In this document: one piece after another, positions 1 through 64,000 of the stretch
How the letters are laid out: each line of letters begins with the position of its first letter
Position numbering within the stretch: position 1 is the stretch's first letter
Assembly (NCBI RefSeq): GCF_050920415.1
Contig: NZ_CP169309.1
Length of the DNA stretch: 64,000 nucleotides
DNA from: Escherichia coli
GTDB taxonomy: Bacteria > Pseudomonadota > Gammaproteobacteria > Enterobacterales > Enterobacteriaceae
Direction: 5' to 3' (one strand)
Notes under the pieces: model-generated
What the model was told of the DNA's origin: nothing
What the model saw: the letters and a program-made list of their open reading frames with translations, nothing else
Database searches by the model: none
Translations under genes and position numbers: made by a program

Positions 1-1877
1 GGTGGCAGAGCGTAGCCGGAACAGCCAAGGAATACCCCGGTGCTCGCTGTGCGAATACCCATTTTGCGACCACAGGTCGGGCAGTCGATGCTGGTCAGAA
101 CCATCTGGTTCGGGCGCATACCCCCCTCTTCGGGATCTTTTTCAGCTTTATCTAACTGCTGGGTGAAATCCGAGAAGAAGTGATCCAGTACAGCTTTCCA
201 CTCTGCTTCGTGATTTGCCACCTGGTCGAGGCTGTTTTCCATCTGTGCGGTGAAGTCGTAGTTCATTAACTCACGGAAATTCTCTTCCAGGCGATCGGTG
301 ACGATTTCGCCCATTTTTTCCGCATAGAAACGACGATTTTCTACTCGCACATAGCCACGATCCTGAATGGTCGAAATGATCGACGCGTAGGTAGACGGAC
401 GACCGATACCGCGTTTTTCCAGCTCTTTAACCAGCGATGCTTCACTGAAACGGGCTGGCGGCTTGGTAAAGTGCTGGGCTGGTGTCAGTTCAACGAGCGT
501 CAGAGCATCGCCTTTATCGACTGCCGGTAAGATACGATCTTCATCGCCTTTACGCAGCGCAGGCATCACTTTCGTCCAGCCATCAAAGCGCAAAATACGA
601 CCGCGTGCTTTCAGGCGGAAATCGCCCGCACCAACGGTCAGCGTCGTGGAGTCATATTTCGCTGGGGTCATCTGGCAGGCAACGAACTGACGCCAGATTA
701 ACTGGTACAGTTTCTGCGCATCTGCTTCCATATCCTTCAGCGATTCCGCCATCACATTGACGTCAGAAGGACGAATCGCTTCGTGCGCTTCCTGTGAGTT
801 TTCTTTGCTGGCGTACTGATTCGGACTTTCCGGCAGATATTTCTTACCAAAATTATCGCTGATATAACCGCGAACCATATTTACTGCGTCCTGACTCAGG
901 TTGGTGGAGTCGGTACGCATGTAAGTGATATAGCCTGCTTCATACAAACGCTGCGCCATCATCATGGTTTTTTTCACGCCAAAACCAAGACGGGTGCTGG
1001 CAGCTTGTTGCAGCGTAGAGGTAATAAAAGGAGCGCCAGGTTTACTGGTTGTCGGTTTGTCTTCACGTTCCAGCACGCTGTAGCGCGCTTTTTCCAGCAG
1101 ACTTACCGCAGCCTGAGTTTGTTCTTTGTTGACCGGGCGGAACGGTTTGTCGTTCTGATGAGTCACCTGCAACGCCAACGCATCACCAGATGGCGTGGTC
1201 GTGCTGGCATCGACTTCCCAGAACTCTTCCGGTACGAACGCTTTAATTTCACGCTCACGCTCGACCACCAGGCGGACCGCCACCGACTGCACACGACCTG
1301 CAGACAGACCACGAGCGATCTTTTTCCACAGCAGCGGCGAAACCATATATCCCACCACGCGGTCCATAAAGCGACGCGCCTGCTGGGCATTAACACGATC
1401 AATATTCAGCTCACCTGGTTTGTTAAATGCCTGGCGGATCGCGTTTTTAGTAATTTCGTTAAACACCACTCGGCTATAGCGCGCATCATCACCACCAATC
1501 ACTTCCCGCAGGTGCCATGCAATGGCTTCCCCTTCGCGGTCAAGGTCGGTTGCGAGATAGATGTGGTCTGCTTTTTCAGCCAGTTGTTTCAGTTCAGAGA
1601 CGACCTTCTCTTTACCAGGCAGCACTTCATAGTGCGCCTCCCAATTGTGCCACGGGTCAACCCCCATACGGTTGACGAGAGCGCCACGTTCATCCTTTTT
1701 AGGCTTTTTAGCCGTCTTGGTGGAGGTAGAGTCGGCACTCTTTTTGGCAGCTGAGCCACTGGTCGGCAAATCGCGGATGTGACCGACGCTGGATTTCACC
1801 ACGTAGTCACTACCCAGATACTTGTTGATCGTTTTGGCTTTTGCCGGGGACTCAACGATGACAAGAGCTTTACCCAT
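1..1877 (-). CDS. topA: DNA topoisomerase I, N-terminal ~625 codons; 3' end runs off the window
   Basis: Reverse complement of 1851-1877 reads ATG GGT AAA GCT CTT GTC ATC GTT GAG (MGKALVIVE), the TopA N-terminus; frame stays open to position 1; synteny with yciN and sohB. Confidence 0.88.
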
Positions 1878-2256
1878 ATTCACCTTACCTAATTTGATTC
1901 TTCCAGGAATGCGTCGCACGTTGATAAACCTTCCACTGGCAACGAGTTACCGATATGGACTCGTTCTCTGCGGATATCAACCCCTTGTCGTGACTCTGTT
2001 CACGAAAATTCAGGTGACTGAGTTAACAGGTCTTGGCCTACAGGCGCTATAGCACGACGGAATTTTGGTCGAATGTCAAGCAAATCTATTGCCAGATTGA
2101 CGAAAGCGTCACACTGTACCTGATAAAATCCGATACGCAACTTTATTAGCATGCAAAATCCAAAGTTACCAGTAAGGCGCTCTTGCCACCAGCGTGGTAT
2201 ATTTGTCTGCAAGCCATGCCTGGCGTAGACTAATGTCCTTGTTTAAGGAGTAAATA

Positions 2257-2508
2257 ATGAACAAAGAGACACAACCCATCGACCGCGAAACGCTGTTGAA
2301 AGAGGCCAATAAAATCATTCGTGAGCATGAGGATACGCTCGCAGGGATTGAAGCCACCGGCGTCACGCAGCGTAATGGCGTGCTGGTATTTACCGGCGAC
2401 TACTTTTTAGATGAACAAGGATTGCCAACAGCCAAAAGCACCGCGGTGTTTAATATGTTCAAACACCTGGCCCATGTGCTTTCAGAAAAATATCACCTGG
2501 TTGATTAA
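2257..2508 (+). CDS. yciN: Small conserved protein YciN (83 aa)
   Basis: Track [33 protein letters not shown] recognised as YciN; lies between topA and sohB. Confidence 0.8.
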
Positions 2509-2543
2509 AGCAAAACGCGAGGTCTTACCCTCGCGTTTGTCTT

Positions 2544-3593
2544 TTACATCAATGGCTTTTGCCCCCGCTGCCACCAGCGTAGCAACAATCGATCAGCGCT
2601 CTCTGCCGCGCTGCCGGTGAATCGGTCAATGAGTCGTTTACGCTGCATATAGCGTACATTGACCACTTCACGGCCTTCCATCAGGCTAAGAATAACTTCA
2701 TCACTGGTGTTGATTTCATCAACCAGGCCTTTCTCTACCGCCTGTTGTCCGTACCAGTGTTCACCCGTTGCCACCTGTTCAATATCCAGAGACGGACGCA
2801 TACGCTTCACAAAATCTTTAAATAACTGATGCGTTTCGTTCAGCTCTTCGCGGAATTTCTCCCGCCCTTCTTCGGTGTTTTCACCCAGCAAGGTCAGCGT
2901 GCGCTTATACTGCCCGGCGGTGTGCAGTTCGATATCAATATCTTTGCTTTTCAGGAAGCGGTTAAAGTTGGGCATTTGCGCCACCACCCCAATGGAACCC
3001 ACAATAGCAAACGGTGCGGAAACAATTTTGTCCGCCACACAGGCCATCATGTAACCGCCGCTGGCAGCAACTTTGTCTACCGTAACAGTTAAAGGAATGT
3101 TTTTATCACGCAGACGCTGCAGCTGCGAAGCCGCCAGCCCGTAACCATGCACCATGCCACCAGGGCTTTCCAGACGTAGCACAACCTGATCCTGCGGTTT
3201 AAATGCTGCGAGTACCGCCGTTATCTCTTCACGTAGCGAGTTCACTTCATGGGCGTCCATGCTGCCTTTAAAATCCAGCACCCAGACGCGAGGTTTACTG
3301 TCAGTTGCCACCTCGCCCAGTTTGGCTTTCGCTTTTGCGGCTTTCGCTTCTTGCTTGTGCTTTTTCTTCTGCGCTTTATGCCACTGTTTTTGCTGATGAG
3401 TGTCCATCAGCGCCGCGGCCAGTTCTTCTTTCATCTCCTTATACTGTTCGCTGAGATTGTTGACCCGTAACTCGCCACGCTGGCGTTTATTACGTTGAGC
3501 AACATTGACAATAATGGCGGCAATCGCCGCAATCGCTAGCACAACGGTAACGATTTTCGCCAAAAACAAACCATATTCAGACAACAATTCCAC
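2544..3593 (-). CDS. sohB: Inner-membrane peptidase SohB (S49 family)
   Basis: 349-aa ORF with N-terminal membrane helix and S49 peptidase-like body; conserved position. Confidence 0.88.
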   Translation of the reverse strand: MELLSEYGLFLAKIVTVVLAIAAIAAIIVNVAQRNKRQRGELRVNNLSEQYKEMKEELAAALMDTHQQKQWHKAQKKKHKQEAKAAKAKAKLGEVATDSKPRVWVLDFKGSMDAHEVNSLREEITAVLAAFKPQDQVVLRLESPGGMVHGYGLAASQLQRLRDKNIPLTVTVDKVAASGGYMMACVADKIVSAPFAIVGSIGVVAQMPNFNRFLKSKDIDIELHTAGQYKRTLTLLGENTEEGREKFREELNETHQLFKDFVKRMRPSLDIEQVATGEHWYGQQAVEKGLVDEINTSDEVILSLMEGREVVNVRYMQRKRLIDRFTGSAAESADRLLLRWWQRGQKPLM

Positions 3594-3812
3594 GAGTCCC
3601 CACCTTGGTTAAACAACGCTTTGGCTCACAGTTTACAACAGGCATGTTAAGCCGTCTCGCAGAGATGTTATTGCAGCGAAAGTATGACAAAGTATCCATT
3701 TTGCGGTGTTATCGCCCCAGGCTGATTGAAATGCCCTTCTGTTTCAGGCATAAAGCCCCAAAGTCTTAAAGTACACTGGCAGCGCGACAGACAACGTCGT
3801 TGAGGAGTAGCC

Positions 3813-4571
3813 ATGCATTACCAGCCAAAACAAGATTTACTCAATGATCGCATTATCCTGGTGACGGGAGCCAGCAATGGTATTGGTCGTGAAGCCGCGA
3901 TGACGTATGCACGCTATGGTGCGACAGTGATTCTGTTGGGCCGTAATGAAGAAAAATTACGTCAGGTAGCCAGCCACATAAACGAAGAAACTGGGCGTCA
4001 GCCACAGTGGTTTATTCTCGATTTGCTGACCTGCACGTCCGAAGATTGCCAACAACTGGCACAGCGCATTGCCGTTAATTATCCGCGTCTGGATGGTGTT
4101 TTGCATAATGCCGGATTGCTCGGCGATGTTTGCCCAATGAGCGAGCAAAACCCGCAGGTCTGGCAGGACGTCATGCAGGTCAACGTTAATGCCACCTTTA
4201 TGCTCACCCAGGCACTGCTTCCTTTATTACTCAAATCGGACGCCGGTTCACTGGTCTTTACTTCATCAAGCGTTGGACGTCAGGGGCGTGCAAACTGGGG
4301 CGCTTATGCAGCGTCGAAATTTGCCACCGAAGGGATGATGCAGGTACTGGCCGATGAATATCAGCAGCGCCTGCGCGTCAACTGCATTAACCCAGGTGGT
4401 ACGCGCACCGCAATGCGCGCAAGCGCCTTCCCGACCGAAGATCCACAGAAACTTAAAACACCCGCTGATATCATGCCGCTCTACCTCTGGCTGATGGGCG
4501 ATGACAGCCGCCGTAAAACCGGCATGACCTTTGACGCCCAACCGGGCCGTAAACCAGGAATATCCCAATGA
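3813..4571 (+). CDS. yciK: Short-chain dehydrogenase/reductase YciK
   Basis: 252 aa with Rossmann motif VTGASNGIG; 4-bp overlap with btuR suggests an operon. Confidence 0.88.
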   Translation: MHYQPKQDLLNDRIILVTGASNGIGREAAMTYARYGATVILLGRNEEKLRQVASHINEETGRQPQWFILDLLTCTSEDCQQLAQRIAVNYPRLDGVLHNAGLLGDVCPMSEQNPQVWQDVMQVNVNATFMLTQALLPLLLKSDAGSLVFTSSSVGRQGRANWGAYAASKFATEGMMQVLADEYQQRLRVNCINPGGTRTAMRASAFPTEDPQKLKTPADIMPLYLWLMGDDSRRKTGMTFDAQPGRKPGISQ

Positions 4572-5158
4572 GTGATGAACGCTACCAACAGCGTCAGCAG
4601 CGTGTAAAAGATAAAGTGGATGCCCGTGTGGCCCAGGCCCAGGATGAACGCGGTATTATCATCGTCTTTACCGGCAATGGAAAAGGCAAAACCACCGCGG
4701 CATTTGGTACAGCAGCTCGCGCAGTTGGTCACGGAAAAAAAGTGGGCGTCGTGCAGTTTATTAAAGGCACCTGGCCTAATGGCGAACGAAAACTGCTGGA
4801 GCCACACGGCGTTGAGTTTCAAGTGATGGCAACGGGCTTTACCTGGGATACGCAAAACCGCGAATCTGATACCGCAGCCTGCCGTGAAGTCTGGCAACAT
4901 GCCAAACGAATGCTGGCAGATGCTTCACTGGATATGGTTTTGCTCGATGAGCTGACGTATATGGTGGCGTATGACTATTTACCACTGGATGAAGTGGTGC
5001 AGGCGTTAAATGAACGTCCACATCAACAGACGGTGATTATCACGGGTCGTGGTTGTCATCGGGATATTCTTGAACTGGCGGATACGGTAAGTGAATTACG
5101 CCCTGTCAAACATGCGTTTGATGCCGGTGTTAAGGCGCAAATCGGGATTGATTATTAA
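4568..5158 (+). CDS. btuR: Cob(I)alamin adenosyltransferase
   Basis: 196 aa with P-loop GNGKGKTTAAFG; ATGA overlap with the yciK stop. Confidence 0.9.
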   Translation: MSDERYQQRQQRVKDKVDARVAQAQDERGIIIVFTGNGKGKTTAAFGTAARAVGHGKKVGVVQFIKGTWPNGERKLLEPHGVEFQVMATGFTWDTQNRESDTAACREVWQHAKRMLADASLDMVLLDELTYMVAYDYLPLDEVVQALNERPHQQTVIITGRGCHRDILELADTVSELRPVKHAFDAGVKAQIGIDY

Positions 5159-5162
5159 GGGA

Positions 5163-5195
5163 AAGCACCTCAAAAGATCGCCTCTTGAGGTGCTT
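5163..5195. terminator. Hairpin shared by convergent btuR and the 102-aa ORF
   Basis: Perfect 11-bp inverted repeat aagcacctcaa / ttgaggtgctt with 11-nt loop; U-rich flank readable on both strands. Confidence 0.5.
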
Positions 5196-5210
5196 TAATC
5201 ATAATTATAT

Positions 5211-5519
5211 TCAAGCGGCAATAGCAAAACTCAGAATCCGTTTAATCTCATTCAAATGTCCCGGATATGCTTCATGATTCTCAGCGTCAACATCTTCAAT
5301 AAATAATATCAGTTCAGTAATTAACGCATTGGCATCTTCATAACTGATTCCGCTTAACTCTGGCGAAGTTTCAGTACCGTAGTTAATCGTCAGATTGTTC
5401 ATCACCGTGAGGATAAGGATAAAATATTTATGACAAACCTTGCAAGTGGTTTTGTTGCCCAGAGTATTATACAGCATATCAAGTAATGCCAGTATTCTAC
5501 GGTTTTGTACATCGTTCAT
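5211..5519 (-). CDS. Hypothetical 102-aa protein, no signal peptide; second gene of an AT-rich two-gene operon
   Basis: Strong AGGAGG Shine-Dalgarno about 8 nt upstream of ATG; starts 13 nt after the upstream ORF stop; AT-rich codons; no family recognised. Confidence 0.55.
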   Translation of the reverse strand: MNDVQNRRILALLDMLYNTLGNKTTCKVCHKYFILILTVMNNLTINYGTETSPELSGISYEDANALITELILFIEDVDAENHEAYPGHLNEIKRILSFAIAA

Positions 5520-5531
5520 AAAAAGCCCCTC

Positions 5532-6533
5532 CTATAACATTATTCCGCTGGCAATAAGTAATTTCGCCAGCCCCTCAGACGCCTTTAACCCACTAATGAC
5601 CTGTGCGCGTAATATTTCATTTAATCTGTTTTGTTCAGCTGCCGTGCGTGTTTTATTAGTGTATAAACCTTTTAGATAATCACCCTTATCTATAAAGGCA
5701 TTTAAAGCTTCAATCGCGGGCATTGCAGCAGCCGATGCCTGTAGTCTGGTTTCATTCACATTGATTACTGAACTTAGAAACTCCTTCCTGTTTTTCAGAG
5801 TGTTAAACTCTGTATTCTTAGAGTTTTTAGATACCGCATTATAATAAAGCATATTATTATGTACATTCGCAAAGGTATAATTTTCAATCTTATCGCCTTT
5901 TGTATAAATATCATTACGCAAAACAGTCATGTTTTTTATAAGTCTTACCCAATTTTTATCCGCCGTTTTACCTATTTTCCCAGCATTGACCTTTATTATA
6001 TATAACTCGTTGAAATAACTTACTAAATCTTTAACTGCCGCTGCCGATTCAGCTAAATCTTTGCTATGTGAAACATCAAGTAGTGTTTGCGCGTTGTTTG
6101 CGTGATCCAGAGCCTGTTTAAGTAATGTCACTTGCTGACTTTCTGTAGTTTTTATGTCTTCAGTCAAGAGCTCTACATAAGCACTCATGCTATTAATGAC
6201 TTCCATTGAAGCCAGTAGTTTCTCTTTTTCGAATGGGACTAATTGTACTTTATCTGTTTTTTCTTCAGGGGGCCTGCATAATTTTCCACCCTGACCATCG
6301 TTCGCAACATCAATGGTATAATCAGGTCGCAATGCACAATCCGGATTAGTCGCATAAAAATTAACAAGGAAGTTTTCACGAGAAGCATAGTATTGTTTAA
6401 AGAAACTTGCATTCGCCGCAACCGCCTTGTTACCCGCAGTAATAACAGTTTCAGCTTGCTCATTTTTCAATGCTTCAGTTGCACAACCTGAAAGCATTAA
6501 CAGCGATAGAAATAATCCACTATATCTAATCAT
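5532..6533 (-). CDS. Hypothetical lipoprotein (333 aa)
   Basis: N-terminus MIRYSGLFLSLLMLSGC is a signal peptide with lipobox L-S-G-C; +2 residue Ala predicts outer-membrane sorting; GAGGTG Shine-Dalgarno upstream; AT-rich; Asn/Lys-rich, probably helical; no family recognised. Confidence 0.6.
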   Translation of the reverse strand: MIRYSGLFLSLLMLSGCATEALKNEQAETVITAGNKAVAANASFFKQYYASRENFLVNFYATNPDCALRPDYTIDVANDGQGGKLCRPPEEKTDKVQLVPFEKEKLLASMEVINSMSAYVELLTEDIKTTESQQVTLLKQALDHANNAQTLLDVSHSKDLAESAAAVKDLVSYFNELYIIKVNAGKIGKTADKNWVRLIKNMTVLRNDIYTKGDKIENYTFANVHNNMLYYNAVSKNSKNTEFNTLKNRKEFLSSVINVNETRLQASAAAMPAIEALNAFIDKGDYLKGLYTNKTRTAAEQNRLNEILRAQVISGLKASEGLAKLLIASGIML

Positions 6534-6660
6534 AACCCACCTCTTGACGTTGAGTTTATCTCAGATAATTAAATAGTAATGTGGCTATTCCCTGGCATTA
6601 TTCATAAGCAAGTATGAAATTAAATTAAAATACTGCGACTATTTATCATGCTTCAAATGA

Positions 6661-6687
6661 AGAAAAGGCCCCGCAGGGCCTTTATTT
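6661..6687. terminator. Bidirectional hairpin terminator downstream of rluB
   Basis: ggccc-cgca-gggcc stem-loop flanked by A-run upstream and T-run downstream. Confidence 0.6.
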
Positions 6688-6702
6688 AATACTTAACTTA
6701 AA

Positions 6703-7578
6703 TTAACCGTTATTATTACGTCCACCAGAACGACGACCGCCGCTGACCTGGCTGTGACGTTTCACCGCACGACGAATTTGATTCGCCTTCATACGACGAC
6801 GGTCTTTTTCTACAGCAACTTTAGAGCTGGTTTCTGGCGGTAGTTCCACCAGCTCACGCAGATAGTTAGTCTGGGCAAGATCCAGCTCAGTCCAGCCACC
6901 GCGTGGCAGACCTTTCGGCAGTGGGATATCACCGTAACGCACGCGGATCAGACGGCTCACCTGCACACCAACAGCTTCCCAAAGACGACGAACTTCACGG
7001 TTACGGCCTTCGGTCAGAGTAACATTGTACCACTGGTTGATCCCTTCGCCGCCGCTGAACTTAATGGTTTTAAAGGCTGCCGGACCATCTTCCAGCTGCA
7101 CGCCACGACTCAAATCACGCAGTTTCGCGTCGTCAACCTGACCAAATACACGCACGGCATATTCACGTTCAACTTCACGGCTTGGATGCATTAGACGGTT
7201 TGCCAGTTCACCGTCGGTGGTAAACAGCAGGAGACCGCAGGTGTTAACGTCCAGACGACCTACGGCAATCCAGCGTGCACCGCGCAGTTTTGGCAGACGG
7301 TCAAATACCGTTGGACGCCCTTCCGGATCGTTACGGGTACACAACTCACCTTCCGGTTTGTAATAGGCCAGAACGCGACAAATTTGTTCAGCGGACTCAC
7401 GTACCGAAATCAGGTGACCATCGATACGGATTTTCAATCCAGGGGTAATTTCAACACGATCGCCGAGTTTAGCAATTTTGCCATCAACACTCACACGACC
7501 GGCTTCAATAATAGATTCGATTTCACGGCGAGAACCGTGGCCGGCACGCGCCAGCACTTTCTGTAGCTTTTCGCTCAT
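6703..7578 (-). CDS. rluB: 23S rRNA pseudouridine synthase B
   Basis: 291 aa, S4-like N-terminal domain plus RsuA-family body; C-terminal Arg/Gly-rich tail. Confidence 0.9.
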
Positions 7579-7678
7579 AGAGCTTCCTTTTGGTGTCGCC
7601 TTCCCAGGCGTCGAACAGGAGAATCAATGGCGCAGTAGAGCGCCATTTTAAGGCCGCGTAGTATACAGAGTTAATCAC

Positions 7679-8299
7679 TTATAAAAAAGGCTTCACATCA
7701 CCTACACCTTCACGCAATACGACTGGCGTATCATCGGTGAGATCAATAACCGTTGTCGGTTTCTGCCCGAGATAGCCGCCGTGAATAATCAAATCCACCT
7801 GTTTTTCCAGACGGTCTTTAATTTCTTCCGGGTCAGACTCGGTAAATTCGCTGCCAGGTAGCATCAGTGATGTGGAAAGCATCGGTTCGCCCAATGCTTC
7901 AAGCAACGCCTGCGCAATCGGGTTAGAAGGCACACGCATACCGATGGTTTTGCGTTTTTCCTGCAACAGACGGCGTGGCACTTCCTTCGTCCCCTTCAGG
8001 ATGAAAGTGTAGTTACCCGGCGTATTGTTTTTCATCAAACGAAACGCAACGTTATCGACAAATGAATAGGTCGAGAGTTCAGAAAGATCGCGACACATCA
8101 GGGTAAAGTTGTGACCGTCCGGCAGCTGGCGAATACGACAAATACGCTCCATGGCGTTTTTATCTTCAATTTTACAGCCGAGCGCATAGCCGGAATCAGT
8201 TGGATAAACAATCACCCCGCCTTTACGCACGATCTCCACCGCCTGGTTGATCAGACGTTGCTGCGGGTTATCAGGATGAATATAAAAAAACTGGCTCAT
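7679..8299 (-). CDS. yciO: Sua5/YrdC-family protein YciO (206 aa from MSQFFYIHPDNP)
   Basis: Start at the internal ATG gives the known 206-aa length; ATGA overlap with the trpH stop. Confidence 0.85.
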   Translation of the reverse strand: MSQFFYIHPDNPQQRLINQAVEIVRKGGVIVYPTDSGYALGCKIEDKNAMERICRIRQLPDGHNFTLMCRDLSELSTYSFVDNVAFRLMKNNTPGNYTFILKGTKEVPRRLLQEKRKTIGMRVPSNPIAQALLEALGEPMLSTSLMLPGSEFTESDPEEIKDRLEKQVDLIIHGGYLGQKPTTVIDLTDDTPVVLREGVGDVKPFL

Positions 8300-9177
8300 A
8301 ATTCCCTCTCTGTGGTGTTCTGCGGCTGTTCCCATAGCTGCCAGACGCCTTCAACGCCTGCGGGCAGCCAGAGTTTACGACCCAGTTCGATCCACGGGCA
8401 TGGCTGATGAAAATCAGATCCTTGTGATGCCCATAAATGGTGCTGGCGGGCAAGCGTCGCCAGTTGGGTGCGTTCATTGGGCGATTGCTGGCACTGCGCG
8501 ACTTCCATCGCGTCGCCGTGGTGTTCGGCAAAATGCGCAACCAATCTTTTCAGCCATTTAGCACTAAGATTGTACCGCCCAGGATGAGCAAGCACTGCCT
8601 TACCGCCAGAATGATGAATGACATCAATAGCTTGTTCTATTGTACACCACTGTGGCGGAACGTATCCGGTTTTCCCGCGTGCCAGATATTTTTTAAAGAC
8701 ATCCGCTATTGAACTGGCTTTGCCACATTCAACCAAGAAACGCGCAAAATGACCGCGCGTCACCGCACCGCCCTGCGCCAGTCGTTGCGCGCCTTCCAGC
8801 GCCCCAGGTATTTGCGCTTTTTCAAGTCTTTCGGCAATTAACTTCGCCCGCTGATTGCGCCGTTCTGTCTGCTGCGCGAGGAACTCACTCATTGCCGAAT
8901 GTGCAATATCAATATTCAGCCCGACAATATGAATTTCATGATTTTCCCAGACGGTGGATATTTCCACGCCAGGAATAAGATTCAGTGCCAGTCCTGAACG
9001 TGAAATTTCTTCTCTTGCTGGCGCGATTGCCGCTGTGGTGTCATGGTCGGTGATCGCCAGGGTGCCGACGCGCATCTCGACTGCACGGTGCACCAATGCT
9101 TCTGGCGTCAGGCAGCCATCGGAAGCTGTGGTATGGCTGTGCAGGTCATAAATCACTGCGTAATTCGTGTCGCTCAA
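8296..9177 (-). CDS. trpH: PHP-domain phosphoesterase TrpH/YciV (293 aa if started at TTG)
   Basis: HSHTTASDG PHP motif; track ORF runs to 9258 but a TTG at codon 28 gives the known 293-aa length. Confidence 0.8.
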   Translation of the reverse strand: MSDTNYAVIYDLHSHTTASDGCLTPEALVHRAVEMRVGTLAITDHDTTAAIAPAREEISRSGLALNLIPGVEISTVWENHEIHIVGLNIDIAHSAMSEFLAQQTERRNQRAKLIAERLEKAQIPGALEGAQRLAQGGAVTRGHFARFLVECGKASSIADVFKKYLARGKTGYVPPQWCTIEQAIDVIHHSGGKAVLAHPGRYNLSAKWLKRLVAHFAEHHGDAMEVAQCQQSPNERTQLATLARQHHLWASQGSDFHQPCPWIELGRKLWLPAGVEGVWQLWEQPQNTTEREL

Positions 9178-9251
9178 GGCGCACTCCCGTTTTGGATAAT
9201 GTTTTTGCGCCGACATCATAACGGTTCTGGCAAATATTCTGAAATGAGCTG

Positions 9252-9280
9252 TTGACAATTAATCACCGGACTAGTTAACT
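9252..9280 (+). promoter_or_regulatory. trp promoter: -35 TTGACA, 17-bp spacer, -10 TTAACT
   Basis: Sequence gttgacaattaatcaccggactagttaact read directly. Confidence 0.85.
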
Positions 9281-9286
9281 AGTACG
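9266..9286. promoter_or_regulatory. TrpR operator overlapping the -10 element
   Basis: Palindrome ACTAGTTAACTAGT centred on the -10 region. Confidence 0.8.
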
Positions 9287-9313
9287 CAAGTTCACGTAAA
9301 AAGGGTATCGACA

Positions 9314-9358
9314 ATGAAAGCGATTTTCGTACTGAAAGGTTGGTGGCGCACTTCCTGA
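9314..9358 (+). CDS. trpL: trp leader peptide (14 aa, [14 protein letters not shown])
   Basis: ATG AAA GCG ATT TTC GTA CTG AAA GGT TGG TGG CGC ACT TCC TGA with tandem Trp codons. Confidence 0.9.
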
Positions 9359-9398
9359 AACGGGCAGTGTATTCACCATGCGTAAAGCAATCAGATAC

Positions 9399-9428
9399 CC
9401 AGCCCGCCTAATGAGCGGGCTTTTTTTT
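9399..9428 (+). terminator. trp attenuator (3:4 hairpin plus U-run)
   Basis: agcccgcc-taat-gagcgggc followed by eight T. Confidence 0.9.
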
Positions 9429-9449
9429 GAACAAAATTAGAGAATAACA

Positions 9450-11012
9450 ATGCAAACACAAAAACCGACTCTCGAACTGTTAACCTGCGAAGGTGCTTAT
9501 CGCGATAATCCGACCGCGCTTTTTCATCAGTTGTGTGGGGATCGTCCGGCAACGCTGCTGCTTGAATCCGCAGATATCGACAGCAAAGATGATTTAAAAA
9601 GCCTGCTGCTGGTGGACAGTGCGCTGCGCATTACAGCATTAGGTGACACTGTCACTATTCAGGCACTTTCCGGCAATGGCGAAGCTCTGCTGGCATTACT
9701 GGATAACGCCCTGCCTGCGGGTGTGGAAAATGAACAATCACCAAACTGCCGCGTGCTGCGCTTCCCTCCTGTCAGTCCATTGCTGGATGAAGACGCCCGC
9801 TTATGCTCTCTTTCGGTTTTTGACGCTTTTCGCTTATTGCAGAATCTGTTGAATGTACCGAAGGAAGAACGAGAAGCAATGTTCTTCGGCGGCCTGTTCT
9901 CTTATGACCTTGTGGCGGGGTTTGAAGATTTACCGCAATTGTCAGCGGAAAATAACTGCCCTGATTTCTGTTTTTATCTCGCTGAAACGCTGATGGTTAT
10001 CGATCATCAGAAAAAAAGTACCCGTATTCAGGCCAGTCTTTTTGCTCCCAATGAAGAAGAAAAACAACGTCTCACTGCTCGCCTGAACGAACTTCGCCAG
10101 CAACTGACCGAAACCGCGCCGCCGCTGCCGGTAGTTTCCGTGCCGCATATGCATTGTGAATGTAATCAGAGCGATGAAGAGTTCGGTGGCGTAGTGCGTT
10201 CGTTGCAAAAAGCGATTCGCGCCGGAGAAATTTTCCAGGTCGTACCATCTCGCCGTTTCTCACTGCCCTGCCCGTCATCGCTGGCGGCCTATTACGTGCT
10301 GAAAAAGAGTAATCCCAGCCCGTACATGTTTTTTATGCAGGATAATGATTTCACCCTGTTCGGCGCGTCGCCGGAAAGTTCGCTCAAGTATGACGCCTCC
10401 AGCCGCCAGATTGAGATCTACCCGATTGCCGGAACACGCCCACGAGGACGTCGCGCCGATGGTTCACTGGACAGAGACCTGGACAGCCGCATTGAACTGG
10501 AGATGCGTACCGACCATAAAGAGCTTTCTGAACATCTGATGCTGGTGGATCTCGCCCGTAATGACCTTGCGCGCATTTGCACTCCTGGCAGCCGCTACGT
10601 TGCCGACCTGACCAAAGTTGACCGTTACTCTTACGTGATGCATCTCGTCTCCCGCGTTGTCGGTGAGCTGCGCCACGATCTTGACGCCCTGCACGCTTAC
10701 CGCGCCTGTATGAATATGGGCACGTTAAGCGGTGCCCCGAAAGTGCGCGCCATGCAGTTAATTGCCGAAGCGGAAGGTCGTCGACGCGGCAGCTACGGCG
10801 GTGCGGTAGGTTATTTCACCGCACATGGCGATCTCGACACCTGCATTGTCATCCGTTCGGCGCTGGTGGAAAACGGTATCGCCACCGTGCAAGCCGGTGC
10901 TGGCGTAGTCCTTGATTCTGTTCCGCAGTCGGAAGCCGACGAAACCCGTAATAAAGCCCGCGCTGTACTGCGCGCTATCGCCACCGCGCATCATGCACAG
11001 GAGACTTTCTGA
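9450..11012 (+). CDS. trpE: Anthranilate synthase component I
   Basis: 520 aa; follows trpL and attenuator. Confidence 0.95.
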
Positions 11013-12607
11013 TGGCTGACATTCTGCTGCTCGATAATATCGACTCTTTTACTTATAACCTGGCAGATCAGTTGCGCAGCAATGGGCATAACGTGGTGAT
11101 TTACCGCAACCATATTCCGGCGCAAACCTTAATTGAACGTCTTGCGACCATGAGCAATCCGGTGCTGATGCTTTCTCCTGGCCCCGGAGTGCCGAGTGAA
11201 GCGGGTTGTATGCCGGAACTCCTCACCCGTTTGCGTGGCAAGCTGCCAATTATTGGCATTTGCCTCGGACATCAGGCGATTGTCGAAGCTTACGGGGGCT
11301 ATGTCGGTCAGGCGGGAGAAATTCTTCACGGTAAAGCGTCGAGCATTGAACATGACGGTCAGGCGATGTTTGCCGGATTAACAAACCCATTGCCGGTAGC
11401 GCGTTATCACTCGTTGGTTGGCAGTAACATTCCGGCAGGTTTAACCATCAATGCCCATTTTAACGGCATGGTGATGGCGGTGCGTCATGATGCGGATCGC
11501 GTTTGTGGATTCCAGTTCCATCCGGAATCCATTCTCACCACCCAGGGCGCTCGCCTGCTGGAACAAACGCTGGCCTGGGCGCAACAGAAGCTGGAGCCGA
11601 CCAACACACTGCAACCAATTCTGGAAAAACTGTATCAGGCGCAGACGCTTAGCCAACAAGAAAGCCACCAGCTGTTTTCAGCGGTGGTGCGTGGCGAGCT
11701 GAAACCGGAACAACTGGCGGCTGCATTGGTCAGCATGAAAATTCGCGGCGAGCACCCGAACGAAATCGCCGGGGCAGCAACTGCCCTTCTGGAAAATGCT
11801 GCGCCGTTCCCACGCCCTGATTATCTGTTTGCCGATATCGTCGGCACCGGCGGTGACGGCAGCAACAGTATCAATATTTCTACCGCCAGTGCGTTTGTCG
11901 CCGCGGCCTGTGGGCTGAAAGTGGCGAAACACGGTAACCGCAGCGTCTCCAGTAAATCCGGCTCGTCGGATCTGCTGGCGGCATTCGGTATTAATCTTGA
12001 TATGAACGCCGATAAATCGCGCCAGGCGCTGGATGAGTTAGGCGTCTGTTTCCTCTTTGCGCCGAAATATCACACCGGATTTCGCCATGCGATGCCGGTT
12101 CGCCAGCAACTGAAAACCCGCACCCTGTTCAATGTGCTGGGGCCATTGATTAACCCGGCGCATCCTCCGCTGGCGTTAATTGGTGTTTATAGTCCGGAAC
12201 TGGTGCTGCCGATTGCCGAAACCTTGCGCGTGCTGGGGTATCAACGCGCGGCGGTGGTGCACAGCGGCGGGATGGATGAAGTTTCATTACACGCGCCGAC
12301 AATCGTTGCCGAACTGCATGACGGCGAAATTAAGAGCTATCAGTTGACCGCTGAAGATTTTGGCCTGACTCCCTACCATCAGGAGCAACTGGCAGGCGGA
12401 ACACCGGAAGAAAACCGTGACATTTTAACACGCTTGTTACAAGGTAAAGGCGACGCCGCCCATGAAGCAGCTGTCGCGGCGAATGTCGCCATGTTAATGC
12501 GCCTGCATGGCCAGGAAGATCTGCAAACCAATGCGCAAACCGTTCTTGAGGTACTGCGCAGTGGTTCCGCTTACGACAGAGTCACCGCACTGGCGGCACG
12601 AGGGTAA
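11012..12607 (+). CDS. trpD: Bifunctional anthranilate synthase component II / anthranilate phosphoribosyltransferase
   Basis: 531 aa; TGATG overlap with trpE stop. Confidence 0.95.
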
Positions 12608-13969
12608 ATGATGCAAACCGTTTTAGCGAAAATCGTCGCAGACAAGGCGATTTGGGTAGAAGCCCGCAAACAGCAGCAACCGCTGGCCAGTTTTCAGAAT
12701 GAGGTTCAGCCGAGCACGCGACATTTTTATGATGCACTGCAAGGCGCACGCACGGCGTTTATTCTGGAATGCAAAAAAGCGTCGCCGTCAAAAGGCGTGA
12801 TCCGTGATGATTTCGATCCGGCACGCATTGCCGCCATTTATAAACATTACGCTTCGGCAATTTCGGTGCTGACTGATGAGAAATATTTTCAGGGGAGCTT
12901 TGATTTCCTCCCCATCGTCAGCCAAATCGCCCCGCAGCCGATTTTGTGTAAAGACTTTATTATCGACCCTTACCAGATCTATCTGGCGCGCTATTACCAG
13001 GCCGATGCCTGTTTATTAATGCTGTCGGTGCTGGACGACGATCAGTATCGCCAGCTCGCTGCTGTAGCCCACAGTCTGGAGATGGGCGTGCTGACCGAAG
13101 TCAGTAATGAAGAGGAGCTGGAGCGCGCCATTGCATTGGGAGCAAAAGTCGTTGGTATCAACAACCGTGATCTGCGTGATTTGTCGATTGATCTTAACCG
13201 TACCCGCGAGCTTGCGCCGAAACTGGGGCACAACGTGACGGTGATCAGCGAATCCGGCATTAATACTTACGGCCAGGTGCGTGAGTTAAGCCACTTCGCT
13301 AACGGCTTTTTAATTGGTTCGGCGTTGATGGCCCATGACGATTTGAACGCCGCCGTGCGCCGGGTGTTGCTGGGTGAGAATAAAGTATGTGGTCTGACGC
13401 GTGGGGAAGATGCTAAAGCAGCCTATGACGCGGGTGCGATTTACGGTGGATTGATATTTGTTACAACGTCACCGCGTTGCGTCAGCATTGAAGAGGCGCA
13501 GGAAGTGATGGCTGCGGCACCGTTGCAATACGTTGGCGTGTTCCGCAATCACGATATTGCCGATGTGGTGGACAAAGCTAAGGTGTTATCGCTGGCGGCA
13601 GTGCAACTGCATGGTAATGAAGATCAGCTGTATATCGATACGCTGCGTGAGGCTCTGCCAGCAAACGTCGCCATCTGGAAGGCTTTAAGTGTCGGTGAAA
13701 CTCTTCCCGCGCGCGATTTTCAGCACATCGATAAATATGTATTCGACAATGGTCAGGGCGGGAGCGGACAACGTTTCGACTGGTCACTGTTAAACGGTCA
13801 ATCTCTTGGCAACGTTCTGCTGGCGGGTGGCTTAGGCGCAGATAACTGCGTGGAAGCGGCACAAACCGGCTGCGCCGGGCTTGATTTTAATTCTGCTGTA
13901 GAGTCGCAACCGGGCATCAAAGACGCACGTCTTTTGGCCTCGGTTTTCCAGACGCTGCGCGCATATTAA
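12608..13969 (+). CDS. trpC: Bifunctional indole-3-glycerol-phosphate synthase / phosphoribosylanthranilate isomerase
   Basis: 453 aa; start immediately after trpD stop. Confidence 0.95.
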
Positions 13970-13980
13970 GGAAAGGAACA

Positions 13981-15174
13981 ATGACAACATTACTTAACCC
14001 GTATTTTGGTGAGTTTGGCGGCATGTACGTGCCACAAATCCTGATGCCTGCTCTGCGCCAGCTGGAAGAAGCTTTTGTCAGCGCGCAAAAAGATCCTGAA
14101 TTTCAGGCCCAGTTCAACGACCTGCTGAAAAACTATGCCGGGCGCCCAACCGCGCTGACCAAATGTCAGAACATTACAGCCGGGACGAACACCACACTGT
14201 ATCTGAAGCGTGAAGATTTACTGCACGGCGGCGCGCATAAAACTAACCAGGTTCTGGGCCAGGCTTTGCTGGCGAAGCGGATGGGTAAAACCGAAATCAT
14301 TGCCGAAACCGGTGCAGGTCAGCATGGCGTGGCTTCTGCGCTTGCAAGCGCCCTGCTCGGCCTGAAATGCCGTATTTATATGGGTGCCAAAGACGTTGAA
14401 CGCCAGTCGCCTAACGTTTTTCGTATGCGTTTGATGGGTGCGGAAGTGATCCCGGTGCATAGCGGTTCCGCGACGCTGAAAGATGCCTGTAATGAGGCGC
14501 TACGCGACTGGTCCGGCAGTTATGAAACCGCGCACTATATGCTGGGCACTGCAGCTGGCCCGCATCCTTACCCGACCATTGTGCGTGAGTTTCAGCGGAT
14601 GATTGGCGAAGAAACGAAAGCGCAGATTCTGGAAAGAGAAGGTCGTCTGCCGGATGCCGTTATTGCTTGTGTTGGCGGCGGTTCGAATGCCATCGGCATG
14701 TTTGCTGATTTCATCAACGAAACCGACGTCGGGCTGATCGGCGTGGAGCCTGGTGGTCACGGTATCGAAACTGGCGAGCACGGCGCACCGTTAAAACATG
14801 GTCGCGTGGGCATCTATTTCGGTATGAAAGCGCCAATGATGCAAACCGAAGACGGGCAGATTGAAGAATCTTACTCGATTTCTGCCGGACTGGATTTCCC
14901 GTCAGTCGGCCCGCAACACGCTTATCTCAACAGCATTGGACGCGCTGATTATGTGTCAATCACCGATGATGAAGCTCTGGAGGCCTTCAAAACGCTGTGC
15001 CTGCACGAAGGGATTATCCCGGCGCTGGAATCCTCACATGCGCTGGCCCATGCGCTGAAAATGATGCGCGAAAACCCGGAAAAAGAGCAGCTACTGGTGG
15101 TTAACCTTTCCGGTCGCGGCGATAAAGACATCTTCACCGTTCACGATATTTTGAAAGCACGAGGGGAAATCTGA
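13981..15174 (+). CDS. trpB: Tryptophan synthase beta chain
   Basis: 397 aa; PLP-binding motif region HGGAHKTN. Confidence 0.95.
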
Positions 15175-15980
15175 TGGAACGCTACGAATCTCTGTTTGCC
15201 CAACTGAAGGAGCGCAAAGAAGGCGCATTCGTTCCTTTCGTCACCCTCGGTGATCCGGGCATTGAGCAGTCGCTGAAAATTATCGATACGTTAATTGAAG
15301 CCGGTGCTGACGCGCTGGAGTTAGGTATCCCCTTCTCCGACCCACTGGCAGATGGCCCGACGATTCAAAACGCCACACTGCGTGCCTTTGCGGCAGGTGT
15401 GACCCCGGCGCACTGCTTTGAGATGCTGGCACTCATTCGCCAGAAGTACCCGACCATTCCGATCGGCCTTTTGATGTATGCCAACCTGGTGTTTAACAAA
15501 GGCATTGATGAGTTTTATGCCGAGTGCGAGAAAGTCGGCGTCGATTCGGTGCTGGTTGCCGATGTGCCCGTGGAAGAGTCTGCGCCCTTCCGCCAGGCCG
15601 CGTTGCGCCATAACGTCGCACCTATCTTCATCTGCCCGCCGAATGCTGATGATGATTTACTGCGCCAGATTGCCTCTTACGGTCGTGGTTACACCTATTT
15701 ATTGTCGCGTGCGGGTGTGACCGGAGCTGAAAACCGTGCCGCGTTACCTCTCAATCATCTGGTTGCGAAGCTGAAAGAGTACAACGCTGCGCCTCCATTG
15801 CAAGGATTTGGTATTTCCGCCCCGGATCAGGTAAAAGCAGCGATTGATGCAGGAGCGGCGGGCGCGATTTCTGGTTCGGCAATTGTTAAAATCATCGAGC
15901 AACATATTAATGAGCCAGAGAAAATGCTGGCGGTACTGAAAGCTTTTGTACAACCGATGAAAGCAGCGACGCGCAGTTAA
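15174..15980 (+). CDS. trpA: Tryptophan synthase alpha chain
   Basis: 268 aa; TGATG overlap with trpB stop. Confidence 0.95.
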
Positions 15981-15985
15981 TCCCA

Positions 15986-16015
15986 CAGCCGCCAGTTCCG
16001 CTGGCGGCATTTTAA
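15986..16015 (+). terminator. trp operon terminator (trp t)
   Basis: gccgccag-ttccg-ctggcggc hairpin followed by attttaa. Confidence 0.7.
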
Positions 16016-16360
16016 CTATCTTTAATGAAGCAGGAAAAATCCTAAATTCATTTATTATTTATCTTTTTACCGTTTCGCTTACCCCTGACGTACGTTAACT
16101 TACGTCATTTTTCCGCCCAAAAGTAATATAATCAAACAAATTAATCCCGCAACAAAACACTACTAAAATCAATAATTTTCTCTAACCCACTTATTTCTTG
16201 GGTATTTATGAATATATCGAAACTCTTTTTCAAAATATATTTTTCACATTCCTTCTCACTTTGCTCAATTTGACTAATTCTCATTACCGACTAATTTTAA
16301 TGAGTGTCGACACACAACACTCATATTAATGAAACAATGCAACGCAACGGGAGAAATAAC

Positions 16361-16540
16361 ATGGCCGAACATCGTGGTGGTTCAGGAAATTTCGCCGAAG
16401 ATCGTGAGAAGGCATCCGACGCAGGCCGTAAAGGCGGTCAACACAGCGGCGGTAATTTTAAAAATGATCCGCAACGCGCATCCGAAGCGGGTAAAAAAGG
16501 CGGTCAGCACAGCGGTGGAAATAAATCAGGAAAATCCTGA
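16361..16540 (+). CDS. yciG: Stress-induced KGG-repeat protein YciG (59 aa)
   Basis: Start MAEHRGGSGN with GGGAG Shine-Dalgarno; two GGQHSGGN repeats; track ORF extends upstream to 16304. Confidence 0.75.
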   Translation: MAEHRGGSGNFAEDREKASDAGRKGGQHSGGNFKNDPQRASEAGKKGGQHSGGNKSGKS

Positions 16541-16632
16541 TCCGCCGTTAATTATTAATATCAGCTGACGTTGATAAAGATAATTGCCTCTGCGGGCCGT
16601 ATGGCTCGCAGTGATTTCACTGGAGTAAAAAT

Positions 16633-17133
16633 ATGAATATGAAGTCCATTGAAGATGTATTTATTCACCTGCTTTCAGACACCTACAGTGCAGAAAAACA
16701 ATTAACACGGGCACTGGCAAAACTCGCCAGAGCAACATCAAACGAAAAATTAAGTCAGGCTTTTCATGCGCACCTCGAGGAAACTCATGGACAGATTGAA
16801 CGTATTGATCAAGTTGTGGAATCTGAACCGAATCTGAAAATTAAGCGCATGAAATGTGTGGCAATGGAAGGTCTCATTGAAGAAGCTAATGAGGTCATCG
16901 AAAGCACCGAGAAAAACGAAGTGCGTGATGCCGCACTGATTGCCGCGGCACAGAAAGTCGAGCACTATGAGATCGCCAGTTACGGGACCTTAGCGACGCT
17001 GGCTGAACAATTAGGTTATCGTAAAGCAGCGAAGCTTCTGAAAGAAACCCTGGAAGAAGAAAAGGCCACCGACATCAAATTGACTGATCTGGCCCTTAAT
17101 AACGTAAATAAGAAAGCAGAAAATAAAGCCTGA
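16633..17133 (+). CDS. yciF: Ferritin-like DUF892 protein YciF
   Basis: 166 aa recognised as YciF. Confidence 0.85.
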   Translation: MNMKSIEDVFIHLLSDTYSAEKQLTRALAKLARATSNEKLSQAFHAHLEETHGQIERIDQVVESEPNLKIKRMKCVAMEGLIEEANEVIESTEKNEVRDAALIAAAQKVEHYEIASYGTLATLAEQLGYRKAAKLLKETLEEEKATDIKLTDLALNNVNKKAENKA

Positions 17134-17178
17134 AATATGAACTTTAACTTTTAGTCATTTTATAAAGAGGACATTTTC

Positions 17179-17685
17179 ATGAATCGTATTGAACATTATC
17201 ATGACTGGTTACGTGACGCCCACGCAATGGAAAAGCAAGCAGAATCTATGCTTGAATCCATGGCCAGCCGCATAGATAATTATCCTGAGCTACGCGCTCG
17301 TATTGAACAACATGTTAGTGAAACCAAAAACCAGATTGTACAACTGGAAACTATTCTTGATCGTAATGACATTTCACGCTCAGTCATTAAAGATTCTATG
17401 AGTAAAATGGCTGCACTTGGGCAGTCAATCGGTGGTATATTCCCTTCTGATGAAATAGTCAAAGGCTCTATTAGCGGATATGTCTTCGAGCAATTTGAAA
17501 TCGCCTGTTACACCTCACTATTAGCAGCAGCAAAAAATGCCGGTGATACAGCTTCAATTCCAACCATCGAAGCGATTTTAAATGAGGAAAAAGAAATGGC
17601 CGAGTGGCTGATTCAGCATATTCCGCAAACAACTGAGAAATTTTTAATACGCTCTGAAACTGATGGCGTAGAAGCGAAGAAATAA
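17179..17685 (+). CDS. yciE: Ferritin-like protein YciE
   Basis: 168 aa, paralogous architecture to YciF. Confidence 0.85.
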   Translation: MNRIEHYHDWLRDAHAMEKQAESMLESMASRIDNYPELRARIEQHVSETKNQIVQLETILDRNDISRSVIKDSMSKMAALGQSIGGIFPSDEIVKGSISGYVFEQFEIACYTSLLAAAKNAGDTASIPTIEAILNEEKEMAEWLIQHIPQTTEKFLIRSETDGVEAKK

Positions 17686-17744
17686 TACCCTTTATACCAT
17701 GTCCTTATTGACCCCGTATATTACGGGGTCGTTTTTATGCGGAA

Positions 17745-18383
17745 TTAAAAACGATATCCTGCTGAGAACATAAACACCCACGGATCGAGGCGTACGCTAT
17801 CGTGTTGCTGTGCACCGCCCAGTTTATAATTGGCGGTGGTGTCAATATCCATGTACCACACTGACATATTCACCAACCAGTCACGGTTAATCAGATAATC
17901 AACCCCCACCTGCCCGGCAGCTCCCCAGGAATCTTTCAGACTGAGATCGGAAAGCCCCGCCTCTTTGCCATGATCGTTAAATCCATTATCAAAGAAGGTG
18001 GTGTAGTTAATACCTGCCCCAACGTAAGGACGGAATTTGCTGCTGGCATCACCAAAATACCACTGCGCCATCAGTGTTGGCGGCAGATGATGAACGGTTG
18101 CAATATCACCGGTCGCCCGGGTACCGATTTTATGGCGGAACGGCGTAGCTGCCAGTAATTCCACACCAATATTGTCGGTCGCCATATAAGTAAACGTCAG
18201 GCCCAGTTGAGTGTTATTGGTTACGCTAAATCCACCCAGACTTCCTAATGTACCACCAGCACCTTCTGTTGGACGTACAGTTGCAGAACCTGCACGCATA
18301 AAAAATTCGCCTGCTTCATGCGCAAAGGCACTGCCAGAGAGAAGAGTTGTTACTGCCAAAGCCGCCACTGTTAACTTTTTCAT
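17745..18383 (-). CDS. ompW: Outer membrane protein W (212 aa from MKKLTVAALAV)
   Basis: Signal peptide MKKLTVAALAVTTLLSGSAFA; C-terminal aromatic residue typical of beta-barrel OMPs. Confidence 0.9.
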   Translation of the reverse strand: MKKLTVAALAVTTLLSGSAFAHEAGEFFMRAGSATVRPTEGAGGTLGSLGGFSVTNNTQLGLTFTYMATDNIGVELLAATPFRHKIGTRATGDIATVHHLPPTLMAQWYFGDASSKFRPYVGAGINYTTFFDNGFNDHGKEAGLSDLSLKDSWGAAGQVGVDYLINRDWLVNMSVWYMDIDTTANYKLGGAQQHDSVRLDPWVFMFSAGYRF

Positions 18384-18737
18384 ATCCGCTCCGTCGTTAT
18401 GGTTATAAAAACGTGACGAATATACCCACATTGGAGTAACAAATGATCCTACACAGATCACATTATATATGATAATTCACCCTTTATTGATCTGGATTAA
18501 TTTAGAAGTTGCACTGTGAATCCTGGTTAATGTGATTTAAATCAATTCCTATATATTTCACTACGCAAACATTAACTCGCTCGCCACTTGCTGCGGTTTG
18601 CCCATAGCTTAGACCCGCAATTACCTCCGCTTTACAAAGATATGCTTTTCCATACAAGACCTGATGCTGCCACCCGAGGCTTAACCAGGGTACAATTGCC
18701 CGCTAATTAACACCTGCATAAAACTCAAGGAGAGTGC

Positions 18738-19481
18738 ATGTCTATCACGGCGCAGTCCGTATACCGTGACACCGGAAATTTCTTCCGTAATCAATTTATG
18801 ACCATTCTGTTGGTATCGTTGCTATGTGCGTTTATCACAGTGGTGTTAGGGCATGTTTTCTCACCCAGTGATGCACAGCTTGCACAGCTCAATGACGGCG
18901 TGCCCGTTAGCGGCAGTAGTGGGTTGTTCGACCTGGTTCAGAATATGTCACCTGAACAGCAACAAATTTTGCTGCAGGCTTCAGCGGCGTCCACTTTTTC
19001 AGGATTAATCGGTAACGCCATTCTCGCCGGAGGCGTAATATTAATTATCCAACTGGTGTCTGCGGGTCAGAGAGTCAGTGCGCTTCGAGCTATTGGTGCC
19101 AGTGCGCCGATATTGCCAAAGTTATTTATTCTGATTTTTCTGACTACCCTTTTAGTACAGATTGGCATCATGCTGGTGGTCGTTCCGGGAATTATCATGG
19201 CCATTTTACTGGCTCTGGCACCGGTGATGTTGGTACAGGACAAAATGGGCATTTTTGCCTCGATGCGTAGCAGTATGCGGCTGACATGGGCGAATATGCG
19301 TCTGGTGGCACCCGCAGTACTGAGCTGGTTGCTGGCAAAAACACTATTGCTACTTTTTGCCTCTTCTTTTGCCGCATTAACCCCGGAAATTGGTGCCGTA
19401 CTGGCGAACACTTTGAGCAACATGATTTCAGCCGTACTGCTCATCTATCTGTTCCGCCTGTATATGTTGATTCGCCAATAA
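18738..19481 (+). CDS. yciC: UPF0259 inner membrane protein YciC
   Basis: 247 aa with multiple hydrophobic helices. Confidence 0.85.
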
Positions 19482-19510
19482 CCTTAAGCATTTGATTACG
19501 GAATCGTAAA

Positions 19511-20050
19511 ATGAAGCAGTTTCTTGATTTTTTACCGCTGGTTGTCTTTTTCGCGTTTTACAAGATTTATGACATCTATGCGGCTACTGCGGCGCTGATC
19601 GTCGCCACGGCGATTGTGCTTATATATAGCTGGGTTCGCTTTCGTAAGGTTGAGAAGATGGCCCTGATCACTTTTGTTCTGGTGGTCGTCTTCGGTGGCT
19701 TGACGCTGTTCTTCCACAATGATGAGTTTATTAAATGGAAGGTTACTGTCATTTATGCCCTGTTTGCAGGTGCCCTGTTAGTCAGCCAATGGGTGATGAA
19801 AAAGCCGCTAATTCAGCGGATGCTGGGTAAAGAACTCACGCTGCCGCAACCGGTATGGTCGAAGCTGAATCTGGCCTGGGCTGTTTTCTTTATCCTTTGC
19901 GGTCTGGCAAACATCTACATCGCATTCTGGCTGCCGCAAAATATTTGGGTCAACTTTAAAGTGTTTGGCCTGACCGCTCTTACCTTAATCTTCACATTGT
20001 TAAGCGGTATCTATATCTACCGCCACATGCCGCAGGAAGATAAATCCTAA
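19511..20050 (+). CDS. yciB: Inner-membrane septation-associated protein YciB
   Basis: 179 aa hydrophobic protein recognised as YciB/IspZ. Confidence 0.85.
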
Positions 20051-20154
20051 CCAGACTGCCAGTCCTTCGGGGCTGGCACTGTATCTCCTCTGTTCTCCTC
20101 AGGAAAATCATAGTAGCATCGCGCCTGTGATTTTCCTTTTAAGTCGGTTTTACC

Positions 20155-20553
20155 ATGTCTACAACACATAACGTCCCTCAGGGCGATCTTGTTTTACGTA
20201 CTTTAGCCATGCCCGCCGATACCAATGCCAATGGTGACATCTTTGGTGGTTGGTTAATGTCACAAATGGATATTGGCGGCGCTATTCTGGCGAAAGAAAT
20301 TGCGCACGGTCGCGTAGTGACCGTGCGGGTTGAAGGAATGACTTTCTTACGACCGGTTGCGGTCGGCGATGTGGTGTGCTGCTATGCACGCTGTGTCCAG
20401 AAAGGGACGACATCGGTCAGCATTAATATTGAAGTGTGGGTGAAAAAAGTCGCGTCTGAACCCATCGGGCAACGCTATAAAGCGACAGAAGCATTATTTA
20501 AGTATGTCGCGGTTGATCCTGAAGGAAAACCTCGCGCCTTACCTGTTGAGTAA
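20155..20553 (+). CDS. yciA: Acyl-CoA thioesterase YciA
   Basis: 132 aa hot-dog fold thioesterase. Confidence 0.88.
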   Translation: MSTTHNVPQGDLVLRTLAMPADTNANGDIFGGWLMSQMDIGGAILAKEIAHGRVVTVRVEGMTFLRPVAVGDVVCCYARCVQKGTTSVSINIEVWVKKVASEPIGQRYKATEALFKYVAVDPEGKPRALPVE

Positions 20554-20592
20554 TAGTCAAAAGCCTCCGGTCGGAGGCTTTTGACTTTCTGC

Positions 20593-21312
20593 TTACTGAA
20601 TTTCGGTGGTGCCGTTAATTTTAAACAGGATATTCACCACAATCCCACTGCCTGGCTTACCCGGCTCATAACGCCATCTGCGCATCGCATTTTTCACCTC
20701 ACGCTCAAACATGTTCGCAGGCTTGGCTGAGAGGATTTGCACGTTATCCACGCGACCATCCGGCGTGACATCAAATTTAACTTTAACCTGCCCTTCAATG
20801 CGCAATGCCTGTGCTCGTGCCGGATACTGCGGCTGATTGCGACTTAATGCGCGTGGTCCTGAAGCCACACTTGTAACCGGCTTGCTGGTTGCAGCCGTCG
20901 CCGTACTTGATGTCGGGCGCGCGGGTGCCGTATTTTCAAACGGTGATGCCGGACGCGACTCTACGGGTTTGACATCGCGTTTTGGCTGCTCCTGTACCTT
21001 TTTCACCGGCTTCGGTTTTGGCTTAGGTTTCGGCTTAGGCTTTTCAATGACCACCGGTGCTTCTTTTGGCGGTTCAGGGATCGGCTCAGGTTCCGGTTCT
21101 GGCTCTACCACCGGCTCCGGTGGCGGCTGAACGGCTTGTGGCGGTTCGAGATCCGCAGGCGCAACCATCGTGACAGAAATTGGCTGCGCAGGCGCAGGTA
21201 GTTCAATAACCTGATGTACCGAGGTATAGAGCAGACCCGCCACAACAGCACCATGAATGCAGACCGAAAGTAACGTCGGCCAGGGGAAGCGGCGAGGTAA
21301 ATCAAGGGTCAT
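20593..21312 (-). CDS. tonB: TonB energy transducer (239 aa from [12 protein letters not shown])
   Basis: Pro-rich (EP)n/(KP)n spacer and C-terminal domain; internal start gives the known length. Confidence 0.92.
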
Positions 21313-21535
21313 TGAAGTCATAATCATTTCAGCAGAAAAACCAGGCCTCGATTTTAAATGCAAATAGCAATCATATTCAATAAGGCAAGACGATCAGGAT
21401 CAGTGAAAATGTCATTTTTGGCGTAATTGACCTTACTTTATGCATGGTCTTAACAAAGACATCATCTTTCCGTTGCAGATCTTCGCCCTTTCAAATAACG
21501 TACTTTACAACTTTCCCGAACAAGGAGTTGTGCCC

Positions 21536-21832
21536 GTGTTGTATGTTATTTACGCTCAAGACAAAGCTGATAGCCTCGAAAAACGCCTTTCCGTTCGTCC
21601 GGCACATTTAGCACGTTTACAGTTACTGCATGATGAAGGTCGATTGTTGACCGCCGGTCCAATGCCAGCAGTAGACAGTAACGATCCAGGGGCTGCGGGA
21701 TTTACTGGCTCAACCGTTATTGCTGAATTTGAATCGCTGGAAGCAGCTCAGGCCTGGGCCGATGCTGACCCGTACGTGGCGGCAGGAGTCTATGAACACG
21801 TTTCAGTGAAACCATTTAAGAAAGTGTTCTGA
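21536..21832 (+). CDS. yciI: YciI-like protein (98 aa, GTG start)
   Basis: GTG preceded by AGGAG; gives the known 98-aa length; track ORF begins further upstream at 21440. Confidence 0.75.
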
Positions 21833-22132
21833 ATAGAGATTCAATATTTAAGGGCACGGTTTTAGCAACCGTGTTCTAGTTTGGCCTTTCCTTATAGGTC
21901 TGTCAGTGCATTCACCCCCACAAGCAGATAATAACTTTATCTGTATTTCTTTATATGATGTGAGCATATTCAGGAAAAATGCCCTTTCCTGACGCAGAGT
22001 TGCTCACTCAAAACCTTTGATTACTTCAGATAAAGTCATCTACTATTGTTTAACACATTCACGTGCTGCATGTATGTTCAGAAAATGTGCACGTTGAGAT
22101 AATTAAACAAAATTGTGGTTACAGAGGTATCA

Positions 22133-23386
22133 GTGAGTCACTGGACTACATTCAAACAAACAGCAACAAATTTATGGGTGACCCTACGGCACGACATTCT
22201 CGCGCTGGCCGTCTTTTTAAATGGATTGCTTATTTTTAAAACAATCTATGGTATGTCGGTCAATTTGCTTGATATTTTCCATATCAAAGCCTTTTCAGAG
22301 TTAGATCTCTCCTTGCTGGCAAATGCCCCACTCTTTATGCTCGGCGTCTTTCTTGTCCTGAACTCCATTGGCTTACTGTTCCGGGCAAAGCTCGCATGGG
22401 CAATCAGTATCATTTTGTTGTTGATAGCGCTAATTTACACCCTGCATTTTTATCCCTGGCTGAAATTTAGTATTGGATTTTGCATTTTTACGCTGGTGTT
22501 TTTGCTGATACTGCGCAAAGACTTCTCCCACAGTAGCGCCGCAGCCGGGACAATTTTCGCATTTATTAGTTTCACGACGTTACTGTTTTACTCCACCTAC
22601 GGTGCGCTTTATTTAAGCGAAGGTTTTAATCCGCGAATAGAAAGTTTGATGACCGCGTTCTATTTTTCGATAGAAACCATGTCAACCGTCGGCTATGGCG
22701 ATATTGTCCCTGTTTCTGAATCAGCACGATTGTTCACTATTTCGGTCATTATTTCCGGCATTACCGTTTTTGCCACCTCCATGACTTCAATTTTTGGTCC
22801 GCTTATCCGCGGGGGATTCAACAAACTTGTAAAAGGAAAAAATCATACAATGCATCGTAAAGATCATTTTATTGTTTGCGGGCATTCGATTCTCGCCATC
22901 AATACGATTCTGCAACTGAATCAACGCGGACAAAATGTAACGGTTATCAGCAACTTGCCTGAAGATGATATCAAGCAACTTGAGCAACGCTTAGGTGATA
23001 ACGCTGATGTTATCCCCGGTGACAGTAATGACAGTTCAGTATTAAAGAAAGCAGGAATCGATCGATGCCGGGCCATTCTGGCGCTGAGTGATAACGATGC
23101 TGATAACGCGTTTGTTGTACTATCGGCAAAAGATATGAGCAGTGATGTCAAAACAGTTCTCGCCGTCAGTGATAGCAAAAACCTGAATAAGATTAAGATG
23201 GTACATCCGGATATCATTCTCTCGCCGCAACTGTTTGGCAGCGAAATTCTGGCACGAGTTTTAAATGGTGAAGAGATTAATAATGATATGCTCGTTTCAA
23301 TGTTGTTGAACTCCGGTCATGGTATTTTCAGCGATAACGATGAACAAGAAACGAAAACTGACAGCAAAGAATCGGCGCAAAAATAG
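22133..23386 (+). CDS. kch: Voltage-gated K+ channel Kch (417 aa, GTG start)
   Basis: Selectivity filter TVGYGD and RCK/TrkA-like C-terminal domain; GTG at 22133 gives 417 aa. Confidence 0.85.
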   Translation: MSHWTTFKQTATNLWVTLRHDILALAVFLNGLLIFKTIYGMSVNLLDIFHIKAFSELDLSLLANAPLFMLGVFLVLNSIGLLFRAKLAWAISIILLLIALIYTLHFYPWLKFSIGFCIFTLVFLLILRKDFSHSSAAAGTIFAFISFTTLLFYSTYGALYLSEGFNPRIESLMTAFYFSIETMSTVGYGDIVPVSESARLFTISVIISGITVFATSMTSIFGPLIRGGFNKLVKGKNHTMHRKDHFIVCGHSILAINTILQLNQRGQNVTVISNLPEDDIKQLEQRLGDNADVIPGDSNDSSVLKKAGIDRCRAILALSDNDADNAFVVLSAKDMSSDVKTVLAVSDSKNLNKIKMVHPDIILSPQLFGSEILARVLNGEEINNDMLVSMLLNSGHGIFSDNDEQETKTDSKESAQK

Positions 23387-23440
23387 AGTTTGAAGACGAA
23401 AGGGCAAACTTATTGGGCACCGCAATGGTGCCCAGAACAT

Positions 23441-23614
23441 TTAGATATTGTAGATCGCAAACAATAACGAGTTACGCTGTTTGTTTAGAATGCACTTCCT
23501 GATGCTGTGGATACGCATATTTCGGCGCGACTGCCCCTCAAGCCAACGCGATTTACGTCGGCTAGCCTGACGCTGCATGCGCCAGCGCCCCACTTCCGTT
23601 CTACTCCGCTTCAT
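23441..23614 (-). CDS. yciY: Small basic protein (57 aa), probably YciY
   Basis: ATG-initiated 57-aa Arg-rich ORF MKRSRTEVGRWRMQRQ between kch and cls; identity from memory only. Confidence 0.4.
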   Translation of the reverse strand: MKRSRTEVGRWRMQRQASRRKSRWLEGQSRRNMRIHSIRKCILNKQRNSLLFAIYNI

Positions 23615-23756
23615 GTTAACTACTCTATGCAATAACAGAATGGTCATTATACCCCCGACCCCGACGCTGACCAGTGCTTTTCCCGCGTTTTTATTTGCCA
23701 GATGAATCCATATGCGTAAACTCATAACAATGCGCTTTCAAAAGGATTTCTAATCT

Positions 23757-25581
<1,825 letters not shown>

Positions 25582-25599
25582 ATAATCGCTTTTGCCATG

Positions 25600-25631
25600 A
25601 AAAAGGGCTGACAACTGTCAGCCCTTATTTT
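25600..25631. terminator. Bidirectional hairpin between yciU and oppF
   Basis: gggctgac-aact-gtcagccc flanked by A-run and T-run. Confidence 0.65.
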
Positions 25632-25633
25632 GT

Positions 25634-26638
25634 TTAAAGCGGATCGACTTTCAGGCAAGACACGGCGTGTCTGAAACTCCCCTCCAGCACAGGACGTGTT
25701 TTGGCACACTCTGGACCGGCAATCGGGCAACGGGTACGGAAAACACAACCGGAAGGCGGGTTGATCGGCGACGGTAATTCCCCTTCCAGTAACTGGATAG
25801 TTTTGTTCTTCTCCAGATCCGGATCAGGTATGGGGACTGCCGACATCAATGCCCTGGTGTAAGGATGTAGCGGATTGTGGTAGACCTCATCATAGGTCCC
25901 CAGTTCTACCGCATGGCCGAGATACATCACCAGCACACGATCGGAAATGTGTTTTACCACGGCCAGGTCGTGAGCGATAAAAATTAATGACAATCCCATC
26001 TCGCGTTGCAGCTGCTGGAGCAGGTTGACCACCTGCGCCTGAATTGACACGTCCAGCGCCGACACCGGCTCATCACAGATAATCAGCTTCGGTTCAAGAA
26101 TAAGAGCACGAGCAATCCCGATACGCTGGCACTGCCCACCAGAGAACTCATGCGGATAGCGGTTAATCAGGTTAGGCAATAACCCGACTTTCAGCATCAT
26201 CGCCTTCACGCGCTCGCGAACTTCCTGGCGTGACATTTTCGGATGATAAGTACGCAGTGGTTCAGCGATGATCTCGCCGATGGTCATACGCGGGTTAAGC
26301 GATGCCAATGGATCCTGGAAAATCATCTGAATATCACTGCGAACGGCACGCCATTCATCGGGCTTCATGCCCAGCAACTCTTTACCTAACCAGGCAACAT
26401 GACCGTCGGTCGCTTTAACCAGGCCAATGATGGCGCGAGCAAAGGTGGACTTACCGCATCCCGACTCCCCTACCACACCTAATGTTTCCCCTTCATACAG
26501 GCGAAGAGTTACACCATCTACGGCTTTGAGCGTTTTCGGCGGTTGCCAGAACCACTGTTTGCCATCTTTGATTTCAAAGTGCACTTTCAGATCGGCGATT
26601 TCGAGGAGGACTTTTCTTCCTTCGGTTACAGCATTCAT
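25634..26638 (-). CDS. oppF: Oligopeptide ABC transporter ATPase OppF
   Basis: 334 aa; Walker [10 protein letters not shown]. Confidence 0.95.
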
Positions 26639-27648
26639 AACAGTTCCTCCACCGGTTTAAAGCAAGCACGCAGACGGCCAGGCGTAAACTCTTCCAGCGG
26701 CGGTGCGCTACTACAAATTTCCATCGCATGCGGACAACGTGGCTGGAACGGGCAACCTTTCGGTAATCGCAACAGGTTTGGCGGATTACCCGGGATGGTC
26801 AACATTGTTTCACCTTCCGCATCGAGACGCGGCACCGCGTTGAGTAAACCGATAGAATAAGGATGAACGGGTTGATAAAAGACATCGCGCGCGTTGCCAT
26901 ATTCCATCGTGCGCCCGGCGTACATTACCAGCACTTTGTCGCAGATCCCTGCCACCACGCCAAGATCGTGGGTGATCATAATGATGGCGGTATTAAATTC
27001 CCGCTTCAGTTCATTCAATAGCGTCATGATCTGCGCCTGTACGGTGACGTCCAACGCAGTAGTGGGTTCATCAGCAATCAGCAGCTTAGGTCGACATAGC
27101 AATGCCATCGCAATCATGACTCTTTGACGCATGCCGCCAGAAAATTCATGCGGAAACATCTTCATGCGTTTACGCGCTTCCGGCATTTTTACCGCATCGA
27201 GCATCCGCACCGACTCTTCAAACGCCTCAGATTTGCTCATGTTCTTATGCAACATCAGCACTTCCATCAACTGCTCACCGACGCGCATATAGGGATTCAA
27301 CGAAGTCATCGGATCCTGAAAAATCATTGAGATTTGTTCAGCACGCAGTCTATTGAGTTCACGCTCTGGCAAATTGAGGATTTCACGCCCATTGAAGGTT
27401 GCCGATCCGCCAATACGTCCGTTGGCAGCCAGCAGGCCCATCAACGCAAATGCAGTTTGCGATTTACCCGAACCAGACTCACCTACAATGCCCAGCGTTT
27501 CTCCGGCACGTAGGGAAAAATTCAAATCATTGACCGCCGTGACGTCGCCGTCCGGGGTACTAAAGGTGACACGCAAATCTTTCACGTTCAGCAGTGCGTC
27601 AGCCTGTTGTTGTGCGAGCGGCACAGTTGCAGTTTCAATTACGCTCAT
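26635..27648 (-). CDS. oppD: Oligopeptide ABC transporter ATPase OppD
   Basis: 337 aa; Walker [10 protein letters not shown]; 4-bp overlap with oppF. Confidence 0.95.
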
Positions 27649-27659
27649 GGCTGCACTCC

Positions 27660-28568
27660 TTAACGATCTTTCGGGTCGAGGGCATCACGCAAGCCATCGC
27701 CGATAAAGTTGAAACAAAATAGCGTCACCACGAGGAATCCCGCTGGGAACAACAGTAACCATGGAGAGACTTCCATCGAGTTCGCGCCATCACTCAGCAA
27801 TGCGCCCCAGCTGCTTAACGGCTCTTGCGTCCCCAACCCCAGGAAGCTAAGGAAAGATTCAAAGAGGATCATGCTGGGCACCAATAGCGATGCGTAGACC
27901 ACCACCACACCGAGAACGTTCGGTACAATGTGGCGAATAACAATGCCCGGCGTCGATACACCGCCAACTTGTGCCGCCTCAATAAACTCTTTACGCTTCA
28001 GACTCAGGGTTTGCCCACGCACAATACGAGCCATATCCAGCCAGGAAACCATGCCAATCGCCACGAAAATCAGCAGGATGTTTTGACCGAAAAAGGTCAC
28101 CAGCAAAATGACGAAGAACATGAATGGGAAGGAGTTGAGGATTTCCAGCAGACGCATCATTACCGAATCCACTTTACCGCCCAGATAACCGGAAAGCGAA
28201 CCATAAAGTGTCCCCACGACCACTGCCACCAGTGCCGCAGCAACACCGACCATGAGTGAGATACGCCCGCCAATCGCAACACGCACAAGCAGGTCGCGAC
28301 CGGATGAGTCAGTACCAAAGTAGTGACCGGACTCCATATCTGGGGCGCTGGACATCATCGCCCAGTCAGTATCGTCATAGGCAAACTGCGAAAGCATCGG
28401 TGCCAGGATTACAAATAACGCGATTAGCACCAGCACTATCAGACTGGCAACCGCCGCACGGTTATGCATAAAACGTCGACGTGCGTCCTGCCACAAGCTG
28501 CGCCCTTCGACCTCCAGCTTTTCACTGAAATTTTCCAGCGTCTCGCTGTTTTTCTTACTTAACATCAT
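27660..28568 (-). CDS. oppC: Oligopeptide ABC transporter permease OppC
   Basis: 302-aa polytopic permease. Confidence 0.95.
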
Positions 28569-28582
28569 CGCGAGCTCCAGTA

Positions 28583-29503
28583 TCAGTAACGGATTTTCGG
28601 GTCGATAACCGCATATAGCACATCGACAATGGCATTAAACAAAATGGTTAACGCGCCAACCAGAATGGTCAGACTTAACACTAAGGAATAGTCACGATTC
28701 AATGCGCCATTAACGAACAATTGCCCAATCCCCGGTAAACCATAAATGGTTTCGATGACCATAGAACCGGTAATAATGCCGACAAATGCAGGGCCCATAT
28801 AGGAGAGCACGGGTAACAGAGCAGGTTTTAATGCGTGGCGTAAAATGATCCGCCGCATAGGTAACCCTTTCGCCCGGGCAGTACGTATAAAGTTGGAGTG
28901 TAATACTTCAATCATAGAGCCACGGGTAATACGCGCAATACTGGCGATATAGGCGAGTGACAACGCCACCATTGGCAGTATCATGAATTTAAGCGCACCA
29001 CCATTCCAGCCACCGCCCGGCAGCCAATGCAAAATGATCGCAAATATCATGACTAATAATGGCGCAACCACAAAACTGGGGATAACAACCCCGGTCATTG
29101 CCAGCCCCATCACGGTATAGTCCCATTTGGTGTTTTGTTTTAATGCGGCAATAACGCCAGCACTAACACCCAGTATTACCGCAAGGAAAAATGCTGCGGC
29201 TCCCAGTTTGGCAGAAACGGGAAAACTGGATGCAACCAGGTCGTTGACCGAATAATCTTTATATTTAAACGATGGACCGAAATCGCCATGCGCCAGTTGT
29301 TTCAGGTAGCTGAAATACTGTGTCATGATCGGATCATTAAGATGATATTTCGCTTCGATATTGGCCATCACTTCTGGCGGTAAAGTACGTTCGCCGGTAA
29401 AAGGGCTTCCCGGCGCGAGGCGCATCATGAAGAACGAAATAGTAATAAGAATAAATAGCGTCGGAATCGCTTCCAGACAGCGACGTAGAATAAATTTTAA
29501 CAT
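28583..29503 (-). CDS. oppB: Oligopeptide ABC transporter permease OppB
   Basis: 306-aa polytopic permease. Confidence 0.95.
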   Translation of the reverse strand: MLKFILRRCLEAIPTLFILITISFFMMRLAPGSPFTGERTLPPEVMANIEAKYHLNDPIMTQYFSYLKQLAHGDFGPSFKYKDYSVNDLVASSFPVSAKLGAAAFFLAVILGVSAGVIAALKQNTKWDYTVMGLAMTGVVIPSFVVAPLLVMIFAIILHWLPGGGWNGGALKFMILPMVALSLAYIASIARITRGSMIEVLHSNFIRTARAKGLPMRRIILRHALKPALLPVLSYMGPAFVGIITGSMVIETIYGLPGIGQLFVNGALNRDYSLVLSLTILVGALTILFNAIVDVLYAVIDPKIRY

Positions 29504-29588
29504 TGCCCTACCTTCTGGCCTGTGCCTTCTGTAATGCGATAAAAATCAGACACCGTGGAGCAGGACACTCCTGCCCCACGTATTGCCA

Positions 29589-31220
29589 TTAGTGCTTCAC
29601 AATGTACATATTCCGGGTGTAGGTATTATCCAGCGGATCTTTGCCGGTATAGCCACCAACCCACGGTTTCACCAGACGCGCATTCACGTAGTAATAAACA
29701 GGAACAATGGCCGAATCCTTATCCAGCTGTTGTTCTGCTTTAGTGTACAGAGCTGTGCGCTGCGCCTCGTCAGTCGCTTTCAGCGTTTCCGCCATAATGC
29801 TGTCAAAGGCCGGGCTCTTATAATGCGCGGTATTCATCGAGCTGTTCGACAGCATGGTGTTCAGGAAGGAAGTTGGTTCGTTGTAGTCTGCACACCAGCC
29901 TGCACGGGCCACATCAAAAGTGCCCTGGTGACGGGTGTCGAGGAACGTTTTCCACTCCTGGTTAACCAGTTTGACGTTTACACCAATGTTTTTCTTCCAC
30001 AATGAAGAGGCAGCAATCGCCAGCTTTTTATGCAGATCGGAGGTGTTATACAACAGGTTGATGGTCAACGGTTTGTCTGCGGTATAACCCGCTTCAGCCA
30101 GCAGTTTTTTCGCTTCTTCGTTACGTTTTTCCTGGCTCCAGCCAAACCATTCCGGCTGAGTCAATTTTGCGCCATCAGTATACGGTGGAGTGTAACCATA
30201 GGCGGGCATGTCGCCCTGCGCTTTCACTTTATTAACAATGATATCGCGGTCCATACCCAGTTTCAGTGCGGTACGCACACGTACATCGTTGAATGGCGGT
30301 TTCTGGTTGTTAATTTCGTAATAATAAGTGCACAGGTATGGATCAACGTGAACTTCGTCCGGGATCTCTTTTTTCAGCTTCTGGAACAATTCGATCGGCA
30401 TGTTGTTATAAGTCATGTCGATTTCACCACTACGGTAGCGGTTGACATCGGTAACTTCAGAAGCAATAGGCAAATAGGTTACCTGGTTAATAACGGTTTT
30501 CGCGTTGTTCCAGTAGGTTGGGCTGCGTTCAAGAACGATTCGTTCGTTTACGACCCAATCTTTTAAGGTATAGGCACCGTTGGTGATGATATTACCAGGC
30601 TGGGTCCATTTTTCGCCGAATTTCTCGATAGCGGCTTTTGGCACCGGTGAAGTTGATGGGTGAACAAGTAATTTATAGAAGTACGGAACAGGTTCACTTA
30701 AGGTGACTTCTAATGTGTGATCATCAATAGCTTTCACGCCGAGATCGGTAATCGGTTTTTTCCCTTCAAGAATTTCATCAATACCGGCGATATGCCCATA
30801 TTGCAGATAACTGGCATACGGAGAAGCGGTGTTTGGATCAACAGAACGTTGCCAGCTATACACAAAGTCTTGTGCTGTGACTGGCGTGCCATCAGACCAT
30901 TTCGCATCTTTACGCAAATGGAAGGTCCAGACTTTCGCGTCTTTATTATCCCAGGATTCAGCGACGCCAGGTGCCGGATGACCGTCAAGATCGCTGACCA
31001 GTAAGCCTTCAAACAGGTCTCGGCTGATATTAGACTCCGGAACACCTTCAATTTTATGCGGATCTAATGACTGAACTTCTGAACCATTGTTACGTACCAG
31101 CGTTTGTTTTTCCGCCAGTGTGACGCCTGCGGGTACATCAGCTGCCAGCGCGACATTCCCTGCCATAAGCGCAGCCAGAACGCCAGCTGCTACTAAACTT
31201 CTCTTGGTGATGTTGGTCAT
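29589..31220 (-). CDS. oppA: Periplasmic oligopeptide-binding protein OppA (543 aa)
   Basis: Signal peptide MTNITKRSLVAAGVLAALMAGNVALA; start at internal ATG matches known length. Confidence 0.95.
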   Translation of the reverse strand: MTNITKRSLVAAGVLAALMAGNVALAADVPAGVTLAEKQTLVRNNGSEVQSLDPHKIEGVPESNISRDLFEGLLVSDLDGHPAPGVAESWDNKDAKVWTFHLRKDAKWSDGTPVTAQDFVYSWQRSVDPNTASPYASYLQYGHIAGIDEILEGKKPITDLGVKAIDDHTLEVTLSEPVPYFYKLLVHPSTSPVPKAAIEKFGEKWTQPGNIITNGAYTLKDWVVNERIVLERSPTYWNNAKTVINQVTYLPIASEVTDVNRYRSGEIDMTYNNMPIELFQKLKKEIPDEVHVDPYLCTYYYEINNQKPPFNDVRVRTALKLGMDRDIIVNKVKAQGDMPAYGYTPPYTDGAKLTQPEWFGWSQEKRNEEAKKLLAEAGYTADKPLTINLLYNTSDLHKKLAIAASSLWKKNIGVNVKLVNQEWKTFLDTRHQGTFDVARAGWCADYNEPTSFLNTMLSNSSMNTAHYKSPAFDSIMAETLKATDEAQRTALYTKAEQQLDKDSAIVPVYYYVNARLVKPWVGGYTGKDPLDNTYTRNMYIVKH

Positions 31221-31920
31221 TGTTTTTTGGACTCCCTCATTATAATTACTGGTATTAACCAGCATGTGTAATCCCGGATTGGGACCCTGCACAGGCTCGG
31301 AGACTTTCTGCTGTCAGGTTACTTTATCGTTACGGATTGCTATCACCGACTTTATTTATTCTGGTGATTCAGACGATCACCTTATGTCGATTCGTACTGT
31401 GTCTCCCCTGTCGAGACACATTATTCTTTTGCGACGCTCTTTAATTGTTAATTATTCTCATTACCAATAAAAATCGCCTGGCGGTTGGTCGGAAAGTACC
31501 AAATGCGCTTCTTACTCGCCAATACATTTTGCAAAATTGTTAAGCAATTCTCTTTTATTGACAGTGTCAGAATCTACAGCGCGCGTCCATGCTTTAACAA
31601 ACATCTTTCAATTCAATCAAATAGAGAACTGTTAAGCATGTCTATCTTTTCTGGCTATAGATTAAGTCGTGAAATACACAATAATTTAACAAACGATTAT
31701 TATTTAGCACTTTCCTCTACCAAAGGCAGTGGAATTACTAATATCATTTCAATTATTCTTCAGCAAGCCCAGGATTATGATGTGGCGAAAATAACATGAT
31801 GGTGAGGCGAAGCAGTTAAGGAAATCCTTATAACTAACTGTAATTTCAGAGGAATATTCTTACCTATTCCTTTTGCCTTTGCTTTTGATAACTGCGCGGG
31901 AACAAAGTAAAAATAATGAC

Positions 31921-31948
31921 GAAAAAACGGAGCATGTCAGCTCCGTTT
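31921..31948 (-). terminator. ychE rho-independent terminator
   Basis: acggagc-atgtca-gctccgt hairpin followed by U-run on the minus strand. Confidence 0.7.
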
Positions 31949-31961
31949 CATTTGAAAGGAA

Positions 31962-32609
31962 TTAATTAAGCAGGCCGGGGAAAATCCCCTTAATACCAGT
32001 AACGATAAATTCAATCCCCAACGCCATCAGCAATAGCCCCATAATACGCGTAATCACGTTGATGCCGGTCTGGCGTAAAACCCGTACCAGCCACGGTGCC
32101 ATGCGGAACAATCCCCAGCAGCATAAAGCAAACAATGCAATAGCCACAAAGAAACCAAATAGATAGCTAATACTGTGATAACGCGTACCCCAGACGATGG
32201 TGGAACTAATCGCCCCTGGCCCCGCCATCAACGGCAACGCCAACGGCACCACACCAATGCTTTCACGTACCGCGGTTTCTGATTTTTCTTGCTTGTTCTG
32301 TTTATCCTCGCCAAGCTTGCCGCTGATCATCGACATCGCTATTGTCACCACCAGGATGCCACCGGCGATACGGAATGAATCAATTGATATACCAAAAAGT
32401 TGCAGAATCGTGTCGCCGAGAAAAAGCGAGATCCACAAGATAATGGCCACAGACAGGTTGGCTGTAAGGTTCGTTTTGTTTCGCGCTGCCGCTGTCTGAT
32501 AACTGGTCATGCTGATAAAGACGGGAATAATCCCTACCGGGTTGACCAGCGCAAATAACCCGATGAAAAATTTGAAGTAAACGGGAAAATCAAAAAGGGT
32601 CTGAATCAC
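31962..32609 (-). CDS. ychE: MarC-family inner membrane protein YchE
   Basis: 215-aa hydrophobic protein recognised as YchE. Confidence 0.85.
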   Translation of the reverse strand: MIQTLFDFPVYFKFFIGLFALVNPVGIIPVFISMTSYQTAAARNKTNLTANLSVAIILWISLFLGDTILQLFGISIDSFRIAGGILVVTIAMSMISGKLGEDKQNKQEKSETAVRESIGVVPLALPLMAGPGAISSTIVWGTRYHSISYLFGFFVAIALFALCCWGLFRMAPWLVRVLRQTGINVITRIMGLLLMALGIEFIVTGIKGIFPGLLN

Positions 32610-33085
32610 GGTTAGCTCCGAAGCAAAAGCCGGATAATGTTAGCCATAAATAAGGTTAAAAAGACGCGCTGACAATACGCCTTTTGACAGCATTTTTCAC
32701 CTCCTAACTACTTAAAATTGCTATCATTCGTTATTGTTATCTAGTTGTGCAAAACATGATAATGTAGCCAACAAATCATACTACAATTTATTAACTGTTA
32801 GCTATAATGGCGAAAAGCCATGCTGAAAGGTGTCAGCTTTGCAAAAATTTGATTTGGATCACGTAATCAGTACCCAGAAGTGAGTAATCTTGCTTACGCC
32901 ACCTGGAAGTGACGCATTAGAGATAATAACTCTAATGTTTAAACTCTTTTAGTAAATCACAGTGAGTGTGAGCGCGAGTAAGCTTTTGATTTTCATCGGT
33001 TAAGCAAATCATCACCGCACTGACTATACTCTCGTATTCGAGCAGATGATTTACTAAAAAAGTTTAACATTATCAGGAGAGCATT

Positions 33086-35761
33086 ATGGCTGTTACTAAT
33101 GTCGCTGAACTTAACGCACTCGTAGAGCGTGTAAAAAAAGCCCAGCGTGAATATGCCAGTTTCACTCAAGAGCAAGTAGACAAAATCTTCCGCGCCGCCG
33201 CTCTGGCTGCTGCAGATGCTCGAATCCCACTCGCGAAAATGGCCGTTGCCGAATCCGGCATGGGTATCGTCGAAGATAAAGTGATCAAAAACCACTTTGC
33301 TTCTGAATATATCTACAACGCCTATAAAGATGAAAAAACCTGTGGTGTTCTGTCTGAAGACGACACTTTTGGTACCATCACTATCGCTGAACCAATCGGT
33401 ATTATTTGCGGTATCGTTCCGACTACTAACCCGACTTCAACGGCTATCTTCAAATCGCTGATCAGCTTGAAGACCCGTAACGCCATTATCTTCTCCCCGC
33501 ACCCGCGTGCTAAAGATGCAACCAACAAAGCTGCAGATATTGTTCTGCAGGCTGCTATCGCTGCTGGTGCGCCGAAAGACCTGATTGGCTGGATCGATCA
33601 ACCTTCTGTTGAACTGTCTAACGCGCTGATGCACCACCCAGACATCAACCTGATCCTCGCGACCGGTGGTCCGGGTATGGTTAAAGCCGCATACAGCTCC
33701 GGTAAACCAGCTATCGGCGTAGGCGCGGGTAACACTCCAGTCGTTATCGATGAAACTGCTGATATCAAACGTGCAGTTGCATCTGTACTGATGTCTAAAA
33801 CCTTCGACAACGGCGTAATCTGTGCTTCTGAACAATCTGTTGTTGTAGTTGACTCTGTTTATGACGCGGTACGTGAGCGTTTCGCTACCCACGGCGGTTA
33901 CATACTGCAGGGCAAAGAGCTGAAAGCAGTTCAGGATGTTATCCTGAAAAACGGTGCGCTGAACGCGGCTATCGTTGGTCAGCCAGCCTATAAAATTGCT
34001 GAACTGGCAGGCTTCTCTGTACCAGAAAACACCAAGATTCTGATCGGTGAAGTGACCGTTGTTGATGAAAGCGAACCGTTCGCACATGAAAAACTGTCCC
34101 CAACTCTGGCAATGTACCGCGCTAAAGATTTCGAAGACGCGGTAGAAAAAGCAGAGAAACTGGTTGCTATGGGCGGCATCGGTCATACCTCTTGCCTGTA
34201 CACTGACCAGGATAACCAACCGGCTCGCGTTGCCTACTTCGGTCAGAAAATGAAAACGGCCCGTATTCTGATCAACACCCCGGCGTCTCAGGGTGGTATC
34301 GGTGACCTGTATAACTTCAAACTCGCACCTTCCCTGACTCTGGGTTGTGGTTCCTGGGGTGGTAACTCCATCTCTGAAAACGTTGGTCCGAAACACCTGA
34401 TCAACAAGAAAACCGTTGCTAAGCGAGCTGAAAACATGTTGTGGCACAAACTTCCGAAATCTATCTACTTCCGCCGTGGCTCTCTGCCAATCGCGCTGGA
34501 TGAAGTGATTACTGATGGCCACAAACGTGCGCTCATCGTGACTGACCGCTTCCTGTTCAACAATGGTTATGCTGATCAGATCACTTCCGTACTGAAAGCA
34601 GCAGGCGTTGAAACTGAAGTCTTCTTCGAAGTAGAAGCTGACCCGACCCTGAGCATCGTTCGTAAAGGTGCAGAACTGGCAAACTCCTTCAAACCAGACG
34701 TGATTATCGCGCTGGGTGGTGGTTCCCCGATGGATGCCGCGAAGATCATGTGGGTCATGTACGAACATCCGGAAACTCACTTCGAAGAACTGGCGCTGCG
34801 CTTTATGGATATCCGTAAACGTATCTACAAGTTCCCGAAAATGGGCGTGAAAGCGAAAATGATCGCTGTCACCACCACTTCTGGTACAGGTTCTGAAGTC
34901 ACTCCGTTTGCGGTTGTAACTGACGACGCTACTGGTCAGAAATATCCGCTGGCAGACTATGCGCTGACCCCGGATATGGCGATTGTCGATGCCAACCTGG
35001 TTATGGACATGCCGAAGTCCCTGTGTGCTTTCGGTGGTCTGGACGCAGTAACTCACGCCATGGAAGCTTATGTTTCTGTACTGGCATCTGAGTTCTCTGA
35101 TGGTCAGGCTCTGCAGGCACTGAAACTGCTGAAAGAATATCTGCCAGCGTCCTACCACGAAGGATCTAAAAATCCGGTAGCGCGTGAACGTGTTCACAGT
35201 GCAGCAACTATCGCGGGTATCGCGTTTGCGAACGCCTTCCTGGGTGTATGTCACTCAATGGCGCACAAACTGGGTTCCCAGTTCCATATTCCGCACGGTC
35301 TGGCAAACGCCCTGCTGATTTGTAACGTTATTCGCTACAACGCGAATGACAACCCGACCAAGCAGACTGCATTCAGCCAGTATGACCGTCCGCAGGCTCG
35401 CCGTCGTTATGCTGAAATTGCTGACCACCTGGGTCTGAGCGCACCGGGCGACCGTACTGCTGCTAAGATCGAGAAACTGCTGGCATGGCTGGAAACGCTG
35501 AAAGCTGAACTGGGTATTCCGAAATCTATCCGTGAAGCTGGCGTTCAGGAAGCAGACTTCCTGGCGAATGTGGATAAACTGTCTGAAGATGCATTCGATG
35601 ACCAGTGCACCGGCGCTAACCCGCGTTACCCACTGATCTCCGAGCTGAAACAGATTCTGCTGGATACCTACTACGGTCGTGATTATGTAGAAGGTGAAAC
35701 TGCAGCGAAAAAAGAAGCCGCTCCGGCTAAAGCTGAGAAAAAAGCGAAGAAATCCGCTTAA
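33086..35761 (+). CDS. adhE: Bifunctional acetaldehyde-CoA / alcohol dehydrogenase
   Basis: 891 aa; N-terminal aldehyde dehydrogenase and C-terminal iron-containing alcohol dehydrogenase domains; high-expression codon usage. Confidence 0.97.
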
Positions 35762-35786
35762 TAAGTAGCGCTGTCTGGCAACATAA

Positions 35787-35813
35787 ACGGTCCCTTCTGG
35801 GGCCGTTTTTTTG
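35787..35813 (+). terminator. adhE terminator
   Basis: cggtccc-ttct-ggggccg hairpin followed by seven T. Confidence 0.7.
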
Positions 35814-36063
35814 TTTTACCCAAAGCAACTTTCCCATAAACCGACAGCATTTGCCTTCATCATATTTACGGCGATGTATAACGCCTACACACAGCGATAT
35901 TGTACTTTACAGGTCACAAGTCAACGTCACTGTAAAAGCGATCTGTGAGGGGTATAGTGGCGTTAAAGAACTGTCGAGAAGGGTATATACACCGGATGAA
36001 GTGCGTAAAATGAACTGACAGGATAAAAGCGCCCTGCTCACCCTGTCAGTAAAGAAATTCTTA

Positions 36064-36681
36064 TTAATCGTGGCGATGCCTTTCCTGAATAGCCGTTAAT
36101 GAGCCGACTTCTAACGCCTCTTTATAGTGTTTGCGGCATACAGAAACGTAGCGTTCATTACCACCAATAACCACCTGCTCACCTTCGTTATAAGGTCTGC
36201 CTGCTTGATCAAGACGCAGCACCATGCTTGCTTTACGGCCACAAAAACAGATGGTTTTTAATTCAACCAGTTTGTCGGACCATGCCAGTAAGTATTGGCT
36301 GCCAATAAATAATTCACCTCGAAAATCGGTACGTAAACCATAACAAAGTACGGGTATATCGAGTTGATCTACAACCTCCGATAATTCATATACTTGTTGT
36401 CTGGTTAAAAACTGGCATTCATCAACCAGTACGCAATGAATTGCCTGCTGTTCATGTTCCGCACGAATCTCATCAAATAATGATGAATTTTGGTTAAATA
36501 ATTTTGCAGGCGATGACAAACCTATACGCGAGCTGACTTTCCCGGCACCAAAGCGATCATCAATTTCTGCCGTATATACGACAGTGCGCATGCCGCGTTC
36601 CTGGTAATTGTATGAAGATTGCAACAATGCTGTAGACTTACCCGCATTCATTGCGGAATAGTAGAAATATAGCTGTGCCAT
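36064..36681 (-). CDS. tdk: Thymidine kinase
   Basis: 205 aa; P-loop MNAGKST and C-terminal zinc-ribbon cysteines. Confidence 0.92.
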
Positions 36682-37284
36682 CAGCCACAGGCCCTCAATG
36701 ATATGAAATAAAGTTGGCTGGAGTTTATCATAATTCGTCAGTTTTTCAGCTCAACAGTATGCATAGAAGTGGTATATGCGTTCTCCCTTACGAAGCCTTG
36801 CATAATCCTTCTGAGCTATCATTACAACTGCCTCGCTTGTTATAAGCGGGTAAATGACTGCTGGTAACTATTCACAATCTTTAACCTGTTGCGCAAGTAA
36901 TAGCCCTCTGTTGACCTCCTGGAGATAGTGCAATACTAAGTCCCTGCTCTTATTGCGACTGTTCTACTTTTCATCATTCGCTTAATAGAGAATTCTCGTA
37001 AACACGACTAATACAGAAGACTGAAAGGTCGTCAGCCTACGATAATCTCCCCATAAAATGTGACATGAATCAGGAAGTTTTAACCTCACGTGCTGCGAAA
37101 TCATCGGCGCAAATAGGGCTATATGCCGCGTCTTTTCTGGCTAATTTTATGAAAAGATATTTATTGGCGGCACAAAATAAAGAACAATTTTGAATTCCTT
37201 ACATTCCTGGCTATTGCACAACTGAATTTAAGGCTCTATTATTACCTCAACAAACCACCCCAATATAAGTTTGAGATTACTACA

Positions 37285-37698
37285 ATGAGCGAAGCACTTA
37301 AAATTCTGAACAACATCCGTACTCTTCGTGCGCAGGCAAGAGAATGTACACTTGAAACGCTGGAAGAAATGCTGGAAAAATTAGAAGTTGTTGTTAACGA
37401 ACGTCGCGAAGAAGAAAGCGCGGCTGCTGCTGAAGTTGAAGAGCGCACTCGTAAACTGCAACAATATCGCGAAATGCTGATCGCTGACGGTATTGACCCG
37501 AACGAACTGCTGAATAGCCTTGCTGCCGTTAAATCTGGCACCAAAGCTAAACGCGCTCAGCGTCCGGCAAAATACAGCTACGTTGACGAAAACGGCGAAA
37601 CTAAAACCTGGACTGGCCAGGGTCGTACTCCAGCTGTAATCAAAAAAGCAATGGATGAGCAAGGCAAATCCCTCGACGATTTCCTGATCAAGCAATAA
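37285..37698 (+). CDS. hns: Nucleoid-associated protein H-NS
   Basis: 137 aa [20 protein letters not shown] with C-terminal [12 protein letters not shown]-binding motif. Confidence 0.97.
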
Positions 37699-37721
37699 TC
37701 TTTTGTAGATTACACTTGCTT

Positions 37722-37750
37722 AAAATCCCGCCATCGGCGGGATTTTTTAT
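37722..37750 (+). terminator. hns terminator
   Basis: aaatcccgcc-atcg-gcgggattt hairpin plus T-run. Confidence 0.8.
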
Positions 37751-37784
37751 TGTCCGGTTTAAGACAATTTAATAAGAATAAGCT

Positions 37785-37820
37785 ATAAAAAAACGGCGTC
37801 GATTGCTCAACGCCGTTTCG
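37785..37820 (-). terminator. galU terminator
   Basis: aaacggcg / cgccgttt stem with U-run on the minus strand. Confidence 0.65.
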
Positions 37821-37841
37821 TGGATAACACCGATACGGAAG

Positions 37842-38750
37842 TTACTTCTTAATGCCCATCTCTTCTTCAAGCCAGGCTTTAAATTCCGTGCCAAGGGTGT
37901 TATGACGAATACCGTATTCAACGAAGGCCTGCATGTAACCTAATTTATTACCGCAGTCATGGCTCTTCCCTTTCATATGATAGGCTTCCACCGTTTCTTT
38001 TTCGATCAGCATATCAATTGCGTCGGTGAGCTGAATTTCATCACCAGCACCCGGAGGGGTTTTTGCCAGCAACGGCCAAATATCCGCGCTAAGAACGTAA
38101 CGACCCACAATAGCGAGATTAGACGGCGCAACATCCGCTTTTGGTTTTTCAACCACGCCAACCATCGGTACGCTTTCACCCGGCGCTAATTCAACGCCTT
38201 TGCAATCCACAACGCCATATGCGGTCACATCAGCAACCGGTTCAACCATGATCTGGCTATGACCCGTTTCATCAAAGCGGCGGATCATCTCTGCCAGGTT
38301 ATCCTGTGACAAATCGGATTCATATTCATCCAGAATAACGTCAGGCAAAATAACAGCCACAGGTTCATCACCCACTACCGGGTGAGCACACAATACCGCG
38401 TGTCCCAGGCCTTTCGCCAGCCCCTGACGAACTTGCATAATAGTCACGTGCGGCGGACAAATAGACTGCACTTCATCAAGCAGTTGACGTTTTACACGTT
38501 TTTCCAGCATTGCTTCCAGTTCAAAACTGGTATCAAAGTGGTTTTCAATAGAGTTTTTAGATGAGTGAGTAACCAGCACAATTTCAGTAATGCCAGCCGC
38601 AATACATTCATTCACGACGTATTGAATTAATGGCTTATCGACAAGTGGCAGCATCTCTTTCGGGATGGCTTTCGTCGCCGGCAACATCCTGGTTCCTAAT
38701 CCCGCAACGGGGATAACGGCTTTTTTGACTTTCGTATTAATGGCAGCCAT
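37842..38750 (-). CDS. galU: UTP-glucose-1-phosphate uridylyltransferase
   Basis: 302 aa; motif [16 protein letters not shown]. Confidence 0.95.
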
Positions 38751-38951
38751 TTAAATTCTCCTGGACTGTTCGTGTTTTGAACGTGTTCATATTTCTGTAT
38801 CGCATCCCAGTATATCAGCACCCCGAAGGGGCTAAGTTCTGAAAAGGAGGCGAGTTAGCATAATTAAGACAATTACTTATACGAATGGCGACGATAGTAC
38901 CACCAGCCGACATTAGCAGGTAATGCAAATTTAGCCCGCGTTATCGTTTGC

Positions 38952-39965
38952 TCATTCTGCAGACAACATCAAGCGAAGCCGACCACCGGTTCCCCATATT
39001 TGGCATTGCCAGGCATCGCATCGCTGGCTCAATTGATTCAAATAAGCGTTACCTAAAGTGCCTAACGGAACACCATTACTGATTTGCACCTGGTGTTCGC
39101 CAGTATTTAACGTCGCATTCAGACCCGCAGAAACCAGAATGAGATTTTTCAGTTCGCGATGATAATAGCCAACTAATAGCGGAAACTGCCCCGGCAGATT
39201 GGCCTGACGGAGTAAATGGTTTACCTGCTTCAATAACGCGCCCAACTCTGGCAACCGTTGATTTTGATGTGCAAGCTGTTCCTGTAATAATCCGTTAAAC
39301 AATGCGCGTAATAACAAGGCAGCAAGTACGCCATTATGTCCAGCTCTGGTGACATCAAGGCAATAAAATGCCAGATCGTTTTCCGAAAGTGCGGCAATAT
39401 CAAGCACCAGGCCGGGTTTGTCCGCGGCAACCAATTGACGATAATTAACCCGGCAATGGGAAATCACCTGCTGAACCGGCGGTTGCAATTCCTGTAATAA
39501 TTTCGCCGCTGCGGCAGGGTTATCAACCATTGCATCCCAGTCTCGAAAAAGCCTCTCCTCTTCCTCAACGCGGGAATTAAACATGCTGGGATAGAGACAG
39601 GCAAAAACCATCTCGCGCAAGCGATTCAGATCTTTAACTGGTTTCAGCAAAACATCTTCAACGCCCAGACGTAACGCTTTGGCAATATCTGCCATATTTT
39701 CAGTGGCAGATATCACCAGAACCGGTGTCTGGTCACCTCTGTTGCGTATATGTTCCAGCAGTTTAAGCCCGTTCATTCGTGGCATCGCGATATCACATAT
39801 CATCAGGTCTGGAGTGAAACCTCCCAGCAACTCAAGGGCATCCACCCCATCAGCCGCCAGTACCGTTGTCGCTCCCAATGAGGAAAACCACGAATCCAGA
39901 AGCGAGCGAAATACCTGCTCATCTTCAACAATGAGAATCTGTTTTCCGACCAATGGCTGCGTCAT
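38952..39965 (-). CDS. rssB: RpoS-degradation adaptor response regulator RssB
   Basis: 337 aa; N-terminal receiver domain and PP2C-like C-terminal domain. Confidence 0.9.
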   Translation of the reverse strand: MTQPLVGKQILIVEDEQVFRSLLDSWFSSLGATTVLAADGVDALELLGGFTPDLMICDIAMPRMNGLKLLEHIRNRGDQTPVLVISATENMADIAKALRLGVEDVLLKPVKDLNRLREMVFACLYPSMFNSRVEEEERLFRDWDAMVDNPAAAAKLLQELQPPVQQVISHCRVNYRQLVAADKPGLVLDIAALSENDLAFYCLDVTRAGHNGVLAALLLRALFNGLLQEQLAHQNQRLPELGALLKQVNHLLRQANLPGQFPLLVGYYHRELKNLILVSAGLNATLNTGEHQVQISNGVPLGTLGNAYLNQLSQRCDAWQCQIWGTGGRLRLMLSAE

Positions 39966-40056
39966 GTTCTCTCCCCTGACTGGCTTTACTCAATAGTGGC
40001 ATGCTATTGCCACCTGCGCCTGTCAGAATTAACTTAAGTGTAGATAAAAATTCTGG

Positions 40057-40962
40057 TCAAATGTTGGTGCGTACCAACGGCAAAAGTTCGTCCATTTTCT
40101 TTTCCACTGCCAGCTGCCCAGCCGCAATGGCAGCGTGCGCGCGATGGAAATCAAGCGTAGATATTTGCGGGCAAACAGGTTGAATCAGAATATCGGGCGG
40201 ATCACCTGCCATGCGGTTTCTTTTAAGGCGGTTCTCCAGCACCTGGATAGAAGTGGTCATAATCTCTGTTGCCGTTGGCGCTGTCACCGCCCGACGTGTC
40301 GTTATGCTGCCCAACCTTTCTTTCAGACGCGCATGCCACGGCAGAGAATCACCATTCTCGCTATTTTCTTCACTGACATTAAAGGAGAGCAGATCTTGTT
40401 GCATCAAATGAGCATCGTGCTGCAGGTCGACCGCTATCACAATATCAGCACCCAATGCACGCGTGAGCGAAATAGGAATTGGGTTAACTACTGCCCCATC
40501 AACCAGCCAGTAGCCGTTATGCGCAACGGGTGCCATTAGTCCTGGAATACTGCATGATGCACGAATAGCAAGATGGAGATCGCCTTCAGTAAACCATAAT
40601 TCGCGCCCAGTACTTAAATTGGTGGCAACAGCCGCGAAGCGACGGGAACAATTTTCGATCTCTGTTTCCGGCATTATTTCGCGATATTGATTGAAGACAC
40701 GCTCGCCGCGCAGTAACCCACCGCGCTGCCAGGAGAGATCCATCAGGCGTAAAACATCCCAATAACTGAAAGAGGTTACCCAATCTTCCAGCGCAGATAA
40801 TCGATCGCATGCATAGGCCGCGCCCACCAGCGAACCAATTGAGCATCCTGCAACGATATCAATTTCAATACCCACTTTTTTTAGCGCATTAATAACGCCA
40901 ATATGCGACCAACCTCTCGCCGCGCCAGATCCCAGCGCCAGCCCTATTTTTATCTTTCTCAT
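40057..40962 (-). CDS. rssA: Patatin-like phospholipase RssA
   Basis: 301 aa; glycine-rich GSGAARG and GCSIGS lipase motifs. Confidence 0.85.
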   Translation of the reverse strand: MRKIKIGLALGSGAARGWSHIGVINALKKVGIEIDIVAGCSIGSLVGAAYACDRLSALEDWVTSFSYWDVLRLMDLSWQRGGLLRGERVFNQYREIMPETEIENCSRRFAAVATNLSTGRELWFTEGDLHLAIRASCSIPGLMAPVAHNGYWLVDGAVVNPIPISLTRALGADIVIAVDLQHDAHLMQQDLLSFNVSEENSENGDSLPWHARLKERLGSITTRRAVTAPTATEIMTTSIQVLENRLKRNRMAGDPPDILIQPVCPQISTLDFHRAHAAIAAGQLAVEKKMDELLPLVRTNI

Positions 40963-41074
40963 TATTCCCGCAAGATTCCCCTGGAATGCAATCGTAGCAA
41001 CATCGCTACTGCTCGGTTAACATAGTGCTACTCAGGCGGTTAATACGCCGTTATTGTTTCCAGGGAGATTATTT

Positions 41075-41533
41075 GTGTCTCAGCTTTGTCCCTGTGGTAG
41101 TGCTGTCGAGTATAGCCTATGTTGCCACCCTTATGTGTCTGGTGAAAAGGTTGCACCTGATCCAGAACATCTCATGCGTTCGCGTTACTGCGCTTTTGTG
41201 ATGCAAGACGCAGATTATTTAATAAAGACCTGGCATCCATCTTGTGGAGCGGCGGCGTTACGTGCCGAATTGATTGCCGGATTTGCGCATACTGAATGGT
41301 TGGGATTGACCGTATTTGAACATTGTTGGCAGGACGGCGACAATATCGGATTTGTCAGTTTTGTTGCTCGATTTACCGAAGGTGGCAAAACAGGCGCCAT
41401 AATTGAACGTTCACGATTTTTGAAAGAAAACGGTCAATGGTACTATATTGACGGTACACGTCCGCAGTTTGGCCGCAACGCTCCCTGCCCTTGTGGTTCA
41501 GGTAAAAAATTTAAAAAGTGCTGCGGCCAATAA
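41075..41533 (+). CDS. ychJ: SEC-C motif protein YchJ (152 aa, GTG start)
   Basis: CPCGS metal-binding motifs at both ends; GTG start matches known length. Confidence 0.8.
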
Positions 41534-41582
41534 TGGTTGACGGTACGGTTAAGCAAACACTCTCAACAAGGTTTTTCCAGCA

Positions 41583-42425
41583 ATGCATTCACTCCAACGT
41601 AAAGTTCTGCGTACTATTTGTCCGGACCAAAAAGGTCTGATCGCCCGTATTACTAATATTTGCTATAAGCACGAGTTAAATATCGTGCAGAACAATGAAT
41701 TTGTTGATCACCGTACCGGGCGCTTTTTTATGCGCACGGAACTGGAAGGCATTTTTAATGATTCCACCCTGCTGGCGGATCTCGACAGCGCATTGCCAGA
41801 AGGCTCCGTACGTGAGCTGAATCCTGCCGGTCGTCGCCGGATAGTGATTCTGGTCACTAAAGAGGCGCATTGCCTTGGCGATTTGTTGATGAAAGCCAAT
41901 TACGGCGGCCTGGATGTCGAAATCGCGGCAGTTATTGGTAACCACGATACTTTACGTTCTCTGGTTGAGCGTTTTGATATTCCGTTTGAGCTGGTAAGTC
42001 ATGAAGGATTAAGTCGCAACGAGCACGATCAAAAAATGGCGGATGCCATTGACGCTTATCAGCCTGACTACGTGGTGCTGGCGAAGTATATGCGCGTATT
42101 AACGCCAGAGTTCGTAGCACGCTTCCCGAATAAAATTATCAATATTCACCATTCATTCCTGCCAGCGTTTATCGGTGCACGTCCCTATCACCAGGCCTAT
42201 GAGCGTGGCGTGAAGATTATTGGTGCAACCGCTCACTATGTGAATGACAATCTGGATGAAGGCCCAATCATCATGCAGGACGTTATTCATGTCGATCATA
42301 CATACACGGCTGAAGATATGATGCGTGCAGGTCGTGATGTCGAGAAAAACGTATTAAGCCGCGCGCTTTACAAAGTGCTGGCGCAGCGTGTATTTGTTTA
42401 CGGTAACCGGACGATTATTCTTTAA
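41583..42425 (+). CDS. purU: Formyltetrahydrofolate deformylase
   Basis: 280 aa; N-terminal ACT domain plus formyltransferase domain. Confidence 0.92.
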   Translation: MHSLQRKVLRTICPDQKGLIARITNICYKHELNIVQNNEFVDHRTGRFFMRTELEGIFNDSTLLADLDSALPEGSVRELNPAGRRRIVILVTKEAHCLGDLLMKANYGGLDVEIAAVIGNHDTLRSLVERFDIPFELVSHEGLSRNEHDQKMADAIDAYQPDYVVLAKYMRVLTPEFVARFPNKIINIHHSFLPAFIGARPYHQAYERGVKIIGATAHYVNDNLDEGPIIMQDVIHVDHTYTAEDMMRAGRDVEKNVLSRALYKVLAQRVFVYGNRTIIL

Positions 42426-42507
42426 TCGCTGGCAAAATAGAACTGGTTGCCTTTAATCCGTTACGGATGAAAATTACGCAACCAGTTCATTTTTCTCAAC
42501 GTAACCC

Positions 42508-42535
42508 TTTACAGCGGCGTGTCATTTGATATGAT
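42508..42535 (+). promoter_or_regulatory. tyrT promoter: -35 TTTACA, 16-bp spacer, -10 TATGAT, GC-rich discriminator
   Basis: tttacagcggcgtgtcatttgatatgatgcgccccgc read directly; stringent-control-type discriminator. Confidence 0.85.
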
Positions 42536-42585
42536 GCGCCCCGCTTCCCCACAAGGGAGCAGGCCAGTAAAAAGCATTACCCCGT

Positions 42586-42670
<85 letters not shown>

Positions 42671-42704
42671 TCTCAAGCATTACATCAAAATTTGAATTAT
42701 CCCT

Positions 42705-42789
<85 letters not shown>

Positions 42790-43501
42790 TCACTTTCAAA
42801 AGTTCCTGAAATCCCCAACAAATCCACAATTAAATATTCTGCCCATGCGGGGAAGGATGAGAAGCTTCGACTAAGGTTCGACTCGAGCGCCAGCGAGAGA
42901 GCGTTGCCGCAGGCAACGACCCGTAGGGCGAAGCGCGCAGCGCTGAGTAATCCTTCCCCCACCACCATCACTTTCAAAAACCCCTGTATTCTCCAACGAA
43001 TCCGTAACTGAATATTCTGCCCATGCGGGGAAGGATGAGAAGCTTCGACTAAGGTTCGACTCGAGCGCCAGCGAGAGAGCGTTGCCGCAGGCAACGACCC
43101 GTAGGGCGAAGCGCGCAGCGCTGAGTAATCCTTCCCCCACCACCATCACTTTCAAAAACCCCTGTATTCTCCAACGAATCCGTAACTGAATATTCTGCCC
43201 ATGCGGGGAAGGATGAGAAGCTTCGACTAAGGTTCGACTCGAGCGCCAGCGAGAGAGCGTTGCCGCAGGCAACGACCCGTAGGGCGAAGCGCGCAGCGCT
43301 GAGTAATCCTTCCCCCACCACCATCACTTTCAAAAACCCCTGTATTCTCCAACGAATCCGTAACTGAATATTCTGCCCATGCGGGGAAGGATGAGAAGCT
43401 TTGACTAAGGTTCGACTCGAGCGCCAGCGAGAGAGCATTGCCGCAGGCAACGACCCGTAGGGCGAAGCGCGCAGCGCTGAGTAATCCTTCCCCCACCACC
43501 A
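42790..43501 (+). repeat. Four tandem 178-bp direct repeats (rtT region), each ending in the last ~19 nt of tRNA-Tyr
   Basis: Unit boundaries 42790-42967, 42968-43145, 43146-43323, 43324-43501; copies 2-4 near-identical, copy 1 diverged at its 5' end; each ends ccttcccccaccacca. Confidence 0.9.
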
Positions 43502-43623
43502 TCACACCCTTAAATACTCAAAACCTGTTACTTCAAGCTAATTTGCCCCGTGGCACCGCGTTTACCGGACCTACAATATCCTCCCCTATATGTCAGATAA
43601 GCGAATCACTCCGCAGCGTACCC

Positions 43624-43650
43624 ATAAAAAAACCCCGCCGAAGCAGGGTC
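43624..43650 (-). terminator. narGHJI operon terminator
   Basis: Minus-strand hairpin accctgc-ttcg-gcggggt followed by seven U. Confidence 0.6.
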
Positions 43651-43669
43651 TGTGTGAACTAAAATTCAC

Positions 43670-44347
43670 TTAGTGGCGAGCGCGCACCAGCTGATACTTA
43701 CGTGTCAGATACTCCACCGGGACACTCCAGATGTGCACCAAACGCGAGAACGGGAACAGCAGGAATAACGTCATCCCCAACACCAGGTGCAGACGGAAGA
43801 TAAACGCCACACCATCAAGGTGTTGAGAAGCGCCACCGTGGAAGGTCACCACCGACTGCGCCCAGCCAACCAGTTTCATCATCTCGCTACCGTCCATATG
43901 TTGGGCAGAAAATGGAATAGTCAGCAGACCCAACGCGCACTGGATAACGAGCAGCGACAGGATCAGGATGTCCGCCCCGGTAGTCGTTGCACGCACACGC
44001 GGGCTGAACAGGCGGCGTTTCAGCAACAGCACGCCGCCAATCAGACACAGCACGCCGCTGGCACCACCAGCAATCATCGCCATTTTCTGTTTCACTTCAA
44101 TTGGCAACCACGCTTCATACATCCAGTGCGGCGTCAGCATACCGAAGAAGTGGCCGACAAAAATCCCCAGAATTCCGATATGGAACAGGTTCGACGCCAG
44201 GTTCATCCCTTTGCGATCCAGCATCTGGCTGGATGCCGCGCGCCAGGTGTACTGCCCGTAGTCATAGCGCAGCCAGCTACCAATCAGGAAGACGGCCCCG
44301 GCTATGTACGGGTAGATATCAAAGAAGAACATATTCAGGAATTGCAT
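43670..44347 (-). CDS. narI: Respiratory nitrate reductase gamma subunit
   Basis: 225-aa membrane cytochrome b subunit. Confidence 0.95.
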
Positions 44348-45057
44348 TAGTGCTGTCCTCCGGTGGTGATATTCAGATATTGCGGCGCGACGGCACCGGC
44401 AAAGCGACGCTGATGAGCAGTGATTGCTGAATCACCGCAACCTTTGTCAGCAAAGAACTTAACCTGCTCTTCTTCCCAGACAGCATCCAGCGCCTGTGGC
44501 GTATCGTCGCGCGCTTCGTCGGCAATTTTTTCCGCCACTTTGTCGCTGTCGATAGCGGTATTCGCCAGTTTCAGCAGCAGATCAAACAGCACGGCATAAC
44601 GGCTTTCACGCTGTTGCAGACGCGCGCTCAGCAACGCCAGAATCGGCGCGATATCTTTCAAACCTTCCACAGCTTCGCTTTGCGGCAGCTGCGCCAGATA
44701 CTCCAGATACAGCGGCAGATGATCCGGTAATTCACGACTGTTCAATTGCAAACCGTGCTGCTCATACTGTGCCAACAAGTCAACCATTGCCTGGCCGCGA
44801 TCGCGGGATTCACCGTGAACATGCTCAAACAGCAGCAACGACGTGGCGCGACCACGGTCGAACAGTTCGCTGTACTGGGCCTGAGCATCCAGCGGATCCA
44901 GCGCTGTTAAATCGCGCAGGAAAATGCCCAGCGCATGGGCATCCTCTTTCGACAGATTTTCCGACGCAGCAATCGCCTCAAACATCTCTTGTTGATGCTG
45001 CCATAAGGCAGCATCCGGATATTCAAGGAGACGCGATACAATCACGAGTTCGATCAT
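44347..45057 (-). CDS. narJ: Nitrate reductase assembly chaperone
   Basis: 236 aa; overlaps narI start by 1 nt and narH stop by 4 nt. Confidence 0.95.
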
Positions 45058-46592
45058 GGGTGCGGCTCCGTTTTACTGGTCACGTCGATGGCATCGATAC
45101 GGCGGCTGTTGAACAGATTGAATTTGGTATCTGAACCGTGGCAGCCGTCACCAAAGGTAAAGCCACAGCCATTTTTCTCCGGGAAGGCTTCCCGCGCCAG
45201 TTCACGGTGACTGCTCGGCACCACAAAGCGATCTTCGTAGTTGGCAATTGCCAGATAACGGTACATCTCCTGTGCCTGAGCTTCGGTCAGACCGACCTCT
45301 TCCAGCGCACGGGTATCAACTTTACCGTCAACGGTTTCAGCACGTTTGTAATGACGCATCGCCAGCATACGTTTCAGCGCGCGCAGTACCGGTTTGGTAT
45401 CACCGGCGGTCAGCAGATTCGCCAGATACTGTACCGGGATACGCAGGCTTTCGACGTCTGGCAAAATACCGTTGCTGCCCAGCTCGCCCGCATCTGCCGC
45501 AGACTGAATCGGCGACAGAGGTGGCACATACCAGACCATCGGCAGCGTGCGATATTCCGGATGCAGCGGCAGCGCCAGTTTCCATTCCATCGCCATTTTA
45601 TAAACCGGCGACTGCTGTGCGGCTTCAATAACGCTCAGCGGAATACCATCTTTAATCGCCTGCTCGATGACGTTCGGATCATTCGGATCGAGGAACACGT
45701 CCAGCTGACGCTGGTAGAGATCTTTCTCGTTCTCGGTGCTGGCTGCACGTTCAATCGCGTCGGCATCGTACAGCAGCACGCCAAGATAACGGATACGACC
45801 GACACAGGTTTCAGAGCACACCGTCGGCTGACCGGCTTCAATACGCGGATAGCAGAAGATGCACTTCTCAGACTTACCGCTCTTCCAGTTGAAGTAGATT
45901 TTTTTGTACGGGCATCCGGTGATGCACATACGCCAGCCGCGGCATTTGTCCTGGTCGATCAGGACGATGCCATCTTCTTCACGCTTGTAAATCGCACCGC
46001 TCGGGCAGGTCGCCACACATGCCGGGTTCAGGCAGTGTTCGCACAGGCGTGGCAAATACATCATGAAGGTGTTTTCGAACTGGCTATACATCGCCTTCTG
46101 GATGTTGTCGAAGTTCTTGTCTTTCGCCAGTTTGTCAAACTCGCCGCCCAGGTCATCTTCCCAGTTCGGTCCTTTTTCGATTTTCGCCATCCGTTCGCCG
46201 GTAATCAGCGAACGTGGACGGGCAATCGGCTGCGATTTGCTGCCTTCCGGCGCGGTATGCAGGTTCTGATAGTCAAAATCGAACGGCTCGTAATAATCGT
46301 CGATCCCCGGCAGATGCGGGTTAGCGAAGATTTTACCCAGCAGCATGGCGCGGTTACCCATGCGCGGTTGCAGTTTGCCGTTGATTTTTCGGATCCAGCC
46401 GCCTTTGTATTTTTCCTGGTTTTCCCAGTCTGTCGGGAAGCCCTGGCCCGGCTTGGTTTCCACGTTGTTGAACCACGCGTATTCCACGCCTTCACGGCTG
46501 GTCCAGACGTTTTTACAGGTCACTGAACAGGTGTGGCAACCGATGCACTTATCCAGATTCAGCACCATGCCGACTTGTGAACGAATTTTCAT
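45054..46592 (-). CDS. narH: Respiratory nitrate reductase beta subunit
   Basis: 512 aa with four Cys clusters for Fe-S centres. Confidence 0.96.
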   Translation of the reverse strand: MKIRSQVGMVLNLDKCIGCHTCSVTCKNVWTSREGVEYAWFNNVETKPGQGFPTDWENQEKYKGGWIRKINGKLQPRMGNRAMLLGKIFANPHLPGIDDYYEPFDFDYQNLHTAPEGSKSQPIARPRSLITGERMAKIEKGPNWEDDLGGEFDKLAKDKNFDNIQKAMYSQFENTFMMYLPRLCEHCLNPACVATCPSGAIYKREEDGIVLIDQDKCRGWRMCITGCPYKKIYFNWKSGKSEKCIFCYPRIEAGQPTVCSETCVGRIRYLGVLLYDADAIERAASTENEKDLYQRQLDVFLDPNDPNVIEQAIKDGIPLSVIEAAQQSPVYKMAMEWKLALPLHPEYRTLPMVWYVPPLSPIQSAADAGELGSNGILPDVESLRIPVQYLANLLTAGDTKPVLRALKRMLAMRHYKRAETVDGKVDTRALEEVGLTEAQAQEMYRYLAIANYEDRFVVPSSHRELAREAFPEKNGCGFTFGDGCHGSDTKFNLFNSRRIDAIDVTSKTEPHP

Positions 46593-49500
46593 TTTACGCT
46601 CTCCTGTACCTGGTCATTGCCTTCGCCATCTAACCAGTCAATGTTCTTCATCTTACGCACTACAACAAATTCATCGCGGTTAGAACCTACAGTGCCGTAG
46701 TAGTTAAAGCCGTATGCCAGATGGGCATAGCCGCCGATCATATGCGTCGGTTTCGGCGTGATACGGGTGACCGAGTTATGAATACCACCGCGCTGGCTGG
46801 TGATTTCTGAACCCGGCAGGTTAACGATACGTTCCTGCGCGTGGTACATCATGGTCATCCCTGCCGGAACACGCTGGCTGACAACCGCACGGGCAGTCAA
46901 TGCACCGTTGCTGTTGAAGACTTCAATCCAGTCGTTGTCGGCGATACCCAGCTCTTTGGCATCGGCTTCACTCAACCAGACCACCGGACCACCGCGACCT
47001 AAAGTCAGCATCAGCAGGTTGTCGCTGTAGGTGGAGTGGATACCCCACTTCTGGTGCGGTGTCAGGAAGTTGAGCGCTTTTTCCGGATTACCGTTAGATT
47101 TCTGGCCCATCACTTCTTTCACTGAACGGGTGTCGATCGGCGGACGATAAACCAGCAGGCTTTCACCGAAATCACGCATCCACTGATGATCCTGATACAG
47201 CTGCTGACGGCCAGAGAGCGTACGCCACGGGATCAGCTCGTGAACGTTGGTGTAACCGGCGTTGTAAGAAACATGTTCATCTTCAAGGCCAGACCAGGTC
47301 GGGCTGGAGATGATTTTGCGCGGCTGTGCCTGGATATCGCGGAAGCGGATCTTCTCGTCTTCTTTATTCAGCGCCAGATGCGTATGGTCACGACCGGTAA
47401 ACTCGCTCAGGGCAGCCCAGGCTTTCACGGCTACCTGACCATTGGTTTCCGGTGCCAGCGTCAGGATCATCTCTGCCGCATCAATTGCGGTGTTCAGCAT
47501 CGGCTGGCCTTTTGCCGGACCTTCCGCTTTGGTGTAGTTGAGCTTACGCAGCAGATCCATCTCGCTCTGGGTGTTCCAGGCAATCCCTTTACCGCCGTTA
47601 CCGATTTTCTCCATCAGCGGACCGATAGAGGTAAAGCGTTCGTAAGTTGCCGGATAATCGCGCTCTACGACCATAATGTGCGGTGCAGTTTTACCTGGGA
47701 TCAGGTCGCATTCGCCTTTTTTCCAGTCTTTCACATCCAGCGGCTGCGCCAGTTCAGCGGCAGAGTCGTGCTGGATCGGCAGCGTAACGATGTCGGTTTC
47801 TTTGCCCAGATGACCAACGCACACTTCGGAGAATTTCTTCGCGATGGCTTTGTAGATTTCCCAGTCGCTTTTCGCTTCCCAGGCCGGATCGACCGCCGCA
47901 GACAGCGGGTGAATAAACGGATGCATATCCGAAGTATTCATGTCGTCTTTTTCGTACCAGGTCGCCGTCGGCAAAATGATGTCGGAATAGAGACAGGTGC
48001 TCGACAGACGGAAGTCCAGCGTCACCACCAGATCCAGCTTGCCTTCCAGACCGTTGTCCTGCCAGTCCACTTCTTCCGGCTTCACGCCGCCCTGCTGACC
48101 CAGGTCTTTACCCTGGATACCGTGCTCCGTCCCCAGCAGGTACTTGAGCATAAACTCATGACCTTTACCGGAAGAACCGAGCAGGTTAGAACGCCAGATG
48201 AACAGGTTACGCGGGTGGTTTTTACCGTTTTCTGGTTGTTCTGCCGCAAAACGGATAGAACCCTCTTTCAGGGATTTCACGGTGTAATCCACCGGATTCA
48301 TGCCCGCTTTTTCCGCTTCGCGAGCGATAGTTAGCGGGTTAGTGCCTAACTGCGGCGCAGACGGCAGCCAGCCCATGCGTTCTGCACGGACGTTGAAGTC
48401 GATCAGATGTCCGGTATAGCGGGATTTATCCGCCATCGGCGACAGCAACTCTTCTGCGGTCACAGTTTCATAACGCCACTGGCTGGAGTGGTTATAGAAA
48501 TAAGAGGTGCTGTTCATGTGACGCGCCGGACGCTGCCAGTCAAGAGCAAACGCCAGCGGCTGCCAGCCGGTTTGCGGACGCAGTTTTTCCTGACCTACAT
48601 AGTGCGCCCAGCCGCCACCGCTCTGACCTACACAGCCGCAGAAAATCAGCATGTTGATCAGACCACGATAGTTCATATCGAGGTGATACCAGTGGTTCAG
48701 CCCCGCACCGACGATAATCATCGAACGACCGTGCGTCTTGTCAGCGTTGTCAGCAAATTCACGGGCAATGCGGATAATCTGGCTGCGAGAAACGCCAGTG
48801 ATCTGCTCGGCCCATGCCGGGGTGTAAGCTTTCACGTCGTCATAGCTGGTTGCGCAGTTAACGTCGTTCAGGCCACGTTCCAGACCGTAGTTTGCCAGCG
48901 TCAGATCATAAACGGTGGTCACCAGAGCAGTGCTGCCATCAGCCAGTTGCAGACGTTTTACCGGCAGCTTGTGCAGCAGCACATTTTCCAGCTCCACTTT
49001 ATTGAAGTGTTCCGTGCCGTCGCCACCAAAGTACGGGAAGCCCACTTCAGCGATCTCATCCTGGCTACCCAGCAGGCTCAGTTGTAGCTCAGTTTCTTCG
49101 CCGGTTTTGCCGTCGCGCTGCTCAAGATTCCATTTGCCCTTCTCGCCCCAGCGGAAGCCAATAGAACCGTTCGGTGCAACCATTTCGCCATTGGTATTGA
49201 AGGCGACTGTTTTCCATTCCGGATTGTTTTCCTGGCCCAGCGCATCCACCAGATCGGCAGCGCGCAGCATACGACCCGCAGCGTAGTAACCGTCGCGCTC
49301 TTCCAGCATCACCAGCATTGGCATGTCGGTATAACGACGCACATAGTCGGTGAAATACTGGCTTGGGTTGTCGAGGTGGAATTCACGCAGCATCACGTGG
49401 CCCATCGCCAGCGCCATTGCTGCGTCGGTGCCCTGTTTCGGTGCCAGCCACAGATCGCACAGTTTGGCGATTTCAGCGTAGTCCGGCGTGACGGCAACGG

Positions 49501-50332
49501 TTTTGGTGCCTTTGTAGCGCACTTCAGTAAAGAAGTGAGCATCCGGAGTACGCGTCTGCGGCACGTTTGACCCCCAGGCGATGATGTAGCTGGAGTTGTA
49601 CCAGTCAGCAGATTCCGGTACGTCAGTTTGCTCGCCCCAGGTTTGTGGAGACGCAGGAGGCAGGTCGCAGTACCAGTCGTAGAAGCTTAAGCAAGTACCG
49701 CCAATCAGCGAAAGATAGCGAGCACCCGATGCGTAAGAAACCATCGACATTGCCGGAATTGGCGAGAAGCCAGCGACGCGGTCCGGGCCGTAGTTTTTGA
49801 TGGTGTAAACGTTAGAGGCAGCGATCAGTTCGTTCACTTCCTGCCAGGAAGAACGAACAAAACCACCACGTCCACGCGCTTGTTTAAAGCTTTTCGCTTT
49901 ATCGGCGTCTTCAATGATAGAAGCCCATGCCTCAACCGGATCGCTATGCTGCGCCTTCGCTTCACGCCACATTTTCATCAGGCGTTTGCGCATCATCGGA
50001 TATTTCAGACGGTTGGCGCTATAGAGATACCAGGAGTAGCTGGCACCGCGCGGGCAGCCGCGAGGTTCATGGTTTGGCAGATCCGGACGGGTACGCGGAT
50101 AGTCAGTTTGCTGGGTTTCCCAAGTCACCAGACCGTTTTTAACGTAGATTTTCCAGCTGCAGGAGCCGGTGCAGTTTACCCCATGGGTAGAGCGGACGAT
50201 TTTGTCATGCTGCCAACGCTGGCGATATCCATCCTCCCAGTCACGGTTGGTATTGAGAAGCTGGCCATGCCCATCGGCAAAGGTTTCGCCCTTCTGTTTG
50301 AAGTAGCGAAACCGGTCCAGGAATTTACTCAT
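46589..50332 (-). CDS. narG: Respiratory nitrate reductase alpha subunit
   Basis: 1247-aa molybdoenzyme. Confidence 0.97.
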   Translation of the reverse strand: MSKFLDRFRYFKQKGETFADGHGQLLNTNRDWEDGYRQRWQHDKIVRSTHGVNCTGSCSWKIYVKNGLVTWETQQTDYPRTRPDLPNHEPRGCPRGASYSWYLYSANRLKYPMMRKRLMKMWREAKAQHSDPVEAWASIIEDADKAKSFKQARGRGGFVRSSWQEVNELIAASNVYTIKNYGPDRVAGFSPIPAMSMVSYASGARYLSLIGGTCLSFYDWYCDLPPASPQTWGEQTDVPESADWYNSSYIIAWGSNVPQTRTPDAHFFTEVRYKGTKTVAVTPDYAEIAKLCDLWLAPKQGTDAAMALAMGHVMLREFHLDNPSQYFTDYVRRYTDMPMLVMLEERDGYYAAGRMLRAADLVDALGQENNPEWKTVAFNTNGEMVAPNGSIGFRWGEKGKWNLEQRDGKTGEETELQLSLLGSQDEIAEVGFPYFGGDGTEHFNKVELENVLLHKLPVKRLQLADGSTALVTTVYDLTLANYGLERGLNDVNCATSYDDVKAYTPAWAEQITGVSRSQIIRIAREFADNADKTHGRSMIIVGAGLNHWYHLDMNYRGLINMLIFCGCVGQSGGGWAHYVGQEKLRPQTGWQPLAFALDWQRPARHMNSTSYFYNHSSQWRYETVTAEELLSPMADKSRYTGHLIDFNVRAERMGWLPSAPQLGTNPLTIAREAEKAGMNPVDYTVKSLKEGSIRFAAEQPENGKNHPRNLFIWRSNLLGSSGKGHEFMLKYLLGTEHGIQGKDLGQQGGVKPEEVDWQDNGLEGKLDLVVTLDFRLSSTCLYSDIILPTATWYEKDDMNTSDMHPFIHPLSAAVDPAWEAKSDWEIYKAIAKKFSEVCVGHLGKETDIVTLPIQHDSAAELAQPLDVKDWKKGECDLIPGKTAPHIMVVERDYPATYERFTSIGPLMEKIGNGGKGIAWNTQSEMDLLRKLNYTKAEGPAKGQPMLNTAIDAAEMILTLAPETNGQVAVKAWAALSEFTGRDHTHLALNKEDEKIRFRDIQAQPRKIISSPTWSGLEDEHVSYNAGYTNVHELIPWRTLSGRQQLYQDHQWMRDFGESLLVYRPPIDTRSVKEVMGQKSNGNPEKALNFLTPHQKWGIHSTYSDNLLMLTLGRGGPVVWLSEADAKELGIADNDWIEVFNSNGALTARAVVSQRVPAGMTMMYHAQERIVNLPGSEITSQRGGIHNSVTRITPKPTHMIGGYAHLAYGFNYYGTVGSNRDEFVVVRKMKNIDWLDGEGNDQVQESVK

Positions 50333-50423
50333 CGGTTTTCTCCTGTGGGAGCCTGTCGGCTCTCTGATAAATCGACATTGCTAATGTTTAAGGGCAAGGT
50401 AACGCTCTGAAACAGCGTGGGAA

Positions 50424-50437
50424 TTGATAACGATCAA
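50424..50437. promoter_or_regulatory. FNR box TTGATAACGATCAA upstream of narG
   Basis: Match to TTGAT-N4-ATCAA consensus about 90 bp upstream of the narG ATG. Confidence 0.75.
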
Positions 50438-50474
50438 GAGTGATGGGGATGAAAAATAAAGTAAATTCCTAAGA

Positions 50475-50481
50475 TACCCCT
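50475..50481. promoter_or_regulatory. NarL heptamer TACCCCT in the narG upstream region
   Basis: Matches TACYYMT consensus; other heptamers probably present but not mapped. Confidence 0.5.
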
Positions 50482-50724
50482 TTAGGATAATTAACAGTTA
50501 CATCATAAAATACTGTAAATTAAGGCATTTTATACCTGTAGTTATTTAAACTATTAAGAATTTTATGCAGATGGGTATTAAGGAGTATTCCCCATGGGTA
50601 ACATATTAATGGCTCTTAATGAAATCCGGCGAAATAAGCCATATAACATTAGTATGTTGTAACTAAATGATGCATAAAAAAAGCGCGACATCATGCCGCG
50701 CAAAGGATAATCAAATATTAAGAT

Positions 50725-52116
50725 TTATTTTTTAGAATGCCGACCATATACCGCCCAGGTAATCACTACGCAGGCGATATAGAAAATCAAAAATACTTTC
50801 ATTGCGCCGACTGGCGAACCCGTTAATGCCAGCGAGCTACCGAACGCTTTCGGGATAAAGAAGCCACCAATCGCGCCAATCGCAGAGATGAAACCCAGCG
50901 CCGCCGCCGTGTCGGTTGCCGCTTCACGCATCGCACGTTCGTCAGAACCCCCTTCTGCTTTCACGCGATCCATTGTCAGTTTACGGAAGATCACGGAAAT
51001 CATCTGGAAAGTGGAACCACTACCCAGCCCAGCTGTCAGGAACAGCGCCAGGAAGACTGCGAAGAACGCCATGAAGCTTCCGCCCTGTCCGTCAGTCGGT
51101 AAGGTCAGGAACAGCAGGCCGCTGAAAATCGCCATCAGGATAAAGTTCACCAGTGTGACACGAGTTCCGCCCAGACGGTCAGATAATGCACCACCTGCAG
51201 AACGCGCCAGCGCACCAATAAACGGCCCGAAGAAAGCGTATTGCAGAATCTGAACATCCGGGAACTGCGTTTTTGACAGCATCGCAAAGCCCGCGGAGAA
51301 GCCGATGAAGGAGCCGAAGGTTGCCAGATACAGCAGGCTCATAATCCACAGATGACCCCGTTTGAGTACCGGCAACTGCTCCTTGATGGAGGCTTTCGAG
51401 GTAGCAAGATCGTTCATGCCAAACCACGCCGCAATGGTGAAGATGGCAAGGAACGGCACCCATACCCAGGACGCATTCGCCAGATACAGCTCAGTCCCAT
51501 CCGGCTGTTTGACACCCTGGCTACCAAATACTGCGAAAATCGACAGTGATACCACCAGCGGAGCAACCAACTGCATGACGCTGACGCCCATGTTGCCCAG
51601 ACCACCATTCAGACCCAGCGCGCCACCCTGCTTCTGTTTCGGAAAGAAGAAGCTGATGTTTGCCATACTGGATGCGAAGTTCGCGCCAGCAAAGCCGCAC
51701 AGCAGAGAGATGATGATGAAGACGCTATAAGGCGTGGAGGTATCCTGCACGGCAAAACCCAGCCAGACGCAAGGAATAATCAGAATACCGGTGCTGAACG
51801 CCGTCCAGCGACGACCACCGAAGATAGGAACCATAAAGGAGTATGGAACACGTAACAACGCGCCAGAAACCGAAGGCAGCGCCGTCAACATAAATAGCTG
51901 ATCGGTCGTAAAATTAAAACCGACTTTCGGTAAGTTCACCGCAACAGCACTGAATAACATCCATACGCAAAACGCCAGCAGCAGACAGGGAACGGAAATC
52001 CACAGGTTGCGGCTGGCAATACGTTGACCGCGTTGTTGCCAGAACGCAGGATCTTCCGGTCGCCAATCTGTAATGACAGCTCCAGTAGCCCTTTCGGGGG
52101 CGGATGAGTGACTCAT
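50725..52116 (-). CDS. narK: Nitrate/nitrite transporter NarK (463 aa)
   Basis: MFS transporter; start at second ATG (MSHSSAPERA) matches known length. Confidence 0.93.
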   Translation of the reverse strand: MSHSSAPERATGAVITDWRPEDPAFWQQRGQRIASRNLWISVPCLLLAFCVWMLFSAVAVNLPKVGFNFTTDQLFMLTALPSVSGALLRVPYSFMVPIFGGRRWTAFSTGILIIPCVWLGFAVQDTSTPYSVFIIISLLCGFAGANFASSMANISFFFPKQKQGGALGLNGGLGNMGVSVMQLVAPLVVSLSIFAVFGSQGVKQPDGTELYLANASWVWVPFLAIFTIAAWFGMNDLATSKASIKEQLPVLKRGHLWIMSLLYLATFGSFIGFSAGFAMLSKTQFPDVQILQYAFFGPFIGALARSAGGALSDRLGGTRVTLVNFILMAIFSGLLFLTLPTDGQGGSFMAFFAVFLALFLTAGLGSGSTFQMISVIFRKLTMDRVKAEGGSDERAMREAATDTAAALGFISAIGAIGGFFIPKAFGSSLALTGSPVGAMKVFLIFYIACVVITWAVYGRHSKK

Positions 52117-52454
52117 AGACACCTCTGATACTCGTTTCGATGTCTGCCACCTTAGTGTCTGTAGCTAAAGGCAATTTGATGTAAATCAAACGATAAGATA
52201 ACTTTATCTATCATTGATATTTATCATTACCCATAGTGAGTACAGTGATTTCATAAAAATTATGAGATTTTTCACGGTGCTGTAAAATCCCTACCCTTAC
52301 CGATGTAAAGCGACTAACCACGTGGCAAATAAGGAGTAACTCTTTCCGGGTATGGGTATACTTCAGCCAATAGCCGAGAATACTGCCATTCCAGAATGTA
52401 TCGTCACATTCATTAAGGTTATTGCTCATTTAAAGCCTGAAGGAAGAGGTTTGC

Positions 52455-54251
52455 ATGCTTAAACGTTGTCTCTCTCCGCTCACCCTGGTTAATCAGGTTG
52501 CGCTTATTGTGTTGCTTTCTACTGCTATTGGACTGGCGGGGATGGCGGTTTCTGGCTGGCTGGTACAAGGCGTTCAGGGCAGCGCCCATGCGATCAACAA
52601 AGCGGGATCGCTGCGCATGCAAAGTTACCGTCTGTTGGCGGCAGTGCCATTAAGCGAGAAAGACAAGCCCTTAATTAAAGAGATGGAACAAACGGCATTT
52701 AGCGCCGAGTTAACCCGAGCAGCAGAACGAGACGGACAACTGGCGCAACTACAGGGTTTACAAGATTACTGGCGTAATGAACTGATCCCTGCGCTGCTGC
52801 GTGCACAAAACCGCAAAACGGTGTCAGCGGATGTCAGCCAGTTTGTTGCCGGGCTTGATCAACTGGTATCTGGTTTTGACCGCACCACGGAAATGCGCAT
52901 TGAGACAGTGGTGCTGGTCCATCGGGTAATGGCGGTATTTATGGCACTTTTACTGGTGTTCACTATTATCTGGTTGCGGGCGCGACTGCTACAACCGTGG
53001 CGGCAGTTGTTGGCAATGGCGAGTGCCGTCAGCCATCGCGATTTTACCCAACGCGCGAACATCAGCGGGCGCAACGAAATGGCTATGCTTGGAACTGCGT
53101 TGAACAATATGTCTGCAGAACTGGCGGAAAGTTACGCCGTACTTGAGCAGCGGGTTCAGGAGAAAACCGCCGGGCTGGAACATAAAAATCAGATCCTCTC
53201 TTTTTTATGGCAGGCCAACCGCCGTTTGCATTCCCGCGCCCCGCTGTGTGAACGCCTGTCACCTGTACTCAACGGCTTACAGAATTTAACCCTGCTACGT
53301 GATATCGAACTGCGGGTGTATGACACTGATGATGAAGAGAATCATCAGGAGTTTACCTGCCAGCCAGATATGACCTGCGATGATAAAGGCTGTCAGCTCT
53401 GCCCGCGCGGTGTACTCCCCGTTGGCGATCGCGGCACAACCCTGAAGTGGCGGCTGGCTGACTCTCATACGCAGTACGGTATTTTGCTGGCAACCCTGCC
53501 GCAGGGGCGTCATCTTAGTCATGATCAACAACAACTGGTGGATACCCTGGTTGAACAACTCACCGCCACGCTTGCGCTGGATCGCCATCAGGAACGTCAG
53601 CAACAGTTGATCGTGATGGAAGAGCGTGCCACCATTGCGCGCGAACTGCATGATTCTATTGCCCAATCTCTCTCTTGCATGAAGATGCAGGTGAGTTGTT
53701 TACAGATGCAGGGCGATGCGCTGCCAGAAAGCAGCCGCGAACTGTTAAGTCAGATCCGTAACGAACTGAATGCATCCTGGGCGCAGTTGCGTGAATTGCT
53801 CACCACATTCCGCTTGCAGCTCACCGAGCCTGGATTACGTCCGGCACTGGAAGCGAGTTGCGAAGAATACAGCGCCAAATTTGGCTTCCCGGTGAAGCTG
53901 GATTATCAATTGCCGCCTCGTCTGGTGCCTTCGCATCAGGCAATCCATCTGTTGCAAATTGCCCGTGAGGCATTAAGTAACGCCCTCAAACATTCGCAAG
54001 CGAGTGAGGTCGTGGTGACAGTGGCGCAAAACGATAATCAGGTCAAACTGACCGTCCAGGATAACGGCTGCGGCGTGCCTGAAAATGCCATCCGCAGCAA
54101 TCACTACGGCATGATAATAATGCGCGACCGTGCGCAAAGTTTACGAGGCGATTGCCGCGTCCGCCGTCGTGAATCAGGTGGCACCGAAGTGGTGGTCACC
54201 TTTATTCCCGAAAAAACTTTCACAGACGTCCAAGGAGATACCCATGAGTAA
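52455..54251 (+). CDS. narX: Nitrate/nitrite sensor histidine kinase NarX
   Basis: 598 aa; periplasmic P-box, HAMP, H-box ELHDSIAQ. Confidence 0.95.
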
Positions 54252-54894
54252 TCAGGAACCGGCTACTATCCTGCTGATCGACGATCACCCGATGCTGCGA
54301 ACTGGCGTAAAACAGCTTATCAGTATGGCACCAGATATCACCGTGGTTGGCGAAGCGAGTAATGGCGAACAGGGTATTGAACTGGCGGAGTCTCTTGATC
54401 CCGATTTGATCTTGTTAGATCTCAATATGCCCGGCATGAACGGTCTGGAAACGCTGGATAAACTGCGCGAAAAGTCCCTCTCCGGGCGCATTGTGGTATT
54501 CAGCGTCTCTAACCATGAAGAAGATGTGGTCACCGCACTGAAACGCGGCGCGGATGGCTATCTGTTAAAAGATATGGAACCGGAAGATCTGCTGAAAGCA
54601 TTGCATCAGGCTGCTGCTGGCGAAATGGTATTAAGCGAAGCATTAACGCCTGTTCTGGCCGCCAGCTTGCGCGCTAACCGTGCCACTACTGAACGCGATG
54701 TTAACCAGTTAACCCCACGCGAGCGCGACATTCTCAAGCTGATTGCCCAGGGTTTGCCAAACAAGATGATTGCCCGCCGCCTGGATATCACCGAAAGCAC
54801 AGTAAAAGTGCACGTCAAGCACATGCTGAAGAAAATGAAGCTCAAGTCTCGCGTGGAAGCAGCAGTATGGGTGCATCAGGAGCGCATTTTCTGA
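54244..54894 (+). CDS. narL: Nitrate/nitrite response regulator NarL (216 aa)
   Basis: Receiver domain plus LuxR-type HTH; ATG overlaps narX stop by 8 nt. Confidence 0.95.
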
Positions 54895-56352
<1,458 letters not shown>

Positions 56353-56353
56353 A

Positions 56354-56441
<88 letters not shown>

Positions 56442-56474
56442 AAGTGTCTAATTCCCTGAATACAGGAGTAAATA

Positions 56475-56828
56475 ATGCAAAAAATCGTGATCGTTGCCAA
56501 TGGCGCACCTTACGGGAGCGAATCCTTGTTTAACAGCTTACGGCTGGCCATTGCGCTACGAGAGCAGGAGAGCAACCTGGATCTGCGCTTGTTCCTGATG
56601 TCTGATGCGGTCACAGCCGGGTTGCGCGGGCAAAAACCAGGGGAAGGCTACAACATTCAGCAAATGCTGGAGATCCTTACCGCTCAGAATGTACCGGTGA
56701 AATTGTGCAAAACCTGTACCGACGGGCGCGGGATTAGTACACTTCCTCTGATTGATGGGGTGGAAATCGGTACTCTTGTGGAACTGGCGCAATGGACGCT
56801 GTCAGCCGATAAAGTGCTCACATTTTAA
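56475..56828 (+). CDS. ychN: DsrE-family protein YchN
   Basis: 117 aa recognised as YchN. Confidence 0.85.
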   Translation: MQKIVIVANGAPYGSESLFNSLRLAIALREQESNLDLRLFLMSDAVTAGLRGQKPGEGYNIQQMLEILTAQNVPVKLCKTCTDGRGISTLPLIDGVEIGTLVELAQWTLSADKVLTF

Positions 56829-56871
56829 TGTTTGAGGGGGCGTCTGACGCCCCACTATGAGGGAAGTTTAC

Positions 56872-57567
56872 TCAGGCGAATCCCGGCCGTAACACACCAT
56901 CCGGATAATTCTCCGCCAGCAGTTTTTTTACCGATACCAGCAAATCATTCAGCCCATCGTCCTGCATTCCCAGTTTGATAAGCTCCTGTTCCAGTGAAAA
57001 CAGGTATTGTGCGTTGGTTCCCAGTGGACCGCTCGCCGCCGCAATCAACGGCGCGATGACCTGAGCGCGAGTGTCAGATTCATATTCCGGATGTCGCGGG
57101 TCCATAATAAACACAATGGCGTTTACTGTGCGTCCATCATCAAGATCAAGCTGACACCAGGTTGGCAGATAACAGCCGGTAATCATCTCGCGCTTCCACA
57201 ACAGGGTTAGTTCCTGCTCCAGCGTCTCTTCTGGCAGTCGATAGGCGACGCCTGTGGTGCGTCCGCCCTCTTTCAGTGCAAGCATCCGTCCCGGCTGGTG
57301 CGCAGTCCCGCGCCCGGCGGTCAGGCGCAGGCAAAACGCGCGATGCCATCCAACCAGTGTACCGGTGCACGACTCGGTAAACTCCAGTGCCGGATTCCAC
57401 ATCAACGATCCATAACCGAAGATCCACACCGGTCCCTCATCAGGTCGACAAGCCAGCGTCGCCGCCAGCGAAGCCGCCCGTTGCTCTGCTGACCATAAGA
57501 GTGATTCTTCAATGGCACCAAATGCCGTTTTACAATCGGCATTCATCAAGAAATCACGCGTTATCAC
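56872..57567 (-). CDS. chaC: Glutathione-specific gamma-glutamylcyclotransferase ChaC (231 aa, GTG start)
   Basis: ChaC motif FGYGSLMWNP; GTG at 57567 gives the known 231-aa length; track ORF extends to 57603. Confidence 0.8.
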   Translation of the reverse strand: MITRDFLMNADCKTAFGAIEESLLWSAEQRAASLAATLACRPDEGPVWIFGYGSLMWNPALEFTESCTGTLVGWHRAFCLRLTAGRGTAHQPGRMLALKEGGRTTGVAYRLPEETLEQELTLLWKREMITGCYLPTWCQLDLDDGRTVNAIVFIMDPRHPEYESDTRAQVIAPLIAAASGPLGTNAQYLFSLEQELIKLGMQDDGLNDLLVSVKKLLAENYPDGVLRPGFA

Positions 57568-57723
57568 CTTACACCTCCGCCACTGCATACTTCCCTGCGA
57601 CAACTTTTTGGTGTCTTCCGGACATTTTACTGCTCATTTTGAAACCATTAACGGGACAATATGCAATCCACGGACCACTTGCAAGGCAACACCGCACGAA
57701 TAGCTTTAACTAAGCTACCGGTT

Positions 57724-57954
57724 TTACGATTTTTTATGCCATTTATCATCATCCCCTTTGGCATATTCATGCTTCACAGCAGCCCAGGCCACTTTATGCG
57801 CGGTTTCTTCGCGACTGGCGTCATCACGCCGATCTTCTTTATCTTTATATTGATCCCATGCGCTGTTGAACGCTTCTTTATAGATATCCTGAGCATGAGA
57901 CGGTAGCACGTGCTTTACGCTTTCCGGCAGATCGCTTTTCGTTTTATACGGCAT
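57724..57954 (-). CDS. chaB: Cation transport regulator ChaB
   Basis: 76-aa recognised sequence MPYKTKSDLPESVKHVLPSHAQDIYKEAF. Confidence 0.88.
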   Translation of the reverse strand: MPYKTKSDLPESVKHVLPSHAQDIYKEAFNSAWDQYKDKEDRRDDASREETAHKVAWAAVKHEYAKGDDDKWHKKS

Positions 57955-58223
57955 CGTTGACTCCTTTTACAAAGTTGAACATTAAGTGTGGTCAACAATA
58001 TCCACTCTTGCCAAAACATAAGAATTTTCATGTCAGACTCTTCTTAAGAAACGCTAAAACAAACATTGTCTAAACGCATTGCTTATTTTTATGGCCCGAT
58101 GAGTAAAAAATCGACAGCGGGGTAAAAATTCGTAAAATGTTACCGATATCCAGACACTTTCTGTTATTTTTCCTACCTATTTTTTACATTTTCGATAAAT
58201 TCATCTGCAAAGGGATAACCATA

Positions 58224-59324
58224 ATGTCAAATGCTCAAGAGGCGGTAAAAACCCGCCACAAGGAGACTTCGCTTATTTTCCCGGTTCTGGCGCTGGTAGT
58301 GCTGTTCCTGTGGGGAAGCAGCCAGACACTACCAGTGGTCATTGCCATCAACCTTCTTGCTCTTATTGGTATTTTAAGTAGCGCCTTTAGTGTTGTCCGT
58401 CATGCGGACGTATTAGCCCATCGCCTGGGAGAACCTTACGGTTCGCTTATTCTTAGCCTTTCAGTGGTTATTCTTGAAGTCAGTTTGATTTCAGCTTTAA
58501 TGGCAACCGGCGACGCCGCGCCAACGCTAATGCGTGATACGCTCTATTCAATCATTATGATTGTTACCGGTGGGCTGGTTGGCTTTTCATTATTGTTGGG
58601 CGGACGCAAGTTTGCCACCCAATATATGAATCTGTTTGGTATCAAGCAGTATTTAATTGCGCTGTTCCCCCTGGCGATAATCGTACTGGTATTTCCAATG
58701 GCTCTGCCTGTGGCGAATTTTTCAACCGGTCAGGCGTTACTGGTAGCATTAATTTCTGCGGCAATGTATGGCGTATTTTTGCTGATCCAGACCAAAACGC
58801 ATCAAAGTTTATTTGTCTACGAGCACGAAGATGACAGTGATGATGACGACCCGCACCACGGTAAACCGTCTGCCCATAGCAGCCTGTGGCATGCTATCTG
58901 GTTGATTGTCCATCTGATTGCCGTTATTGCAGTCACCAAAATGAACGCCAGCCCGCTGGAGACATTGCTCGACAGCATGAATGCCCCTGTCGCCTTTACT
59001 GGCTTCCTGGTGGCTCTGTTGATTCTGTCGCCGGAAGGTTTAGGTGCGTTAAAAGCAGTGTTGAACAACCAGGTCCAGCGCGCGATGAATCTGTTCTTTG
59101 GTTCAGTGTTAGCAACCATTTCGCTTACCGTACCTGTCGTCACGCTAATTGCCTTTATGACGGGTAACGAATTGCAGTTTGCACTTGGTGCGCCTGAAAT
59201 GGTGGTGATGGTGGCCTCTTTAGTGCTGTGCCATATCTCCTTCTCCACCGGACGTACTAACGTGCTCAATGGCGCAGCGCATCTGGCACTGTTTGCCGCC
59301 TATTTGATGACGATATTTGCCTGA
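58224..59324 (+). CDS. chaA: Ca2+/H+ and Na+/H+ antiporter ChaA (366 aa)
   Basis: Start MSNAQEAVKT with AGGGA Shine-Dalgarno; polytopic membrane protein with acidic DDSDDDD loop. Confidence 0.9.
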   Translation: MSNAQEAVKTRHKETSLIFPVLALVVLFLWGSSQTLPVVIAINLLALIGILSSAFSVVRHADVLAHRLGEPYGSLILSLSVVILEVSLISALMATGDAAPTLMRDTLYSIIMIVTGGLVGFSLLLGGRKFATQYMNLFGIKQYLIALFPLAIIVLVFPMALPVANFSTGQALLVALISAAMYGVFLLIQTKTHQSLFVYEHEDDSDDDDPHHGKPSAHSSLWHAIWLIVHLIAVIAVTKMNASPLETLLDSMNAPVAFTGFLVALLILSPEGLGALKAVLNNQVQRAMNLFFGSVLATISLTVPVVTLIAFMTGNELQFALGAPEMVVMVASLVLCHISFSTGRTNVLNGAAHLALFAAYLMTIFA

Positions 59325-59729
59325 CAGTTATATCTCCTCCGATGACAGAAATCGGGGGAGATAATATAAATTCCTGCTTATTGTATTTCTTCATACTACC
59401 TGAACAGGTCGTTAATCAGAATTGCGAGCCTGTACCACAACCTGCACGAAACCACTGCAACAGCTGTTGAAAAGCCGGAATGTACTCTTTATTGCAAACA
59501 TTTCAGGGATGAAGTGAAGATGAATTGAGACGTAATATCCACACCAAGCCGGCGTTATCCGGTGAGGCGCAATGTTGCGGGGGCTTTATCCCTGGTGGCA
59601 TTGGTTGCTGGAAAGAGAAAACCCCCGCACGTTGAGAGGTAAAACCTGACAACAGAACGGGGGCTAATCTTGAACCATCAACAATTCAAGAATAGCCGCA
59701 AAATGTTGTCATTACAACAAGGCGGCTAT

Positions 59730-59837
59730 ATGACGCTCGCGCAGTTTGCCATGATTTTCTGGCACGACCTAGCGGCACCGATCCTGGCGGGGATTATTAC
59801 CGCAGTGATTGTCAGCTGGTGGCGTAACCGGAAGTAA
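59730..59837 (+). CDS. ldrA: Type I toxin Ldr, 35 aa (MTLAQFAMIFWHDLAAPILAGIITAVIVSWWRNRK)
   Basis: 35-codon ORF read directly; matches the LdrA sequence; below the ORF-track size cutoff. Confidence 0.85.
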   Translation: MTLAQFAMIFWHDLAAPILAGIITAVIVSWWRNRK

Positions 59838-60264
59838 GGTGAAAACGGGCGTCAGGCTGCCGTGATGGCAATATGCGCCCGAAACCGGCCGCAGGGGTAA
59901 CAGCCTGCGGCCCTTTTTGTCTTTATCTCTTCTGCAAGTAAATATTGGCAACCCGAGCTGGAAGCATCATCCAGAGCACTCATGAAACGACTGTAACAGC
60001 TGTTGAAAAACCGGAATGCACTCTTCATTGCAAACATTTCAGGGATGAAGTGAAGATGAATTGAGACGTAGTATCCACACCAAGCCGGAGTTATCCGGTG
60101 AGGCGCAATGTTGCGGGGGCTCTATCCCTGGTGGCATTGGTTGCTGGAAAGAGAAAACCCCCGCACGTTGAGAGGTACAACCTGACAACAGAACGGGGGC
60201 TAATCTTGAAACCAGACACTTCAAGAATAGCCGCAAAATGTTGTCATTACAACAAGGCGGCTAT

Positions 60265-60372
60265 ATGACGCTCGCGCAGTTTGCCATGACTTTCTGGCAC
60301 GACCTGGCAGCACCGATCCTGGCGGGAATTATTACCGCAGCGATTGTCAGCTGGTGGCGTAACCGGAAGTAA
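60265..60372 (+). CDS. ldrB: Type I toxin Ldr, second copy, 35 aa (MTLAQFAMTFWHDLAAPILAGIITAAIVSWWRNRK)
   Basis: Same architecture 535 bp downstream; two amino-acid differences from copy 1; paralogue assignment tentative. Confidence 0.8.
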   Translation: MTLAQFAMTFWHDLAAPILAGIITAAIVSWWRNRK

Positions 60373-60519
60373 GGTGAAAACGGGCGTCAGGCTGCCGTGA
60401 TGGCAATATGCGCCCGAAACCGGCCGCAGGGGTAACAGCCTGCGGCCTTTTTTGTATCCGGCCCCATGAAAAAAGCCTTAACGCAGAACGCTAAGGCTTT
60501 AGTTTTCAGGCAAAAAAGA

Positions 60520-61383
<864 letters not shown>

Positions 61384-61409
61384 TTAATCTTGAGTAAAAT
61401 GTCGATTAA

Positions 61410-62219
61410 TTAATGCAGCACAATATGTTTATGCGCGATGTTATTTATTTGCGCACGGAGCATTTCGCTGATCGGGTCTTCCGGACACTGTTCAACGAAA
61501 TAACTTAAATCGTTCAACGCAACGTGTTCGCAATCCAGTTGCGCATAAATCAACCCGCGATCGCGAATTTCATAGGGATCTTCCGGGTTGAATTGTAATA
61601 ATGCTTCGCTGGTACGTAGCGCCAGCTCCATCTGATTTTCTTCCATCAACGAAGCTTTGAGTGTATCCAGCAATTTGCGGATTACCTCAATGTTATCAGC
61701 TTCATCAAGGTCTTCATAAAACAGTTCCGCCGACGGGCTGATATTTCCCTTTAACCATACGTCCAGCATATGTTCGCTTAACGATTCACCGTTAAAAGGA
61801 TTAATCAGCCAAATTTCGCCATCCGGACATTCAATGCGCAGTATCAGCTGCGTAGGGAAAATCACCGGCAGCAGCGGCAAATCGAGACGATTCGCGACCC
61901 ATAATAAAACGGCACCTAATGATACGGCACTGCCCTGTCGATTCTTTAACACCTGGTCCAGCCATAATGCATCGGAAAGACGATAAACGCCGCGTGAGGC
62001 TTTAAATCCCCAGTCGCCGTAAAACAGCGCGATCAGTTTTTCCAGCTGCTCTTCTAAAGGCAGAAGCTGGCTGATTTCTTCCTTCGCCAGAGTAACGAGA
62101 CGCTCCAGTTCGTCGTAAACATCTTGCGAGGGAAAATCGCGGCGGATTGCTTCGCAAGCCAGGATCATGCCTTCGCACAATGGCGCTTTATTAAATTCGA
62201 AATCAGCTAACGATCTCAT
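61410..62219 (-). CDS. ychA: SirB1/YchA family protein
   Basis: 269 aa recognised as YchA. Confidence 0.85.
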   Translation of the reverse strand: MRSLADFEFNKAPLCEGMILACEAIRRDFPSQDVYDELERLVTLAKEEISQLLPLEEQLEKLIALFYGDWGFKASRGVYRLSDALWLDQVLKNRQGSAVSLGAVLLWVANRLDLPLLPVIFPTQLILRIECPDGEIWLINPFNGESLSEHMLDVWLKGNISPSAELFYEDLDEADNIEVIRKLLDTLKASLMEENQMELALRTSEALLQFNPEDPYEIRDRGLIYAQLDCEHVALNDLSYFVEQCPEDPISEMLRAQINNIAHKHIVLH

Positions 62220-62222
62220 GAC

Positions 62223-62615
62223 TTACCCCAGTAACGGTACTTTTGTGGTGGCGAGTTTAATGATGATGTACAGCACCACCAACGCCAGCGGGAAGGCAAT
62301 AATGCGCGCCTGCTGACTGTGCATACGACGATAATCGAGTGCAATAAAACCCAAAACGATATAAATGATAACTCCAAACAGCTTTTCAGTCAGCCACTGT
62401 GCCTGCCCGGAAAATGGCAGGATGTGCGCTTTAGCCATCAACGCAATGCCGCTTAACAATAACACCGTATCGACAACCGGCGGCACAATGCGCGTCCAAC
62501 GAGCAAATGCCTGTGGATGCTTCTGATAACGTAGCCAGAAACGTAAGGTTAATAGCCCTACAGAAAGCGCAATGCTAATGAGATGAACGCTAAGCAGTGT
62601 AGAAAAACTTGTCAT
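62223..62615 (-). CDS. ychQ: SirB2/YchQ inner membrane protein
   Basis: 130-aa hydrophobic protein. Confidence 0.85.
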   Translation of the reverse strand: MTSFSTLLSVHLISIALSVGLLTLRFWLRYQKHPQAFARWTRIVPPVVDTVLLLSGIALMAKAHILPFSGQAQWLTEKLFGVIIYIVLGFIALDYRRMHSQQARIIAFPLALVVLYIIIKLATTKVPLLG

Positions 62616-63445
62616 TGATAATAGCGGCCGAGCGTTACGCGCTCGTTATCACCATAGTCCCGACAGGTTTCGACGTCATGATATCCCGCGTGGATAAATA
62701 CCTGTCGCACCGCTTCGCCCTGCTGCCAGCCATGTTCCAGAAGCAGAAAGCCGCCGGATACCAGCGCGTTACGCGACTGTTCGATGATATGCACGATGTC
62801 TGCCATTCCACTGTCTGCCGCAACCAGCGCAGTGAGCGGCTCAAAGCGGACATCGCCTTGTTGAAGATGTGGGTCCTGCTCGTCAATATACGGCGGATTA
62901 CTGACAATCATCGCAAACTGCTGCCCGGCTAGCGCGCTAAACCAGTTGCTTTGCAGAATATGGATATTTTTGATCGCCAGATTCTGGGCATTACGTTGCG
63001 CCAGGGCGATAGCATCAGGCATACGATCTACAGCGGTAATTTCGCAGTCCGGGCGCTCGCTAGCCAGCGCCAGCGCAATCGCCCCGGTACCCGTCCCGAG
63101 ATCGAGAATACGGCAAGGTTGTTCAGGCAACCGCGCCAGTGCCTGCTCCACCAGACACTCCGTATCCGGGCGCGGAATTAAGGTCGCTGGCGAAACAAAT
63201 AACGGCAGCGACCAGAATTCTCGCACCCCGGTTAAATGAGCAATAGGTTCACCATCGCGACGACGCGTCAGTAGCGCATCAAGTTGCTGACATTGTTCGT
63301 CAGTCAGCTGCGTTTCACCAAAGGCGAGAATAAAAGTACGCCCTTTGCCGGTAACATGCTCCAGCAGGATTTCAGCATCACGCCGCGGGCTTTCGCTCGC
63401 CTGAAGTTGGCTTATTGCTTCACGTAACCAGTGTTGATATTCCAT
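62612..63445 (-). CDS. prmC: Release-factor glutamine N5-methyltransferase PrmC (HemK)
   Basis: 277 aa; SAM motif DLGTGTG and NPPY catalytic motif. Confidence 0.95.
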   Translation of the reverse strand: MEYQHWLREAISQLQASESPRRDAEILLEHVTGKGRTFILAFGETQLTDEQCQQLDALLTRRRDGEPIAHLTGVREFWSLPLFVSPATLIPRPDTECLVEQALARLPEQPCRILDLGTGTGAIALALASERPDCEITAVDRMPDAIALAQRNAQNLAIKNIHILQSNWFSALAGQQFAMIVSNPPYIDEQDPHLQQGDVRFEPLTALVAADSGMADIVHIIEQSRNALVSGGFLLLEHGWQQGEAVRQVFIHAGYHDVETCRDYGDNERVTLGRYYQ

Positions 63446-64000
63446 TATTCCTGCTCGGACAACGCCGCCAGTTGATCGGCCTGATGTTCCTGGATAATCG
63501 GTTCAATCAGCATATCCAGCTTACCTTCCATCACTTCATCCAGACGGTAGAGCGTCAGGTTGATGCGGTGATCAGTAACGCGCCCCTGCGGGAAATTGTA
63601 AGTACGGTTACGGTCGCTGCGATCGCCACTCCCCAGCAGGTTACGACGGGTAGACGCTTCGGCCTGTTGCCGTTTTGCCATTTCTGCAGCGTGGATGCGA
63701 GCACCAAGTACAGAAAGTGCTTTAGCTTTGTTTTTATGTTGTGAACGTTCGTCCTGACATTCAACAACAATCCCGGTCGGCAAGTGAGTAATACGAATTG
63801 CCGAATCGGTGGTGTTAACGTGCTGACCACCCGCCCCTGACGAGCGGAAAGTATCAATGCGCAAATCTGCTGGGTTGATGTCCGGGAGTTCTGCGTCAGG
63901 CAGTTCTGGCATTACCGCAACGGTACAAGCAGAAGTATGAATTCGACCCTGCGATTCCGTAGCAGGCACACGCTGCACGCGATGACCGCCAGATTCGAAT
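63445..64000 (-). CDS. prfA: Peptide chain release factor 1, C-terminal part; 5' end runs off the window
   Basis: GGQ motif [14 protein letters not shown]; stop overlaps the prmC start. Confidence 0.92.

Follow-up and report, generated by a model that had tools for sequence, protein, structure and literature searches.

The short yciO-rluB spacer of an Escherichia coli genome is probably an empty integration site that yciQ occupies in K-12

The short spacer that separates yciO from rluB in this Escherichia coli genome is probably the empty state of an integration site, and the yciQ cassette of K-12 is probably an old occupant of that site. In this joint explanation, to which we assign a probability of roughly 75%, the short spacer (Form A) is what the site looks like without an insertion, and the allele found here came in on a recombinant patch. 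The presence or absence of yciQ is in itself ordinary accessory-genome variation. We use "the window" for the whole 64-kb stretch of DNA that was analyzed.

All of the features at this locus lie on the minus strand. The rluB gene (6703-7578), annotated in RefSeq, encodes a 23S rRNA pseudouridine(2605) synthase of 291 aa that matches the NCBIfam equivalog NF007976 over its full length (E 4e-190). The yciO gene (7679-8299) encodes a TsaC/Sua5-family paralogue of 206 aa according to RefSeq (TIGR00057, E 2e-79). Exactly 100 bp lie between them (7579-7678), contain no open reading frame and correspond to the unoccupied state of the K-12 yciQ slot. The motif AGGAAG (7584-7589), which is invariant in both of our spacer alignments, ends 5 nt from the rluB ATG (7579-7583), and this position suggests that it is the Shine-Dalgarno sequence of rluB. 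Next to it is a 5-bp leader hairpin, GACGCCTGGGAAGGCGAC (7595-7612), with the stem CGCCU/AGGCG and the loop GGGA. Apart from a G/T difference in the loop, this hairpin is invariant in 35 Form A sequences and in 27 sequences with the alternative upstream region, Form B. Its first 16 nt, GACGCCTGKGAAGGCG (7597-7612), are the proposed attB core.

Two further elements lie closer to yciO. A GC-rich hairpin, AAUGGCGC-N6-GCGCCAUU (7626-7647), which has an 8-bp stem by folding, is probably the yciO terminator and/or an element of the rluB leader. A scan called no canonical intrinsic terminator here, and the tail GAUUCUCC has no U-run; the orthologous hairpins of Enterobacter and Lelliottia come with a T4-T5 run, which in Enterobacter is a T5 run 3' of the hairpin. 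The TATACT box (7660-7665), invariant in 35 of 35 Form A spacers, is a candidate -10 element of an rluB promoter. The promoter consensus scan preferred TTAACT-18-TAAAAT, a hexamer pair that varies between genera. The 121-nt spacer region folds modestly better than its shuffles (z = -2.0), and the Rfam 15 covariance models gave no match to positions 7400-7900 up to E = 1.

The annotation of K-12 MG1655 gives the order yciO, yciQ, rluB, with yciQ a gene of 1,896 bp that encodes a DUF2207 protein of 631 aa. A sequence-only reading of the window had placed yciO and rluB about 100 bp apart here, put a gene of roughly 1.9 kb between them in K-12 and proposed that this gene is absent here. The distance and the annotation agree with it on the first two points, and the searches agree on the third: neither YciQ (tblastn) nor the whole K-12 cassette (blastn) has a match anywhere in the 64-kb window. 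Comparison of YciQ with Pfam, NCBIfam, PADLOC and PHROGs gave nothing beyond DUF2207.

The alignment with the MG1655 interval trpH(rnm)-yciO-yciQ-rluB-btuR(cobO) confirmed that yciO and rluB are not adjacent in K-12 and located the difference to the nucleotide. The flanking genes have the same order and orientation in both genomes. Identity to K-12 is 95.6% across 6696-7612 and 96.3% from 7679 onward, and the core hairpin, the Shine-Dalgarno sequence and the 5' end of rluB are identical or 99% identical. The last homologous position is 7612, which is exactly the 5' edge of the hairpin GACGCCTGGGAAGGCGAC. From there the window has 66 nt (7613-7678) where K-12 has 2,099 bp (L001:6918-9016), made up of the 27-bp yciO-yciQ spacer, yciQ itself and 176 bp of the 210-bp yciQ-rluB spacer. 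The local alignment of the 66 nt with the K-12 yciQ-rluB spacer scored 12, a value that was reached by 473 of 500 shuffles (14.0 +/- 2.3). The same comparison with the Form B spacer of strain EC93 also gave no significant similarity. The sequence that precedes the core in Form B spacers, which starts with the box TAAAGnTAGTGTAGTATG and continues with a hairpin and a T-run, is thus not found upstream of the core in the window.

The remaining gene order of the window is that of a standard E. coli (trp operon, ompW, tonB, opp, adhE, hns, nar, prfA), and a few smaller features were noted along it. Between ompW and yciC, a 90-bp N-terminally truncated pseudogene of the YkgJ cysteine-cluster family (18621-18710) is also annotated in strain BA92. 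Positions 42586-43501 hold two tRNA-Tyr genes and, after them, four RtT sRNA units in tandem (from the annotation of the identical RefSeq record), and the RtT copy number may differ from that of K-12. Two Ldr-family type I toxin genes (59730-59837 and 60265-60372) lie between chaA and kdsA. K-12 presumably has three at this place (ldrA, ldrB and ldrC), so that the array of the window may be one unit shorter.

We scanned for YciO in one genome per species, which gave 80 loci across the Enterobacteriaceae. The distance from yciO to rluB is 100-112 bp in 34 of them, a range that includes the 100 bp of the window, and 214-5,156 bp in another 34. In the remaining 12, rluB lay beyond the fetched flank or the contig ended. 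The short-gap loci come from E. albertii, many Citrobacter and Enterobacter, Silvania, Lelliottia, Franconibacter, Buttiauxella and Dryocola. The window spacer aligns collinearly and over its full length with 34 others from at least eight other genera, with a mean column identity of 76% over the 35 sequences. Relative to the window, the short spacers of E. albertii, Citrobacter, Enterobacter, Buttiauxella and the other genera show ordinary sequence divergence only.

The window contains every element of Form A in the common order: the TATACT box, the GC-rich hairpin, the core GACGCCTGKGAAGGCGACAC, the Shine-Dalgarno sequence and the ATG. The 3' block is invariant and reads TCGACGCCTG-K-GAAGGCGACA ... 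AGGAAGCTC-N-ATG. The sequence of the GC-rich hairpin is specific to each genus, and its position and a stem of 8-11 bp are kept in every genus when each sequence is folded separately. RNAalifold missed this variable hairpin on the Form A alignment, in which MAFFT sets the genus-specific stems out of register. In Salmonella enterica subsp. arizonae, where the slot contains an IS fragment, about 2.4 kb with a decayed IS integrase-core (rve) ORF apparently interrupts the short spacer (L077:6618-9093), and the sequence just before the core is still TTCGACGCC, of the Form A type.

Within E. coli we counted both arrangements in 5,426 complete RefSeq genomes, a clinically biased set in which the number of matches is limited by the sensitivity of megablast. 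The contiguous short form (rluB, spacer, yciO) occurs in 1,441 of these genomes (27%) and the K-12 yciQ cassette in 3,977 (73%). The two forms are thus a common and nearly complementary two-state polymorphism. This frequency fits the listing of yciQ among the 198 extended-core candidates of the E. coli pangenome (PMC12595684). The list itself describes neither the structure of the locus nor a mechanism, and it classes yciQ as a regulator; by Pfam, the product is a DUF2207 membrane protein.

A second variable slot lies on the other side of rluB, between rluB and cobO. Here the window carries a two-gene module that is absent from K-12 (5159-6695, minus strand), AT-rich with 37% GC. From their translations, the two genes encode a 333-aa lipoprotein with the lipobox LSGC (MIRYSGLFLSLLMLSGC...; 5532-6533) and a 102-aa protein (5211-5519). 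Neither protein has a match in Pfam, NCBIfam, PADLOC or PHROGs; homologues with 61% and 73% amino acid identity are found in the same slot of E. albertii. The genes cobO and rluB converge on the module, which has its own terminator hairpins at both ends; the K-12 counterpart is a single 39-bp terminator spacer. In some form it is present in 1,237 of the 5,426 genomes. Its E. coli alleles diverge (92% and about 81% nucleotide identity), and in many genomes only about 25% of the module query, beside rluB, matches closely.

The two slots vary independently in E. coli, and all four combinations were found. Module and yciQ occur together in E166, MINF_1A, Z226-7, AZ161, IAI39, SMS-3-5 and CE10, K-12 has yciQ without the module, and O103:H2 CEC12044 and 17-07187 have neither. 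The module without yciQ, as in the window, was found in only eight other genomes (9 of 5,426 in all). The sequence-only reading had suggested that rluB sits in a hotspot at which accessory modules are swapped between strains. This idea holds for the independence of the slots and for the variety of contents between yciO and rluB, where we found more than 15 unrelated cargoes across the Enterobacteriaceae, but within E. coli the yciO-rluB slot is essentially two-state. Outside Escherichia, the cobO-rluB slot is far less variable than the yciO-rluB slot. The variation between yciO and rluB appears to arise in two steps, site-specific integration at the 16-nt core of the rluB leader and then homologous recombination through the flanking sequence.

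The sequences beside the junction indicate how the alleles may have moved. K-12 and O103:H2 are 100% identical in rnm, but identity falls to 93-97% in the ~300 bp to either side of the junction, which is the pattern expected if old alleles have been exchanged with short flanks by homologous recombination. Empty and occupied alleles would accordingly pass between lineages through recombination in yciO and rluB. The window resembles K-12 in the core and over the first 300 nt of rluB (97-100% identity in all, 97-99% for the rluB part). Compared with other empty-site E. coli of the O103:H2 type, the first 150 nt of rluB are 92% identical and the next 150 nt 96%. The last ~190 nt of yciO (~7679-7870) form a haplotype that no other sampled E. 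coli has. The K-12-like start of rluB, the odd 3' end of yciO and the rarity of the arrangement suggest, on the basis of roughly twelve sampled haplotypes, that ~260 bp (~7613-7870) are a short recombinant patch. On this patch the empty allele would have come from a divergent Escherichia donor into a genome with the lipoprotein module and would have displaced its yciQ cassette. Of the candidates compared, neither E. albertii (88-90% identity) nor the two cryptic-clade representatives (~94%) is the donor.

The patch is also what speaks against a simpler history, one of vertical descent from the Escherichia ancestor, in which the spacer was empty throughout and no recombinant segment is involved. 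Such a history accounts for the empty form in E. albertii and in about 27% of E. coli, and the window spacer is indeed 93-95% identical to those of the empty-site strains 17-07187 and O103:H2, the latter of which belongs to phylogroup B1. Against it stand the K-12-like start of rluB next to an empty site, the unusual end of yciO and the nine-genome arrangement, in which a module that otherwise accompanies yciQ is found without it. We therefore regard uninterrupted vertical inheritance as unlikely. Two further observations concern the divergence of the region. The segment from rluB to yciO is at least 99% identical to the window in only 4 of the 5,426 genomes. The genes trpE and trpD (9450-11578) are ~95% identical to K-12, with 300 bp (10378-10677) at 90%, against 98-99% for yciN and sohB; the trp-rluB neighborhood of this genome as a whole is unusually divergent for E. 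coli.

The case for the short spacer as an integration target comes from occupied sites. The cargoes between yciO and rluB include DUF2207/yciQ (in Escherichia and, with 55% amino acid identity at the same place, in Klebsiella spallanzanii), an HNH nuclease, a DUF4136 lipoprotein, LysR with GNAT, an AraC regulator, PAAR toxins and DUF4225. Others are Hcp, an alpha/beta-hydrolase, LysE, a tartrate-dehydratase-like operon, GGDEF/EAL proteins and a choline-sulfatase cluster. When the Form B of Cedecea was searched against E. coli, only six chromosomes matched (6 of 5,426), a low occupancy by intact elements. In two strains, EC93 and A17, the layout from the yciO stop codon is a complete O103:H2-type Form A, the 16-mer, an island, Form B, the 16-mer again and rluB. 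The island of EC93 is 8.3 kb long (core copies at L091:863 and 9201; tyrosine integrase at 7457-8980) and that of A17 is 9.1 kb long (core copies at L093:3083 and 12201). In BA92, a 13-kb element lies between a yciQ cassette of the K-12 type and rluB (core copies at L092:592 and 13722). The tyrosine recombinases of these three strains, 504-571 aa long, adjoin the rluB-proximal end, and one lies within the island of Leclercia (L051). The integrases are 59% identical to each other and match Pfam PF00589 (Phage_integrase) and the integrase family phrog_1.

The window has a single copy of the core; an occupied site has two, which flank the insertion as a direct repeat. When the flanks of the EC93 island are joined across one core, the result is exactly the empty spacer of 17-07187, from the TATACT region through the rluB ATG. 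The same organization is found in other genera. Direct repeats of the 16-mer GACGCCTGTGAAGGCG flank PAAR-toxin islands in Cedecea, Enterobacter and Silvania, with one mismatch in the left copy of Silvania, and the left copy of Buttiauxella is eroded. The insertions of all four genera have a complete or decaying Form A on the left and Form B on the right, and share the conserved left end CACAAGnAAAATA...AATCAAT. Based on these comparisons, we propose that the 16-nt core in the rluB leader acts as attB for tyrosine-integrase islands, and that positions 7597-7612 of the window would be the unoccupied attB core of this family of elements.

Some of the island contents deserve mention. The A17 island encodes a RelA/SpoT-domain protein (L093:9328-10425) with a match to PDC-S33, a candidate defence system of PADLOC (E 4e-81), and the EC93 island a large DUF4238 protein (L091:2728-5109) with weak E2-like matches. 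This cargo suggests that the rluB-leader site can carry anti-phage genes. The only Form B match on a "plasmid", from K. pneumoniae, was considered as an unintegrated element and rejected, as the replicon carries rluB, cobO and topA and thus holds an integrated copy amid chromosomal genes, not an attP. This replicon, pZ0117KP0003-2 (L094, NZ_CP098171.1, 233 kb), has the chromosomal core genes rluB, cobO, yciK, sohB and topA and, upstream of rluB, a DUF4238 island in which an integrase-like gene is truncated. The record most likely represents part of a chromosome, or its replicon was misassigned.

Form B precedes rluB at nearly all of the loci with a larger gap. It consists of the box TAAAnTTnGTGTAGTATGTGCGnCC, about 100 nt, a hairpin with a T-run, the motif AAGTATACCA and the invariant core. 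It is non-coding and about 165 nt long (L049:11180-11400, L076:11553-11779 and L091:9001-9220). RNAalifold recovered its hairpin from 27 sequences, with compensatory changes in six of seven pairs. In comparisons among Raoultella, Silvania, Cedecea, Enterobacter and Buttiauxella, identity is 88-95% for Form B and only 79-85% for yciO. We propose that an integrating element would supply Form B, as its integrase-proximal arm, as the new upstream region of rluB. Form B could be an attP arm or integrase promoter, an attenuator of rluB, or both. Three other ideas on these leaders were discarded: local alignment against shuffles did not support homology of the TATACT box of Form A with the TAGTAT box of Form B; the ATG-AAA-TAG of Form B, inspected as a possible leader peptide, varies in ORF length and sequence between genera; and the resemblance of the leader to 23S rRNA around U2605 amounts to a shared pentamer.

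The yciQ-rluB spacer of K-12 resembles this arm. It shares a 25-nt box with the arm of EC93 (24 of 25 identical); the local score of 38 was reached by none of 500 shuffles (16.6 +/- 2.2). An equivalently placed covarying hairpin and the junction motif are also common to both, and outside these three elements the K-12 spacer is only 72-77% identical to the island arm. Against Rfam, it gave only chance-level snoRNA matches. An integrase is absent from K-12, and so is a left core copy between yciO and yciQ. We suggest, from the shared elements, that yciQ and its 176-bp Form B-like spacer may be a decayed occupant that has lost its integrase and left end. This K-12-type occupant would now segregate in E. 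coli as one allele, the one carried by 73% of genomes.

One may ask instead whether yciQ with Form B is the ancestral enterobacterial state, the short spacer a derived allele that spread repeatedly, and the islands mere recombinants into the leader. Enlarged gaps are as frequent as short ones in our scan (34 of 80 loci), the 27 aligned Form B sequences come from many genera at 88-95% identity, and the yciQ homologue of Klebsiella spallanzanii occupies the same place. But EC93, A17, Cedecea, Enterobacter and Silvania have Form B opposite a complete Form A that ends in the core. The position of Form B at the right, integrase-proximal end of the insertion implies that it travels with the insertion. 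Its stronger conservation between genera than that of the yciO coding sequence fits horizontal spread, whereas Form A tracks the phylogeny of the genera. Given this contrast, we consider an ancestral Form B improbable.

Deletion of yciQ in place, which would make the 100-bp spacer a deletion scar, is the naive expectation from the presence of the gene in K-12 and in 73% of complete E. coli genomes. However, the spacers of E. albertii, Citrobacter, Enterobacter and other outgroup genera are orthologous to the 66 nt of the window, which have no significant similarity to the K-12 yciQ-rluB spacer. This marks the window spacer as an old intact allele and not a scar. A genuine in-place deletion looks different: Escherichia sp. 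E1V33 keeps both the 5' and the 3' fragment of yciQ, and the Form B spacer. Precise excision would also need the left core copy that K-12 does not have. Loss of yciQ in place is thus very improbable. Finally, we give practically no weight to an error of assembly or of species assignment, because 1,441 complete genomes are contiguous across the short form, the other genes of the window are in normal E. coli order, and positions 5159-8400 are 100% identical, over the stretches compared, to E. coli MFDS1022581 (NZ_CP169399.1), which establishes the arrangement as that of a real E. coli and neither of another species nor of a faulty assembly.

The occupied rluB sites resemble integrative islands that lie beside housekeeping loci, such as those at the E. 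coli defence-island hotspots of Hochhauser et al. 2023 (PMC10121019). The shared traits are target repeats at the termini, an integrase at one end, variable cargo and low occupancy by intact elements. The rluB site differs in its target, which is a hairpin in the 5' leader of a protein-coding gene and no tRNA, tmRNA or sRNA gene, and in that the end of the element replaces the region upstream of the target gene. Neither rluB, yciQ, yciO nor b1267-b1269 appears in the main text or four supplementary files of that 41-hotspot catalogue of defence islands, and nothing in the open-access literature that we searched describes integration at the rluB leader. A bolder version of our proposal is that the invariant leader hairpin is the attachment site of an uncatalogued family of tyrosine-integrase islands that replaces the promoter and leader of rluB with a ~165-nt arm. 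We put this forward tentatively, at somewhat under even odds.

The first consequence concerns what is native at this locus. With the empty state identified, it is K-12 that carries an extra cassette, and the strain of the window is not missing a native gene. This strain lives without a dispensable DUF2207 inner-membrane protein and would have a different promoter and leader in front of rluB, presumably the native short leader and not one derived from an element. In Streptococcus mutans, a DUF2207 protein reportedly affects stress tolerance. In a table of MazF cleavage sites (PMC5001579), the K-12 rluB mRNA includes 49 nt or more ahead of the AUG, which implies that transcription enters through the leader region, and the question arises whether occupancy by an island alters rluB expression. 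In strain engineering, yciQ serves as a neutral integration locus and is disrupted without comment (PMC11943725); our findings provide context for this routine use of a "neutral" site. More broadly, a defined 16-nt target in the rluB leader would account for the diverse contents of the slot across the Enterobacteriaceae, from the T6SS protein Hcp and PAAR toxins to candidate defence genes, regulators and metabolic operons. If the bolder version is true, rluB in K-12 and in ~73% of E. coli would be expressed from fossil mobile-element DNA, and yciQ would be leftover island cargo.

Follow-up and report, generated by a model that had tools for sequence, protein, structure and literature searches.

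Canonical initiation at near-cognate codons in E. coli is exemplified by lacI and cra, which start with GTG, and by rpsT, which starts with TTG; in these genes, a codon positioned by a Shine-Dalgarno (SD) sequence is read as fMet. AUG initiates translation more efficiently than GUG or UUG. According to the published baseline, 14% of E. coli starts are GUG and 3% are UUG, and a published table lists Met-initiated peptides for rpsT and cra, as well as for yciI, one of the five genes analysed here. The GTG of lacI has a regulatory role (PMC11445065), and none comparable is known for these five genes. Annotated starts have also been revised over time. For instance, when the K-12 annotation passed from U00096.2 to U00096.3, chaC lost 21 nt at its 5' end as its start was reassigned from an ATG to a downstream GTG, a change confirmed by TetRP (Nakahigashi 2016). 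The K-12 protein records of yciI, chaC and ychO carry version.2, which indicates that they were revised.

The window, a 64,000-nucleotide stretch of E. coli DNA, represents a lineage that is divergent within the species, with ~96% identity to most strains. The PGAP annotation used here is that of NZ_CP169399.1 (E. coli MFDS1022581), which is 100% identical to the window. A sequence-only reading had claimed that five genes reach their known lengths only from non-ATG codons, and all five codons were verified: TTG 9177 (minus strand) in trpH, GTG 21536 in yciI, GTG 22133 in kch, GTG 41075 in ychJ and GTG 57567 (minus strand) in chaC. The corresponding products of 293, 98, 417, 152 and 231 residues, respectively, are identical in length and start codon to those of rnm, yciI, kch, ychJ and chaC in K-12 (NC_000913.3), and PGAP assigns the same five starts on the identical genome. 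These GTG/TTG starts are normal for E. coli and are already known from the curated K-12 record and RefSeq. Their biological weight is small, as such starts are textbook knowledge, and the practical value of the analysis lies in annotation quality.

Non-ATG codons open 8 of the 62 complete CDSs annotated by PGAP in the window (6 GTG and 2 TTG), matching the genome-wide proportions of 14% and 3%. About 10.5 are expected from the baseline (binomial two-sided p = 0.5), and this test ruled out an excess of such starts over chance. The list in the sequence-only reading, correct for its five genes, had missed the other three, sohB, ychE and ychO. The GTG starts of sohB (2544-3593, minus strand, GTG 3593, SD −7.5 kcal/mol) and ychE (31962-32609, minus strand, GTG 32609, SD −5.8 kcal/mol) are annotated by PGAP and in K-12, and neither gene has an in-frame alternative start upstream of this codon. 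Upstream in-frame alternatives also occur in 13 of the 54 ATG-started genes of the window.

Anti-SD pairing at the five starts ranges from −6.4 to −10.8 kcal/mol and is in each gene the strongest among the in-frame candidates; the scoring of ribosome-binding sites, proposed earlier as a check, thus favours the annotated start in all five cases. SD elements lie 4-7 nt upstream of the start codon and are kept across genera. A conserved start position, an SD and a non-coding upstream frame, three of the features by which near-cognate starts are recognized, were found in all five genes, the kch frame being assessed at the protein level. Pfam boundaries are consistent with the short forms. INRI-seq, an in vitro approach, identified the annotated translation initiation site (TIS) of all five genes and revealed no in-frame upstream TIS in kch, ychJ and chaC, the templates of which include the upstream candidates. 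The INRI-seq comparison table gives an in vivo Ribo-RET value of 0 for each of the five genes, and direct in vivo evidence is therefore limited to chaC (TetRP) and yciI (N-terminal peptide). The initiation data called for by the sequence-only reading are accordingly at hand in part, and trpH, kch and ychJ are covered in vitro only; we infer that the annotated starts of these three genes are used in vivo.

Taken together, these data make us highly confident that the five GTG/TTG codons are genuine initiation codons and that the upstream frames are non-coding leader or promoter DNA. The SD would set the 30S subunit on the near-cognate codon 4-7 nt downstream, and decoding of GTG or TTG by fMet-tRNA would yield a protein beginning with Met, a mechanism that does not differ from canonical near-cognate initiation. 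The longer upstream frames would be stretches of leader or promoter DNA that lack an in-frame stop by chance.

Longer frames are indeed present in the ORF list, as had been noted: 320 residues for trpH (8296-9258, minus strand, from TTG 9258), 130 for yciI (plus strand, from ATG 21440), 423 for kch (plus strand, from GTG 22115), 159 for ychJ (plus strand, from TTG 41054) and 243 for chaC (minus strand, from TTG 57603). The frequency of extended forms was determined by exact-sequence look-ups in a collection of 15 billion proteins, in which the 320-residue trpH and 243-residue chaC forms have no match. Gene calls from Logan, ENA, JGI and older GenBank records often include ATG-extended forms of trpH, yciI and chaC: the 238-residue chaC and the 130-residue yciI forms each occur in at least 1000 contigs, and the trpH allele of the window is found as a 307-residue form in 489 contigs and as a 293-residue form in 654. 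Extended kch (423 residues, 26 contigs) and ychJ (159 residues, 34 contigs) are rare, and in both genes the sole upstream alternatives are non-ATG codons too. The expectation that automated annotation would mis-start these genes therefore holds for trpH, yciI and chaC in public calls, but not for PGAP; this homology-guided pipeline is free of all five extension errors, unlike gene finders that favour ATG codons or longer ORFs. The trpH, yciI and chaC calls resemble the spurious N-terminal extensions that such gene finders are known to produce. ATG-extended entries in protein collections can distort N-terminal analyses, clustering and construct design.

The abundance of these calls would also fit a different reading, according to which the upstream ATGs are real or additional starts, giving rise to proteins of 307 (trpH, in this lineage), 130 (yciI) and 238 (chaC) residues, and the non-ATG starts are conventions copied from K-12. 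Moreover, INRI-seq templates extend ~30 nt in the 5' direction from the annotated start, and thus include neither the ATG ATG of trpH nor ATG 21440 of yciI. We consider this reading very unlikely, as the upstream ATGs of trpH, yciI and chaC lack a usable SD, and comparative data, reported below for each gene, argue against their use.

The trpH gene (rnm/yciV; 8296-9177, minus strand; TTG 9177-9175; 293 residues in PGAP and K-12) encodes a protein that is predicted to open MSDTNYAVIYDLHSH... and shares 286 of 293 residues with K-12 Rnm; the PGAP/RefSeq name is RNase RNM/AM. Judging from its sequence, the product is an RNase AM, as suggested by the PHP domain, the N-terminal H-x-H motif and the orthology to YciV. 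RNase AM (TrpH) is a PHP-domain 5'-3' exoribonuclease, the function of which is described in PMC7261194. The Pfam PHP domain (PF02811, E = 5.4e-9) starts at residue 38 of the 320-residue ORF, corresponding to residue 11 from TTG 9177. In all 80 Enterobacteriaceae species compared, the homologous codon is likewise TTG. The SD of the gene, GGGAG (9184-9188, minus strand; −6.9 kcal/mol), lies 6 nt upstream of the TTG and provides the best anti-SD pairing among in-frame candidates, while both upstream ATGs score 0; 74 of the 80 species share a core that reads GGGAG, GGAG or GGAA. The TTG that opens the 320-residue ORF (9256-9258, minus strand) shows weak SD pairing (−3.0 kcal/mol) and is not a start. 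Opposite to it, the plus strand reads TTGACA (9252-9257), the −35 element of the trp operon promoter.

The extended frame is not typical of trpH in general; it results from a 1-nt leader indel that is specific to this lineage and that the sequence-only reading had not reported. A run of five A residues (9202-9206, minus strand) carries a 1-nt deletion relative to the A6 run of K-12 and other Escherichia representatives, and this deletion places the ATG ATG, as well as TTG 9258, in the trpH frame. In K-12, an in-frame TGA occurs at −14 codons and there is no upstream candidate start; similarly, the Escherichia representatives L005-L009 have A6, and their upstream frame is closed by a stop 14 codons before the TTG. 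Across the species sampled, upstream in-frame stops are found at −5 to −34 codons, and the ATGs are out of frame in most of them. The exact 71-nt leader haplotype of the window, carrying A5, is found in 9 of the 5,417 E. coli records with a match; strain 2013C-4282 is one that has the A5 allele. The ambiguity of the trpH leader is thus an addition in this lineage to the ambiguities known from the K-12 re-annotation, where it is absent, and the dependence on a 1-nt indel in an A run of a rare lineage sets the trpH extension apart from the general error of gene finders. The gene offers a clear example of how a 1-nt homopolymer indel in non-coding DNA creates a plausible longer ORF, and of how comparative data resolve the error.

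The tandem in-frame ATG ATG (9219-9214), chosen by ab initio callers as the trpH start, overlaps the hexamer TATGAT (9215-9220, minus strand), which a promoter scan predicted as a −10 element, and would really be part of this hexamer. A −10-like hexamer located 35-40 nt from the trpH TTG is found in 76 of the 80 species, as TATGAT (51 species), TATCAT (20) or TATTAT (5). Variation to TATCAT and TATTAT is as expected of a −10 element and destroys the ATG in the corresponding species. The predicted −35 element, TTCAGA (9238-9243, minus strand), is separated from the −10 hexamer by a 17-nt spacer, and TTCAGA, TTCAGT or TTTAGA occurs at this spacing in 66 of the 80 species. On average, the −35 hexamer agrees with TTGACA at 3.56 of 6 positions, versus 2.38 for the coding-sequence background. 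The scan yielded 1 hit versus 0.6 ± 0.8 in shuffled sequences, a result that alone is not significant. Among the Cappable-seq entries examined, none is a transcription start site (TSS) at the place predicted for trpH, whether by the coordinates of U00096.3 or by those of U00096.2, and the genes are not named in the supplements of SMRT-Cappable-seq. The conservation pattern points to a putative sigma-70 promoter, TTCAGA-17 nt-TATGAT, with a predicted TSS at about 9210-9204 (about 1323186-1323191 in K-12). The A5 deletion (9206-9202) would then lie at the 5' end of the trpH transcript, fusing the ATG ATG into frame, and the ATG ATG itself is probably upstream of the TSS and hence outside the mRNA.

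In the A5 lineage, transcripts begun upstream of the normal promoter could in principle be translated from the ATG ATG, yielding a lineage-restricted RNase AM proteoform with a 14-residue extension. Antisense transcription through the trp leader region is a possible source of such transcripts. If true, the extension would directly precede the catalytic H-x-H motif; we regard this as very unlikely, and initiation at TTG 9177 remains the preferred reading.

The yciI gene (21536-21832, plus strand; 98 residues in PGAP and K-12) starts at a GTG preceded by the SD AAGGAG (21522-21527, plus strand; −8.0 kcal/mol), and neither element varies among the four genera compared. Klebsiella and Enterobacter lack the upstream ATG, and the upstream frame is interrupted by 1-nt indels. 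The N-terminal position is common to 5/5 orthologs. An N-terminal peptide maps to the GTG 21536 start (PMC13245402); being Met-initiated, it proves initiation at this codon. Upstream of the gene, TTGCAG and TAACGTAMT are conserved and promoter-like in appearance, and the promoter scan returned no hit on that strand.

The chaC gene (56872-57567, minus strand; 231 residues in PGAP and K-12) has the strongest SD, GGAGG (57578-57574, minus strand; −10.8 kcal/mol). Its GTG is kept in the six genomes compared, while the upstream ATG (57588) is confined to the two E. coli genomes; in K. aerogenes, the upstream region features an in-frame TAG TAG just before the start. Homologs beginning at the GTG position account for 85 of 120. 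TetRP data place initiation in vivo at the GTG, 21 nt downstream of the ATG annotated in 2006 (PMC4909307). The signal at the GTG is 18.8, 12.9 and 15.1 in the three samples, versus 0, 8.4 and 0 at the old ATG (PMC4909307); some signal at the ATG is seen in a single replicate, and the GTG signal is higher in all three. A coding upstream peptide, suggested by the similarity of QWRRCK and QWWRYR, was ruled out by the conserved SD block, the unconserved ATG and the in-frame stops of K. aerogenes.

Some genes might instead start downstream, at an internal ATG such as chaC ATG 57546 (MNADCK...). Some chaC orthologs are called at 224-226 residues from the internal Met, six representatives open MKADC..., and the K. 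aerogenes ChaC protein P0386 is annotated at 226 residues. In contrast, the residues that precede the internal Met in the GTG-started form, [IL]TRDFL, are conserved at the protein level in 85/120 representatives and in the six genomes, the internal ATG lacks an SD, and both TetRP and INRI-seq peaks fall at the GTG. The downstream candidates of trpH, kch and ychJ also lack an SD, and starting there would cut into conserved domain residues. Downstream initiation is very unlikely, and GTG 57567 is retained as the chaC start.

The kch gene (22133-23386, plus strand; 417 residues in PGAP and K-12) has a GTG start with the SD AGAGGT (22123-22128, plus strand; −6.4 kcal/mol), versus −2.7 kcal/mol for the alternative GTG 22115. 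INRI-seq at GTG 22133 gave RPF values of 95-218 on a template that also bears the upstream GTG. Because kch is absent from the yciI-neighbouring locus in C. koseri, K. quasipneumoniae and E. hormaechei, its upstream frame was compared by N-terminal protein alignment; in that alignment, the column of GTG 22133 is also where 15 of 18 distant homologs of Kch begin. The ychJ gene (41075-41533, plus strand; 152 residues in PGAP and K-12) features the SD GGGAG (41063-41067, plus strand; −8.2 kcal/mol). The position homologous to its start codon is occupied by GTG or TTG across five genera, 103 of 120 homolog representatives begin M-[ST]-x-L-CPCG, and the Salmonella gene has an in-frame TAA at −8.

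The start of lowest certainty in the window is TTG 56289 of ychO (54895-56289, minus strand; 464 residues in PGAP and K-12), which has a weak SD (−3.6 kcal/mol) and no INRI-seq signal. A 1-nt indel in the window brings an upstream codon, ATG 56325, into frame, and K-12 has no upstream candidate. In the 15-billion-protein collection, the 476-residue form occurs in 32 contigs, versus 95 for the 464-residue form.

The codons that the sequence-only reading had assigned as non-ATG starts are all present: TTG 9177 (minus strand) for trpH (rnm, yciV), GTG 21536 for yciI, GTG 22133 for kch, GTG 41075 for ychJ and GTG 57567 (minus strand) for chaC. Translation from them yields proteins of 293, 98, 417, 152 and 231 aa, respectively, the lengths of the K-12 rnm, yciI, kch, ychJ and chaC products, and the K-12 start codons are identical. 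A mechanical ORF list opens all five frames further upstream, with longest ORFs of 320, 130, 423, 159 and 243 aa in the same order. Since codons, lengths and longer frames are all as stated, the observation is correct. The start assignments of all five genes are correct and already known, and the NCBI pipeline (PGAP) annotation of this genome reports the same five starts. Five such starts are nothing unusual for E. coli. PGAP annotates non-ATG starts in 8 of the 62 complete CDSs of the window (6 GTG, 2 TTG); at the reported E. coli start frequencies (GUG 14%, UUG 3%; 10.1101/063800), approximately 10.5 are expected versus 8 observed (binomial p = 0.5). sohB (GTG 3593), ychE (GTG 32609) and ychO (TTG 56289, minus strand) were missing from the original list.

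Ribosome-binding-site scoring, a check proposed along with the claim, was performed as pairing with the 16S rRNA 3' end for every in-frame ATG, GTG or TTG from the upstream stop to 40 codons downstream. The annotated non-ATG codon is the best site in all five genes. Shine-Dalgarno (SD) sequences are GGGAG in trpH (−6.9 kcal/mol, spacing 5-6 nt), AAGGAG in yciI (−8.0 kcal/mol, 7 nt), AGAGGT in kch (−6.4 kcal/mol, 4 nt), GGGAG in ychJ (−8.2 kcal/mol, 6 nt) and GGAGG in chaC (−10.8 kcal/mol, 4 nt). The 16S pairing score detects no SD upstream of the in-frame trpH ATGs, and weak ones at the upstream ATGs of yciI (−1.5 kcal/mol) and chaC (−3.1 kcal/mol). Pfam boundaries fit the short forms; position 2 of the YCII profile corresponds to residue 2 of the 98-aa yciI protein.

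Published initiation data bear on all five genes. In the TRAINSPOTTER N-terminomics study (PMC13245402, Table S1), yciI is listed as a database translation initiation site (TIS) with a GTG start and Ribo-RET and INRI evidence, and a peptide spanning residues 1-17 begins at the GTG. N-terminal peptides were another check proposed, and a methionine encoded by GTG directly proves that initiation takes place at this codon. TetRP (PMC4909307, Table S2) places chaC among the genes whose start departs from the one annotated in 2006: it moves 21 nt downstream to a GTG, matching the 2014 annotation, and signals are 18.8/12.9/15.1 at this GTG versus 0/8.4/0 at the old ATG. INRI-seq (PMC9825163, Table S2) identified the annotated TISs of chaC, ychJ, kch, yciI and yciV in vitro, and the in vivo Ribo-RET values listed beside them are 0 for all five genes. 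INRI-seq templates begin approximately 30 nt upstream and thus cover the upstream candidates of kch, ychJ and chaC, for which no in-frame upstream TIS was reported (PMC9825163), but not the tandem ATGs of trpH or the ATG of yciI.

INRI-seq Table S3 also lists an out-of-frame GTG approximately 8 nt upstream of the annotated yciV and chaC starts, inside the SD (9183-9185 and 57573-57575, respectively, both on the minus strand). The peaks measure 30 and 83 RPF in two of five replicates, and the yciV peak exceeds the annotated TTG (6-15). The trpH out-of-frame GTG is not conserved outside Escherichia. Footprint offset noise is one possible source of these signals, very short overlapping ORFs another.

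Scanning one genome per GTDB species retrieved 80 orthologous trpH loci, from Escherichia to Klebsiella and Buttiauxella, encoding proteins of 77-98% identity. The homologous codon is TTG in each of the 80 Enterobacteriaceae species, with a GGGAG, GGAG or GGAA core ahead of it in 74. Conservation does not extend to the upstream frame: in-frame stops lie at any distance from 5 to 34 codons before the TTG, and an in-frame ATG between such a stop and the TTG is present in just 26 of the 80 loci. In K-12, an in-frame TGA lies 14 codons upstream, with no alternative start. The window strain has five adenines at 9206-9202 (minus strand), whereas K-12 and other Escherichia representatives have six; this 1-nt deletion brings two tandem ATGs (9219-9214) and the TTG at 9258 into frame, producing the 320-aa ORF to which the coordinates of the original observation (8296-9258) correspond. 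The exact 71-nt leader haplotype is found in only 9 of 5,417 matching E. coli records. Eleven others, sampled across the ranking, align at 97%, the subject being one base longer in the full-length ones.

A promoter scan found a single sigma-70-like site on the trpH strand (TTCAGA at 9243-9238, a 17-nt spacer and TATGAT at 9220-9215), the tandem ATGs forming the core of the predicted −10 hexamer. Across the 80 species, this hexamer reads TATGAT (51), TATCAT (20) or TATTAT (5), 35-40 nt from the TTG, and the predicted −35 (TTCAGA/TTCAGT/TTTAGA) lies at exactly 17-nt spacing in 66. Invariant T-A-...-T positions around a variable middle one are as expected of a −10 element, and this variation destroys the ATG. 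Transcription would be expected to start at approximately 9210-9204; the transcript would then exclude the tandem ATGs, and the first start codon it contains would be TTG 9177. No experimental trpH transcription start was retrieved from published data, and the promoter is a predicted one. The TTG opening the longest ORF (9258-9256) sits opposite TTGACA at 9252-9257 (plus strand), which we take to be the −35 of the trp operon promoter. The long trpH ORF is a rare-lineage artefact of a 1-nt indel adjoining a predicted −10 element, the one detail that goes beyond the original observation.

Comparative evidence extends to the other genes. Two E. coli strains, C. koseri, K. quasipneumoniae and E. 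hormaechei share an unchanged yciI GTG and AAGGAG; the last two lack the upstream ATG, and the frame is interrupted by 1-nt indels. Between this ATG and the GTG, TTGCAG and TAACGTAMT blocks (21473-21507) are conserved across four genera and may represent the yciI promoter, in which case the transcript would not include ATG 21440; on the yciI strand, no promoter was called here by the consensus scan. kch is missing from this locus in C. koseri, K. quasipneumoniae and E. hormaechei. In an N-terminal alignment of 18 Kch homologs, including proteins annotated as Plesiomonas, Shewanella, Aeromonas, Vibrio, Photobacterium, Endozoicomonas and Enterovibrio, 15 start at exactly the E. coli MSHW column, and none has a counterpart of the 6-residue extension. 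For ychJ, M-[ST]-x-L-CPCG is the N-terminus of 103 of 120 cluster representatives. At the homologous codon, E. coli and C. rodentium carry GTG, and Salmonella, Kosakonia and K. oxytoca carry TTG, the kind of switch expected of an initiator codon; in Salmonella, an in-frame TAA lies 8 codons upstream. Similarly, 85 of 120 chaC representatives begin M-[IL]-TRDFL. Six genomes retain the chaC GTG; of these, only the two E. coli ones have the upstream ATG, and in K. aerogenes the stretch separating the SD from the GTG contains an in-frame TAG TAG. The apparent likeness of some extended chaC calls (QWRRCK/QWWRYR) does not reflect an upstream coding peptide; it results from in-frame translation of the conserved SD block GGCGGAGGT.

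Exact-sequence look-ups in a 15-billion-protein collection, counting contigs per form, delimit the warning that automated annotation would mis-start these genes. For chaC, the 231-aa and the ATG-started 238-aa forms occur on at least 1000 contigs each and the 243-aa form is absent; for yciI, the 98-aa and ATG-started 130-aa forms each occur on at least 1000, the 100-aa form on 14 and the 119-aa form on 5. For the window allele of trpH, the 293-aa form occurs on 654 and the ATG-started 307-aa form on 489, the 306- and 320-aa forms being absent. Extensions of kch (423 aa, 26 contigs; 417 aa, at least 1000) and ychJ (159 aa, 34; 152 aa, at least 1000) are scarce. The warning is therefore right in part: it applies to ab initio calls in genes that have an upstream ATG (trpH, yciI and chaC), and not to kch, ychJ or PGAP.

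ychO resembles trpH in that a 1-nt difference from K-12 (an indel) brings an upstream ATG (56325) into frame with its start at 56289 (minus strand), and the 476-aa form is found on 32 contigs versus 95 for the 464-aa form. The ychO TTG has a weak SD and zero INRI-seq signal (PMC9825163); a typical signal peptide starts right at it.

All five genes would use standard SD-directed initiation at near-cognate codons. Published reporter assays put initiation from GUG and UUG at 10-100% of that from AUG, and hence the translation rates of the five genes are probably modest. The invariance of the trpH TTG (80/80) contrasts with the GTG/TTG alternation at ychJ across genera. Selection on start codons is a known phenomenon, and one may speculate that the TTG is maintained by selection for weak translation of RNase AM, a characterised 5'-3' exoribonuclease maturing rRNA 5' ends (PMC7261194).

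The window corresponds to 2810425-2874424 of the NZ_CP169399.1 chromosome (strain MFDS1022581) and spans the topA-trp-tonB-opp-adhE-nar-chaABC-prfA region, syntenic with K-12 MG1655 1.26-1.33 Mb in inverted orientation. A 1.9-kb piece around the trpH finding is 100% identical to NZ_CP169399.1 and approximately 96% identical to most other E. coli genomes. Protein look-ups named the same alleles in STEC_7v, 1.2741 and M863, which we take to be Escherichia cryptic clade I; membership would explain the divergence of the window. Between cobO and rluB, a low-GC islet (5160-6700; 33-40% vs ~52% in the flanks) carries two hypothetical genes (5211-5519 and 5532-6533, minus strand), neither of them matching Pfam or PADLOC; just 459 of 5,426 complete E. 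coli genomes contain at least 80% of the islet, and the copies are divergent (92%, 81%). yciQ (DUF2207, 1.9 kb), located between yciO and rluB in K-12, is absent, approximately 100 bp (7579-7678) separating the two genes. A YkgJ-family cysteine-cluster pseudogene fragment lacking its N-terminus (18621-18710), absent from the K-12 annotation, lies between ompW and yciC. At 42586-43501, tyrT and tyrV are 34 bp apart, followed by four annotated 132-nt RtT sRNA repeats with a 178-nt period; the K-12 annotation has 209 bp between the two genes and one rttR. Two Ldr type I toxin genes are annotated at 59730-60372; K-12 has three ldr/rdl copies (ldrA, ldrB and ldrC).

Follow-up and report, generated by a model that had tools for sequence, protein, structure and literature searches.

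The yciG-yciF-yciE general-stress operon between trpA and ompW of Escherichia coli, with a candidate sigma-S promoter and a conserved intercistronic hairpin

What are the three small genes that directly follow the tryptophan operon of Escherichia coli, and from where are they expressed? In the window analysed here, a 64,000-nt stretch of E. coli DNA, an initial annotation made from the bare sequence had placed at 16361-17685, immediately after the trp terminator, three co-oriented small genes: yciG, with two KGG-type repeats, and the ferritin-like paralogues yciF and yciE. It considered them an established pattern, an independently regulated general-stress operon behind an AT-rich, promoter-like region. 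Open reading frames lie at exactly these positions, all on the + strand: yciG at 16361-16540 (59 aa, two Pfam KGG matches), yciF at 16633-17133 (166 aa, Pfam DUF892, E 3e-52) and yciE at 17179-17685 (168 aa, Pfam DUF892, E 8e-51). A Shine-Dalgarno sequence stands ahead of each of the three. On the 5' side are trpB and trpA, whose coding end is at 15980, followed by a hairpin; on the 3' side ompW (17745-18383, - strand) converges on yciE. These genes make up the already known general-stress operon yciG-yciF-yciE, which lies between trpA and ompW on the E. coli chromosome.

Alignment, which had been named as the way to confirm identity, agrees with this assignment. Over 1.9 kb there is 100% identity to E. 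coli MFDS1022581, on whose chromosome the RefSeq annotation reads trpA, yciG, yciF, yciE, ompW. Over 1.8 kb, trpA-yciG-yciF-yciE-ompW has 97% nucleotide identity to K-12 b1260-b1256 and is collinear with it, in equal order and spacing, yciG-yciF-yciE being b1259-b1257; the flanks, the promoter region and the terminators are also the same. This strain differs from K-12 in the second KGG repeat (GGQHSGGN here, GGQQSGGN in K-12), in two insertions, of 6 bp and 1 bp, within the yciG-yciF spacer, and in a few amino acids of YciF and YciE. The same genes carry RefSeq annotation in 4715 genomes, and no second yciGFE copy was found within the 64,000-nt window.

YciG is a glycine-rich, hydrophilic protein of 59 aa, with the Shine-Dalgarno sequence GGGAG 8 nt 5' of its start. 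Pfam KGG (PF10685) matches two stretches of it at 66.9 bits (cut-off 20.4). Both copies of GGQHSGGN can be read directly, at aa 25-32 and 47-54 (nt 16433-16456 and 16499-16522), as the initial annotation had reported; since the second copy is GGQQSGGN in K-12, that report came from the strain's own sequence and not from recall of K-12. Two tests of membership in the KGG family, at least one 22-residue repeat above the Pfam gathering threshold and a size of about 55-62 aa with two repeats, both place YciG within it. Comparison of repeat number across strains, which had also been proposed, shows that the number is stable: exactly two KGG motifs are present in 110 of the 120 closest protein clusters. 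Those clusters are mostly of 59-62 aa, and the longer entries are mostly alternative start calls or frameshifted tails; exceptions in E. coli are one variant with a short internal duplication and another with a 4-aa deletion. The copies are too diverged to be visible outside the protein, and Tandem Repeats Finder detects no repeat in yciG DNA. No YciG relative was found in the PDB, and no NCBIfam model matches YciG, YciF or YciE. A 78-aa version of yciG starting at a GTG (16304) was rejected, as the extension is unconserved and both RefSeq and K-12 place the start at ATG 16361.

Several other small proteins belong to this repeat family. YciG, YmdF and STM14_1829 are described as small disordered proteins that are redundant in acid tolerance and motility, and the PA2146/YmdF homologue affects biofilm drug tolerance (PMC9262955). 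YmdF, STM14_1829 and PA2146 resemble YciG in repeat family, in size, in being induced under stress or in biofilms and in functional redundancy with it. Unlike yciG, however, they are encoded by stand-alone genes without DUF892 partners (e.g. L006), and the Walker-like GNKSGKS tail at the C terminus of YciG is missing from YmdF and PA2146 (PMC9262955).

Both larger proteins match DUF892 (PF05974) over its full length, with 177 bits for YciF and 173 bits for YciE (cut-off 23.7) and about 155 of the 159 profile positions covered in each. They share 24% identity (E 3e-5) and are distant paralogues, in line with the ferritin-like pair first described. Structures in the PDB are available for YciF from E. 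coli (2gs4, E 3e-97) and from Salmonella (4eru), and for YciE from E. coli (3ogh, E 4e-106). Ferroxidase activity and iron binding are known for Salmonella YciF only, in which mutagenesis identified Q54, E113 and E143 as required (bioRxiv 10.1101/2023.01.20.524870). A residue check covering YciF found all three at equal positions in the protein of this strain. By analogy with Salmonella YciF, both proteins may oxidise and hold iron, an activity that we infer in the case of YciE.

The known system to compare with this gene order is the Salmonella yciGFE-katN operon, which is RpoS-regulated. In S. arizonae (L019) it occupies the same trpA-ompW position and has the same promoter motif, palindrome GTGTCGACAC and intercistronic hairpin as the present locus; it differs by a fourth gene, katN, encoding a Mn-catalase, which this strain does not have. 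A search for katN, as the mark of a Salmonella-type operon, found it in L019, L008 and L011 and not at this locus. There is no room for it here, because only 59 bp separate the stop codons of yciE and ompW. This interval contains an intrinsic terminator at 17709-17736 (+ strand), a 10-bp stem followed by TTTTT, which was called by the terminator scan and lies 14 nt from the ompW stop codon.

Is the cluster a core part of the chromosome? At 41%, the GC content of the cluster is below that of trpBA (54%) and of the window as a whole (50%); combined with control by H-NS, this is consistent with an old cassette that is mobile and silenced. One reading, which we could argue either way, is that yciGFE, with or without katN, is not a core operon: it would be a horizontally moving, dispensable, H-NS-silenced cassette, found at trpA/ompW by chance of lineage. 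Many E. coli indeed harbour a second copy with katN in a prophage (L008-L010), which has been published as CP-933X (PMC5363993). This copy, yciG'-yciF'-yciE'-katN (Z1924-Z1921), shares gene order, promoter motif and hairpin with the locus studied here; it differs in lying among phage tail-fibre genes and in including katN, and its YciG is 88% identical to that of this strain. The cassette adjoins cytochrome bd genes in Klebsiella and Enterobacter, and cinA in L013. Apparent plasmid copies of yciGFE were discarded, as most of them sit in records several megabases long, which are chromosomes entered as plasmids.

Losses also speak for a dispensable cassette: of 5426 complete E. coli genomes, 686 have no yciGFE. 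In genomes of this kind ompW lies about 50 bp after trpA, with a different shared terminator hairpin between them, and divergence is seen both in the final codons of trpA and in the allele of ompW, which has 87% identity to the K-12 type; in many of them ompW is interrupted by a prophage. JJ1886, an O25b:H4 strain and an O127:H6 strain are among them, the first two of which we take to be ST131. Disruptions in single strains include IS1 within the matched span, and in L005 a deletion has removed yciG and the start of yciF. On the other side, the cluster is intact in 87% of E. coli genomes, and its presence at the trpA-ompW site in S. arizonae (L019), as yciG-yciF-yciE-katN, makes the insertion an old one. 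A mobile origin, moreover, complements the explanation that we prefer, an operon driven from a sigma-S promoter of its own, and does not exclude it.

Evidence for such a promoter comes from conservation. The sigma-70 consensus scan gave no ground for calling the upstream region promoter-like: none of its three hits falls upstream of yciG, and as the total is below the shuffle expectation of 4.8 the scan was not relied on. What upholds the description is a conserved sigma-S-type promoter predicted at 16270-16297 (+ strand), with a -35 element TTGACT (16270-16275), a 16-nt spacer and a -10 element TAATTT (16292-16297). The context of the latter, cTAATTTtaa (16291-16300), has the C at -13 and the TAA after the hexamer of a sigma-S-type extended -10, the form preferred by sigma-S. 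The pattern TTGACN-N15-CTAnnnT is found at identical spacing in 8 of 9 upstream regions of KGG genes from various genera and genomic sites, 59-78 nt 5' of the start codon. Trp-linked E. coli, prophage and Klebsiella upstream regions are otherwise unalignable, the exceptions being the invariant ATTTGAC and CTA..TT.AA. A comparison of seven E. coli haplotypes shows almost no variation in the core promoter and leader (16266-16360) and, just 5' of the -35 element, a variation hot spot in which 29 of the 60 nt at 16197-16256 are variable; elsewhere the number is 0-7 per 30 nt. The patch around the hot spot, at about 16188-16264, has about 65% identity to K-12.

Transcription from this promoter would start near 16304, about 57 nt ahead of the yciG ATG; the transcription start of yciG was reportedly mapped by Beraud et al. 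in 2010. A perfect 10-bp palindrome, GTGTCGACAC, can be read directly at 16304-16313, at about +1 of the predicted transcript, and could be a regulator site or a 5' stem. A riboswitch-like leader, suggested by overlapping inverted repeats, was dropped, the structure of the 5' UTR being unexceptional (z +1.5).

Published work bears out the view of the initial annotation that the operon is independently regulated and belongs to the general stress response. In stationary-phase EDL933, yciG, yciF and yciE are 205-, 405- and 38-fold RpoS-dependent, respectively, H-NS is listed as a regulator, and expression tracks RpoS, not tryptophan supply (PMC2907692). Repression of the operon by H-NS has been described separately (bioRxiv 10.1101/2025.05.13.653802), and according to PMC7705038, which cites Beraud et al. 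2010, the yciG promoter is bound by McbR/YncC.

The yciG-yciF spacer, which measures 92 nt in this strain and 85 nt in K-12, contains one further conserved feature: a stem-loop at 16590-16611 (+ strand), CTGCGGGCC-gtat-GGCTCGCAG, with one G.U pair among its 9 bp. In eight aligned spacers from seven lineages, no other conserved island is seen. The helix predicted by RNAalifold is this hairpin, with 9 of 9 pairs kept in all eight sequences: two pairs change from C-G to U-A, one alternates between G.U and A-U, and six never vary. Its G.U pairs are compatible with the mRNA strand only. Sliding the register reduces pairing from 100% to 26-39%, and the covariation score was reached by 23 of 500 shuffles, which is moderate support. 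A pattern scan of reference genomes located the hairpin in at least seven further yciG-yciF spacers, from Citrobacter, Enterobacter, Lelliottia and an Escherichia species, for a total of 15 enterobacterial loci with the eight aligned; the scan was conditioned on the stem, so that these are examples and not a census, and the matches listed were mostly chance ones in unrelated genomes, largely of high GC content. C.A mismatches at the two variable pairs occur in 0 of 30 cells, compared with 17-18% among the chance matches listed from unrelated genomes. Every yciG-yciF spacer examined has the hairpin, whether from Escherichia, Salmonella, Klebsiella, Enterobacter, Citrobacter, Lelliottia or the prophage copy.

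The stem alone has a predicted energy of -17.8 kcal/mol (z -3.6) and is part of the minimum-energy fold of the K-12, S. arizonae and E. asburiae spacers; in the full spacer of this strain, an alternative fold of similar energy displaces it from the minimum-energy structure. The tail that follows the stem in E. coli, UGAUUUCAC, is a weak U-tract, and the hairpin was not called by the terminator scan. A U-rich tract follows the stem in L011, L013, L019, L032, L074 and L079, for instance UAUUUUUUUCC in L079 and UUAUUUUUAACC in L032. Rfam returned no real match over 15500-18800, the sole match being a chance lncRNA (E 0.84). The most likely role of the hairpin would be that of a leaky terminator or a 3'-end protector, through which the amount of YciG relative to YciF and YciE is set. 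In Salmonella, the RNA chaperone CspE is reported to bind and stabilise yciF mRNA (PMC7858274, citing Ray et al. 2019); that CspE might act through this hairpin is speculation. We propose only tentatively, as a possibility we would not bet on, that the hairpin is an undescribed cis-acting RNA element, be it a leaky terminator, a 3'-end protector or a CspE site on yciF mRNA.

The same hairpin could instead divide the cluster into two transcription units: a monocistronic yciG mRNA ending at the hairpin, and yciF-yciE transcribed from their own McbR-controlled promoter in the spacer. The U-rich tracts that follow the hairpin in many genera, at the six loci just named, would suit such an end. A promoter could be provided by a sigma-70-like match at 16555-16584 (+ strand; TTAATA-18 nt-GATAAT), but its spacing results from the 6-bp insertion TGACGT, which is missing from K-12, O157 and most other haplotypes, and apart from the hairpin the spacer is not conserved across genera. 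Experimental reports point in both directions. A 'yciF promoter' probe over the yciG-yciF spacer was shifted by McbR in avian pathogenic E. coli (PMC7705038), and in exponential-phase EDL933 yciF was listed as RpoS-dependent, with yciG and yciE not listed (PMC2907692). In stationary phase, however, yciG, yciF and yciE respond jointly to RpoS (PMC2907692), and the literature treats yciGFE(katN) as a single operon. We consider two separate units unlikely and retain a single yciGFE transcript.

The region that separates this operon from trpA is AT-rich, as first described, with a GC content of 34% that falls to 28% over 16100-16299; it is longer than the 290 bp attributed to it, since the non-coding stretch 5' of yciG measures 380 bp (15981-16360), about 347 bp of which lie beyond trp t. 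At its beginning, 8 nt past the trpA stop codon, a 9-bp G+C-rich hairpin, GCCGCCAG-ttc-CTGGCGGC (15988-16008, + strand), is followed by AUUUU, the U-run extending to 16013. We take this element (15988-16013) to be trp t, the 3' end of the trp operon, which leaves yciG directly after it, as the initial annotation had it. Its stem is invariant in seven E. coli haplotypes, the one variable base being in the loop. A second terminator-like hairpin, TGACGTA-N8-TACGTCA followed by TTTTT, is present at 16086-16112 (+ strand), where substitutions make the stem stronger than in K-12. Both were called by the intrinsic terminator scan, which found six sites against 1.8 expected; a G+C-rich hairpin followed by a U-run is found at 15988-16008 and 17709-17731.

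The remainder of the upstream region bears on a second terminator of the trp operon, trp t', which presumably lies about 250 nt beyond trp t. The untranslated spacer at 16010-16300 (+ strand) is AT-rich, C-rich and G-poor (A95 C62 G21 T113), with a C:G ratio of about 3:1 and a GC skew of -0.44 to -0.57, a composition that looks like that expected of a Rho loading site. PMC9927376, citing Mott et al. 1985, describes trp t' as an intergenic Rho-dependent terminator, the second of the trp operon. The AT-rich region before yciG is also this second, Rho-dependent termination zone, and with its hairpins and its C-rich, G-poor composition the upstream DNA would also insulate yciG from trp transcription. 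Expression of yciGFE solely by read-through of trp transcripts, with no dedicated promoter, might be suggested by its co-orientation with trpA, directly 3' of it, and by the inefficiency of trp t as a terminator in vivo; this is hardly credible in view of the two hairpin terminators and the Rho-type zone that intervene, of expression that tracks RpoS, and of a promoter motif that also precedes yciG homologues away from trp, in the prophage, Klebsiella and Enterobacter.

We are therefore highly confident in the overall model of a sigma-S-driven, trp-insulated yciGFE operon, controlled by H-NS and McbR, tuned by a hairpin and encoding ferritin-like products. Its gene content, anatomy, conserved promoter and hairpin, and distribution come from the present analysis, the involvement of RpoS, H-NS and McbR and the ferroxidase activity from the literature; its inferred parts are where exactly transcription starts, what the hairpin does and what activity YciE has. 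According to this model, trp transcription would be stopped by trp t and then by the C-rich, G-poor Rho-dependent zone. RNA polymerase with sigma-S (RpoS) would start at TTGACT-16 nt-cTAATTT (16270-16297), while H-NS silencing and the GntR-family regulator McbR/YncC would act on the AT-rich DNA upstream. The transcript would run from yciG through the stem-loop at 16590-16611 to yciF and yciE and end at the hairpin shared with convergent ompW, with the stem-loop, as a leaky terminator or 3'-end protector, adjusting the yield of YciG relative to YciF plus YciE. YciG is a small disordered protein rich in glycine and lysine, and one among several stress proteins with KGG repeats that are redundant. 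YciF and YciE are ferritin-like di-iron four-helix bundles, whose iron oxidation and storage, by analogy with Salmonella YciF, may limit damage by reactive oxygen. The stresses concerned would be those of stationary phase, acid, osmotic shift and bile.

A textbook locus is thereby confirmed, and its first identification from raw sequence was correct. The additions made here, a conserved hairpin, a shared sigma-S promoter architecture and the lack of the cluster in genomes of the ST131 type, are modest and leave its classification unchanged. They may nonetheless be of use for the biology of the operon. The promoter and the intercistronic hairpin offer defined targets for mutations that would alter the balance between YciG and the DUF892 proteins, and the hairpin is a candidate site for the published effect of CspE on yciF mRNA. 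Finally, pandemic ST131 and its relatives, which are naturally without yciGFE at the trp locus, would serve as natural knock-outs for the role of yciGFE in stress survival.

Absence of the entire yciGFE cluster (the equivalent of window positions 15981-17744) was found in 686 of the 5426 complete E. coli genomes, exemplified by comparison loci L003 and L004. This set takes in JJ1886, an O25b:H4 strain and an O127:H6 strain, the first two of which we take to be ST131. In the genomes concerned, ompW lies about 50 bp after trpA, the terminator common to these two genes differs from that of cluster-bearing genomes, the 3' end of trpA has diverged, and the ompW allele shares just 87% identity with the K-12 type. 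A prophage splits ompW in many of them, as in strain AVS0171 (L003, 6132-12065), and the phage genes adjoining the split gene, for tail-fibre assembly and a SAM methyltransferase, resemble the surroundings of the yciGFE-katN copy borne by E. coli prophages (L008-L010). Between ompW and yciC, all strains examined carry a short pseudogene remnant annotated by RefSeq as a YkgJ-family cysteine-cluster protein (window 18621-18710, corresponding to L001 4222-4311).

A more limited natural deletion is seen in the cerebrospinal fluid isolate N24 (L005, 1926-1945), where the yciG leader is joined to approximately codon 10 of yciF: yciG is wholly lost, and a truncated yciF remains, for which the annotation uses a new start.

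Where the cluster is present, variation is concentrated directly 5' of the yciG -35 element (16270-16275). The 60 nt at 16197-16256 hold 29 variable sites among seven E. coli haplotypes, by far the most variable portion of the locus; the adjacent core promoter and leader are nearly unchanging in the same haplotypes. Farther upstream, between trp t and yciG, a terminator-like hairpin at 16086-16112 has a perfect stem in the window strain (TGACGTA/TACGTCA), whereas three substitutions break the K-12 stem. Where E. coli and Salmonella have the palindrome GTGTCGACAC (16304-16313), the yciG homologues of Klebsiella, Enterobacter and related genera (L011, L013, L015, L016 and L017) have in their 5' leaders another inverted repeat, conserved among them: GATACG...CGTATC, preceded by GAACGAC.

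The yciG-yciF spacer of the window strain differs from that of K-12 by two insertions: TGACGT at 16566-16571, found also in a few relatives (L020, L021), and an extra T at 16626, shared with L020. The 6-bp insertion gives rise both to a sigma-70-like match (TTAATA-18 nt-GATAAT) and to a different way for the RNA to pair, in competition with the conserved spacer hairpin (16590-16611). Over the 1.9-kb stretch 15900-17800, at least 99% identity was reached by just one of the 5426 complete genomes, the second-closest standing at 98.4%; the yciGFE-locus haplotype of the window strain is a rare one.

Follow-up and report, generated by a model that had tools for sequence, protein, structure and literature searches.

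Rare in-frame length variants in the repeat that encodes the proline-rich spacer of Escherichia coli TonB

The periplasmic spacer of TonB is encoded by a run of short, similar codon units, which raises the question whether this tract is a fast-slipping locus that retunes the protein between strains, or an ordinary coding repeat that changes length only occasionally. According to the literature (Kohler 2010, via PMC9022066 and PMC5413942), the proline-rich domain adopts an extended polyproline-II (PPII) conformation whose length suffices to cross the periplasm and to bring the C-terminal domain of the inner-membrane-anchored TonB to the outer-membrane transporters. PMC9022066 further cites Larsen 1994 for the observation that deletion of the motif leaves TonB function unabolished. 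Only Enterobacterales, Pasteurellales and B. pertussis have paired PPII segments of opposite charge (PMC12204202). In addition to its role in transport, TonB is generally known to energise the entry of many phages and colicins (PMC11658791). Here, we address the question from a stretch of 64,000 nucleotides of E. coli DNA (hereafter the window) and from a comparison of its tonB tract with those of other strains. The original prediction for this locus held that the tract is prone to slippage and that the length of the spacer differs between strains.

The gene at 20593..21312 on the minus strand translates into 239 codons and a stop (239 aa), and by all sequence comparisons its identity as E. 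coli tonB is certain. The NCBIfam equivalog NF008083 matches residues 1-239 at 539.5 bits (cutoff 448), Pfam PF16031 (TonB_N) matches residues 33-157 at 130 bits, and PF03544 (TonB_C) scores 72 bits. The solved structure of E. coli TonB (9ddo, chain F) aligns end to end (1-239, E = 2.9e-150), and the PDB matches, which include the C-terminal domain, comprise 1u07, 2gsk, 2grx and 9ddo. The DNA of the gene matches that of the tonB annotated in E. coli 2013C-4282 at 100% identity, and the protein is 99% identical to TonB of K-12, from which it differs by A51T and P133L. The order yciI / tonB / yciA among the open reading frames of the window is that of the neighbours at annotated E. coli loci. 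The following features of an Enterobacteriaceae-type TonB are present: the equivalog match, the SHLS anchor residues, the proline-rich domain, the C-terminal domain and the gene context. The residues of the SHLS motif (as defined in PMC12204202), S16, H20, L27 and S31, are invariant across the alignment of TonB alleles. Given its near identity with the characterised K-12 protein, the TonB of the window would transduce energy together with ExbB-ExbD to outer-membrane transporters. The C-terminal domain of TonB binds the Ton box of these transporters.

The start codon is the ATG at 21312, as in annotated tonB loci, and the mechanically called reading frame begins at an upstream TTG at 21363 (256 aa). 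The frame is open throughout the interval 21313-21363, and the N-termini in databases vary accordingly in form (MIMTS..., MTS..., MANAT...). Such alternative N-termini split one TonB allele into several exact sequences, which means that exact look-ups miss common alleles. Of the 5,426 complete genomes of E. coli, 5,422 have a tonB match of at least 97% identity that coincides with the annotated gene; the other four have no match and may carry tonB deletions. In an assembly of strain XL1-Blue (NZ_CP132550.1; positions 2001-3980 of the extracted locus) an element of the IS4 family (ISVsa5/IS10-like) interrupts tonB near its 3' end, resulting in a 233-aa product with an altered C-terminus.

The coordinates of the features of the locus are collected in the table. 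The hairpin between tonB and yciA looks like a terminator in both directions, and is thus a candidate bidirectional terminator. For the promoter-like site upstream of tonB, shuffled sequences also yield one such site by chance. An antisense reading frame at 20837..21130 on the plus strand (97 aa, Gly/Ser-rich) was rejected as a gene, since it mirrors the Pro/Glu/Lys codon repeats of the opposite strand. At a greater distance, the window contains a tryptophan operon leader (9335-9428, plus strand; RF00513, 93 bits), so that the trp operon and tonB are about 12 kb apart. The trp-tonB segment is a classical neighbouring region. Further repeats occur elsewhere in the window. At 42586-43501 (plus strand) a pair of tRNA genes precedes four RtT RNA repeats in tandem (Rfam RF00391, 124-133 bits each), which may differ in number between strains. 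At 59616-60217 (minus strand) two rdlD-type antitoxin sRNAs (RF01813) lie ∼540 nt apart, and their arrangement indicates a tandem ldr/rdl type I toxin-antitoxin array.

Table. Features of the tonB locus and of its spacer tract, in window coordinates.
Feature	Position	Strand	Remarks
N-terminal membrane anchor, ~codons 12-32	21217..21279	-	S16-H20-L27-S31 (SHLS) in translation
C-terminal TonB domain, codons 160-230	20623..20835	-	Pfam PF03544; solved structures 1u07, 2gsk, 1ihr
Acidic proline block, codons 66-82	21067..21117	-	(EP)4 core at 21082..21105
(EP)4IPEPP stretch, codons 70-82	21105..21067	-	translation
Linker KEAPVVIE, codons 83-90	21043..21066	-	between the two oppositely charged blocks
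Basic proline block (KP)6, codons 91-102	21007..21042	-	main natural length-variation site
AGCCGGTG, 5' copy of 8-nt direct repeat D2, codons 66-68	21109..21116	-	pairs with 21004..21011
AGCCGGTG, 3' copy of D2	21004..21011	-	105 nt from 5' copy; bounds natural 105-bp deletion
GAACCGCCA, 5' copy of 9-nt direct repeat D3, E56-P57-P58	21139..21147	-	pairs with 21067..21075
GAACCGCCA, 3' copy of D3, E80-P81-P82	21067..21075	-	72 nt from 5' copy; bounds natural 72-bp deletion
AGCCAAAA, 3' copy of 8-nt direct repeat D4	20980..20987	-	partner at 21016-21023, 36 nt away; matches 36-bp deletion
Perfect 14-bp-stem hairpin AGTCAAAAGCCTCC...GGAGGCTTTTGACT	20555..20586		between convergent tonB and yciA
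Promoter-like site upstream of tonB (TTGAAT, 18 nt, TAAAAT)	21351..21380	-	consensus match only

The spacer consists of an acidic and a basic proline block. The original prediction had placed an EP peptide followed by a KP peptide on the minus strand. Both peptide strings are correct and lie entirely within 21000-21125, but the acidic block holds four EP units before IPEPP where three had been given, and the eight-residue linker KEAPVVIE between the blocks had gone unmentioned. The plus-strand strings quoted for the tract, ggttccggttctgg and ggcttaggtttcggcttaggc, are indeed the reverse complements of its codons. Across residues 56-112, 21 of the 57 residues are proline, and the longest (XP)n run of the protein counts six units. 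This is well outside chance expectation, as 20,000 shuffles that preserve the composition reach at most four.

At the DNA level the tract is less regular than its translation. In the window, the KP units read AAGCCT AAGCCG AAACCT AAGCCA AAACCG AAGCCG and the EP units GAGCCA GAACCG GAACCT GAGCCG; no two neighbouring 6-nt units are identical, and the repeat is therefore imperfect. Tandem Repeats Finder recovers the KP part only (21008-21043, period 12, 3 copies, 83% matches, score 51), while the EP block remains unflagged with a score below 30. The window allele carries a synonymous change from CCG to CCT in the first KP unit, which removes the sole perfect AAGCCG-AAGCCG dimer that is found in K-12 and most strains. 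Compared with the common allele, the repeat self-match of the window allele falls from 8 to 5 nt at a period of 6 nt and from 9 to 6 nt at a period of 24 nt, and rises from 5 to 8 nt at a period of 12 nt. With its shorter self-matches at 6 and 24 nt, the window strain should be less prone than most to the common events that add or remove one KP unit or remove four.

We also considered whether codon choice has been under selection against perfect repeats, and rejected this idea, as there is no significant deficit of identical adjacent pairs. From the codon usage of the long open reading frames in the window, ∼1.3 such pairs are expected in the KP block and ∼0.7 in the EP block, and 0-1 and 0 are observed, respectively. 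Among the lysine codons of the KP tract, AAG accounts for 4 of 6, against ∼20% in the long reading frames of the window (binomial p ~0.02). This excess is consistent with units born by duplication of AAGCCG. Across genera of the Enterobacteriaceae the EP / PPKEAPVVI[E/H] / KP architecture is kept, with 2-5 EP and 2-6 KP units, which is consistent with weak stabilising selection on spacer length.

How often does the length of the tract differ between strains? Short allele-specific queries and identity bands were applied to 5,423 complete records of E. coli; the counts are approximate and refer to the matches listed. The modal allele, (KP)6, is carried by ∼97.5% of the records, mostly with AAGCCG AAGCCG as its first two units. 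(KP)7, which has a third AAGCCG, occurs in ∼123 records (107 + 16, both by identity band), and (KP)5, which has lost one AAGCCG, in 3. Single records carry (KP)2, by a 24-bp deletion (strain E105), and (KP)10, by the reciprocal 24-bp duplication of units 3-6 (strain AH19E045). The EP block is nearly invariant in length, with changes in at most 2 of the 5,423 records, one of which was verified as (EP)5 (strain KE48, duplication of GAACCG). In the wider protein collection, which includes draft genomes, (KP)4 is found in Shigella flexneri on 173 contigs, and (KP)5 and (KP)2 recur in S. sonnei and E. coli. An exact look-up of a synthetic (KP)1-10 series returned matches for 2, 4 and 5 KP units; its negatives are uninformative, because the very common 6- and 7-KP proteins were absent as well.

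Repeat number is hence not identical in all strains, and the expected difference in spacer length is borne out by (KP)2, 4, 5, 7 and 10 and by (EP)5. The notion of a slippage-prone tract needs to be narrowed: the alleles are explained by misalignment of direct repeats, but they are rare (∼2.4% of complete genomes) and mostly belong to one clonal (KP)7 haplotype. A literature search for natural variation of the tonB repeat number in E. coli or Klebsiella returned nothing relevant, although such an allelic series could still have been published.

Several of the length alleles recur on different backgrounds. (KP)7 is present on at least three SNP backgrounds, namely a non-B2 background, the B2 background of EPEC E2348/69, where it is seen in four separate E2348/69 or O127:H6 records, and an ST131-like B2 background. 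Both B2 haplotypes have GCT at codon 85 and lack Q107, and in the ST131-like one the first AAA-type unit additionally reads AAACCA. (KP)5 is found on at least four protein and two DNA backgrounds, and (KP)2 and (KP)4 on two backgrounds each. At the same time, 123 records share the 1.3-kb haplotype of the main (KP)7 strain at 99% identity or more, whereas the class that follows, at 98.7%, is of the 6-KP length. Most (KP)7 genomes are therefore clonal inheritors, in which this length is stably passed on. Some alleles are fixed in lineages: one large clade of E. coli and EPEC E2348/69 carry (KP)7, and a lineage of S. flexneri carries (KP)4.

Immediately downstream of the KP tract, at 20992-20997 (codons 106-107, GTA CAG), there is a further, separate in-frame polymorphism of 3 bp. 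In ∼20% of genomes (12 of 60, sampled at an even spread) GGTGGAG replaces GGTACAGGAG, which deletes Q107 and gives a 238-aa TonB; several of these strains are presumably B2-type, judging from phylogroups that we assign by strain name. The only verified (EP)5 allele resides on a record labelled as a plasmid (KE48 'plasmid unnamed1', NZ_CP141085.1, 385 kb) together with the block cls-kch-yciI-tonB-yciABC-ompW. In total, 13 tonB matches are on plasmid-labelled records, which may represent pieces of the chromosome assigned wrongly or large excisions from it.

Besides changes in unit number, the spacer has suffered larger losses. A homology search identified E. coli/Shigella TonB proteins of 227, 223, 218, 214, 212, 211, 203 and 200 aa, and these eight deletion classes map within residues 56-112 as in-frame spacer losses of 12-38 aa. 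Since protein databases contain in-frame variants only and frameshifted copies become pseudogenes, this bias towards in-frame events is partly one of ascertainment. Two further short variants reach beyond residues 56-112, one of 229 aa without residues 127-135 and one of 199 aa without residues 90-129. For three of the deletion classes the junction was verified on DNA. The 218-aa allele, present on 37 contigs, has the junction GAACCTG|AGCCAAAA with AGCC as microhomology. In the 214-aa allele, verified at one locus, 72 bp are lost between two copies of GAACCGCCA, and in the 203-aa allele, present on 7 contigs and verified at two loci, 105 bp are lost between two copies of AGCCGGTG. The 36-bp deletion of the 227-aa TonB (KPKPKPK|RDV) was mapped from two protein sequences only.

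The junctions point to repeat misalignment as the source of these variants. In the common allele, the KP units read AAGCCG AAGCCG AAACCT AAGCCA AAACCG AAGCCG, and each KP allele is the product predicted from them: the gain or loss of one unit falls at the perfect AAGCCG dimer, the loss or gain of 24 bp at the CCGAAGCCG pair, and the loss of 12 bp at AAGCC. Every junction that was checked on DNA lies at a direct repeat of 4-9 nt that the window contains as well, and an independent repeat search of the window returned pairs spaced 12, 36, 72 and 105 nt apart, matching the natural deletions. Across 16 distinct deletions the microhomology at the junction averages 4.6 nt, several values being derived from protein-level mapping onto the reference DNA. 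Two of the tabulated values are underestimates caused by ambiguous protein placement, as the DNA gives 5 nt for (KP)4 and 9 nt for (KP)2. Random in-frame deletions of the same sizes have a microhomology of 1.2 nt when drawn from the whole linker and 1.6 nt when drawn from the spacer alone, and none of 2,000 simulations reaches the observed mean.

From the structure of the junctions and the recurrence of the alleles, we infer that slippage generates the length variants. Coding of the EP and KP segments by CCN-rich hexanucleotide units gives rise to many direct repeats that are 4-9 nt long and have a spacing of 6 to 105 nt. When such repeats occasionally misalign, by replication slippage or by microhomology-mediated deletion or duplication, units or whole segments would be added or removed in frame. 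Because the spacer tolerates changes in length, some of the variants could persist and be passed on clonally, and for the same reason they are probably near-neutral. The impurity of the repeat, together with stabilising selection on reach, would hold ∼97.5% of strains at six KP and four EP units.

The alternative that the tract acts as a contingency locus, in which fast slippage adaptively retunes or switches TonB, for instance to escape phages or colicins, has some initial appeal. Length alleles exist, they recur on different backgrounds, and the protein energises the entry of many such agents (PMC11658791). We nevertheless give this idea very little credence. One length prevails in ∼97.5% of complete genomes, and the main (KP)7 allele is stably tied to one haplotype in ∼120 genomes. 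The common allele has no more than two identical adjacent units, (KP)7 has three, and the window has none. The 6-nt unit is in frame and thus provides no on/off switching of expression, and all observed variants keep full-length reading frames. Moreover, since deletion of the motif does not abolish function (Larsen 1994, via PMC9022066), small changes in length would confer little resistance. In line with this, the tract of tonB shows neither a long perfect array, typically of at least five identical units or a long homopolymer, nor expression switching through frameshift or promoter spacing, nor high variability among close isolates, the hallmarks by which contingency loci are recognised.

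Nor do the variants look like sequencing or assembly artefacts at a low-complexity repeat, an explanation that we consider almost certainly wrong. Every change is an exact multiple of 3 nt and has its junction at a direct repeat, and the tract of 36 bp is shorter than typical reads and k-mers. While repeats are error-prone in long-read-only assemblies, and (KP)10, (EP)5 and the (KP)2 of E105 are unreplicated within the complete-genome set, (KP)7 is present in ∼123 independent complete assemblies, among them the four of E2348/69 or O127:H6; (KP)4 and the 218-aa allele recur on 173 and 37 contigs, respectively, and (KP)2 appears independently in assemblies of E. coli E105 and S. sonnei. A third possibility is that recombination imports whole tonB alleles between lineages or species, with no local slippage involved. 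E. coli recombines in the tonB region, as is generally known, and the main (KP)7 haplotype is at least 11 SNPs per 1.3 kb away from the nearest 6-KP class. Against this stand the B2 alleles with seven and five KP units, which retain the B2 SNPs and the loss of Q107 right beside the tract, so that the unit number alone has changed. Other genera mostly have five or fewer KP units and divergent flanks, which makes them unlikely donors. Import as the source of the variants is thus very unlikely, even if recombination or gene conversion could move existing length alleles between backgrounds.

Taken together, we propose that the tract encodes two oppositely charged polyproline-II spacer segments with rare length variants that arise by repeat misalignment in an otherwise ordinary coding sequence, a reading to which we assign a probability of about 0.85. 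The tract is capable of slippage but is not hypervariable; its protein feature and its mutational mechanism are both of known kinds, and it is a stable, ordinary coding repeat rather than a fast-switching locus. It is conceivable, though we consider it improbable, that the series of spacer lengths (∼-38 to +8 residues) is under selection, with periplasmic reach following envelope geometry or with partial resistance to phages or colicins as the benefit. Some of the large deletions could be impaired alleles that were selected by phage or colicin pressure or have arisen in culture.

The practical impact of this repeat is small, as it is a textbook feature encoded by a mildly unstable sequence. 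It does provide a ready natural series (2, 4, 5, 6, 7 and 10 KP units, five EP units, and deletions of 12-38 aa) for tests of linker length and force transduction. In addition, it implies that a difference in tonB length met in typing or annotation reflects a real polymorphism in frame and should not be taken for an error.

The closest known system is the TonB domain of E. coli K-12, which shares the gene, its architecture and its repeat numbers, (EP)4 and (KP)6; it differs from the window by the synonymous CCT, through which the window lacks the AAGCCG-AAGCCG dimer of K-12. The K-12 domain, at residues ∼66-102, was reportedly described by Postle and Good in 1983, Evans in 1986, Brewer in 1990 and Kohler in 2010. 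The engineered TonB delta(66-100) (Larsen, Wood and Postle 1994) has a natural counterpart in the 203-aa TonB, which lacks residues 67/68-101/102 through the AGCCGGTG repeat. Unlike the engineered protein, the natural alleles are spontaneous and occur in assemblies of wild isolates. With the simple-sequence contingency loci in surface genes of Haemophilus and Neisseria, tonB shares short coding tandem repeats, an envelope protein as product and polymorphism in unit number. However, those loci have tetra- or pentanucleotide units, whereas in tonB the repeats are impure and built from units divisible by 3, length changes are rare and clonally stable, and there is no on/off switch. Finally, domain II of TolA and the linkers of other periplasm-spanning force transducers are likewise length-tolerant spacers that provide reach. 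Segments of domain II can be swapped or replaced by disordered linkers (PMC10666116; PMC12204202), and deletion of domain II lowers function by cutting reach (PMC10666116). In contrast to domain II of E. coli TolA, which is alpha-helical and built from Lys/Ala/Glu repeats, TonB uses charged dipeptide repeats in the PPII conformation.

Follow-up and report, generated by a model that had tools for sequence, protein, structure and literature searches.

The interval between ychE and oppA in a 64,000-nucleotide stretch of Escherichia coli DNA (hereafter the window) is very probably the region from which the oppABCDF oligopeptide-transporter operon is controlled, at the transcriptional and post-transcriptional levels. 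The biology of this interval is already known; the region is well studied and published in E. coli K-12. As the control region of oppABCDF it is textbook-level material and matters little as a hit of the scan. Published accounts of the oppA promoter and leader in K-12 include Igarashi et al. 1997 and PMC9988348. Comparison of 76 sequences shows that Enterobacteriaceae have kept the leader length, two promoters, an RNase E site, a MicF site and five helices.

The interval occupies positions 31221–31961 and measures 741 bp from the ychE stop codon to the oppA start codon. Gene order in the window is topA ... trp ... oppFDCBA–ychE–adhE .... Both genes that flank the gap are on the minus strand, which places it where the promoter and leader of oppA belong.

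29589–31220, minus strand: oppA, start codon ATG at 31220–31218
31962–32609, minus strand: ychE, stop codon TAA at 31964–31962

The first-pass annotation had described an AT-rich, untranslated interval of about 740 bp upstream of oppA, and the interval is real and lies exactly where it was placed. Its GC content is 0.379, versus 0.496 in the whole window and 0.48 in the two flanking genes. Values as low or lower are found in 1.5% of 741-bp windows, and all others of this kind lie at approximately 5151–6750. The description of the interval as the largest non-coding gap is true with one caveat. It is the longest gap without an accepted gene, but the purU–narI interval is longer (1,244 bp), though occupied by two tRNA-Tyr genes and four RtT repeats. 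The next protein-free gaps by size are of approximately 603 bp (tdk–hns) and then approximately 400 bp. The ranking is based on the RefSeq annotation of a near-identical genome, NZ_CP169399.1 (strain MFDS1022581), which differs from the window at 3 of 64,000 positions.

The end of the gap next to ychE is occupied by the terminator of that gene, which had been noticed before and is present.

31949–31920, minus strand: ychE intrinsic terminator, hairpin GAAACGGAGC-UGACAU-GCUCCGUUUU

It begins 13 nt past the ychE stop codon. The hairpin (31949–31924) has a predicted energy of −15.6 kcal/mol, and a run of six U (31927–31922) forms the end of its 3′ arm and the tail. Four stem pairs are retained in 60–66 of the 76 sequences, with GC/AU exchanges across genera. 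Hairpin, U tract, closeness to the stop codon and a stem kept in relatives are those of a Rho-independent terminator.

Approximately 510 of the 741 bp are 5′ UTR of oppA; the remainder holds the ychE terminator, promoter P1 and the sequence upstream of P1. In E. coli K-12, oppA has two transcription starts, P1 (+1) and P2 (+246) (Carrier, Lalaouna & Masse 2023, PMC9988348). The K-12 leader is processed by RNase E at +341, a position formerly called P3, pairs with MicF at +372..+393, carries an AU-rich translational enhancer just downstream and an Hfq site at +484..+492, and is bound by GcvB at the ribosome-binding site; translation of oppA in K-12 is stimulated by polyamine (PMC9988348). These positions were transferred to the window by alignment of K-12 and of a typical E. 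coli genome, after removal of the IS5 element and one CTAA target copy. Two primers of PMC9988348 served as anchors: the T7-oppA primer, identical in sequence in the window, fixes +341, and the reverse primer of the P1 fusion ends at +1. The primers of that paper also show that its numbering skips IS5. The sequences of P1, P2, the RNase E site, the MicF site, the Hfq site and the Shine-Dalgarno sequence are identical or nearly identical to those of K-12. A long regulated leader of oppA had been proposed for the interval; the proposal matches the K-12 experiments (PMC9988348), and all elements map onto the window. Where transcription starts, that the leader is cleaved and how small RNAs and Hfq act are carried over from the K-12 literature and assumed for this strain.

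31781–31796, minus strand: palindrome TGTTA-N6-CCACA, conserved in the alignment of 76 sequences
31738–31766, minus strand: P1 promoter, −35 TTGCTG at 31766–31761, 17-bp spacer, −10 TATTAG at 31743–31738
~31730 (31730 or 31729), minus strand: P1 transcription start, mapped from K-12 numbering
31221–31730, minus strand: oppA 5′ UTR from P1, approximately 510 nt, mapped from K-12 numbering
31493–31565, minus strand: P2 promoter with conserved upstream block, by alignment to K-12 P2 (+246)
31522–31517 and 31498–31493, minus strand: P2 −35 TTGGCG and −10 TACTTT, 18-bp spacer
~31485, minus strand: P2 transcription start, K-12 +246

Both promoter sequences stand at the K-12 positions in the alignment anchored by the primers of PMC9988348. 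Conservation in 75 species is 0.82–0.92 for the P1 block and 0.77–0.93 for the P2 promoter with 40 bp upstream of it. The P1 −10 hexamer ends in G in the window (TATTAG) and in T in the K-12 strain used for mapping P1 (TATTAT), and for this reason the strength of P1 may differ from that in K-12. A simple sigma-70 scan missed both P1 and P2 and found five promoter-like sites (2.3 expected). The sigma-70/terminator consensus scan also missed the ychE terminator on the minus strand. Its lone "terminator" (plus strand, 31398–31420) was rejected as the mirror image of leader hairpin H1, described below; the flanking T-run is not conserved. The promoter TTAACA-17-AAGAAT at 31451–31423, taken from in-vitro RpoD binding (PMC3946193), sits in a poorly conserved stretch and was likewise rejected.

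The palindrome at 31796–31781 is centred approximately 58 nt upstream of P1 and reads TGTTA-N6-TCACA in most genera. By comparison with the CRP consensus it resembles a CRP site and may be one. CRP is absent from the listed regulators of oppA. Lrp represses oppA transcription and gives a ChIP signal at the oppA promoter (10.1101/276808). H-NS and RNA polymerase holoenzyme bind the ychE>oppA spacer in vitro (PMC3946193). The low GC content of the gap would be that of promoter and UTR sequence binding nucleoid proteins (Lrp, H-NS) rather than that of foreign DNA.

A conservation profile across Enterobacteriaceae, proposed earlier as a check, was obtained from one scan of representative genomes with OppA. 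The scan gave 80 loci in Escherichia, Salmonella, Citrobacter, Klebsiella, Enterobacter, Kosakonia, Buttiauxella, Cedecea and others; the 75 loci holding both genes were compared. ychE is upstream of oppA in 75 of 75 loci, and the gap is 714–879 bp long (window and 75 other Enterobacteriaceae species). Sharp conserved blocks fall on both promoters, on the sites of RNase E and MicF and on the Hfq/Shine-Dalgarno block, all known elements of oppA. Per-base conservation in the 75 species is 0.83 for the RNase E site, 0.80–0.99 for the MicF site and 0.94 for the Hfq/Shine-Dalgarno block. The identity of the elements to K-12, their conservation in 75 species and the covariation of helices in the 3′ half of the leader, described below, are read directly from the alignments.

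31685–31725, minus strand: conserved block at +5..+45 of the P1 leader, conservation 0.69–0.85
31570–31680, minus strand: hypervariable leader spacer at approximately +50..+160, conservation 0.23–0.45 across genera

Sequence constraint on the stretch that separates P1 from P2 appears weak or absent. At 31700–31560 the window is 85% identical to typical E. coli. Of the four other Escherichia lineages compared, the closest, Escherichia sp. MOD1-EC7003, is 80% identical to the window (80–90% for E. coli), and the other three are 54–63% identical. OppA is 98–99% identical in all four of these lineages. On the sense strand, seven ATG-initiated upstream open reading frames of 8–30 codons are present and none is conserved; the best of them (31527–31441) is of comparable length in 29 of the 75 species and lacks a ribosome-binding site.

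The window carries a rare allele of the gap, approximately 94% identical to 5,405 of 5,424 E. coli records. In the MG1655 reference an IS5 element lies in the gap, at +24..+27 of the leader; its insertion target, CTAA at 31707–31704, lies within the conserved block at 31685–31725. These two facts, together with the low GC content (0.379), are what speaks for reading the gap as a leftover of mobile or horizontally acquired DNA, such as a decayed insertion. The window reads uninterrupted through the site of the K-12 insertion, with a single CTAA target copy and without IS5. The ychE–gap–oppA synteny, a similar gap length and collinear blocks occur in all 75 species that yielded both genes, and because of this synteny an origin from foreign DNA is rejected as almost certainly wrong.

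The one long open reading frame of the gap is antisense to the oppA leader and covers both promoter blocks.

31485–31799, plus strand: antisense open reading frame, 104 aa from TTG 31485
31503 and 31638, plus strand: alternative ATG starts of this frame, giving 98 aa and 53 aa, respectively

The frame is most likely a chance open frame over the P1 and P2 blocks, non-coding, and its RefSeq entry an annotation artefact. Had it been a real, young, E. coli-restricted gene (31503–31799), antisense to the leader, it would have in its favour that the NCBI pipeline annotates it in many complete E. coli genomes ("hypothetical protein" WP_001211521.1, 98 aa, or WP_000021855.1, at the same coordinates as the frame noted earlier), that it stays open in the window allele as well as in the typical one, although the two differ at 22 nucleotides, that a promoter-like site is present on the plus strand at 31675–31703, and that its stop-free run is somewhat long for the composition. 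The longest stop-free run in the gap has 115 codons, which exceeds the chance expectation only marginally: it is matched by 4.25% of 2,000 dinucleotide shuffles. Such a gene is very improbable. The frame is not maintained in the alignment, with internal stops or frameshifts in 75 of 75 other species, including three other Escherichia lineages whose OppA is approximately 99% identical. Purifying selection is not seen between the window and typical E. coli: codon differences are 13 non-synonymous and 4 synonymous, and the 22 nucleotide differences are spread evenly over codon positions (7:6:9). No match was found in Pfam or NCBIfam at E ≤ 1. Seemingly conserved peptide stretches are the P1 and P2 promoter blocks read backwards, kept regardless of frame. 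In K-12 the frame is interrupted by IS5. RefSeq calls vary: the near-identical genome has 53 aa (31638–31799), typical E. coli has 98 aa, and other genomes have no call. The first-pass annotation had doubted this frame, seeing no ribosome-binding site, and the doubt was justified: a weak GGAAAG precedes ATG 31503, nothing obvious precedes ATG 31638, the frame is broken in 75 species and no family is matched. The evidence argues that the RefSeq "hypothetical protein" of many complete E. coli genomes is no gene.

With the gap read as the control region of oppABCDF, its part nearest to oppA contains the sites of post-transcriptional control.

31386–31393, minus strand: RNase E site GA/AUCGAC, cut between GA and AUCGAC at ~31391, K-12 +341
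31339–31360, minus strand: MicF pairing site AAUAAAUAAAGUCGGUGAUAGC, K-12 +372..+393
31316–31338, minus strand: AU-rich stretch, enhancer in K-12 (PMC9988348 and alignment)
31248–31240, minus strand: Hfq site UAAUUAUAA, K-12 +484..+492, sequence as in K-12
31238–31232, minus strand: Shine-Dalgarno sequence GAGGGAG, as in K-12
31206–31230, minus strand: predicted GcvB R1 pairing region, C/A-rich, spanning the start codon and extending into the oppA coding sequence outside the gap

Duplexes with MicF and GcvB were predicted with the annotated K-12 small RNA genes. For MicF, the best duplex predicted anywhere in the leader coincides exactly with the published site (−24.8 kcal/mol versus −16.8 ± 2.8 for shuffles). 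The site is that of K-12 except for the last base, C instead of U, which turns a G·U pair with MicF nucleotide 1 into a G–C pair. The AU-rich stretch differs from K-12 at two positions, and its length and sequence are poorly conserved across genera. The GU-rich R1 region of GcvB has its best duplex in the leader at 31230–31206 (−23.1 kcal/mol), an energy no better than that of shuffles (−22.0 ± 2.4). For GcvB only the predicted location agrees with the binding at the ribosome-binding site reported in PMC9988348.

RNAalifold, run on 75 sequences over 31425–31195, gave five helices, H1–H5.

31420–31398, minus strand: H1, hairpin UGUGUCUC-GACAGGG-GAGACACA, just upstream of the RNase E site
31391–31386 (AUCGAC) with 31350–31345 (GUCGGU), minus strand: H2, linking the RNase E site with the MicF core
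31381–31363, minus strand: H3, hairpin GGUGAU-CGUCUGA-AUCACC, directly 5′ of the MicF site
31318–31311 with 31294–31286, minus strand: H4, CCUGACAG ... CUGUGCAGG, from RNAalifold
31262–31249, minus strand: H5, hairpin CUGGU-UAAU-ACCAG, from RNAalifold

Counted on the alignment, 93.3% of the cells of H1–H5 are standard pairs, versus 24–53% when the 3′ partners are slid; 259 cells are changed on both sides, versus 26–100 when slid. The covariation score is 0.368, versus at most 0.105 when slid, and is reached by 0 of 500 shuffles. Covariation is carried by four of the five helices, H1, H3, H4 and H5. H1 has a predicted energy of −12.2 kcal/mol and both-side changes in 16–33 sequences per pair. 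Changes on both sides occur at five of six pairs in H3 and at five of seven in H4, 94.5% of the cells of H4 being paired; in H5, three of five pairs covary. For H2, 99.8% of cells are paired and both strands are nearly invariant; this is compatible with pairing, which covariation does not prove.

A long-range helix between 31715–31702 and 31504–31491 forms part of the minimum-free-energy fold (z = −2.57); its pairing across species amounts to 80%, versus 29–48% when slid. It is not established: its columns are near-invariant and a U·U mismatch is found in most species. The block at 31685–31725 may, at a weak level of support, pair with 31504–31491. An Rfam scan of 30900–32300 with a permissive E-value gave three chance-level matches, all rejected: C0299 (17 bits versus a gathering score of 40), a C. 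elegans snoRNA and mir-399.

It is an improbable, speculative extension of these results that the end of the leader (approximately 200 nt, 31420–31249) may be a family-wide structured RNA module, in which H2 would couple MicF binding to RNase E access, IS5-free strains would possibly make an OppX-like sponge missed in K-12, and the +5..+45 block may pair with the P2 region. The mechanical coupling of MicF binding and RNase E access would follow from the pairing of the two sites in H2.

A small RNA from the interval had been left open in the first-pass annotation. This was a fair caveat: by the account given in PMC9988348, the Salmonella leader gives OppX and K-12 gives no stable fragment. The Salmonella oppA 5′ UTR is the source of OppX-L, OppX-M and OppX-S (410, 190 and 109 nt), a sponge of MicF (Matera et al. 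2022, as relayed in PMC9988348). The leader described here is of the same type of origin, an oppA 5′ UTR with MicF-complementary sequence. In addition to its function as a leader it could release a stable OppX-like RNA that titrates MicF and thereby de-represses ompF. Such a release is compatible with the control region of oppABCDF as the main explanation and is unlikely. It is favoured by the orthology of the Salmonella leader from which the sponge is reported, as far as PMC9988348 relates it, by the MicF site and its flanking helices H1–H3, conserved or covarying across 75 species, and by the window leader being without IS5, unlike the K-12 reference. At the Salmonella locus, a 410-nt RNA from the P1 equivalent would end 7 nt beyond the MicF site. 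The shorter forms do not fit: the lengths of 190 nt and 109 nt were compared with ends at P2 and at the RNase E site in Salmonella, and the distances do not match. In K-12 a Northern probe on the MicF site detected no stable leader fragment, and RIL-seq chimeras are not confined to the OppX boundaries (PMC9988348). In the window no terminator-like 3′ end is found past the MicF site, and no Rfam family matches in the interval.

As a control region of oppABCDF the interval would operate in the following order. Transcription of ychE would end at the intrinsic terminator at 31949–31920. P1, approximately 190 bp past this terminator, would start the 5′ UTR of approximately 510 nt near 31730, and P2, internal to the leader, would start near 31485. 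RNase E would cut the long transcript near 31391. MicF would pair at 31360–31339, a pairing that in K-12 raises translation via the adjacent AU-rich enhancer. Hfq (31248–31240) and GcvB (around the start codon) would repress initiation.

The closest known system is the oppA region of K-12. It is the same locus, with the same P1 and P2 blocks, RNase E, MicF, Hfq and Shine-Dalgarno/GcvB sites and a leader of approximately 510 nt. The window differs from K-12 by a 6-bp insertion upstream of P1 (approximately 31875–31882), by the C that extends the MicF duplex by one G–C pair and by a rare version of the +30..+170 spacer, approximately 15% divergent. K-12, the strain used for the dissection of the region, is itself atypical: its leader contains IS5, and its P1 −10 hexamer has a base that improves the match to the consensus. 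IS5-free wild E. coli such as this strain may keep the ancestral P1. The atypicality of K-12 bears on the discrepancy between E. coli and Salmonella, that is, activation by MicF versus an OppX sponge. OppX of Salmonella comes from an orthologous leader, and the MicF site and the neighbouring covarying hairpins are common to both. Within the account in PMC9988348, stable OppX fragments belong to Salmonella; in E. coli K-12, MicF instead activates oppA translation.

Control region of oppA, 741 bp (31221-31961), between ychE and oppA, both on the minus strand. Contains two oppA promoters on the same strand, P1 and P2, with transcription starts placed by alignment to K-12 at ~31730 and ~31485. The leader spacer of the window (31560-31700), the variable stretch between the two promoters, is a rare allele. 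Identity of the whole interval to the window is at least 99% in 3 of 5,424 E. coli records and 90-95% in 5,405 of them; the flanking genes, in contrast, differ by just 1-3%. No match to the spacer allele is found among the four other Escherichia lineages sampled. In the region 31800-31900 there is, in addition, a 6-bp insertion, located near 31875-31882.

The AT-richness of the interval is matched in the window by one other stretch, 5151-6750 (GC ~0.36), which may be a small accessory insertion. Two genes lie there, between cobO and rluB, neither with a Pfam or PADLOC match:

5211-5519, minus strand, 'hypothetical protein' gene, 102 aa
5532-6533, minus strand, 'hypothetical protein' gene, 333 aa

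Directly upstream of ychE, the 17-aa small protein YchT is annotated by RefSeq at 32640-32693 on the minus strand. Between purU and narI, the stretch 42586-43501 holds two tRNA-Tyr genes and, after them, a tandem array of four RtT sRNA repeats.

A palindrome upstream of P1 is conserved in the alignment:

31781-31796, TGTTA-N6-CCACA, centre ~58 nt upstream of P1

In most genera it reads TGTTA-N6-TCACA. Judged by its sequence, the palindrome looks like a CRP site; CRP is absent from the listed regulators of oppA.

Transcripts from P1 possibly form a 14-bp long-range helix, in which 31702-31715 (the +16..+29 block, counted from the P1 start) would pair with 31491-31504 in the P2 -10 region. The two arms are 80% paired across 76 sequences, versus 29-48% when slid, but the aligned columns are almost invariant. 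Folding of the P1-P2 segment gives z = -2.57.

The MG1655 reference of K-12 is interrupted in the P1 leader:

2000-3194 (own numbering of the K-12 MG1655 ychE-oppA locus), IS5

The target is CTAA at +24..+27, equivalent to 31704-31707 of the window, and the insertion point falls within the conserved leader block +5..+45. Published numbering of the K-12 oppA leader leaves IS5 out, and loss of this element from the oppA leader is reported for some K-12 derivatives (PMC10044804).

By alignment, the P1 -10 hexamer (window 31738) is TATTAG in the window, in a typical E. coli genome and in all 75 other Enterobacteriaceae species, but TATTAT in K-12 MG1655; the strain used to characterise P1 thus has a consensus-improving base.

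Follow-up and report, generated by a model that had tools for sequence, protein, structure and literature searches.

The adhE-tdk junction of the window, by which we mean the whole 64,000-nucleotide (64-kb) stretch of E. coli DNA that was analyzed, very probably shows, in its ancestral and unoccupied state, a site in the adhE terminator hairpin at which IS4-family elements have inserted repeatedly. The absence of ISZ at this position is an ordinary IS presence/absence polymorphism that is already annotated, and a strain that lacks two K-12-specific IS elements and has kept its native adhE terminator is of little import by itself. Mildly noteworthy is what the comparison adds, namely that IS4-family elements have struck the adhE terminator repeatedly, in at least 3 independent events, and occupy it in approximately 59% of complete E. 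coli genomes. No description of the adhE terminator as an IS4 hotspot was found in the searchable literature, which contained general statements only. The result also serves as a caution that K-12 represents the derived state at adhE-tdk.

The window is an E. coli chromosomal segment, 41 kb of which are collinear with strain EC42405 in the gene order trpA...opp-ychE-adhE-tdk-hns-galU...nar. The adhE gene ends in a TAA stop codon at 35759..35761 and converges with tdk (Table 1); both genes are likewise annotated in the genomes that are 100% identical to the window. The preliminary description placed a gap of approximately 300 bp between the two convergent genes, and the gap is exactly 302 bp. 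It further stated that this spacer is occupied by the adhE terminator. A terminator is indeed present, but it fills only approximately 33 of the 302 bp, or about a ninth, and the remainder consists of a second hairpin just 3' of tdk and approximately 175 bp of noncoding DNA. This filler is 91-96% identical among E. coli, could not be aligned to the spacers of E. albertii or the divergent Escherichia, and is overlapped only by short open reading frames with TTG or GTG starts (44-55 aa for the spacer reading frames). K-12 has no annotated feature at mid-spacer, and the mid-spacer is not conserved outside E. coli. An Rfam scan of 35000..37500 at E <= 1 returned no RNA family, and the spacer thus contains no known sRNA. 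When the whole window was searched for repeats of the spacer, only chance matches of 18-24 nt appeared. The hairpin on the tdk side folds at -20.5 kcal/mol (z = -4.2), and its inner part was caught by the terminator scan; given its weak T-rich tail, it is probably the tdk terminator, and a weak one.

Table 1. Features of the adhE-tdk region in the window, and flanks of IS4 copies at other loci.
Feature	Position	Strand	Description
adhE CDS	33086..35761	+	891 aa; Pfam Aldedh + Fe-ADH + ADH_Fe_C; ORF list
adhE-tdk intergenic spacer	35762..36063	.	302 bp, between convergent genes, without mobile-element sequence
adhE intrinsic (rho-independent) terminator	35785..35817	+	AAACGGTCCC-TTCT-GGGGCCGTTT then TTTTGTTTT; terminator scan
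Unoccupied IS4-family target core	35791..35802	.	TCCCTTCTGGGG; junction analysis of occupied alleles
Noncoding filler, no recognized feature	35818..35992	.	approximately 175 bp
Hairpin directly downstream of tdk stop	36015..36049	-	CTGACAGG...CCTGTCAG then TTCATTTTAC
tdk CDS	36064..36681	-	205 aa; Pfam TK, E = 1e-65; ORF list
IS4 flank, downstream of crr			AAAAATGG[CGCCCATCGGCG]CCATTTTTTT
IS4 flank, downstream of bamD			CAAAACGG[CAGYCCTTGAGCTG]CCGTTTTTTT
IS4 flank, a further locus			AAAAAAGG[CTCCCCTAGTGGG]AGCCTTTTC
IS4 flank, K-12 native copy			ACAAACAC[CAGAACCAAGAT]GCCTATTTCG

The adhE terminator begins 24 nt past the adhE stop codon, with a stem-loop at 35785..35808 and a T-tract that extends to 35817. 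Its stem has 10 pairs (6 of them G-C) closed by a 4-nt loop and followed by the TTTTGTTTT tail, and it folds at -19.7 kcal/mol (z = -3.6). The GC-rich stem-loop and the T-tract 3' of the stop codon are thus those of an intrinsic terminator, and from this arrangement adhE transcription in the window strain should stop approximately 55 nt past the stop codon. The terminator also looks bidirectional, consisting of an A-run, a hairpin, and a T-run. A GC stem-loop between an A-run and a T-run, here abutting the adhE stop, is a feature shared with the rho-independent terminators of convergent genes. Among the matches listed, 76 of 78 Enterobacteriaceae loci have a terminator-like hairpin no more than 110 nt from the adhE stop, and 67 distinct hairpin sequences were counted across these adhE 3' ends. 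Because so many different sequences are found at a fixed position, it is the structure that is conserved and not the sequence. Several Citrobacter species carry a nearly identical stem, AAACGGTCCC...GGGGCCGTTT. In many genera a single hairpin in a spacer of 62-90 bp serves both genes, whereas E. coli has 302 bp and a second hairpin near tdk.

The preliminary description had stated that K-12 carries about 1 kb of transposase-like remnant at this junction. Alignment to MG1655, which it had proposed as a check, bore this out: the K-12 spacer is not one of 300 bp but measures 1301 bp (tdk end 1294144, adhE end 1295446), and the remnant is ISZ/insZ, a 989-bp element of the IS4 family. The MG1655 annotation at this position reads "insertion sequence: ISZ" (980 bp) together with the pseudogene insZ (b4573, formerly ychG). 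K-12 and the window are collinear but for this one insertion, and the two alignment blocks overlap by 10 bp at 35792..35801; the K-12 spacer is the sum of 302 bp, 989 bp of ISZ, and a 10-bp target duplication. Both terminal inverted repeats of ISZ are present (CAATGCCGATCAGTTAAGG.../...CTTAAGTGAACGGCATTG), and the length of 989 bp was taken from these repeats and the duplication. The annotated length of 980 bp differs because the annotation halts at the insZ stop codon, 9 bp early. One junction in K-12 reads ...AAACGGC[CCCTTCTGGG]CAATGCCGATCAGTTAAGG... and the other reads ...CTTAAGTGAACGGCATTG[CCCTTCTGGG]GCCGTATTTTTT, such that the 10-mer CCCTTCTGGG flanks ISZ on both sides, and the point of insertion falls in the adhE terminator, at its loop and inner stem. 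The window shares the locus and flanking genes with K-12 and is the exact pre-insertion target; it differs from the K-12 ISZ locus in having no element and one copy of CCCTTCTGGG rather than two.

Junction analysis of occupied alleles placed the duplicated stretches on nearly the same letters of the window. For ISZ (K-12 type) the stretch is 35792..35801 (10 bp), for IS4 in reverse orientation (EC488 type) it is 35792..35802 (11 bp), and for IS4 or deleted IS4 (B2 type) it is the homologous 12 bp. The 10-mer that is duplicated around the element in occupied genomes occurs once in the window, and the surrounding sequence of the window, AAA-CGGTCCCTTCTGGGGCCG-TTT, has the form preferred as a target. 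The claim that the spacer holds no IS remnant was upheld over the entire 64-kb window, in which blastn detected no IS4 or ISZ sequence and a regex search gave no match to IS4-type inverted repeats. A footprint, in the form of a residual second copy of CCCTTCTGGG or fragments of inverted repeats, was likewise absent from the window.

We then counted the states of this site in 5426 complete E. coli genomes, with the counts mirroring RefSeq sampling rather than natural frequencies. A genome was scored as empty when it gave a contiguous match to a 200-bp query centered on the insertion point, and the other states were scored by allele-specific queries. A 1302-bp query was unsuited to counting since pieces up to 1151 bp apart are joined and IS-bearing genomes then look full-length. 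The empty site was present in 2201 of 5426 genomes (40.6%); in the remaining genomes the 200-bp match breaks at query position 90-100. The ISZ allele (flanks plus ISZ) was present in 1883 of 5426 at 99.5-100% identity, IS4 or deleted IS4 in one orientation in 1134 of 5426, and full-length IS4 in the opposite orientation in 190 of 5426. The four classes total 5408 of the 5426 genomes, with approximately 59% occupied. Empty, ISZ, IS4 forward, and IS4 reverse could therefore serve as a four-state marker for lineage typing. A 1302-bp piece spanning the spacer was 100% identical to four complete E. coli genomes, all of them empty.

The occupied alleles differ in more than the identity of the element. 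In the O25:H4 strain 18044 the element is an IS4 reduced to 1145 bp by an internal deletion, and its target duplication, CCCCTTCTGGGG, measures 12 bp; strain 789 carries the full 1426-bp IS4 with the same position, orientation, and 12-bp duplication. EC488 has a full 1426-bp IS4 that faces the other way and is flanked by an 11-bp duplication, CCCTTCTGGGG, and this allele was also found in strain ST648 (H204). Because element, orientation, and duplication length differ, these alleles, as read from their junctions, show at least 3 independent insertions into the same 12 bp of the adhE hairpin. The hairpin thus appears usable by IS4-family transposases, judging from at least 3 natural insertions.

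ISZ and IS4 are related but distinct. At the nucleotide level their similarity is confined to the first 35 bp, which are 97% identical; the left end of ISZ that resembles the left end of IS4 is the stretch L001 3372..3406. This likeness points either to a swap of ends between the two elements or to strong conservation of the sequences bound at the ends. When translated, the two elements are collinear save for a missing internal segment. An intact relative of ISZ, 1430 bp long and 92-93% identical to it, was found on plasmid p03_3013-1; its transposase, of 446 aa, is likewise intact and shares 38.7% identity with that of IS4. By its sequence, ISZ is the p03_3013-1 element minus approximately 410 bp. 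The IS4-family transposases scored 254 and 304 bits against NCBIfam transpos_IS4_1 and contained the Pfam domains Nterm_IS4 (PF13006) and DDE_Tnp_1 (PF01609). Taken with their inverted repeats and their 10-13-bp duplications, these domains place ISZ and IS4 of the comparison genomes in the IS4 family.

Copies of these elements at other loci lie in similar surroundings (Table 1). Three of 4 IS4 copies hit the center of a terminator-type hairpin, with 12-14-bp duplications; for the fourth, the native IS4 of K-12, the AAA/TTT spacing fits and a hairpin is not clear. All 4 sites fit AAA-N18-20-TTT. The ISZ relative of p03_3013-1 is inserted in the palindrome CCCGC-TTC-GCGGG. Four of 5 other copies examined are therefore at the center of A-run/GC-hairpin/T-run terminators, which explains the hotspot at the adhE terminator, and a preference of IS4 for terminators would follow from these sites. 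IS4 (insG) copies at the adhE site in other E. coli have 11-12-bp duplications centered on the hairpin loop and its other copies occupy analogous AAA-N18-20-TTT palindromes, whereas the window has the target only, without IS4. IS4 was reportedly found by Mayaux et al. in 1984 in the attenuator terminator of pheST, with an AAA-N20-TTT consensus, and duplications of 11-13 bp are said to have been described for IS4 by Habermann et al. in 1979 and Klaer et al. in 1981. The AAA/TTT hairpin sites of IS4 agree with this consensus. They agree also with a passage of De Palmenaer et al. (2008) that speaks of "spectacular apparent insertion specificity" for some IS4-subgroup elements (PMC2266710). The adhE site offers a natural illustration of this taste of IS4 for terminators.

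A mechanism consistent with these sites would be one in which, in other lineages, IS4-type transposases cut the target symmetrically about the hairpin loop, so that 10-12 bp of loop and inner stem would be duplicated on either side of the inserted element. At least 3 such insertions took place: the K-12 type received ISZ, the B2 type IS4 or its deleted form, and the ST648 type IS4 in reverse. The recurrence probably comes from a preference of the IS4 subgroup for an A-run, a GC-rich palindrome, and a T-run, and nothing special about adhE would be needed.

The ancestral state was assessed in species-representative genomes scanned with Tdk, which gave at least 80 Enterobacteriaceae loci. Among the matches listed, adhE and tdk are convergent in 78 of 80 Enterobacteriaceae loci, the spacers range from 62 to 1227 bp (median 130), and the adhE terminator is uninterrupted in nearly all of the 78. 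As Escherichia outgroups the matches listed offered E. albertii and a pair of divergent genomes that bear the label E. coli, but neither the E. coli type strain nor any genome under the names E. fergusonii, E. marmotae, or E. ruysiae. In E. albertii the homologous hairpin is uninterrupted and the spacer measures 326 bp, and the two divergent genomes (approximately 94% identical in adhE) have uninterrupted spacers of 302 and 316 bp. The spacers of Citrobacter and Salmonella are also uninterrupted and contain the homologous hairpin. The uninterrupted form is ancestral because the outgroups are empty and because the duplication in each IS allele can be derived only from single-copy sequence. With the target in single copy in the window and the outgroups empty, the proposal in the preliminary description that this strain represents the uninterrupted ancestral state is sustained.

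The few interruptions outside Escherichia are of related kinds. Enterobacteriaceae bacterium LSJC7 (L079) has a 372-bp ISZ-like miniature element in the adhE terminator, at spacer positions 37..408, with ISZ-type inverted repeats (CAATGCCGTTCACTTAAG... / ...CTTAACTGCTCGGCATTG) and the 10-bp duplication CGCCATATGG on both sides. In this other genus, the homologous terminator was thus hit independently. Decayed elements of approximately 0.8-1.1 kb interrupt the adhE hairpin in Cedecea colo (L086) and a soil MAG (L028). Their ends are IS10-like, CTGAG/CTGAT (CTGAGAAATCCTCAG..., CTGATGGACCCTCAT...), and the element of Cedecea colo has an imperfect 9-bp duplication, GCTTCGGCG/GCCTCGGCG. Insertions at the adhE terminator number at least 5 independent events: ISZ, IS4 twice, the ISZ-like miniature element, and the IS10-like elements in 1 or 2 further genera. 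A longer spacer of another kind was seen in Enterobacter sp. BIGb0383 (L043), where approximately 480 bp of a 585-bp spacer follow an intact adhE terminator and resemble an extra small coding region.

The occupancy of approximately 59% could be read as the product of selection, with the split terminator altering the adhE 3' end or convergent tdk transcription and the window allele being less fit or niche-specific. We consider this reading unlikely. On the adhE side the insertion does remove most of the stem together with the U-tract, as the adhE-proximal (left) junction of the occupied K-12 allele is left with a 4-bp stem and no T-tract (-10.4 kcal/mol, z = -0.6). However, at the far junction the element end and the duplicated target rebuild a hairpin and T-tract (-9.2 kcal/mol), and termination is probably only displaced; K-12 adhE transcripts would probably read through ISZ, in the insZ sense orientation, before terminating. 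Although the sequenced genomes that bear each of the three independent insertions number in the hundreds to thousands, high counts can arise when an allele is inherited clonally in lineages that have been sequenced heavily, target specificity alone accounts for the recurrence, and 40.6% of the genomes and all Escherichia outgroups recovered are still empty. A wider proposal, which we regard as improbable, is that the adhE terminator is an IS4-family landing pad across Enterobacteriaceae and that occupied alleles have risen by advantageous rewiring of the adhE 3' end or of convergent adhE/tdk transcription. If true, the difference between empty and occupied would be a functional polymorphism and not a neutral one. 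These insertions raise the question of whether splitting a terminator between convergent genes affects expression at all.

A further alternative is that the site is secondarily empty, an ancestor of the window strain having lost ISZ or IS4 by precise excision across the direct repeats or having imported an empty allele by homologous recombination. Either event, excision or recombinational replacement, would be scarless, and the locus has seen exchange. Some empty alleles carry flanks that are 99% identical to K-12, and the E. coli B strain C3029 is empty whereas K-12 is occupied; we take empty and occupied alleles to coexist in the same phylogroups, of which C3029 and K-12 would be an example. 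Empty alleles on K-12-like flanks, together with this coexistence, indicate that the locus has recombined. Related backgrounds include both occupied and empty alleles, and EC488, with its reverse IS4, shares 99% identity with the window over the adhE-side flank. The greater divergence of the tdk-side flank, compared with the adhE side, points to recombination at the locus. Yet the window shows no footprint, the genomes with spacers 100% identical to it are all empty, as is every Escherichia outgroup recovered, and the apparent case of both states in one strain, ATCC 8739, in fact involves two different strains. Secondary emptying adds a step that nothing demands, and we judge it improbable. 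That the short spacer is an assembly artefact, a repeat-collapsed IS having been dropped, is improbable in the extreme: IS elements commonly cause assembly breaks, but the junction is an exact single-copy target with the hairpin intact, 2201 complete genomes share the empty structure (four match the window at 100% identity across 1302 bp), and a collapse would not precisely delete one copy of the duplication. An ancestral site that was very probably never occupied in this lineage remains the preferred reading.

The difference between the two flanks was consistent across comparisons, with the tdk/hns side (35993..38207) more divergent between strains than the adhE side (31704..35801). For the spacer portions of the window and EC488, identity was 95.9% on the tdk side and 99.0% on the adhE side. 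The corresponding values for two assemblies named ATCC 8739 were 99.0% and 99.9%. From the tdk-side divergence, a recombination boundary may lie at the adhE terminator or close to it.

The two ATCC 8739 assemblies also differ in the state of the site. NC_010468.1 (ATCC 8739 "Crooks") contains a 989-bp ISZ between adhE and tdk (L090 3141..4129), annotated as a frameshifted IS4 family transposase, whereas NZ_CP043852.1 is empty, and the two genomes differ by 58 kb. Precise excision was considered for this pair and rejected, as the flanks differ at 4 of 3100 and 29 of 3111 bp and the Tdk proteins differ. The assemblies represent different strains, one of them probably mislabelled. Strains W and B have already been tabulated as lacking ISZ (PMC3032704). 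Table 3 of the same paper, on the E. coli W genome, gives no ISZ' for Crooks, contrary to the sequence of NC_010468.1 (PMC3032704).

Two other observations were made in the window. The K-12 element IS5U (1195 bp, insH21), located between ychE and oppA, is likewise absent; its K-12 flanks overlap by 4 bp on the window at 31704..31707, a single-copy IS5 target, making it the second K-12-specific IS missing, within 4 kb of the ISZ site. Farther along, tandem tRNA-Tyr genes are present at 42586..42670 and 42705..42789, and after this pair comes a tandem array with units approximately 178 bp apart, which correspond to the RtT sRNA repeats annotated in EC42405; the region 42586..43505 is an ordinary tyrTV-rtT locus.

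Follow-up and report, generated by a model that had tools for sequence, protein, structure and literature searches.

Why do two tRNA-Tyr genes of Escherichia coli stand only 34 bp apart? The question arises from a stretch of 64,000 nucleotides on contig NZ_CP169309.1 (hereafter the window, that is, the whole stretch that was analysed). A sequence-only reading of this DNA had noticed the short spacer between two identical tRNA-Tyr genes, tentatively put the spacer of the classical tyrT doublet at roughly 200 bp, and proposed that, if so, the locus had undergone a deletion or rearrangement. The spacer and its letters were quoted correctly, and the length given for the classical doublet is right as well, since the tyrT–tyrV spacer of MG1655 measures 209 bp. 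The 34-bp spacing itself is treated here as a structural fact, to which a test against chance is not applicable.

The anatomy of the locus is summarized in Table 1. ARAGORN identifies exactly two tRNA genes in the 64-kb window, and the Rfam tRNA matches are located at the same positions. The two genes, each of 85 nt and mutually identical in sequence, are placed on the same strand, directly downstream of purU (+ strand) and upstream of narI (- strand). The name tRNA-linked repeats (TLRs) denotes units that copy, at their 3' end, the final 18-19 nt of the upstream tRNA; they have no known function (PMC8144298), and the earlier descriptions of Egan & Landy (1978) and Rudd (1999) are taken here as summarised in that paper. 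The array that follows the second tRNA gene is of this kind, for its four full-length RtT matches score 124-133 bits against a gathering score of 45, and the 3' end of each unit is the last 19-20 nt of the tRNA. Given the promoter pattern, the tandem tRNA-Tyr genes and the RtT array, the locus is therefore the tyrT–tyrV operon of E. coli with its tRNA-linked repeats, in the region purU–tyrT–tyrV–RtT repeats–narI. The search for open reading frames across the region gave spurious frames only, which overlap the tRNA genes and the repeats.

Table 1. Features of the tyrT–tyrV locus, with positions counted along the window.
Feature	Position	Strand	Basis	Remarks
tRNA-Tyr(GUA), first of the pair (tyrT position)	42586..42670	+	ARAGORN (anticodon GTA), Rfam	
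tRNA-Tyr(GUA), second of the pair (tyrV position)	42705..42789	+	ARAGORN (anticodon GTA), Rfam	
Inter-tRNA spacer	42671..42704	+		34 bp, reads tctcaagcattacatcaaaatttgaattatccct; equivalent to the final 34 bp of the 209-bp spacer in K-12, with 2 mismatches
20-bp direct repeat AATCCTTCCCCCACCACCAT, one copy kept	42652..42671	+	Alignment with K-12	Deletion junction would lie somewhere inside
tyrT promoter-like site	42508..42535	+	Consensus scan	TTTACA, 16 nt, TATGAT, with TG
Array of 4.1 copies of a 178-bp tRNA-linked repeat	42771..43505	+	Repeat structure and Rfam	
Rfam RtT (RF00391) matches in the downstream array (n=4)	42836-42967, 43014-43145, 43192-43323, 43370-43501	+	Rfam	

In MG1655, the spacer is composed of a 175-bp RtT-like tRNA-linked repeat, termed U0 here, followed by TCTCAAGCATTACCTCAAAATTTGAATTACCCCT, which is the 34-mer of the window with two substitutions. 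Against RF00391 the K-12 U0 reaches 132.9 bits, and it terminates in AATCCTTCCCCCACCACCA, which duplicates the 3' terminus of the tRNA (its last 19 nt). Between the tRNA genes of the window, no RtT match is found by Rfam, and the interval from 42670 to 42705 leaves no room for a U0; the K-12-type long allele, with a 175-bp RtT-like unit between the tRNAs, is thus absent. When the window, K-12 and E. albertii are aligned, a single clean 175-bp gap appears, whose ends are located inside the 20-bp repeat and which contains no filler bases. K-12 has two copies of that repeat, one at the 3' terminus of the tRNA and the other where the 175-bp spacer unit ends, and the window has one; the same boundary is seen in other genera. 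A gap that ends in a direct repeat, of which one copy is kept, is the mark left when DNA between direct repeats is precisely deleted or inserted.

Apart from the 209-bp spacer with U0 in K-12 against 34 bp and no U0 in the window, the two loci are alike in the position between purU and narI, the promoter hexamers, the tRNA sequence, the 34-nt segment and the presence of downstream 178-bp repeats. The tyrT promoter region is that of K-12 except for one base in the promoter spacer. Between this promoter and the first tRNA, positions 42549-42552 form a small variable patch in the transcribed leader, which reads CCCCACAAGGG in the window, CCCGATAAGGG in K-12 and CCCGCTAAGGG in E. albertii. The number of downstream 178-bp copies, which is 4.1 in the window, 3.1 in K-12, 2 in O157:H7 and 1 in O104:H4, changes fast between close relatives. 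For example, strain 2013C-4282 has three annotated RtT units against 4.1 in the window, despite the identity of the two over 501 bp.

Then, what could the remaining 34 bp do? The tyrT and tyrV genes share the tyrT promoter (PMC2887954), and neither upstream of the tRNA genes of the window nor between them does the consensus scan find any promoter-like site except that of tyrT, consistent with a single sigma-70 promoter. The idea of a second promoter in the spacer, taken from a TACAAT-like motif of some species, was dropped, since the consensus scan finds none in the 34 bp of the window. The 34-nt segment is A/U-rich and contains AAGCATTAC and ATTATCCCT, resembling the end of the tyrT leader, AAGCATTACCCCGT, at 42572-42585. 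It is conserved in 65 Enterobacteriaceae loci (see below), in long and short alleles alike. Because it is both conserved and similar to the tyrT leader, the segment is probably the 5' leader of the second tRNA. By analogy with what is known of K-12, both tRNAs would be cut from one precursor transcribed off the single tyrT promoter. To judge from its sequence, the 34-nt segment would then provide an endonuclease site at which the 3' trailer is cut and the 3' end of the first tRNA freed, as well as the leader that RNase P removes from the second. Strains with the long form would release U0 RNA in addition, and the strain of the window would not. The window keeps the promoter, both intact tRNAs and the conserved 34 nt, and lacks only U0. 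Folding of the two-tRNA precursor gave a minimum-energy structure without cloverleaves, which is uninformative on the accessibility of the spacer.

Is the short spacer a peculiarity of this strain? Among 5,426 complete E. coli genomes, a 34-mer query detects the short junction in 2,850 (52.5%) and a U0-specific 65-mer has matches in 1,920 (35.4%), at up to five U0 places per genome. The 34-bp segment with short flanks, which fits both forms, is found in 4,797 genomes, near the sum of the two alleles, and the remaining ~12% have a single tRNA-Tyr gene or another arrangement. In the 34-mer search, each split piece of the query is too short for the E-value limit, and the resulting count tallies with the estimate obtained by subtraction from the other two. 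Longer junction queries, counted by coverage, were dropped, for with them split pieces are joined into one place. The short spacer is the majority allele of E. coli, and K-12 carries the minority allele. Among reference strains, O104:H4 and O111 strains have a spacer of 34 bp, and LF82 has a variant of 33 bp. Consequently, the short spacer is no anomaly of this strain; it is an ordinary, already catalogued polymorphism and a common old allele. Several types of short-allele spacer exist in E. coli, namely that of the window, that of O104:H4, one identical to the K-12 34-mer, and the 33-nt type of B2, which closely resembles the spacer of Escherichia sp. MOD1-EC7003. With A at position 14 and T at position 30, the exact 34-mer of the window is a rare variant.

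Short spacers are also present in many other Enterobacteriaceae. About 100,000 species-representative genomes were scanned for tRNA-Tyr genes whose start is preceded, at 20-50 nt, by the 3' end of a tRNA, real or pseudo. The scan, which recovers that arrangement only and does not reach species such as E. fergusonii, yielded 70 Enterobacteriaceae loci, 65 of which hold at least two tRNA-Tyr genes (ARAGORN). The spacer measures 22-37 bp in 48 of these 65 loci and is longer in 17 (202-214 bp in 15, 138 bp in one and 386 bp in one). The long forms include E. albertii, Citrobacter youngae, C. portucalensis, Klebsiella michiganensis, K. spallanzanii, Raoultella, Kosakonia quasisacchari, Lelliottia, Kluyvera sichuanensis and Phytobacter. 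The tandem tRNA-Tyr loci of the sampled genera are orthologous. In 63 of the 65, purU is situated ~160-350 bp upstream, and the two remaining loci contain too short a stretch of upstream DNA for a judgement. Every long-form spacer closes with the conserved segment of ~34 nt, preceded by a pseudo tRNA 3' end, and related short and long pairs in Kosakonia, Lelliottia and the Citrobacter amalonaticus group have closely similar spacer ends of ~34-36 nt. In Citrobacter, Kosakonia, Lelliottia, Kluyvera, Pseudocitrobacter and Escherichia, the long and the short form occur intermingled, and on a neighbour-joining tree built from purU only, at least 12 changes of allele state are needed.

Such a distribution could be reached by loss of U0 or by its gain. 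Across genera, U0 shares 84-95% identity with that of K-12, against just 63-73% with the downstream units in its own genome. Its identity of 86-91% compares with 80-82% for purU overall and ~50% for the third codon positions of purU. The divergence of U0 tracks that of purU (Mantel r=0.39, p≈0.0004), and between genera no pair is more than 95% identical. Since U0 follows purU in this way and lacks such highly similar inter-genus pairs, its history argues for vertical descent under purifying selection over recent transfer. A U0-like element cannot be re-created once lost. That U0 is nearly alike across genera, yet far from the downstream units, strongly suggests that the long form is the old, ancestral one, and recurrent deletion of U0 between direct repeats is the best reading of the short form. 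The older form would have consisted of the first tRNA, the 175-bp RtT-like U0, the 34-nt leader and the second tRNA. Because U0 ends in a copy of the tRNA end, the 20-bp repeat would bracket exactly 175 bp, and slippage in replication, or recombination between the repeat copies, could have cut U0 out precisely, leaving the first tRNA, 34 bp and the second tRNA. E. coli is well known for deletions between short repeats of the kind considered here (20 bp long, 175 bp apart). On the simplest reading, the long form is ancient and U0 was lost from it precisely and repeatedly; the exchange of alleles by homologous recombination may contribute as well. Taken as a whole, the explanation that the window carries a short allele of the tyrT–tyrV operon, derived by deletion of U0 and processed as proposed above, is given a probability of roughly 0.8. 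Of the earlier proposal of a deletion or rearrangement, the 175-bp gap relative to MG1655 holds, and deletion is its better reading, but the event is special neither to this locus nor to this strain.

Could the change have run the other way? If the 34-bp spacer were ancestral, the K-12 types would have gained 175 bp by unequal crossing-over from the downstream 178-bp repeat. Unequal crossing-over plainly occurs at this locus, as the triplets, a spacer with three U0 copies and a U0-type unit found downstream indicate; short spacers outnumber long ones in the sampled loci; and Fitch parsimony on the purU tree places a nominally "short" state at the root, short taxa being more numerous. However, the K-12 U0 shares just 68% identity with the downstream units of K-12 itself, and 84-95% with its counterparts in E. 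albertii, Klebsiella, Citrobacter, Kosakonia, Kluyvera and Lelliottia. It is thus an old, separate paralogue whose divergence follows purU, rather than a recent local copy. A recent local duplication as the source of U0 is largely refuted, and we regard an insertion as very unlikely. A private recent deletion in this strain, or the collapse of a repeat during assembly, would accord with the rarity of the exact 34-mer, for a match of >=99% to the 80-nt junction is found in only 18 genomes. It is refuted by the occurrence of the same junction in the 2,850 E. coli genomes and many other genera. Two independent complete assemblies are moreover 100% identical to the window region, MFDS1022581 over 2,901 bp and 2013C-4282 over 501 bp, and the collapse of a repeat should merge the 85-bp tRNA copies rather than excise U0 precisely. 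The probability left to this explanation is close to nil.

A further history, in which the lineage of the window received an existing short allele by homologous recombination from an E. coli or other Escherichia donor, so that an old polymorphism is shared across lineages, is possible, if less than probable. It is suggested by the several distinct types of short spacer in E. coli, among them the B2 type near that of Escherichia sp. MOD1-EC7003, and the highly conserved flanks (purU and the tRNA genes) would favour recombination; several independent deletions fit the same pattern. Acquisition of this kind would complement the deletion of U0 as the main explanation, for the allele would still have begun as such a deletion.

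The predicted fold of U0, based on orthologues from the loci L001, L004, L014, L047, L062, L067 and others, comprises 47 pairs, 10 of which show compensatory changes, and the 5' GGGGAAGGGU is predicted to pair with the pseudo tRNA 3' end. The conservation and the compensatory changes point to purifying selection on an RNA. That U0 is a functional structured RNA under such selection, and its loss a maintained presence/absence polymorphism that perhaps tunes the processing of the tRNA-Tyr precursor or tRNA-Tyr dosage, is a doubtful proposition on the whole. If true, short-spacer strains would be natural knock-outs, and the function of a tRNA-linked repeat could be tested by the comparison of strains.

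These elements have known counterparts. U0 is itself a TLR (RtT, RF00391), for it lies in a tRNA operon, matches RF00391, and carries at its 3' end a copy of the last 18-19 nt of the upstream tRNA; the spacer of the window is without a TLR, and the TLRs of the window lie downstream of the second tRNA only. Unequal recombination from doublet to singlet at the su+III (tyrT) locus was reportedly described by Russell et al. in 1970. The supF strain OV2 has lost one tRNA plus RtT (PMC12584984). These rearrangements and those considered here are alike in proceeding via short homologous repeats within the locus, and natural singlets, triplets and hybrids were found in the present survey. However, in the su+III singlets and OV2 the 85-bp tRNA copies recombine and the number of tRNAs changes, whereas in the short-spacer allele the 20-bp repeat of the 3' end would have recombined, with both tRNAs kept and U0 alone lost. 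In addition, 3'ETS-leuZ is a functional tRNA spacer RNA (PMC8144298). It is an RNA fragment freed from a tRNA precursor by processing, and U0 would be released likewise; a function is known for that spacer RNA, in contrast to the TLRs of tyrT.

The tyrT locus, the TLR/RtT repeats and the instability of the doublet are all classical, and thousands of RefSeq genomes carry the short allele in their annotation. The short spacer therefore represents variation in a fully known system rather than a novel type of feature. A literature search found no paper describing the polymorphism of long and short tyrT–tyrV spacers. K-12 is unrepresentative at this locus, and primers, recombineering arms and read-mapping built on its 209-bp spacer misfit more than half of E. 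coli strains. Well conserved across genera and yet dispensable in most strains, U0 offers a natural experiment for the tRNA-linked repeats, a family without known function.

The modules of the locus also occur in other permutations. With T for a tRNA-Tyr gene, U0 for the inter-tRNA unit, U for the downstream 178-bp unit and numbers for the spacer in bp, K-12 is written as T–U0–34–T–3U, O157:H7 as T–U0–34–T–2U, O104:H4 as T–34–T–1U, both LF82 and RM10740 as T–33–T, OkiPb01711 as T–1U, and AR_451 as a lone T, with a single tRNA-Tyr gene and no RtT unit. In E. coli Z142-1 (L076:1571-2129), three tandem copies of U0 lie between the tRNAs, giving a 559-bp spacer and the order T–3×U0–34–T–3U. Outside E. 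coli, Citrobacter amalonaticus ku-bf3 (L046) shows T–35–T–U0, with a U0-type unit 85% identical to the K-12 U0 downstream of the second tRNA, and a related Citrobacter MAG (L025) shows T–U0–35–T, with U0 between the tRNAs. Comparison of the two indicates that the modules have been shuffled by several unequal exchanges.

The tRNA genes themselves vary as well. In E. albertii (L004), the first tRNA-Tyr gene has CACAGAC in the variable region, which we take to be tyrU-type sequence, and the second gene, like those of E. coli, has CATCGAC; the two copies are thus not identical. E. coli AREA_C483 has the order T–34–T–34–(tRNA/TLR hybrid), where the hybrid is a 153-nt element annotated as tRNA-Tyr (L079:1724-1876). 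This element joins tRNA-Tyr nucleotides 1-67 to the 3' portion of an RtT unit, as if 68 nt had been inserted into the T-loop. The RtT units therefore share AAGGTTCGA homology with the tRNA T-arm. The hybrid is also present in Citrobacter sp. MGH106 (L053), where it comes after the third tRNA, and in E. coli it is rare (4 of 5,426 genomes).

Matches in plasmid and phage collections proved uninformative. The tRNA-Tyr doublet matches 32 records of the plasmid collection, several of which are 4.8-5.4 Mb long and evidently mislabelled chromosomes, with most others non-mobilizable, and the two "phage" matches are Salmonella contigs. At the usual place of narI, genes for an acyl-CoA (fatty-acid) desaturase and a sterol desaturase are found in LF82 (L074, 1883-3099) and AR_451 (L077, 1587-2875). 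Their location directly after the tyrT locus suggests an insertion beside the tRNA genes.
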